Source of the DNA: Macrostomum lignano | Taxonomy: Eukaryota | Length of the DNA stretch: 64,000 nucleotides | Assembly (NCBI GenBank): GCA_002269645.1 | Contig: NIVC01001444.1 | Coordinates: 224,673-288,672, forward strand | Direction of reading: 5' to 3' | Part shown: piece after piece, positions 1-64,000 of the stretch | Position numbering within the stretch: position 1 is the first letter of the stretch | Layout: the number at the start of each line of letters is the position of its first letter | Notes under the pieces: model-generated | The model's input: the letters and a program-made list of their open reading frames with translations, nothing else | Databases searched by the model: none | Told to the model about the DNA's origin: nothing | Translations under genes and position numbers: made by a program

Positions 1-191
1 GGTAGAATGCGACAGGTAAAGCTTTCATTACAAGCAGAAGACAGCAAAAATAGCTCTCCCCAGAAGAAGCAGAAACATGTAAAAATCCTCCATACCAGGA
101 TAGAAAATGACAGGTAAAACCCATACCCAAACCAGACTAAGCCGGCAGCCTAAGCAACATGTTTCATTTCAATCCTGCTTGAAACCCGCAG

Positions 192-31908
<31,717 letters not shown>

Positions 31909-32020
31909 ATGGGCGATTTGATGGCGGATTTGCAGACTCATTGATGCGCATGAGTTCAAATGAGACAAATATGAGACAGATCTGTTCTTATGCTTACCTT
32001 TCAATAATATCATTCAGTTT

Positions 32021-32610
32021 TAGAGTGAGGTGGGTGTTGCGGAGTGAGGTGGGTGTTGTGGAGTGAGGTGGGTGTTTGGAGTGAGGTGGGTGTTTGGAGT
32101 GAGGTGGGTGTTGTGGAGTAAGGAGGGTGTTGCGAAGTGAGGTGGGTGTTTGGAGTGAGGTGGGTGTTTGGAGTGAGGTGGGTGTTGTGGAGTAAGGTGG
32201 GTGTTGCGGAGTGAGGTGGGTGTTGCGGAGTGAGGTGGGTGTTGCGGAGTGAGGTGGGTGTTGCGGAGTGAGGTGGGTGTTGCGGAGTAAGGTGGGTGTT
32301 GCGGAGTGAGGTGGGTGTTGCGGAGTGAGGTGGGTGTTGCGGAGTGAGGTGGGTGTTGCGGAGTGAGGTGGGTGTTTGGAGTGAGGTGGGTGTTGCGGAG
32401 TGAGGTGGGTGTTGCGGAGTGAGGTGGGTGTTGCGGAGTGAGGTGGGTGTTGCGGAGTGAGGTGGGTGTTGCGGAGTGAGGTGGGTGTTGCGGAGTGAGG
32501 TGGGTGTTGCAGAGTGAGGTGGGTGTTATGGATTGAGGTGAGGGTGCTGGAGGGTGAGGTGTGGGTTCTGGAGAGGGAGGTGAGGGTGCTGGAGGGTGAG
32601 GTGAGGGTGC
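32021..32610. repeat. 19-bp GAGTGAGGTGGG-core repeat
   Basis: ggagtgaggtgggtgttgc. Confidence 0.92.
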
Positions 32611-33221
32611 TGGTCGAGTTTAGTGAGATACAGCGAGTGCTCTAAAATATTTAAGTCCATTAAGACATTATATTGTATTTCATTTTTAACCAGAAGTATG
32701 AGTGTTTATATTAAGCCGGCTCTTGTTACGCTTCTTGCACTAGACAGAATCCCTTGTTAAGCAATAATTTATTAACAGCACTTATGTAATATGAATAGAA
32801 TTATGTTCAATCAAACTTGTTCGCAATCGCTGCCTGATAGAAAATACAACTCATGAAAAACAGCAGCTGGAATGCTCAAATCCGCATTGAAGCCTTGGAA
32901 GAATACTCTATAAGGTAATTTGATACCTCGCTAAATCTGCGCTCCTGTCTGAACTCAAGCGAATCTTACAGCCAGCATGCAAATCCTCTCACTGACTGTC
33001 TGTTCTTTGAAAAAAATCACATTCGACGTATACTCGTGGAAGAGGAAGCACGAATCGAATTGCCCTCAACTGATGACACCGAACTGAGCTGATGGGGCTT
33101 GAATTCAGTGAGCGATACGTAAATTCTCAGACTCGGCTGTCAACCTGGCATGCGCCCTTTTTCAGGCTAAACTGGAGATAAAAACACGCAAAGTGCAGAT
33201 CAACTGTTGAATAGCAAGAAA

Positions 33222-33895
33222 GGAGTGAGGTGGGTGTCTGGGGAGTGAGATGTGTGTCTGTGGAGTGGAGTGGGTGTCTAGGGATAGAGATGTGTGTCTG
33301 TGGAGTGGAGTGGGTGCCTAGGGATAGAGATGTGTGTCTGTGGAGTGAGGTGGGTGTCTGGAGAGTGAGATGTGTGTCTGTGGAGTGGAGTGGGTGTCTA
33401 GGGATAGAGATGTGTTTCTGTGGAGTGAGGTGGGTGTCTGGAGAGTGAGATGTGTGTCTGTGGAGTGGAGTGGGTGTCTAGGGATAGAGATGTGTGTCTG
33501 TGGAGTGAGGTGGATGTCTGGAGAGTGAGATGTGTGTCTGTGGAGTGGAGTGGGTGTCTAGGGATAGAGATGTGTGTCTGTGGAGTGAGGTGGGTGTCTG
33601 TGGAGTGAGGTGGGTGTCTGGGGAGTGAGATGTGTGTCTGTGGAGTGAGGTGGGTGTTTGGGAAGTGAGATGGGTGTCTGGGGAGTGAGGTGGGTGTCTG
33701 GGGAGTGAGGTGGGTGTCTGGGAAGTGAGGTGGGTGTCTGGGAAGCGAGATGGGTGTCTGTGGAGTGAGGTGGGTGTCTGGGGAGTGAGATGTGTGTCTG
33801 TGGAGTGAGGTAAGTCTGGGGAGTAAGGTGGGTGTCTGGGAAGTGAGATGTGTGTCTGTGGAGTGAGGTAAGTGTCTGGGGAGTGAGGTGGGTGT
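33222..33895. repeat. ~20-bp GAGTGAGGTGGG-core repeat
   Basis: ggagtgaggtgggtgtctg alternating with gagtgagatgtgtgtctgtg. Confidence 0.9.
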
Positions 33896-34287
33896 ACGAT
33901 CTGGGGTTGAGAGTGCGAGATGATTTTCAAATATTTTCTTATAAACTGGGAAAGGTGTGCTTTCATTCGAACAACACCAAGTCAGACCGAACTACGCTAA
34001 TCGTTTTTAACGTTAATAAACTTATCGAATACATAAACGAATAGATATATACGAGTATAAACTAAATCGCTTGCAGGTTTACGACTCATAAAACTGAGCT
34101 TAGGCATGCATAATTCAGTCAAAATATTTTATAGCCTAAAATCAGTTTCTTCCTTACTGATAGGGCTCAAGCTCGTCCCCGATCATCAGAGCTCACGCGG
34201 CTCAATCAAAACTGCAAAACTCAGTTTAAAGTTTTGGAAATCAAAGTAAACTGCAAAGTATATATATATATAGATTGCTGCCTAATT

Positions 34288-34460
34288 AACAATCCATTCT
34301 ATTCCACCATCCATGATTGGCTAGATTAGCAATCCATTCCATTCCATCATCCATTATTGGCTAGATTAGCAATCCATTCCATTCCATCATCCGTGATTGG
34401 CTAGATTAGCAATCCATTCCATTCCATAATCCGTGATTGGCTAGATTAGCAATCCATTCT
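34288..34460. repeat. 40-bp tandem repeat
   Basis: ctagattagcaatccattccattccatcatccatgattgg, about 4 copies. Confidence 0.85.
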
Positions 34461-35491
34461 ATCATCCAACTCATGCAAACTCATCCAGCTAACATTACGC
34501 ACTCAGATTATGCTGTAGCCCAGTGACACGGGGGGAAGGCCGCACAGGGCGGTGAGCAGTTCGTCCCGCCATCAATTAGTACAAAAATTAAGCTTCAGTT
34601 GCAGTCAGATAAGAATGTGCAGATAAAGATTGGACTGGCACAGGCTGGAGCTAACTTTGCTCAGCCATCTCGCTGCCACAGAAGGCTCTGTGCTGAATTC
34701 TGGATAAACTGTATGTCCATGGAACTGGACATGGACCACTGTAGATATCAAATATGGATTAGAAACCAAAAATTTATACATGTATAGATAAGGGACTTTT
34801 ACACAGAAAAATAGCAAAAATACTAGCAATCTGTGCCCCCGCTATATATAAACTATATGCAGCTTTTGACCTTGTAAATTCGATATTTTAAGTGCCCTAA
34901 TAAAAAAAATTTTTAAAGCAAAAAAGCATCAGCCCCGAGAGCCAGCTGTCTAGCCTAAGATATCAACATACCTCATGAGCTTTGGCATCTACGCCTCCCT
35001 TTAAGACTTTGGCTTGGCCGACCAACAACTTCCAATTGACCCTTGACATCTCAGCAACCCCCTCCATGAGCCCCAGCATCTCAGCAATTCAGACGGGTCC
35101 GCCCAAAACGTTCCTACAGCGCAGAGAACTGGACGCTGACAGACTCGCTCAAACAGCAAGCAGACGATTCGCATAGAGTGGCCGACGAACAAGTCACCAG
35201 TGCAGCACTCTGTCGCCTCGTTTGTCCAGGCAACCTGTTGCACCGTCGGCGACGCTGCAGGCACCTCACCGGTGATGACAGGCTACTCATCGACTGCTGC
35301 GTACTGGCTGACGCCGATGCTGACGTCAGCAGAGCGCCCAAGCCTTGAGACGGGCCCTCAGACGCTAACATGTAGAAAAAAATTAAGTTTCCACTCAACG
35401 CCCAGTCCAGTGGATTATCCAGGGATCCATGGATTGCCAAAGCCTTTCCCTATTGGCCAGTGCCGCTCGACGTCACCCCAGCGAGCCCAAA

Positions 35492-37242
35492 TTGAAGCGG
35501 ACTGCTAAAAGAAGATAAAACAGCCGCTGCCAGCAGCGCCAGCCGGAACTTTTGCAGCCGAGTGAAGAAAAGCAGAAACAGCTTTCTCAAGGGGAGAAAA
35601 TCACAGCACTGCTGCTTCCCCTTATCCCGCATTGCTCAGGTTAACAGGGTTCGATCCGCAGTCCATCCAAAGGTCACTACAATGCCATCAATTACTGACG
35701 GCAGCCTCACAGCCAAGCTAGCCGTCCATCTGCTGCTTCTCGTGCTTATCTCGATGCAGTGCAGCTGCTTTCACATCAACGAAGGTAAGATGAGGCTCTG
35801 GTTAGCTAGATCCTGGCTGTGGGATTTTGTTCCCAGTTTGAAATCTCAGCTATTGGGATATCTTCCCTTACATGTTCGTATTTGTTAATTGTTCCAGAAG
35901 CAGAGTGCGTGCAGATGTGCATATCAAACAGACTGCAGTGCTGTATGCAGTCGCTGCTCAACTCTGTCCTTAAAGCTGCTGTTTAACTTGGACATGCGTG
36001 CTCTGGCTTAGCACCTTTGTGCCACCAGCTGCTGGGCAAACATTTGCCTTCATTCTCCAATTTGATGTCTCTGAGGCGCGACACTTTTGGGGGGTGGGAC
36101 AATTTACTAATTTCTTATCACTGTATCGCCTCTACTGTGCCCACCTGGGCAACCAGGGCAACCAGGTGGCACAGACGGCCATTCAAAGCCAATTAAATTG
36201 TTTTCTAGGTAAAAGCAAGTGAAATTGGTCGATTTTGGGAGTTCTGAAAATAATAATAACCAATTTTGATAATTTGGGTTCAGTAAACAAGACTGATTTG
36301 CTAATTGTCTGGCTTGACATTTTATTTACAGTAGCTTTATTCTCATCTCCTACTCACAGTAGTTAGCATTATAACAGAAAGTGCTAGAAATCAGTAATTT
36401 ATTAGTAATTCTTTACAATAAGCTCGAATTCGGCTTAGGAAAGGGACTTCCAAATCTGTTCGGGCTCGATGGTTTTGTTTTAATCTTAAGAAACATCCGG
36501 TGATACAAGGCTAAAACAAACTGACTCATTTAAAAAAACTGATGTTTAACAGACGGAATTACGAGAGCTCGTAAAACTTGAAAGAAACTGACAAATGTCC
36601 GTTTCTGACCTTTTCAACTATGGCTATAAGGATTGTAGCTCCTTTATGGTTTTGCTTCAATAAAAACTCCGGTGTTAATGCATTTAAACAAACAGCAATC
36701 TCCGACTCTCCGACTACCATAGGCGCTGCTGACAAGGGGGAACAAAATTCTGATGGTATCGAACTCGACGAGGGAGGCGTCATCAGCATTGACGGCGGCC
36801 TCCAGGACGGTCTTGGCAACCGCCTGCCAATCGGTCAACACCCTGCCAAGACTAAGCGCTTCATGTACCACTCGAACGGCGACTGTCCGGTGTTCCGTGT
36901 CCAGTGTTTCAACAGCTACGACTGCTACAGGCAAACCGGCGACTACAACTATCGCTGTGTGATGCACCGCTGCGCCGTCAGCTGCTTCGATATGCGGCCG
37001 TACATGAAGTCGACGAAGTGACGCCCAAGTCTCATCTGGACTTCAAGCATTGCCTGCCGCGCAATGATGTAAAACTGCCACAACCGCTGCGTGCACTCAT
37101 TGAGATCGGCACTTAATAAAAAATGCAAAACAAAATATAAACCGCTGTCGGGCTAATTTCTGGCTTTGGAATGACCTGACCGTCGGAAATCTTCAAGTGC
37201 AACAGTACTTAAAGAGCTTAGCAATACTTTGGTATTCATTTC
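35492..37242 (+). repeat. Left arm of inverted segmental duplication
   Basis: Reverse-complement match to 39329-40867, from ttgaagcggactgc to gtattcatttc. Confidence 0.93.
35682..37021 (+). CDS. Secreted cysteine-rich peptide precursor, copy 1 (exons 35682-35784, 36723-37021; 133 aa)
   Basis: Exon 1 MPSITDGSLTAKLAVHLLLLVLISMQCSCFHINE with donor g|gtaaga; acceptor ccatag|gc in phase. Exon 2 has an acidic pro-region, KR, then FMYHSNGDCPVFRVQCFNSYDCYRQTGDYNYRCVMHRCAVSCFDMRPYMKSTK*; AATAAA at 37115. Confidence 0.8.
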
Positions 37243-37749
37243 CTCAATGAAAATAGTTGTCTAAAACTCTTTTAATCGGTGAAATTTTACCAATACTACC
37301 TAAAAAAACTGTGCTCATAATTAACAACCGATTGCCATAGCAGCTCCATCACCATAGCAACTGGATGAGTTCAAAGCACGGCTTTATCACCATAGCAGCA
37401 AATATATTATGCGGAATGGCGATGCAACCAGTATATAATGCATCCTAAAATTTCATAGCACACCAATATTTCCCTCAACTTAATGGCCGGGCGTAACGCA
37501 CTGACTGGAGGGTGAGTTTCAGAGCCGCTCGGGTCACGGATGCCTGAGACAGTCAGTCATAAAGCTCCGTGTCCATTCAGTCCCCGCGGGAATGGCGCGG
37601 ACATTCGGAGTCATTTTTACTAGCTGACTGCCATTTCGGTGGGCTGAATAACGCAACTGGAGCAGCTGGGGGGGGGGGGTGGTAAATCTTCCTCAGGCTT
37701 TGACTGACCGACCGCACAGAGTGGATAAATAAAGTAATGAGTCTTGCAC

Positions 37750-38235
37750 TGGGATACAAAGGCACTGGGATACTACAAGGGCATTGAGATACAAGGGCAC
37801 TGGGATACAAGGGCACTGGGATACAAGGGCACTGGGGTACAAGGGCACTGGGGTACAAGGGCACTGGGATACAAGGGCACTGGGGTACAAGGGCACTGGG
37901 ATACAAGGGCACTGGGGTACAAGGGCACTGGGGTACAAGGGCACTGGGATACAAGGGCACTGGGATACAAGGGCACTGGGGTACAAGGGCACTGGGATAC
38001 AAGGGCACTGGGATACAAGGGCACTGGGATACAAGGGCACTGGGGTACAAGGGCACTGGGATACAAGGGCATTGAGATACAAGGGCATTGAGATACAAGG
38101 GCACTGAGATACAAGGGCATTGAGATACAAGGGCACTGAGATACAAGGGCACTGGGGTACAAGGGCATTGAGATATAAGGGCATTGAGATTCAAGGGCAC
38201 TGAGATACAAGGGCACTGGGATACAAGGGCATTGA
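37750..38235. repeat. 16-bp minisatellite in the spacer between the inverted arms
   Basis: ggatacaagggcactg with variants. Confidence 0.93.
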
Positions 38236-39328
38236 GATATAAGGGCCCTCCTTAAAAGAAACTGGTGGCGCCACACCTGAACTCATCATCCAATCGACCA
38301 TGCGCATTTGGCTATCCTAATCAAAGGAGGGGAGGTGTTCACAGGGATTCTTCCCAGTCCAGGTGCATTTGCTCAGTCTCCAAGTGTCGGCTATACTTGT
38401 GGAGCAGATCAGCGGGAAGGCCGCTCTAGTGAATCATGTTTTGCTGCTCCATCTCGGGGGGGGGGGCTACAGACGCCCCCAAGCGGGGGCTTTGCCAGTA
38501 TTTCTGTCCTCCGAAAGCAAAATGGAAATCTCTTGTTTCTCCCCACTGTTTGCGCGACTTCTTAAATCAAAATCTAAGATCTCTCTACTCAATAGTATTT
38601 CTAAACGAACTTCATTCAACAGGCCTTGGTAAGAACTCCAGTATTTAATTAACTTGGTCTTGTTAGCAGAGAGGAGAAAGGTAGATGAGATGCAGAGACT
38701 ACGATGGAGAAGGGACGAGGCGTACTTGATTGAGTCGGGAATCAAGATGGGAAATGTAAAATTGATAAGAAAAGTCAGAAAAGTGAAATGGGAAAACAGT
38801 TGGTGTGCGCGAGGGATCCTTGTAGATGATGGAAAGATGCTGGTAGATGGGGAACTTTGAGATGGGGTTGTTTTGAGTATTCTGTGGCTAAAATTTCTGG
38901 GTTGCTATTAAGATCTTTTGATGTTTAAAACGTCAGTATCTTCCTTTTTGAGTCTGTTCTGCAGTGCCTGGTATGTCCCTCTCTAGAGTGAAAGTAAAGC
39001 AGATCTTAGTAATTATTTAACTCTCTAAGTTTCAATCTCTGATTGTTCATCTCTGGTCAGTGTCCTCAGTCGGAGAAGTGGCTTCTACATGACGTTTCAA
39101 TTCTAGAAAAAAGATGGAGCAGATGCCAATGGAATTACAGAGCTGGAGAGAATAGCCAACTTTGGTGTGGTGTCACACCCAAGTGTCGTTCGAATCAAGT
39201 GCATGGCTTCATTCCCCTTTTTACTTTTTATTAATTTTCGTACAAGCGGAAGTCGTTAAAACTATAGATTTTCAAAAAGTCGGTCAACTAACGAAGTTCA
39301 ATTTTAGTACACAGAAGTTCTTATAAAA

Positions 39329-40867
39329 GAAATGAATACCAAAGTATTGCTCAGCTCTTGAAGTACTGTTGCACTTGAAGATTTCCGGCGATTAGGACAT
39401 TCCAAAGCCAGGTATCAGCTCAACAATTGATGGAGTTTTTATTTCGCATTTAAAGTTAGTTTGGATCTCAATGAGTGCACGCAGCGGTTTGTGGCGGTTT
39501 TACATCATTGCGCGGCAGGCAATGGGCGTCACTTGGTCGACTTCATATACGGCCGAATGTCGAAACATCTGACGGCGCAGCCGTGCATAACACAGCGGTA
39601 GTAGTAGACACCGGTTTGCCTGTAGCAGTCGTAGCTGTTGAAACACCCCACACGGAACACCGGACAGTCGCCGTTCGAGTGGTACATGAAGCGCTTACGA
39701 TTATACTTGGCAGTGCGTTGACCGTTAGGCAAGCGGTTGCCAAGGCCGTCGCTAGCTCTGATGACGCCTCCCTCGTCGAGTCCGATTACGTCCAAATTTT
39801 GTTCTGTTTCGCCTTCGGTAGTCGGATAGTCGGAGATTGCTGTTTGTTTAAATGTACTAACACCGGAAATTTTTTTATTAAAACGAAACTATCGAGCCCG
39901 AACAGATTTGGAAGTCCCTTTCCTAAGCTGAATTCGAGCTTATTGTAAAGAATTACTAATAAATTACTGATTTTTAGCACTTTCTGTTATAATGCTAACT
40001 ACTGTGAGTAGGAGATGAGAATAAAGCTACTGTAAATAAAATGTCAAGCCAGACAATTAGCAAATCAGTCTTGTTTACTGAACCCAAATTATCAAAATTG
40101 GTTATTATTATTTTCAGACCTCCCAAAATCGACCAATTTCACTTGCTTTTACCTAGAAAACAATTTAATTGGCTTTGATGGCCGTCTGTGCCACCTGGTT
40201 GCCCTGGTTGCCCAGGTGGCACAGTAGAGGCGATAAAGTGATAAGAAATTAGTTAATTGTCCCACCCCCCAAAAGTGTCGCGCCTCAGAGACATCAAATT
40301 GGAGAATGAAGGCAAATGTTTGCCCAGCAGCTGGTGGCACAAAGGTGCTAAGCCAGAGCACGCATGTCCAAGTTAAACAGCAGCTTTAAGGACAGAGTTG
40401 AGCAGCGACTGCATACAGCACTGCAGTCTGTTTGATATGCACATCTGCACGCACTCTGCTTCTGGAACAATTAACAAATACGAACATGTAAGGGAAGATA
40501 TCCCAATAGCTGAGATTTCAAACTGGGAACAAAATCCCACAGCCAACATCTAGCTAACCAGAGCCTCATCTTACCTTCGTTGATGTGAAAGCAGTTGCAC
40601 TGCATCGAGATGAGCACGAGAAGCAGCAGATGGACGGCTAGCTTGGCTGTGAGGCTGCCGTCAGTAATTGATGGCATTGTAGTGACTTTTGGATGGACTG
40701 CGGATCGAACCCTGTTAACCTGAGCAATGCGGGATAAGGGAAGCAGCAGTGCTGTGATTTTCTCCCCTTGAGAAAGCTGTTTCTGCTTTTCTTCACTCGG
40801 CTGCAAAAGTTCCGGCTGGCGCTGCTGGCAGCGGCTTTTTTTTTCTTCTTTTAGCAGTCCGCTTCAA
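39329..40867 (-). repeat. Right arm of inverted segmental duplication
   Basis: Reverse-complement match to 35492-37242; lacks about 180 bp of the intron. Confidence 0.93.
39529..40677 (-). CDS. Secreted cysteine-rich peptide precursor, copy 2 (exons 40677-40575, 39812-39529; 128 aa)
   Basis: Exon 1 MPSITDGSLTAKLAVHLLLLVLISMQCNCFHINE|gtaaga; acceptor ccgaag|gc; exon 2 GETEQNLDVIGLDEGG...RKRFMYHSNGDCPVFRVGCFNSYDCYRQTGVYYYRCVMHGCAVRCFDIRPYMKSTK*. Confidence 0.8.
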
Positions 40868-41487
40868 CTCGGATTCCGACACTAATCGATTTGATAATAA
40901 TCAGGCAGCGTGTAAATGTATCGTGTTGGGAGAAATTCGAACTAAGGCACCCCCTTTTTAGTGAATATAAAACTAATGGGTTTATGGAGTGAAAAATTTG
41001 TCCTGAAAGTGGCTCATTGGGGATAAACAAGCGGCAGGTAAAATCATGTTGAAATATTTTGAGCTAAATGGCTTGCCATTTTTCCCATTTTCTTCGGGAA
41101 AATATACGAATATTCCCAAACGATGAATTCTGACGTACAAATACGATTAATGAGATCGGGAAAAATTCTGTCCGGAAAGTGGTTTAATAGAGATTCATCA
41201 AGCAACAGGTAAAAGTATCGTATCTGAAGATTTTTGAGCAAATTTGATTCCACTTTTTGTCAATTTCTTTGCGAATAATAATTGTAGGACAAATGGGATT
41301 ATGAAGGTCGTGAAAAATTCAATCCTGAAAACCACCTTTCTTGAAATCTGGTAGTTGGGGAATTTACAAATGGGAATAAAGCTGGTAGATAAGGGGGACG
41401 TTGTACGATCTAAAATTTTTAAATCATTCGAATCTTTGAGGCTAAACAATTTTATAACAAGTCGTCATCAAGTTATATTGCTTGCTT

Positions 41488-41622
41488 GCTTTCATAAGCT
41501 CAAACTTTAACATAGTCAAGTCCTGCTACGAGTTTGTTTCAGTTCGTTATTTATTGGTCACCTCCGCTAGCTCACCACTGAAACAAACTCGAGGAAGTGT
41601 AAAGTTTTGAGCCTGTGAAAGC
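41488..41622. repeat. Short hairpin / miniature inverted repeat
   Basis: gctttcataagctcaaacttta...cgagtttgtttcagt mirrored by actgaaacaaactcg...taaagttttgagcctgtgaaagc. Confidence 0.6.
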
Positions 41623-42101
41623 GACAATGTAAATAGGAAAGTGGAAAGTCGTCGAAGCCGAAAATATTAATTTGTGTAAAAAGCTTATAAGATAAAATTA
41701 TGTTAATTGAATATGAACGGGATAATGTATAAAACTTGGATATTCAATCACTATATGTTAGATCAAGACCAGGGATACTTTTCAGGCAATTTTTCAACCT
41801 CTGATGAAGCTTAGGAGAGCTAGTATAGAGTCTTAAACTGCAGTCAGCTATAGTCTAAGCAGACTTAGCAAATAGAATTTGGGCCAAGAAAGTCAAATAA
41901 AGAATGAGAAGGAAAGGAGAATACGTGGGCAGGTTGCCAAAGGCTTTCTAACTTCGAGTATGAAAATCAATAAATCTTGCTTGTTTGCAAGATTTAGCAG
42001 CGAGCGCGGCCTCCCCAAGCATTTACTTACCGCGACCTCTGACCTGGCAATCACCTCCTGATCTTGCCGACTCAAGAGAGATCGTGTCGTTTGAGCAGCT
42101 A

Positions 42102-43393
42102 CGAGGGGCACTATTAAAGTTCTGAGCCTGACCAAGATCTTATAGTGGCAAAGTGTTGAAACTTTAGGCTCTAAAAGCGCCACATGTTAATAGTCTATTG
42201 TCAACTTTTCAGAATTTTCTGCATTCCCTAAGTCCCACTGCACCATTTTATTTCCTGCACCCCATGGCATTTTCTCAAGAATTGAAGCTTGAGCACAGGG
42301 CAGTGATTAAATTTCTGACTCTGGAGGGCTCAAAGCCTGCTGAAATTCAAAGCCGCATGGCTAGTGTGTACGCTGACGCTGCCCCCTCATACGCCACCAT
42401 AAAGTGCTGGGCAGCCGAGTTCAAGCGTGGCCGCGACTCGCTCGAAGATGACCCCCGATGTGGACGACCCCGGACTGCTGTCACTGCCGACAACATCCAG
42501 CGCATCCAGGCTCTGGTTGACAGTGACCAGCGGGTGAAAGTCAGGGAACTTGCGGCAGACACTGGACTCTCTGACCCGCAAGTCATTGAGATCCTGCACC
42601 AGCATCTTCATCTGTCCAAGGTTTCTGCCAGATGGATCCCACGAATCTTGACAAGGGACCAAAAGACCGCACGGGTGCAGTACTCAAAGCTTGTCCTGGA
42701 CTCCTACGATCCGGACCCTGCCAACTTTCTGTCCTGCTGCGTGACCGGGGATGAGACGTGGATCCATCACCACGATCCCGAGTCCAAGCAGGAGTCCAAG
42801 CAGTGGCTGCCAGTTGGTTCACCTGCACCACTGAAGGCACGGACTGCATGCAGTGCGGGCAAGATTATGCTCACCGTCTTCTGGGATGCCAAGGGCCCGC
42901 TGCTGCTGGACTTTCTACCGCACAAGCAGACAGTCACAGGCGCCTACTACGCTGACCTGATCGCCCGTCTGCGCGAAGCAATCAAGGAAAATAGGCGAGG
43001 GATGCTGAGCCGAGGTGTTGTGCTGCTGCACGACAATGCACCGGCCCACACTAGCAGGATTGCCAAGGCTGCTGTCAGTGTCGCAGGGTTTCGAGAGCTG
43101 CCGCACCCAGCCTATTCACCAGACCTGGCCCCGAGCGACTTCCACCTGTTTCCACATCTCAAGCGGGCGCTCCGTGGACAGCGATTTGACACTGATGATG
43201 CGCTGAAGGATGCTGCAACTGCTTGGTTTGAGGGCTGCTCGGTGCAATTCTTCCAGAGTGGCATTGAGGCGCTGCGATCAAGATGCCATAGTGCATCTTG
43301 GTTGGGGGAGACTATGTTGAGAAAAGCTGATCTCACTTTGCCCATATCTCCTCTCTTTCATATTAAGGCTCAGAACTTTAATAGTGCCCCTCG
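42102..43393 (+). mobile_element. Mariner (DD34D) DNA transposon, full length 1292 bp
   Basis: Perfect 28-bp TIRs cgaggggcactattaaagttctgagcct; TA at 42100-42101 and 43394-43395. Confidence 0.97.
42264..43330 (+). pseudogene. Mariner transposase with a 1-bp deletion near the C-terminus
   Basis: RWIPRIL, VTGDETW, LHDNAPAH, YSPDLAPSD with 34 residues between the last two Asp. The expected ending KCILVGGDYVEKS* lies in another frame after catagtgc; could be a sequencing error. Confidence 0.85.
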
Positions 43394-43398
43394 TAATT

Positions 43399-44781
43399 AG
43401 AATTGCTCAGCGGGTCTCAGACTCAATGGGGAATTGCTCAGCGGGTCTCAGACTCAATGGGGAATTGCTCAGCGGGTCTCAGACTCAATGGGGAATTGCT
43501 CAGCGGGTCTCAGACTCAATGGGGAATTGCTCAGCGGGTCTCAGACTCAATGTGGAATTGCTCAGCGGGTCTCAGACTCAATGGGAAATTGCTCAGCTGC
43601 CTCAGACTAAATGGAGAATTGCTCAGCTAGCCACAGACTAAATGGGGAATTGCTCAGCTAGCCACAGACTAAATGGGGAATTGCTCAGCTGCCTCAGACT
43701 AAATGGGGAATTGCTCAGCTAGCCACATACTCAATGGGGAATTGCTCAGCTGCCTCAGACTAAATGGGGAATTGCTCAGCTAGCCACATACTCAATGGGG
43801 AATTGCTCAGCTAGCCACAGACTAAATAGGGAATTGCTCAGCTAGCCACAGACTTAATGGGGAATTGCTCAGCTAGCCACAGACTAAATGGGGAATTGCT
43901 CAGCTAGCCACAGACTAAATGGGGAATTGCTCAGCTAGCCACATACTCAATGGGAAATTGCTCAGCTGCCTCAGACTAAATGGGGAATTGCTCAGCTAGC
44001 CACATACTCAATGGGGAATTGCTCAGCTAGCCACAGACTAAATGGGGAATTGCTCAGCTAGCCACAGACTTAATGGGGAATTGCTCAGCTGCCTCAGACT
44101 AAATGGGGAATTGCTCAGCTAGCCACAGACTAAATGGGGAATTGCTCAGCTAGCCACAGACTAAATGGGGAATTGCTCAGCTAGCCACAGACTAAATGGG
44201 GAATTGCTCAGCCGGCCACAGACTAAATGGGGAATTGCTCAGCCGGCCTCAGACTCGATGGGGAATTGCTCAGCCGGCCACAGACTAAATGGGGAATTGC
44301 TCAGCCGGCCTCAGACTCGATGGGGAATTGCTCAGCCGCCTCAGACTCAATGGGAAATTGCTCAGCCGGCTCAGACTCAATGGGGAATTGCTCAGCTAGC
44401 CACAGACTCAATGGGGAATTGCTCAGCCGGTCTCAGACTAAATAGGGAATTGCTCAGCTAGCCACAGACTCAATGGGGAATTGCTCAGCCGGTCTCAGAC
44501 TCAATGGGGAATTGCTCAGCTAGCCACAGACTCAATGAGGAATTGCTCAGCCGCCTCAGACTCAATGGGGAATTGCTCAGCCGCCTCAGACTAAATGGGG
44601 AATTGCTCAGTCGGTCTCAGACTCAATGGGGAATTGCTCAGCCGGTCTCAGACTCAATGGGGAATTGCTCAGCCGGTCTCAGACTCAATGGGGAATTGCT
44701 TAGCCGCCTTAGACTCAATGGGGAATTGCTCAGCTAGCCACAGACTCAATGGGGAATTGCTCAGTCGGTCTCAGACTCAAT
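43399..44781. repeat. 31-bp minisatellite
   Basis: gggaattgctcagc(gggtct/tagcca)cagact(c/a)aatg with blocks of variant units. Confidence 0.95.
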
Positions 44782-45639
44782 GGATGTTGCTAATATAAGC
44801 TCATTATGATGTCGAGTTAACTCCATGGCATGCAGGTGAGAACAGCCTTGATAAAGGCTTAAAATTTTAAGTTAGGAATAAAAAGAGGCAGTCATTAAAT
44901 TTGAGCCATAATCAAAGCTGATTTTGATTAAAACAAAATTATTTTTATTTGTTTTTGAGCTCATAACACGACTGGATTTTGAGCACAGAATTAAAATATA
45001 TTAGTAATTAAAGAATAGCAATTTGACTTTTTAGGGTCTAAAAAAATCAGCATCTCAACGACAACGCTGATAGGCACATTGTTCAGATGTATAGACACAA
45101 CGATCGGGAACTGTTCCAAAATAGGATTCAACTTAAAACAAGAGCAGATGCTACAGAAAAAATTATGCAACAGATGCGTATCACGCTACTAATAAGTAGG
45201 AGAGACGTAATTGCGCTAGCCGAAATTGAAGATTTTAGCCTAGGCAAGAGCTTTATATTAATAATGTGCACGATTGTATGGCTTTCTTTCAAAATTTCAA
45301 AAGTATTTGAAAACAAAAACATATAAGAAGTGGAAATCTGTAACACTGCTCAACAAGATTTTTATTTAGAACTAATAGACAGACAGATAAATCGAGCGAT
45401 GGGGACATTATAGAATTAGAAAATAACTAAGCTATGCAAATAAAAATAGTAGACCGATTTTTGGATTAAATTTTGGCAGCAGCCATGACGTCAGAGCCAG
45501 TACTGTCGGTAAGAGGGAGGCTCTTTAGTCTATGGCCAAGTGTAGTGCTAGTCATCAACAGTTCGTGTTGCAACCTTGCTGAGACAAAAATATTAGTGGC
45601 CATCTATTTCGTTAAGTTCAAGATTATGCTGTCTCCATG

Positions 45640-45925
45640 ACCATTGCTAGGGCAACAAACATTAGTTGCTATGTCCGTTGCTTAGGTCACAAAAATTCTG
45701 TTTACATGTCCGTAGCTAAGGCTATACACACGAGTTGTTATGTCCATTGCTAAAGCCACAAACACTCTGTGTACATGTCCGTAGCTAAGGCTATACACAC
45801 GAGTTGTTATGTCCATTGCTAAAGCTACAAACACTGTTTACATGTCCGTTGCTAAGGCTATAGATACGAGTTGATATGTCCGTTGCTAAGGACATCAACA
45901 ATAGTTGCCAAGCCCGTTGCCAAGG
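45640..45925. repeat. Degenerate ~35-bp tandem repeat
   Basis: gtcc(g/a)t(a/t)gctaa(g/a)gcta...atgt units. Confidence 0.7.
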
Positions 45926-46054
45926 GTAAAATACAGAGTCAATACACGTTACTTAGGTTGCTACACCGCTTGAAAACAATCCAAGAAAATCCAATAAAAT
46001 TAAATTAGTCTAATGAAAACAAAATCGAGCATTGGCTTAACAGATAAAGAAATA

Positions 46055-48029
46055 TCAAATAGGAAACACAAATTCACCAGAATTCAACCTCGGCTCAGGG
46101 GCATAGTCAAACTTGAACACCGTAGCCTGGCTGTACTTCGATCCGGGCGTCAGCAGTGACGACGGAAATTCCGGATGGTTGAGCGAGTCGGGATAGAGCT
46201 GGGTCTCGAAGCACAGGCCAGCGTGGCGGCTATACTGGCAGCCGCCTTTGCCAGGCACCGAGTCAATGTAATAGCCGGTGTAGAACACCAGCACTGGCTG
46301 GTCAGTGCGGCAGCTCAGCCTCCGGCCGCTGCTCAGCTCCTCGGCAACTCCGGCAGCTGGTGCCGATTCGTCATCAACCGACTGACCAGAGGCCGAGTCT
46401 AACACGTAGATGTGATCAAAATTGATGCCGTCAGACAGTTTGCGGCCGGCGCCGCGAAGGTCGGACGGAGTGCCATCGACGGGCAGTACGCGGCCAGTGG
46501 GCAGCAGCTCGGCGTCCAGTTCGATCAGACGGGAGCTGGCAAGCTGCCAAAAGTGGGGATAGGGTAGACTGGATGATGAGGCTGTTTGGGATTGGGGAGG
46601 TTGGATGGTGAGGCTGGATGATGAGGCTGTTTGGGGATCGGGGAGGGGGTTGGATGATGAGGCTTTTTGGAGATGGGAATCGGGAGGCTGGATGATGAGG
46701 CTGTTTGGGGATCGGGAGGCTGGATGATGAGGCTGTTTGGGGATCGGGGAGGCTGGATGATGAGGCTTTTTGGGGATCGGGGAGGCTGGATGGTGAGGCT
46801 GCTTGGGGATAAGGGAGGTTGGATGATGAGGCTGTTTGGGGATTGGAGGCTGGATTATGAGGCTGTTAGCGGATTAAAGAGCATGGATGATGAGACAGCA
46901 TAGGATTCGGGAAGTTAGATAATGAGGATGTTTGAGGGCCGTTTGGGGATTGGGGACGCTGGTGATAAGGTTAGCTACATACATGCGCAACCCCTGATTC
47001 ACACTGGCCGTGCGAATAACTTTTTGACCAAAAATTGGACTTGCCTGTGAAATGAACCTAGAGAAAGATTAATGCAATTTTTGGTAAACGGCAGGAGTAA
47101 CTCGGTGGTCTTATTAAGGCTAAAGGCCTCGTCATCTAATTAGTACTACGTCTATTTTTCGGGCTGGCCTTTTTGCGACTTACCTTGGCTGGGACCCTCG
47201 CCAGCCGGCCGGGTGTTGCGCATGTTTGTGAGGCTGTTTGGGATTAAATAGGCTGAATTAGGAGACAGTTTGAGGATTTGGGAGGCTTGGTGATGAGACT
47301 ATTTGGTGATGAGGTCTGACGAGCTAGGACTTCTAAAAAGATTGGCGGCTGCTAATTCAGTTGATAATATCATCAACTAGGCCATCCTTAGGCTTAAGTC
47401 CCTCCGCATAAGCGCAGTGAATTCCGAACCTGGACTCGATGATTAGAGACGTCACCGGACGAGTGGCCAGACAGATTGAAGTAGGCGTGATTAGTGAGGC
47501 TCACTGGACACGGTCGGTCGCACTCGGCCGAGTAGTTCAACCGCAGACTGTTGTCATTAGAAACTGTGTAGGTGACGGTGACGCGCAGGTTGCCAGGGTA
47601 GCCATCTTCGCCGTCCTTGCTAAGCAAGCTGAGCGTGACGGAGTCCTCGCCCAGATTGTCAATGTTCCACACTGCTCTGGTGAGTCCGCGCTCGCCGCCG
47701 TGCAGACTGTGCCGACCGTGATTGCGAGTGACGCTAACGGGTTGATCGCCGCCAGGCAAGCTGAACTGGGCGTCCTTGACTCGGCCTGGCTGGCGTCCAA
47801 CAACAAAGCCGAAGTAGCACGGACAGCTCTCGTAGCCTTGCACCGTGTCGTAGCCGAGCACGACGTCGGTTGGGGGGTCGCACGGGTTGCGCGAAGGGCA
47901 GTAGAGACTTTGCAGAGCGGCACCATAGGTCAGCACGTGGGCCTCGAAGCCACCAGGGCTGCGCAGTACAATCTTTTGAACTTCGCGACCGTCACTTGTA
48001 CGGCCGAATAGTTCGGACACGGCTACCAT
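46055..48029 (-). CDS. GALM: Aldose 1-epimerase / galactose mutarotase (exons 48029-47430, 46543-46055; 362 aa)
   Basis: Motifs TYGA, DVVLGYD, SLHGG, DGEDGYPGNL, TNHAYFNL, LLPTG, FDH, YTG, CFETQ; cag|gttcgg and ttggcag|ctt junctions in phase 0. Confidence 0.95.
46560..46960. repeat. ~33-bp minisatellite in the GALM intron
   Basis: gaggctggatgatgaggctgtttggggatcggg. Confidence 0.88.
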
Positions 48030-48999
48030 TTGTAATGCTTATTAAATGATGCAGCTGAAAGATGTGGCAAAAAGGTGGAGAGCATTCATCAAATAAAAAG
48101 GTAAATTATTTATTGGACAAGGCGGAAAGAAAGACAGATGCCGATTTTTATGGATTTAGAGACCGCCTCGGATATACAGAACTACACATACACGAATACA
48201 CAATTATCAATGGATAAAAGTACTTCAATAAGGACTTAGCTCATAAAGAATTGCTAAACTCTTTGCAGACAAACTTAATTTGTTTCTCAGCTTGGTGACT
48301 TAGTTTCCGCTCAGACAAGGCTCTGCATTTATGAGGCTGTCTTTACAGCAGACAAAAATCGCAAGCAGCTCATCAATCACCGCAGTATTCAAATGCGTTG
48401 GGAATTCCAGCGACGCAAGGGAATTCAATTTCCTAGGGTAGAAAGTGAAGCAATCTTATTACGCGGGTGCTAATTTAGAGCCACGTCTGCTTTCGAAGAG
48501 CGGACGAAGGATCCGCTCGCATATGTTTCGAATTCTCAAGAGTTGTATGTACACTAGCCACTCTGCACATTGCCTCAAAGCGAGACCAAATTTCTGCAAA
48601 TTCCACTGCCTACACCTGAGCAAGCTTACAAGCAGTTGGGTGCTTATTTAGGCACACGTACACATAAATATACGCTCGTACATCTGCCCTCGACACAGAC
48701 ACTTGCATCACGAATTTGACTTTCTGTGCCTCAGATCGTGAACAGTACATGTATACATGAAGAATGTAAACTGTGACCCGTAAAAATTTGGTCTGGCATT
48801 CACCCATCAGATTAATCGACATCTCTGAATTTAGTAATGAACTAATTTTTCATTGGCTCTCAGTTGAAAGAAAAAAACGTGACAAGTCTCTGGTCTAAGC
48901 CAATGATCACACCGCAAAGAGCTTAAGTTTCGCCTCAAAATAGGCTGAGCCAAATTTCCTAAAATAATTCTCCCTTAGACTTTCACAAAAACAACTAAG

Positions 49000-50746
49000 A
49001 TGAATTACACCGGCATTAGCCAAGCAGAGCTGGTTGATCTGTTAATGTTAACAGCAGTTTCAGCGGTTGGCACATTCGGTAACTGCCTCGTGATATTCTG
49101 CGTGCTAATTCTCAGACGTATGCGCACCGTCACGGCGATTTTTGTTGCCAACTTGGCCGGAGCCGGGCTCCTGTTGGCCGGCCTGGTAGCACCAAGCTCA
49201 AGCCGGTTGCTGTGGAAACGCTTTGATAATAACGATGCGTCTGAGGACGATCAATGGTGTCGAATCTTCGGAGAATTGTTATTTTTTGGTTGCGCGGCTA
49301 GCGTCAATATGAGTGCACTGATTGCGGTTGCAAGGTGATGCTCACCATTTTTTGGACTGCTTTGGACTTGGCTCGTATAATTTCAAATATTTATTTACGT
49401 GCACAGATTTATAAACTATTCTAAGGACAAGGATTTACATTAAGAAATGAAGTGTCTAGCAAATACTAGCAATATTTATTCAACCATGACATTGCAGTAC
49501 CTAGGGAATTAAAATGAAAAAGCTGCAAGTCTCGAATACCAAGGCACATACCAAATAGCTTCAGTGAAAGAAATAACGAAGCGTTATTATAAACTACTCC
49601 AATTAAATACGGTGCAAACCAGGTACATAGCCGTGTGCCGACCGCACTTGTCTGCCTACCTGTTCAGACACTGGCGAGTGACAGGATGGTGTCTCGTCGC
49701 CTGGGTCTACACAGCTTTACAAGTGGTTGCACCCACCTGGACCGGACTGTTTCGATATGCTTACAACCCGGCAACAGGTGTGTGTCATCTTAATTACACC
49801 AGGCAGCCAATAGCTGTTGCTGTCTACATAAACTGCGCATGCTTCGCGCCAAGTGCGCTTCTCTGCGCCGTCTCATACGCGCTGATATTTTGCAACCTGC
49901 GTCGAGCGCGTCAACGACTGGCAGCTCAGAGCGACGCTGCCGCAGCAGCCCGGCGACTACGCCGTGAGAGACGCGCAACTCTGCCAATGTTCGCAGCTTT
50001 GATGGCCTTCCTGGCTCACTGGCTTCCCGTTATGGTGGCTCTGGCGCTAGATCCAGCCTTCGACAGGTAAAACAAGCGAATGCGTACTAACCATGCGCTA
50101 AATTGAAGTACAAGTGACCAAGCGATTTGTTTGCTCTAATCTCTCTGAATTAATTCCGCCTGAACAAAGGAACGAAGATGCAAATCGCCACAACTGGTCT
50201 AATTTTTTCCCTGCAAAATATTTCCAGAAAATTCAGGACCTGACGCTGAGAAGAATAGGAATCATGTTACCAGTGCCTTTGAATTTATGTGCCACAGCTA
50301 GGATGCAGCAACCAATAAGCAGAGTAAAATCTGTTATGTAGTCATTCTTTTAATTAGGTGAATTTTAGCTCCTAAAGCCTTGCCCCTATCTCAGATTCCA
50401 GCCCGGAGTGCACAGACACCTCGGCCTATTTAGCATAGCCAGCGCCTGCGACAATTGGATCATCTACGGACTGCTGAATCGGCACTTTTCAAGCGCTTAT
50501 CGCGACGTTCTATGCAGCCTGTGTCGATGTTTGCAACGTCAGCGACAAATGAAGCATCGCCCAACAATAGCGCATCGGCGCACGCGGCACCTGCAACGAC
50601 AGCGATCGCTGACAGGCAATCAGCCGCACCGGCGCTTAGCGCCATCTGCAACCAGGAGGTCGACTTTAATGAGCCAATCAATCAACGGCCGGAGCGGGAA
50701 AATGAAGAGCAAGCGTCGCTGTCGCATTATGGCAACGACAGATTAG
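49000..50746 (+). CDS. Class A GPCR, melatonin-receptor-like orphan (exons 49000-49334, 49623-50066, 50395-50746; 376 aa as read)
   Basis: TM1 GNCLVI, TM2 NLAGAG, WC before TM3, AR|YIAVC split by a phase-2 intron, TM4 W, ECL2 Cys, TM5 P and Y, TM6 HWLP, TM7 CDNWIIYGLLNRHF (compare melatonin receptor CLNAIIYGLLNQNF). Confidence 0.88.
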
Positions 50747-51350
50747 ACGTGATTAATGGCCGTTCAAGAGTTGCAATCACTTTTGAATTGCCAATGATCG
50801 AACGGCAGGCGATAGCTGCAGCAGATGATGATGAATCTAACTTAGACATTTGCGCGCCAATAGATGTATACTAATCTTTAGAATGAGATGCCTGCGGTAT
50901 CAGTAAAGCAGCATTGGTACTCAACAGAGTTTACAATGGGTACTTTAAGCGACTAGCGTTTAATAAACTCGTAGATTTCACGCCTTTATATTCAATACTC
51001 GTAGTAATGCTAAAATATTGCATAGATCATTCATGCGCAGTCACTGTTTGCCGAAAGACTTCTGGCATCCAACACACTGGCATGGTTAGCGTTGGTGCAT
51101 ATTATTAGGTAGAAAAAGTAGGTTATTTTATAATCGACGCAAGTATTTCATTCCAATTTATGATTGCACAAGATAAGAAGTTTTTTCACCATACAGGCAA
51201 CTTGAAAATGGGACTTAGAATCTGCGTCACTTTATCGCTGGAGAGACCGAAGAAATGGGGGGATTCCTAGTCGACTGTGTTAGTGAAATAAGTGAGCGAA
51301 GATTGAATATATATCTGTACAAAAAGAACGAAAACTCAAATATAAGAATA

Positions 51351-52368
51351 GCTGCACTATTTCACCCTCGATTTTGAACATGGACAACTTCGAAACTGAC
51401 AAACTCCTCAATATTGACTCTATGGCCAGGCACTCAAAATCTACAATCATTATAGCTTTTTGCAGCCCATTTGGGCTTACACGCATTGAATTTAATCCAA
51501 GATACGTTTGCTAAAGTACTGGAGCTTTTGTCCATGGTGGCAAGGCTGGTACAGCGGTGTTTAATTTTGTCCAACAACAACAAGCATCAATTTGGTCCAT
51601 AGCTTCATTTGGAACTGCTGCGAAGGAGCAAGATCAGCCCCAGAATTGTGGACCATATGCTAGGCAGTCCAGTCGAACGAATGCCATTGACTTGTGATCG
51701 AAAGATTCCACAGAGGTGAACACCCAAAGGACATGGCAAGGTTGCTGAATGTAAAAGAAAATATGGTTTACAGCATCCATCAGCGCGTTGAAACCACTGG
51801 CGGCATAGATCGCCTGCGAAGAGGTGGAAATCGCAAAGCAAGTTGCGAGAGCCTCAGGTCCAACTGCTACTCGATGCAGTTGAGACGAATCCTTTGTTGA
51901 CGGAGCAGAAAATGCAGCAGAAGTTGAAGGAACAGCTACAGTTGGTTATCGATTTTGACTATCTGCAGAGCTCTGAAAAGCGACTGAAAATTGTTGATAG
52001 AGACGCTGACATTCCAGTGGTACGCAACAATCGCAGACGGTTGAGAGAAGGCAAGGAGTTTGACGAATGGCTCACGAGCGTTTGGACCAAATGGGTGCTT
52101 TTTGGACCAAATTAAATGCCACTGTGCCAGCCTCGCTACTATAGACAAAAGCTCCAGTACATTGGCAAACATATCAATGCGCGTAGGCCCAAATGAGCTG
52201 CAATTCTCCCAGGAGAAGTTGACGAAACCTGCATTGTCAAAATTGAAGCTCGATCTGTCAATACTGATTGCAGATTTTGAGTGCCCGACCGTAGAGCGTT
52301 AATATTGAAGAGGAGTTAACCAGTTTCGTGTTCTGCTTGTTCAAAATGAGGGTAAAATGGTGTACAAC
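51351..52368 (+). mobile_element. Old internally deleted Tc1/IS630-like DNA transposon with ~250-290-bp imperfect TIRs
   Basis: 51351-51600 and 52080-52368 are diverged inverted repeats (gtactggagcttttgtc / gacaaaagctccagtac; cactcaaaatct / agattttgagtg); TA flanks; frameshifted HTH-type fragment ...RLRRGGNRK...QVQLLLDAVETNPLLT. Confidence 0.6.
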
Positions 52369-52513
52369 TACATACACACAGCTAAATAAACAATTCCTAA
52401 ACAAACAAACAAACAACAAAAATATAATCATGAAACAATATCAAGGCTAAAGAAGCACTGTGGATGCAAATATTAATTATTTATCCTTCTTCACTTATTA
52501 TTTCTTAAATATG

Positions 52514-53137
52514 CGTTAAAGTTACCCTCGTTTTTAGCTACTAGTAGTAACCTACTAAGCGAAGTAACAAACAATATAGAGAAGCTAGCCAGCTATAATT
52601 TGCCAACGAAGATTGAAAACACATTTTATCTATTAAAAAAATCAATAATTCCTTAGTGGAAGCAGACTCGCATGAATGATCTTTGCATACTGTGGCCTAA
52701 CCTGTTGCGTTCTATTGTGAAAAGAAGCTTCCATTGGGCTTTTAAGGTGCACTTTTAAATTCCCAACTTAGAGCCGGTTAGCTTGAAGTCCAATAGCCTG
52801 GCTATTGTGCGTTAGTTAGCCTGGCTATAGCCTGGCTATCGTTAAAGTTACCCTCGTTTTTAGCTACTAGTAGTAACCTACTAAGCGAAGTAACAAACAA
52901 TATAGAGAAGCTAGCCAGCTATAATTTGCCAACGAAGATTGAAAACACATTTTATCTATTAAAAAAATCAATAATTCCTTAGTGGAAGCAGACTCGCATG
53001 AATGATCTTTGCATACTGTGGCCTAACCTGTTGCGTTCTATTGTGAAAAGAAGCTTCCATTGGGCTTTTAAGGTGCACTTTTAAATTCCCAACTTAGAGC
53101 CGGTTAGCTTGAAGTCCAATAGCCTGGCTATTGTGCG
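52514..53137. repeat. 298-bp direct duplication (52514-52811, 52840-53137)
   Basis: Copies appear identical by eye; 28-bp spacer ttagttagcctggctatagcctggctat. Confidence 0.9.
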
Positions 53138-54039
53138 CATGAGAAACTTTTGCCTACTGCACAAGCTTATGCACTTAAACAGAATCTTGCCAATTTTTCC
53201 AAGAAGACGATACAGCTCAAGGCCTAGTATAGGTCCCCGCAGCCTCATCGCATATGTAATTGTAGCTACCGCAGGTGTCATGTCTGGCACAGACTAGCCG
53301 GACGCAGACTGCCCTATTCCCAACAACATTTTTGATTCTGCATTGCTAACTGAATGAATCATTACGCTACTATTCACTCTCTCCTTTCCTTCCTATTGTT
53401 TCAGCAAAGTAACTGGGCAGTGGAGTGTGCTAAGAGACTGAATATTGAATTGGGACTGGGGAGACCTGCCACTGTGCAGAAAGCAAGGAAAGACTGATGC
53501 AGGCGGGACAACGGAGGAAAAAAACTACGGAGAGAACCTCCCCCCACAGCCAAGCAGCTTTCAAGGCCGGCCAACATCTTTCCAAACAAACGCTTGAGAT
53601 GGGCAGCTAAAACTTGTGGCGCACAATGCCAATTTTCATTCAGCTTTAGATCTTATTCAGCTACTCCTAAAGACTGTGAAAGATGTGGAAGAACTCGACT
53701 GAACAATCAATTCTATACAATAACGAATGGGATGGTTCTGAAAACAATAAAGGACTGCAGGCAGATACCTCGGTGCTCCTCATGCGAAGAAATGCATGTT
53801 CGAAGAAAATATAATCAGATTTAAACTGCTGGAAAACTATGGAAGCAGCTAAAAGCAAATGAAATTTTGAACCATCGTGCAGTTTATTGTTTTACACAGA
53901 TGGTGCTTGGCATGGTTCTGTAATATTTTCAGTTAATTTTGGAAAATGATAAACTTGTACTTACTGTACATAGGATTAAACTCAACGCTCTTTATAGGAA
54001 TGTTAAATGAAGAAGAATCCAGCTCATGGCTGCGGGCAA

Positions 54040-54770
54040 GATGAGAGTGGAAAGGAGAGGGAGAGGAGAAATGGTATGGGGTAAAAAAGATATCTTCTCT
54101 TAAAAAGAAGAGGGAAAAGACGAGAAGGGAAAGATGGGAGAGAGGAGAGAGAAGAGGGAATAGAGAGGAGAGAGAAGAGAGGGGATAGAGGGGAGAGAGA
54201 AGAGGGGAGAGAGGATAGATGGGAGGGGGAGAGGGGAGAGAAGGGAGAGGAGAGGGGAGAAGGTACAGAGGGGAGAGAGCAGAGAGGGGAGAAGGTAGAG
54301 AGGGGAGAGGGCAGAGAGGGAAAAGGTACAGAGGGGAGAGGGCAGAGAGGGAAAAGGTACAGAGGGGAGAGGGCAGAGAGGGGAGAAGGTAGAGGGGAGA
54401 GAGGATAGAGGGGAGGGGGAGAGAGGGGAGAAGGTAGAGAGGGGGGAGAAGGAAAAGGGTGAGGAGAGAGTGCAGAGAGGGGAGAGGGGAGAGATAGAAG
54501 AGGGGAGGAGAGAAGAGGGGAGAGAGAAGAGGGAAGATAGGAGAGAAAGTAGAGGGGAGAGAGGAGAGAGGGAAAAGAGAGGGGAGAGAACAGGGGGAGA
54601 AGAGAGGAGAGAGGGGAAAGAAGGAAGAGAAGGGAGAGGGGGAGAGAGGAGAGGGCAGAGACCAGAGAGGGAAGAGAGAGAGAGAGAAGAGAGCAGAGAA
54701 AATAGAGAGGAGAGAAGGGAAGGCTTGGAAGAAAAGCTGAGAGAGAAGTAAATAAAGAGAAAAGAGGTCA
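54040..54770 (+). repeat. Polypurine (GA-rich) low-complexity tract
   Basis: About 730 bp of almost only G and A on the plus strand. Confidence 0.93.
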
Positions 54771-55641
54771 CAGCATATTTAAAAAATTAGAATATAGGCT
54801 ACTGGTTTTAAGCCTCTAGGCTCTTTGTCAGGCCAAAAATTAGGGTGTAATGCAATTCAAGTTTGCCTTTTAAGTATTATTTTTGTCAGTCTGATAAAAT
54901 AGATAAGGAACTATATTATACAAGAGGTGTACATTAAAAACTCAATTCTGTCTAGCTCTAACTTGTCTCAGAGGCTTTAAACCAGTCATTTTCATTGACT
55001 ATATTTAGTATATTAAAAATTGCTTTTTTTGAAGTACTACAATTAAATACAATGCAGGTATTAAAGATAGGAGCCTAATAATTGATATTTGCAAGTACAA
55101 GGGGTGTCCCAAAAGTCTATGCACTTTCTTCACTATAGTTTTTTTTCTGACCAATCAGAAACATTAAGTCTGTTGCAGTTGAAAAGAGAATTATCTGCCC
55201 GTTAAAATGACTTTCTGTTTATTTCTGTATCAGCTGGCATTCTTGAGATATGAGCACTTTTCTGCCCCACCCTGTGCTACTTTTACGAATTGCCATAGAC
55301 CAAAGCTTTGTACCTCATGCACAAAACAACAAAACATTCAACGAATCAACAAAAAATCTGCAACATGAAAGCTGAGGAAAGAAAAGTTAAAAGTTAATCA
55401 TCATTGTCCTGAGGCTTCTCCACATAGTCACCACTGGGTGCGCTGCACACTTCTGCCATCAGCTGTGCACAGGGGGTGGGACAGAAAAGTGTTCATATGC
55501 TCTTGGAGCCACAAGATAGGCTCTGAAAGATTAAAAAACTAGAAGCTGGTCTTAGTCCCTAGGGAGAAAGAGCATGTGGTGAGTGGGTGTAGCATTTGCA
55601 GTGGGATGACCCACAGTAATAGAACCCTTTGGGGTACAACT

Positions 55642-55694
<53 letters not shown>

Positions 55695-55707
55695 TTAATC
55701 ATCCATA

Positions 55708-56477
55708 GGCCCATTCCATATAAGATGGACATATTTGGAAAATAGAAAAAAGTCAATGTTTTTGCTTGTCATTGCCTTATCAACCAATTTTTTACCAAAT
55801 CTTTTTTGTATGTAATGTATACAATCTAAGAATAAATAAATGATAAAATGTTGGATTAGTATGTTATCAATTGGCAAAAAGTTATTTTTGTAAAAAAATG
55901 GACATTTTCTAAGCAAAAGACATTATTAAGTTTATGTACCTTTTAAAAACAAATAGAAAGCTTTAGAAGGTTAAAACAAACTATATATAAAATTATAGTG
56001 CTTGCATCATCAGATAAAAACATTAGCAACCATATAATGTATTATATTTTTAATATATTAGTACTTCAGTTACTGAATTGACAGAAAAAAATATGTTATG
56101 ACCATAAGGCTGCCTTTTCTTTTGTATGTTTGTTGTCTTTTTGAGTTTATATATTCTAATAAAAGAGTATGACTTCTAAAGATGTTCTTAGTCAAATTTA
56201 AAAAAACTATTGCAAAATATCAAAAATGAAAAATGTTATAAGACTTTTACCTTTTCGTTTCTACATGTCAAAAATCCTATTGTTACAACCATAAGTGCCA
56301 TTCAAGGTTTAATAGCATCTATACTAATGATGATATCTATATGAAACTTTATAAACATATTCTTGACAAAATAATCTTTCATTCAAAATATTGGTTTAGT
56401 ATATTCTATTATTAGATTTCATTTTATAAGTACAAATAGTCTGTCATGTTACGACCATAATTATATGGAATGGCCCC
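55708..56477. mobile_element. Putative non-autonomous DNA transposon (MITE)
   Basis: Terminal inverted match ggcccattccatataa / ttatatggaatggccc around AT-rich non-coding DNA. Confidence 0.45.
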
Positions 56478-57089
56478 ATAGAGTTAAGAGATGGAAAACT
56501 AAGCTCTTTTTCTATAATCTTTCTATCCTAAATTTTATCTAACTCAACACATAGATTTGCAAAACCCCAAATAACCTTTAACCCTCACACTTAGCAACCT
56601 ACTAGAACTAAAAAAATTCATGTACAACTAGAAAAGTGAGTCCCAGATTTTTATTGCTTAAACCCCCACCATTGTTAACCACGCGAAGACATCCCACTGG
56701 CAGTGGGGAAGGTCAAAATGGCCAATTGGCCTATCTCAAACTGGAGTGGCACTTTGTTTTTCCTGTACAGTTTTTAGATCTCAACTCACTCCTTTTGTAT
56801 TGGTCTATGGACTATCCAGTTGGCTCAAATTCAAGTCTTAAACCCAGTTATTTTCCTTGAAGTTACACAGAGCAAAATACTTGTGAGATTCAAATTCAGC
56901 CTAGATACTAGAAGATACTATCAGTTTATACAGTTTTCTCTGGTGGCCTGATAAGAGATAAAGAGCTGTTAGAACCTTAGACCACTAGACCTAGATTTTA
57001 GAAAGTAAGACTAACACTTAAGCCTTAGAGAAAATGTGTATAAGTTTTGTTTCATTCTTGGGACATGGTGTTGATGTTACTACCATGAT

Positions 57090-57103
57090 GTATATATATA
57101 TGT

Positions 57104-57145
<42 letters not shown>

Positions 57146-57195
57146 TATATTATATAATAATATATAAATATATAAATATAAATATAATATATAAT
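57090..57195. repeat. (TA)n-rich microsatellite
   Basis: tatata run. Confidence 0.9.
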
Positions 57196-57564
57196 CCCAC
57201 CTGCAATCCCACCTCCCACATTGTAATCCCACCTGCTGAGATTGTACCTGCTGCCAAGCTGCTAAATCTGATGGATGGCACATTCCCTTTGCACTACATG
57301 TATGATATGACTTATCTTGAAGAGTTCCTTTGATGTCGCATGTACCCTACCAACGTCTTTGGTCATACATGCCCAACAACACCTGTCCGACCCGTCCAAA
57401 CCAGATGGGTGAAATGGCTACCAGCCAAGGTAAGTCGCAAAATTGAAATGGGAAAAACAAAAAATTGGGGGAAGAAAGAAAGGAGAGGAAGAGAAAAGGA
57501 AAAGAAAGGAAGGAGAGAGGGAAAGAGGAGAGAGAAAGAGAAAGAGAAGAAAAGAGAACAGAGG

Positions 57565-57812
57565 AACTAAGTAGCAATTAGGAGGAACTAAGTTGCAATC
57601 AGGAGGAACTAAGTCGCAATCGGGAGGAATTAAGTCACAATCGGGAGGCACTAAGTCACAATCAGGAGGAACTAAGTCGCAATTAGGAGGAACTAAATCA
57701 CAATTGAGAGGAACTAATTTGCAATCAGGAGGAACTAAGTCGCAATCGGGAGGAACTAAGTTGCAATTGGGAGGAACTAAGTCGCAATTGGGAGGAACTA
57801 AGTTGCAATTGG
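57565..57812. repeat. 21-bp minisatellite
   Basis: ggaggaactaagtcgcaat(c/t)(a/g). Confidence 0.88.
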
Positions 57813-57829
57813 AAGATTTTTTGCCTGTC

Positions 57830-58400
57830 CTCTAGGCATTGCAGTAGTGTATCTAGGCATTGTATATATGGCAAATTTTCAAAGGCATGATACATAGAAG
57901 GCTCCAATTTGTGTGCAGCACAATGGTGTTGGAAGAAATTGTTTTTTGCCCATGGTTTTAGCAAACTTGTAAGTCCAACCTAATTTCCTGTCATCACAGA
58001 TGCTTTATCTGTTGTAACACCTTGTGGGTTGTTGCATCTGCAACATCTCAATCTCAATTTTTGCATTCTACACAGATAGATCTCTATTAGAAGCAACAAC
58101 CTCTGGATTTTGCACCGCCATTAACAGTTTCTCTCTGTGTGGGATGGTGATGCTTCTAGTTCTCTTGAATGTGCTACAGATGCACCATCACCTGATCCCT
58201 AGGCTGCACTTAAGATTGCTGGTAAATTTTATTCTAATATTCAATGTGTACCAGAATCATCATTAACTTTCCAGGAGTTTCACGACCAAGTTTCCATCAT
58301 GTAAAGAGCAATGGCTTTTGCTCTTCAGCTACAGAAAGGGGGCACCAGTTGATAGAATAGTCTTCATGGCCTTTTTCATCCCATTCACATGCAGGATTCA
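57830..58400 (-). pseudogene. hAT-superfamily transposase remnant
   Basis: Minus strand TDKASVMTGN*VGLTSLL...HHCAAHKLE, resembling hAT DGASVM.G and HC.AH.LEL motifs; internal stops. Confidence 0.55.
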
Positions 58401-58405
58401 GTATA

Positions 58406-59708
58406 TGAGGGCTGAGCAATAAGTTTCTGGGTGTGCATAGTTGAGAGGCAGCTGACAAAATCTGACACCATGGGTGTAAATTACATTATATAAGTACAAT
58501 GTTTGTAAAGTTTCAAACACACTGGTCATATATAGCCAGTGCAGCATCCCAAACCAAGCTAGCATAGCCACCCTATCTATCAAATTCACAATGGAGCTCA
58601 ATAGGAGTCATTTTAGAGCAATGATTTATTACCATTTTAAAAGTGGTTTGCGGCAGCAAGAAAGTCTTGAGCGATTGCGAGGAGCATTTGGGATGAAACA
58701 TTATCTAGATCCACCATTTTTGACTGGTTTGCCAAATTTTGATGTGGCAGGCAGAGTCTGGATGATGAGGAGCACAGCGGCTGGTCTGTCTCCACAATGA
58801 CTGAGGATAATGTTGCTGCTGTCCAGGCCATGGTTGAGGATGATGCCCAAGTGACTAGCCCAGATAGAGGCAGAGGTGGGTATTTCATAAGGATCCATCA
58901 GGACGATCCTGCATTCACATCTTAACCTAAGCAAGATTTCTGCACGCTGGGTGCCTCATCAGCTGACTCTGGAGCAGGAGGCTCGGGTGACCTGGTGTCA
59001 CACTATGCTCAATAGATTCAATGGAGGCAGCTCAAACTCATCTGGATATTGTCAGTGTGACGAGTCCTAGATCCATAGTTTCGACCCGGAGACTAAGCAG
59101 CAGTCGGCCCAGTGGACTCCAGTTGGTGGCACCTCACCATCTCAGCTTTGGCGAGCGAGAGCACAGCATGGTAAAACAGATGGTGGCCGTTTTTGTGGTG
59201 AAAACTGGTCACCTGGCCAGGGTTCCACTCGTGCAGCAGCGCACAGTCACCGGTGACTGGTACGCCAATGTTTGCCTGCCAGAAATGCTGAGCGCTCTCT
59301 CCAGGCATCACCCAAGGACTCGAGCTTGGGGCATCCTTCTCCATCACGACAACGCCCTGGCCCACAAGGCTCGACAGGTGGCAGAGTTCCTGGCCAGAGA
59401 GCGCATTCAAGAGCTTGGTCATCCACCCTACAGCCCCAACCTGGCCCCCTGCAACTTTTTTGTGTTTCCACAAATCAAGCACAAGATGCGTGGAATCCGC
59501 TATGGATCACCAGAAGCTGCAGTGGAGGCTTTCATCTGGCATGTGGAGGAGGTGCCTGCTTCAGATTGGTCTAGCTGCTTCAGCAAGTGGTAAAGCGCAT
59601 GAAAATTTATATCAAATCTGCTGGAGAGTACTTTGAAATGATGTAACTGTTTTTTCTCTCTAACTATTTCTGTCTGGGCACATCCAGAAACTTATTGCTT
59701 AGCCCTTA
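58406..59708 (+). mobile_element. Degenerate mariner element (1303 bp)
   Basis: 31-bp TIRs with 3 mismatches (tgagggctgagcaataagtttctgggtgtgc), TA flanks; fragments MELNRSHFRAMIYY, RWVPHQL, HHDNA, YSPNLAPCN with frameshifts. Confidence 0.9.
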
Positions 59709-62700
59709 TATAGTCAGGTACAGGTCTATCTTTAAGTGAAGTATATAATGACTCAAAGAATATACACTTTAGTCCTTCAGTGTGGTGGTACATAGGTAAG
59801 TTGCAAATCTGGACAAAACTAAGTCGCACCAGACAGGTGAAATTTTGAGGTTGGGCATGTATGTCTTTGGTGCAGTGCTATATTGGATTGCCTATTACTA
59901 TCCCCTACATTCAAAAGTAAAAATAATTTCGCGAAACAAACTGCAACATTGCCTTAAAGAGTTATCTACCTTTAAAATAATATTAATATAGCTATAGAGT
60001 TGGCTTAAAATTATATAAAGGTAAAAATATGGTTTTTGTATTTTTATCTATCCCTAGGCCTAGTCATCCTTTTTTAAATTAGGCCCTAATATTTTAGGTC
60101 ACTGGTCAGATTGTCATATTCCATTTTTTCATACCAGATAAGAAGTGACTAGAAGCAAAGTAGATTTGAAAAGTAATATGACAAAGTGACAGAATATTTA
60201 GTTATGCTAGATATTTTGTCATTAACCAATCAATCTATATAAGATTCGAGTTAATATAAAACTATTTTTTTATTAACTATAAGCTGCAGCAAGCAGAAAA
60301 CGATTGATTGCCAAATTTTATCAATCAAGATGACAAAATAACTAGGATCATTGACATTAGGATTCCAAGTAAATATGTTTAATTGCCATATTAATTCACT
60401 TGGAAGTTGGAACTAATATGATTGGTAAATGACGGAATGACTCTCTTCAGGTAGTGTATGCTAGGCCTAATTATGATGACAAAGTGACCTTAGTCAAGGT
60501 AAGCACCCCAGAAACCCCAGATGACAAAGTGGCAAATGAAAAAATGACTAGGAACCATTTTTAAAGACTAAATCAGGGACGGCAGAGCCTACCATTTTAG
60601 GGGGTGGGGCACCAGGCATAGGGCAAGGGGGGCACAGGTATCTTTGTAACTGCTAATTAGGGCCTAAAATCAGAAAAGCACTAAGAATTACCATGTGGAC
60701 TCATTTTGGAGCCACAAGCTCCTGCCACCCATGGACTAGGGGGCCTAAATAATAAAAAGTATAAGTCATAATCAAATTACTAGGGAGAGCCTACAACTTT
60801 GCTCCTGGCTGGCCCCTGCAAAAATATTCTGCGATGGCATCTAATCCGGCTATGCAAGACCTAGAGATTGACTGACTAAAGGCTTGCTGTGGACTGTGGC
60901 TCTGTCTCAGGACACAACACAACGCAAGTCAAGTGCAAATCTGGCCTTGCTTGATTATAAGAACTTCTGAATTACCAAAAAAACTTCTGCCTGCCACTGC
61001 CACTACCAGCAGCTTGCTGAGTATCTGTGGCTCTGTATTATATCTGAATACGAATATATCGTAGGGCCTATATATCCATGAGAGTCGATTGTCGTTTCCT
61101 GTAAATTAAATAAATAAATCGTTTTTTGCGCAAAGACAAGAGTAACAAACAGTGTAGTAAATACAAAAAATAATAGTGGACGATCGATTTTGTGTTACAA
61201 TTGTAGATAAAAGCATTTTCCAACACTTATGGCTAATGCAATCTAATTTACATTAGACATTATGAACTTGACGCTTGTTAGTCATTTTTTGTAGCAAACA
61301 AATTAAAATTAAAATTCATCATTTATAAAATGTGAAGCCCATTATACCTGATATAGTAGACTTTTTTGAAGTCTTAACCAACTTTTTTGTGTTAAATATA
61401 CTTAAGACTCGGAAAAATTGTCACTGTTTTAACTTTTTTAATGGGTAGGCCTAACTATCTATTGCCCCTTGCTTGCCCCTAGGCCCCAGCCCAGACAGTT
61501 GGGTTAGGCTAGGGCCAAGGGCCTAGTGCAGCGCCTAGCCTAGAAGACTACTTTTAATAGGCCTATACTTAATAAATGTCTAACCACAAAAAGAAAAAGA
61601 AATTAGGTTTTGGCATAATAAGTATAAGTATTGGCATAGGCCTATAATATAATCATATAAAATGTTTTTTCTTTTATATAGGCCTAGGCCTAATTATCAG
61701 GTAGGGGCCTATTGATTGTTATGTGCTATAGGGGTCAATTTCTTAACTATGAAATATCCTACTGCTATCACTATTATAATAAGGTTCTTGCTCTATCCTT
61801 TTGGAATAGGGCCTAGGACCCTATTGTTTAGGCCTATTTTCAAGGCTGTGATATTGAATACTGATAGTAGGACCTAGGCCCTTAGTGTTATATTATCGGC
61901 CTATCTCTTAAAATCAACTAGGCCCTAATGTCACCAAGTTGTAACAAGGATTTTTGTTCTAGTTATTAGATATAATAAGCTCTAGTATAGTACTAGCAAT
62001 CAGTGCCCCTTGTTAGGGAGCCAAAAAAATAGGCCTAGTAAAAGTTTTTTTAATAAACTATATCTCAGTGTCTCTTTGCAATATACCTTAGCAGTTCCTT
62101 GTAAGCCTTGACATGTTAGCAATTTTCTCTATAAGCCTTAATATATCAAGTTCCCCCTTTGACATCTTAGCGATACCCTTTATAAGCTTTGAAATCTTAA
62201 AAAATCTGTCAACCTAACTTTAACCCTAGCCTAACCTTACCCTAACCCTAACCCTAACCTTAACCCTAAAGCATTGGCAATTCAGTAATTCTCCCCAAGA
62301 GTTATTATACTACTAGGCCTATACCATTATAGCAGTTCCTTGTAAGCCTCAATATTATACATAAGGATTCCCAAATGAATCTTTTAACTTTGACATGGAA
62401 TGCTTCTTTTATTTTTTACATGACTCTTTTTCTATTAGCAACACCCCTTGTGAGGAGCCAACAAATAATGTAATAGAAAGTTCTGAATAAACTACTATAT
62501 ATAGCTTTTGACTTTATCCTTAGTATCTCAGTTATTCCCCCATGAGCCTTGACATCTTAGCTATTCCCCCATATTCCCATAAGCTTTTATATCAATAGTA
62601 TTTCTCCTTAAGAGTGATAGCACATCGTAGTTTCATGTGACTTTTTGTACATAACACTTCTTTTTTGACATGATGCTTTTTTGTCAAGGCTTTATTCTAC

Positions 62701-62899
62701 TTTTGAATAAACTACATGTTTAAACTATAGAGCCTTCTCTGTGCAATAACCTTAGCAATCCCCTGTGAGTCTTGACATCTTAGCTATTCCCCTTGCAAGT
62801 CTTGACATCTCAGCTATTCTAGCTATCTTGGCTTTTATTTTTGACATAATGCTTCTTTCAATTTTACACAACATTTCTTTCATTTCTGACATGATGCTT

Positions 62900-63398
62900 T
62901 TATTAGGCCTATTCCATGATACTTCTATGATTGTTTACATGACACTTCTATGATTGTTGACATGACGCTTCTATAATTGTTTACATGAAGCTTCTATGAT
63001 TGTTTACATGAAGCTTCTATGATTGTTTACATGATGACTTCTGATTGTTTACATGATGCTTCTATATTTTTTACATGACACTTCTGACTTTTTACATGAT
63101 GCTTCTATGATTCTTTACATGATGCTTCTATGATTTTTACATGACACTTCTATGATTTTTTATGACACTTCCATGATTTTTTATGACACTTCTATGATTG
63201 TTTACATGACACTTATATGATTTTTTACATGACATTTCTATGATTTTTTATGATGCTTATATGATTTTTTACATGACACTTCTATGACTTTTTATGATGC
63301 TTATATGATTATTTACATAGTGCTTCTTTTACTTTTTACATGATACTTCTATGATTGTTTATATGATGCTTCTATGATTGTTTATATGATGCTTCTAT
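62900..63398. repeat. ~22-bp AT-rich degenerate minisatellite
   Basis: tttacatga(cac/tgc)ttctatgatt. Confidence 0.85.
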
Positions 63399-64000
63399 TT
63401 AAAAACTCTTTTTGTTCTTCTGACATTAAAAAGCTTTGCCTAAAAAATTCTACTCTATGAAAATTTAAACCATCGTTGCTGCATTTAGCAGTTCAGTCTG
63501 TTTATCTCTAGGCTAGCTCTCTTGTTTTGATAGCATGAAATTTAGCACTTATATAATTCAACACTTTAAACTCCAAGCATAGAGTACATCACACAAAGCA
63601 ATCATGACATAATCAATTTCTTAGTCAGTCAGTATCTCAGTCAGTCAGTTAACAATATGGTTGTTCAATCTAAATCAAGTCTAGTGCTACGCTTCCACAT
63701 TGCATTTTCAATACTATGATGGAATTCAAGTCAGAGTTACAATTCAGTTATGATGCAATCTATTTTAGAATCAGAATTCAGCCAGTCAGTTTTTTCTAGA
63801 ATTCTTACAATGTATTTCAAGTCAAAAAATTTCCTTGACATTTGCAAAAAAAGCATGTTTTTTCAAATATTTAATGCCTTTAGCACCAAGAAAATTCTTA
63901 GCTAAGACACATTTACCATCATGGAAAAAATTCTGATTGAACAGTGCAAGTCACATAAAAATTGGTTAAGCCATTTGAAGAGAAAGAGAAAACATAAATT

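Follow-up and report, generated by a model that had tools for sequence, protein, structure and literature searches.

A tail-to-tail pair of genes for predicted secreted six-cysteine peptide precursors in Macrostomum lignano

An inverted pair of two-exon genes

We have analyzed a 64,000-nucleotide stretch of Macrostomum lignano DNA (here called the window), which contains two related genes in opposite orientations. Gene A (35682–37021, + strand), whose product is 98–99% identical to deposited M. lignano proteins, and gene B (40677–39529, − strand) lie tail-to-tail within an inverted repeat in which ~35492–37253 pairs with 40868–39318. The same inverted gene pair is present and intact at three homeologous M. 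lignano loci, namely the window and two further contigs, L001 and L005. The features of the pair in the window are as follows.

35492–37253, + strand: left-hand arm of the duplication, carrying the gene A unit and pairing with 40868–39318; it contains ~190 nt of 5′ flanking DNA and UTR together with the two exons, the intron and the 3′ UTR of gene A
35682–35784, + strand: coding part of gene A exon 1 (Met, hydrophobic leader and start of the pro-region; 34 codons plus 1 nt, phase 1), with the junction HINE/GAAD as in GenBank PAA47864, PAA67911 and PAA81298
35785–36722, + strand: gene A intron (938 nt, GTAAGA...CCATAG), with GT..AG splice sites
36723–37021, + strand: coding part of gene A exon 2 (acidic/Gly-rich pro-region, TKR, six-Cys domain, TGA)
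36854–36859, + strand: gene A Lys-Arg codons, a putative proprotein convertase site; the KR does not vary among the four paralog groups
36860–37018, + strand: predicted mature peptide A (53 aa, FMYHSNGDC...KSTK, pI 8.6, six Cys)
37115–37120, + strand: gene A AATAAA polyadenylation signal, ~95 nt past the stop, read from the sequence
37254–39317, no strand: unique spacer separating the 3′ ends of the genes, holding a 16-nt minisatellite
39318–40868, − strand: right-hand arm of the duplication, carrying the gene B unit
39438–39443, − strand: gene B AATAAA signal, ~90 nt past the stop, read from the sequence
39529–39812, − strand: coding part of gene B exon 2 (pro-region, RKR, six-Cys domain, stop; mature peptide 39690–39532), intact in the window, L001 and L005
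39813–40574, − strand: gene B intron (762 nt, GTAAGA...CCGAAG), with splice sites placed by homology to gene A
40575–40677, − strand: coding part of gene B exon 1, differing from gene A at 2 nt, one of which gives the amino-acid change S28N

The tail-to-tail arrangement of two intact two-exon genes, as described in the initial annotation, was reproduced in full, and both introns are bounded by GT..AG. Gene A encodes 133 amino acids and gene B 128, and the gene A start codon is the first in-frame ATG of the annotated transcript. A 176-nt segment of the gene A intron (~36485–36660) is missing from gene B, and the near-identity of the two genes stops there. The minisatellite in the spacer comprises 31 copies (37746–38246).

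The genes had been thought unrecognised. This holds for gene B, which has no deposited model or transcript, but not for gene A, which is already in GenBank as the hypothetical protein BOX15_Mlig017203g1-3 with an identical splice junction. A-type protein models have been deposited from all three loci. The deposited M. lignano gene annotation was built by RNA-seq-guided transcript assembly alone (PMC5730564), and the spliced junction 35784/36723, which had been named beforehand as a test of the gene structure, matches the GenBank models from these transcripts.

The occurrence of the same intact pair on two other M. lignano contigs, together with three further matching paralog groups, indicates that the A/B pair does not arise by chance. 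An assembly artefact was rejected on the grounds that the diverged inverted pair recurs on three contigs and that its arms are ~19% different in exon 2. A transposon origin was likewise rejected, as no transposon domain was found in genes A and B and their paralogs are single-copy at three other loci.

Predicted precursors and mature peptides

Each member of the family has a hydrophobic leader in exon 1; exon 2 encodes a pro-region that varies, a Lys-Arg that does not, and a six-Cys domain of 48–53 residues. The signal peptides proposed for A and B are predicted here from hydrophobicity only: both share the leader core LAVHLLLLVLI (mean Kyte-Doolittle value 3.1), and all family members contain an 11-residue window with a mean of 2.65–3.4 inside the first 25 residues. 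The acidic, Gly-rich pro-region that had been noted is a property of the A/B subfamily and does not extend to paralogs P0005 and P0006, whose pro-regions are short and non-acidic; apart from the KR, the pro-regions of the members cannot be aligned. In both A and B the dibasic site, within TKR or RKR, directly precedes a Phe, and the 53-residue C-terminal domain has the Cys spacing C-x6-C-x5-C-x10-C-x4-C-x3-C, as first reported. The two mature domains differ at six positions (Q/G, D/V, N/Y, R/G, S/R and M/I), again in agreement with the initial annotation, and none of these is a Cys. These precursors have the general features of convertase-processed pro-peptides, with a hydrophobic leader and a conserved KR directly before the domain, and are predicted to be cleaved and secreted. 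The net charge of the mature peptide is not conserved across the family (pI 5.5–9.3): besides the cationic A, B and P0003 there are an anionic paralog (pI 5.5) and one close to neutral.

A small family known from a single species

An exhaustive HMMER search of 1.84 billion proteins recovered four paralog groups, all from M. lignano, and no members outside this species. The three groups beyond A/B were found at E = 8e-14, 9e-6 and 1e-5. All groups share a phase-1 intron after 91–103 nt of coding sequence, six Cys residues with no CC doublet, and an invariant core KR-F-x3-S-x-G-x-C...CF-x3-DC...C...C...C, in which the K, R, F, S, G, the six C, the CF and the DC are constant throughout. The paralogs are few and dispersed, with a local duplicate at the A/B locus only. 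Sequence searches of Pfam and the PDB gave no match for the family. UniProt automatic names assign several members to Kunitz and one (A0A267DLA0, which is P0005) to ShKT, but these names are not supported, given the lack of Pfam and PDB sequence matches and the profile comparisons against Kunitz described below. Neither a full-length match to a characterised family nor one to a transposon, either of which had been held to count against a new family, was found. The proposal of a lineage-restricted family with leader, pro-region, KR and six-Cys domain is thus borne out, and no named family fits it. Judged from their sequences, these genes form a small family of secreted precursors so far known only from M. 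lignano, that is, an orphan peptide family.

Predicted fold and resemblance to known domains

AlphaFold2 models of two members that are ~40% identical have the same topology, a helix followed by a β-hairpin, with pLDDT values of 78 and 82. In the model of peptide A (mean pLDDT 78, core 83–91) the helix spans residues 21–28 and the hairpin strands residues 33–37 and 41–46. Conservation across the family is highest in the block immediately after the KR, yet this block has the lowest pLDDT in both models (52–63).

The top Foldseek matches of both models are WAP domains, namely those of SLPI (4doq_B, 2z7f_I), elafin (6atu_J) and omwaprin (3ngg_A), with E = 0.28–3.6 and TM 0.38–0.50 (rmsd 2.2–4.5 Å over 36–45 columns for the second model). 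At these E values the matches, though reproducible, are not significant. Like the WAP domains of SLPI (domain 2), elafin and omwaprin, the M. lignano domain is a secreted, disulfide-rich unit of ~50 residues that opens with G-x-C-P, has six residues between its first two Cys and closes with C-x(3-4)-C-x3-C. It differs in having six Cys rather than the defining eight, in lacking the CC doublet, in a Cys2–Cys3 loop of 5 rather than 8 residues, and in its putatively KR-processed pro-region and predicted two-turn helix; we know of no WAP core with a two-turn α-helix. Membership of the WAP family by sequence was rejected: hhalign gave 4.2% over 16 columns, there was no match to Pfam PF00095 at E <= 10, and our WAP control profile retrieves all of the PDB's WAP structures (SLPI, elafin, nawaprin, anosmin and omwaprin). 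The earlier comparison to a WAP core that has lost two Cys is weakly supported.

Three other six-Cys or three-disulfide families were considered and rejected, using validated Kunitz and defensin profiles for hhalign. The BPTI/Kunitz family (PF00014) shares six Cys, and the 14-residue stretch RF[LM]Y-x-S-x-G-x-C-x-x-F recalls the Kunitz β-hairpin segment RYFYNAKAGLCQTF, but the spacing is not C-x8-C-x15-C-x7-C-x12-C-x3-C, hhalign gave 2.1% over 14 columns and there was no Pfam match. Neither Kunitz nor ShKT structures were among the Foldseek matches of either model. The ShKT domain (PF01549) shares the six Cys and the C-terminal C-x(3-4)-C-x(2-3)-C arrangement, and the precursors of cnidarian ShK-like neuropeptides are likewise of the pre-pro-KR type; the ShKT fold is all-helical, with which the β-hairpin predicted in our models is incompatible, and no Pfam match was obtained. 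CSαβ defensins resemble the predicted peptides of the family in the order of helix and β-hairpin, in having three disulfides and in their signal-pro-dibasic-mature precursors. They are set apart by their CxxxC helix motif and CxC strand motif, where this family has C-x5-C and C-x3-C and a charge that is not conserved, and hhalign gave 0.2%. Scorpion CSαβ peptides do appear further down the Foldseek lists, at TM 0.29–0.34 by query length and at most 0.43 by target length.

Selection and history of the pair

Across the mature region, A and B differ with a dN/dS of ~0.17 (range 0.13–0.27) at a dS of ~0.3–0.4, values at which the predicted mature peptide is under purifying selection. In the window, the 5′ flank, exon 1 and first ~700 nt of the intron are ~98–99% identical between the genes, and at all three loci identity is 96.9–98.4% over the 5′ 961 nt, 80–82% in exon 2 and ~84% in the 3′ UTR; the arms are 78–91% identical over exon 2 and 3′ UTR. 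The difference between the 5′ half of the pair (~98%) and exon 2 (~81%) points to gene conversion having homogenised the 5′ half. The pair would then stem from an inverted duplication that is old (mature-region dS ~0.3), with the 5′ flank, exon 1 and ~700 nt of intron homogenised later, roughly when the genome turned polyploid.

A-type copies from the different loci have 0–1 non-synonymous and 2–4 synonymous changes; B-type copies differ among one another by 4 non-synonymous changes and 1 synonymous change. Going by these counts, gene A is tightly constrained and gene B is evolving faster, with expression of B only putative. It is possible, though we consider it somewhat doubtful, that gene B is a duplicate now silent or in decay, whose intact frame is residual and has been aided by gene conversion from A, an explanation that concerns the pair only. 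It would account for the pattern of changes among the B copies, which also weighs against a ligand function of the pair, and for the derived changes of Q to G and R to G in B at residues that are conserved in other paralogs. Upstream of the ATG, A and B are homologous for only ~190 nt; beyond this point the DNA upstream of B is unrelated and AT-rich, so that B may be without the promoter of A. No B-type protein is present in a database of 5.8 billion protein clusters that holds A-type models from all three loci, and no gene is called at the position of B in the annotation of L001 or L005. Speaking against decay, the annotation pipeline removed low-expressed and repeat-overlapping transcripts (PMC5730564). 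Decay is furthermore difficult to reconcile with a frame, both splice sites, KR, six Cys and AATAAA that are all intact in three independently evolving loci, and the low A/B dN/dS at this dS suggests that B was under constraint for most of its history.

Possible functions

The reading that we favor, at a probability of roughly 40%, is that the family encodes convertase-released extracellular signaling ligands of the hormone or neuropeptide type. The precursor would enter the secretory pathway and be cut after the KR by a furin/PC-type convertase, and the released peptide would fold into a three-disulfide mini-protein of helix and β-hairpin, with predicted disulfide pairing, that carries a free and flexible N-terminus, F-[LM]-[YF]-x-S-[NG]-G. 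The disulfide core would be the scaffold and the conserved N-terminal tail the receptor-engaging part. This reading is suggested by the high conservation but low pLDDT of the block after the KR, by a pro-region that diverges freely whereas the mature part does not, and by the low A/B dN/dS and few non-synonymous changes among A-type copies. A ligand also accords better than a toxin or an antimicrobial peptide with low dN/dS, a net charge that is not conserved and a family that is small and dispersed. Conservation beside the KR could alternatively reflect folding or processing needs. Our favored functional analogy is with the ITP/CHH family and eclosion hormone, which likewise combine a signal, a pro-region, a KR and a six-Cys peptide of 50–70 residues with a conserved N-terminus, and form small dispersed gene families under purifying selection. 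These hormones are mainly helical, and differ from the M. lignano family in showing no sequence similarity to it and in their Cys spacing. Weighing against a ligand, the nearest folds are those of WAP protease inhibitors and not of hormones, and both the pre-pro-KR layout and a disulfide core of helix plus hairpin are equally typical of toxins and defensins.

The leading position of WAP domains for both models raises the alternative of a canonical inhibitor of serine proteases. This peptide, which might be antimicrobial as well, would have lost one WAP disulfide, and its site of secretion would be the gut, mucus or reproductive tract. As its P1 residue it would use the invariant Phe after Cys2, in the manner of Leu72 in SLPI and Ala24 in elafin, the P1 residues that follow the second Cys there. 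The WAP-like start and C-terminal C-x4-C-x3-C, the stretch that hhalign aligns, fit this idea, as does the invariance of the CF. We nevertheless regard an inhibitor as unlikely in view of the Foldseek, hhalign and Pfam results, the differences in Cys number and spacing and the helix in the models, and also because the putative P1 never varies whereas paralogous inhibitors usually have hypervariable reactive loops. Specific roles in defence, prey capture or seminal fluid had been put forward, and we found nothing in support of any of these. To our knowledge M. lignano has no venom apparatus. The chances appear slim for a defensive or antimicrobial effector that has a defensin/CSαβ-like core and is released by gland cells of the epidermis or gut. 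The order of helix and hairpin with three disulfides, the scorpion CSαβ peptides in the Foldseek lists and the cationic A, B and P0003 recall such effectors, and two members have a weak match (E = 1.6e-4, no curated cut-off reported) to Pfam Nodulin_late, a defensin-like NCR family. A substitute defence family would be plausible in flatworms, which are reported to be without the classical CSαβ, big-defensin and myticalin groups (PMC10414684). Against this stand the missing CxxxC and CxC, the hhalign and TM values, the anionic and nearly neutral paralogs, and a low dN/dS and small copy number that are unlike those of typical antimicrobial or toxin families.

Similarly improbable, and again less likely than the signaling ligand that we prefer, is a reproductive secretion acting on the mating partner, whether as a seminal-fluid peptide from the prostate or as a pheromone carried in water or mucus. 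The seminal-fluid candidates of M. lignano are reported to be largely small, secreted and lineage-specific, without homologs (PMC5977470), and the A/B family is likewise lineage-restricted and predicted to be secreted. The four gene identifiers were not found in supplements of five M. lignano papers, including the seminal-fluid screen, the positional/evolutionary RNA-seq and the germline/neoblast re-analysis; this counts as a weak negative for a reproductive role, since these files are incomplete or follow different identifier schemes. The purifying selection on gene A is also at odds with the rapid evolution that has been reported for reproduction-related genes in Macrostomum (PMC7336406).

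A convergent pair of intact two-exon peptide genes

Translation of the exon coordinates proposed in the initial annotation reproduces every sequence detail described there, namely two intact two-exon frames on opposite strands, each encoding a leader, an acidic pro-region, a KR site and a cysteine-rich C-terminal domain.

Structure of the two genes
35682-35784, +, gene A exon 1, donor GTAAGA
938 nt, +, gene A intron, ending CCATAG
36723-37021, +, gene A exon 2, intact frame, product of 133 aa
40677-40575, -, gene B exon 1, donor GTAAGA
762 nt, -, gene B intron, ending CCGAAG
39812-39529, -, gene B exon 2, intact frame, product of 128 aa

Both products begin with MPSITDGSLTAK and continue through the hydrophobic run LAVHLLLLVLI (mean Kyte-Doolittle 3.1) and an acidic Gly-rich stretch to a dibasic site, TKR in A and RKR in B. 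The final 53 residues, the mature domain, have the cysteine spacing C-x6-C-x5-C-x10-C-x4-C-x3-C and differ between A and B at 6 positions, none of them a cysteine. An AATAAA signal lies ~90-95 nt past the stop codon in both genes. A tblastn search for more copies finds no third one within the window.

Gene A is 98-99% identical to two deposited M. lignano proteins, 'hypothetical protein BOX15_Mlig017203g2/g3, partial', and a BOX15_Mlig017203 g1 copy falls in the same protein cluster. The deposited A-type proteins have exactly the gene A exon junction (...FHINE/GAADKGE...) and carry 49-53 extra N-terminal residues that are read through from the 5' UTR and contain no Met, which identifies 35682 as the first in-frame ATG. 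Since the GenBank annotation of the assembly derives solely from genome-guided RNA-seq transcript assembly followed by TransDecoder (PMC5730564), models with this junction indicate that spliced A-type transcripts exist. A lack of spliced transcripts was the main observation named in the initial annotation as counting against the genes, and gene A withstands that test. No B-type protein is present in a 5.8 billion-cluster protein database, and there is no gene call at the B position on two related contigs.

The pair is an inverted duplicate with mosaic divergence

Genes A and B lie inside an inverted repeat (~35492-37253 against 40868-39318). The same convergent pair is found on two other M. 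lignano contigs, L001 (NIVC01004306) and L005 (NIVC01000540). Where non-repetitive blocks surrounding the pair can be aligned, these contigs share 94-99% identity with the window; presence at three loci fits the known redundancy of the neopolyploid M. lignano genome (PMC5730564). Because both copies are intact in all three loci, with splice sites, KR and cysteines conserved, we reject an assembly palindrome as the origin of the arrangement. Pfam searches find no transposon-like content in either gene.

Identity between A and B
5' flank, exon 1 and first ~700 nt of intron (961 nt): 96.9-98.4%
Exon 2: 80-82%
3' UTR: about 84%

The identity of the 5' part is no lower than that between A copies across the homeologous loci (97.6-99.0%), and the point at which identity switches coincides with a 176-nt segment found only in the A intron. 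Over the mature-peptide codons A and B are separated by a dS of 0.27-0.43 and a dN of 0.05-0.08 (dN/dS 0.13-0.27), with 15-19 substitutions to draw on. We infer an old inverted duplication, which predates polyploidisation and whose 5' half gene conversion homogenised afterwards, at roughly the time polyploidy arose; the same picture would result if part of the unit had been duplicated again later. Read as gene conversion, the mosaic (5' half ~98%, peptide exon ~81%) illustrates cleanly, and on a small scale, how conversion can affect only part of an inverted duplicate.

A-type copies differ among themselves by 0-1 non-synonymous and 2-4 synonymous changes, and B-type copies by 4 non-synonymous changes and 1 synonymous change. 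Gene B has derived Q-to-G and R-to-G replacements at positions conserved by other paralogs, and the homology of the repeat arms stops ~190 nt upstream of the ATG, the DNA further out being unrelated. These changes in B and its divergent upstream DNA suggest that B is a second gene evolving faster than A, or else a copy that is silent; we regard silence as a realistic possibility, though the less likely of the two.

An orphan family found in M. lignano

HMMER, run exhaustively against 1.84 billion representative proteins with a profile covering the pro-tail and mature domain, recovers three paralog groups besides that of the query.

Further paralog groups
Mlig006190, 117 aa, E = 8e-14
Mlig025436, 92 aa, E = 9e-6
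Mlig004136, 92 aa, E = 1e-5

All true matches are from M. lignano. The match to P0004, a protein of 995 aa with 14 repeats of a Cys/Ser/Leu-rich unit, is rejected as a low-complexity repeat-protein artefact. A profile built from the four groups finds no further members in 5.8 billion clusters. In all groups the leader is followed by a variable pro-region of ~20-55 residues and then the invariant core K-R-F-x-x-x-S-x-G-x-C-x6-C-F-x3-D-C-x9/10-C-x4-C-x3-C, and in each of them one phase-1 intron interrupts the coding sequence after 91-103 nt. For the three groups other than that of A and B, the 8 kb to each side contain no partner copy.

The genes form a genuine orphan family of secreted six-Cys pre-pro-peptides, restricted to M. 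lignano so far, and the earlier proposal of a lineage-specific family that could not be named is borne out by the taxonomic range of the matches and by the failure of any named family to match. Members were already known in part as hypothetical proteins, some with unsupported automatic names; gene B is an unannotated copy, and the mosaic of the pair, read as gene conversion, is instructive. Genes of this kind, encoding convertase-processed disulfide-rich secreted peptides, are very common, and because orphan cysteine-rich secreted peptides abound in invertebrate genomes the family is of moderate interest without functional data.

The family matches no named family, and its predicted fold is nearest to the WAP domain

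Pfam searches with the full precursors and mature domains of 8 members give nothing above cut-off. Weak matches to vWA_Ro60, DUF5332, VF530, Nodulin_late (E = 1.6e-4), zf-TRAF_2 and PAN_3 are taken as noise, and PDB sequence/profile matches to LDL-receptor class A repeats and nitric-oxide synthase (E ~1-9) are rejected. UniProt automatically names some members 'BPTI/Kunitz inhibitor domain-containing' and one 'ShKT domain-containing'. WAP, Kunitz and CSαβ control profiles, each confirmed to recover its own PDB structures, were compared with the family profile by hhalign. Membership is rejected for WAP (4.2% over 16 columns, confined to the C-terminal C...C...C stretch), for Kunitz (2.1% over 14 columns) and for the CSαβ defensins (0.2%), and the Cys pattern that defines each of them is absent from the family. 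The Kunitz alignment places the family stretch RF[LM]Y-SxGxCxxF opposite RYFYNAKAGLCQTF, and these 14 columns are probably the source of the automatic Kunitz name. Both the Kunitz and the ShKT database names are unfounded. A full-length match to a characterised family or a transposon, also named in advance as a refutation, was found neither in Pfam nor in the PDB nor with the profiles.

We modelled the mature domain of A and, separately, that of the paralog P0005 (A0A267DLA0; ~40% identical) with AlphaFold2 from a shared alignment of 7-8 sequences. Both models have the same predicted topology: after a flexible decapeptide at the N-terminus, residues 15-16 form a β-bridge, 21-28 a helix, and 33-37 with 41-46 a β-hairpin. 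The models have mean pLDDT values of 78 and 82, and 83-91 in the core. With Foldseek, no PDB structure matches the fold of either model significantly. The first matches in both runs are WAP domains (SLPI 4doq_B and 2z7f_I; elafin 6atu_J), joined in the first run by omwaprin, with E 0.28-3.6 and TM 0.38-0.50. CSαβ scorpion peptides come lower in the lists (TM ~0.3 by query length and <=0.43 by target length). The WAP resemblance suspected from the cysteine pattern thus stands as the nearest known shape, reproducible across the two models, but falls below any threshold for membership.

Proposed function

Functional interpretation starts from the secretory-type leader, the invariant KR and the six invariant cysteines. 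The mature part is under purifying selection; the pro-region diverges freely. The precursor would enter the endoplasmic reticulum, a convertase would cleave it after KR, and the released peptide would be ~5.3-6.4 kDa with three disulfides.

We favour, with a probability of about 0.4, an extracellular ligand of the hormone or neuropeptide type. The seven residues directly after KR are the most conserved block of the family and yet the least ordered part of both models, a pattern that suggests a 'message' tail carried on a scaffold. Arrays of toxin or antimicrobial genes tend to expand, whereas this family has few, scattered members with low dN/dS. Net charge (-1 to +5) and pI (5.5-9.3) vary widely within it, which argues against a membrane-active cationic peptide. 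We consider it unlikely that the peptide is instead a protease inhibitor of the WAP-like type, in which the invariant Phe that follows Cys2 would be P1, and improbable that it is a defensin-like effector or a reproductive secretion. A more speculative extension of the favoured ligand reading, on our estimate unlikely, is that a new, macrostomid-restricted three-disulfide α/β mini-protein fold constitutes a new class of Cys-rich hormone or pheromone, in which the invariant flexible F-L-Y-x-S-N-G tail would activate a receptor, while conversion would keep the 5' end of the pair (5' UTR, leader exon and most of the intron) identical while the peptide exon evolves a separate specificity for a second ligand.

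As a model of regeneration, ageing, adhesion and sexual selection, M. lignano is open to RNAi and to transgenesis, which is established (PMC5730564). Its peptide signalling and secreted effector repertoire is very little characterised. The four gene identifiers are absent from the supplements of the M. lignano papers searched for expression data, a full-text literature search gives no mention of Mlig017203, and searches of the literature for Macrostomum cysteine-rich, neuropeptide, antimicrobial and single-cell data found nothing on this family. A ligand would add a lineage-specific hormone system; an inhibitor or antimicrobial would be relevant to the report that flatworms lack the classical cysteine-rich peptides of defence (PMC10414684). 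The four-member orphan family and unannotated gene B defined here, together with the name correction, mark out specific genes and peptides to examine by in situ hybridisation, RNAi and peptidomics.

Upstream elements and neighbourhood of the pair

A perfect palindromic cAMP-response element (CRE), TGACGTCA, lies at 35321-35328, 361 nt upstream of the gene A ATG. A half-site, ACGTCA, is also present at -212; the two elements are kept in the three homeologous A loci and absent upstream of gene B and the three paralog groups. We dropped the CRE as a neuroendocrine hint, as it is missing from these other promoters and occurs 3 times in the window against 0.5 expected.

Other features of the window
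2651-5359, - and +, overlapping long ORFs of 902 aa (-) and 836 aa (+), no Pfam match
15790-19665, -, Ty3/gypsy-type LTR retrotransposon pol, uninterrupted 1,291-aa ORF
~24000-32500, +, TRPM2-like cation channel gene
33222-33895 and 34285-34459, 20/40-nt G-rich array and 40-nt array upstream of gene A
37746-38246, 16-nt minisatellite GCACTGGGATACAAGG, 31 copies, 91% matches
42100-43395, mariner/Tc1-type element, 1,296 bp
43400-44783, 31-nt satellite, 45 copies, higher-order period 277
47394-48029, -, aldose 1-epimerase gene exon (Pfam E = 5e-45)

The overlapping ORFs are probably a compositional or repeat artefact and not a gene. The pol ORF has aspartyl protease, reverse transcriptase, RNase H and integrase domains. 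The TRPM2-like gene, the neighbour of the pair on the upstream side, which on L001 occupies 1-4237 with LSDAT, TRPM2, Ion_trans and NUDT9 domains, has many 22-nt and ~40-nt tandem repeats in its last part. An older UniProt model, A0A1I8I8E7 (1437 aa, 'Ion_trans domain-containing'), clusters with the peptide protein, so it may be an annotation artefact fusing channel and peptide genes. The 16-nt minisatellite occupies the spacer between the two 3' ends, flanked by G10-11 runs at ~37670 and ~38460, and yields spurious minus-strand ORFs of 160-200 aa. Copy numbers of the flanking satellites are unequal between the window and L001. Aldose 1-epimerase, the neighbour on the downstream side, is also near the pair on L005. 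The mariner/Tc1 element, ~1.2 kb past the outer end of the gene B repeat arm (40868) and directly followed by the 31-nt satellite, has terminal inverted repeats of 30 nt that match perfectly, and its transposase ORF of 400 aa is intact (42198-43400; Pfam Transposase_1, DDE_3 and HTH_48); its absence from L001 suggests a recent insertion, and it is possibly still active.
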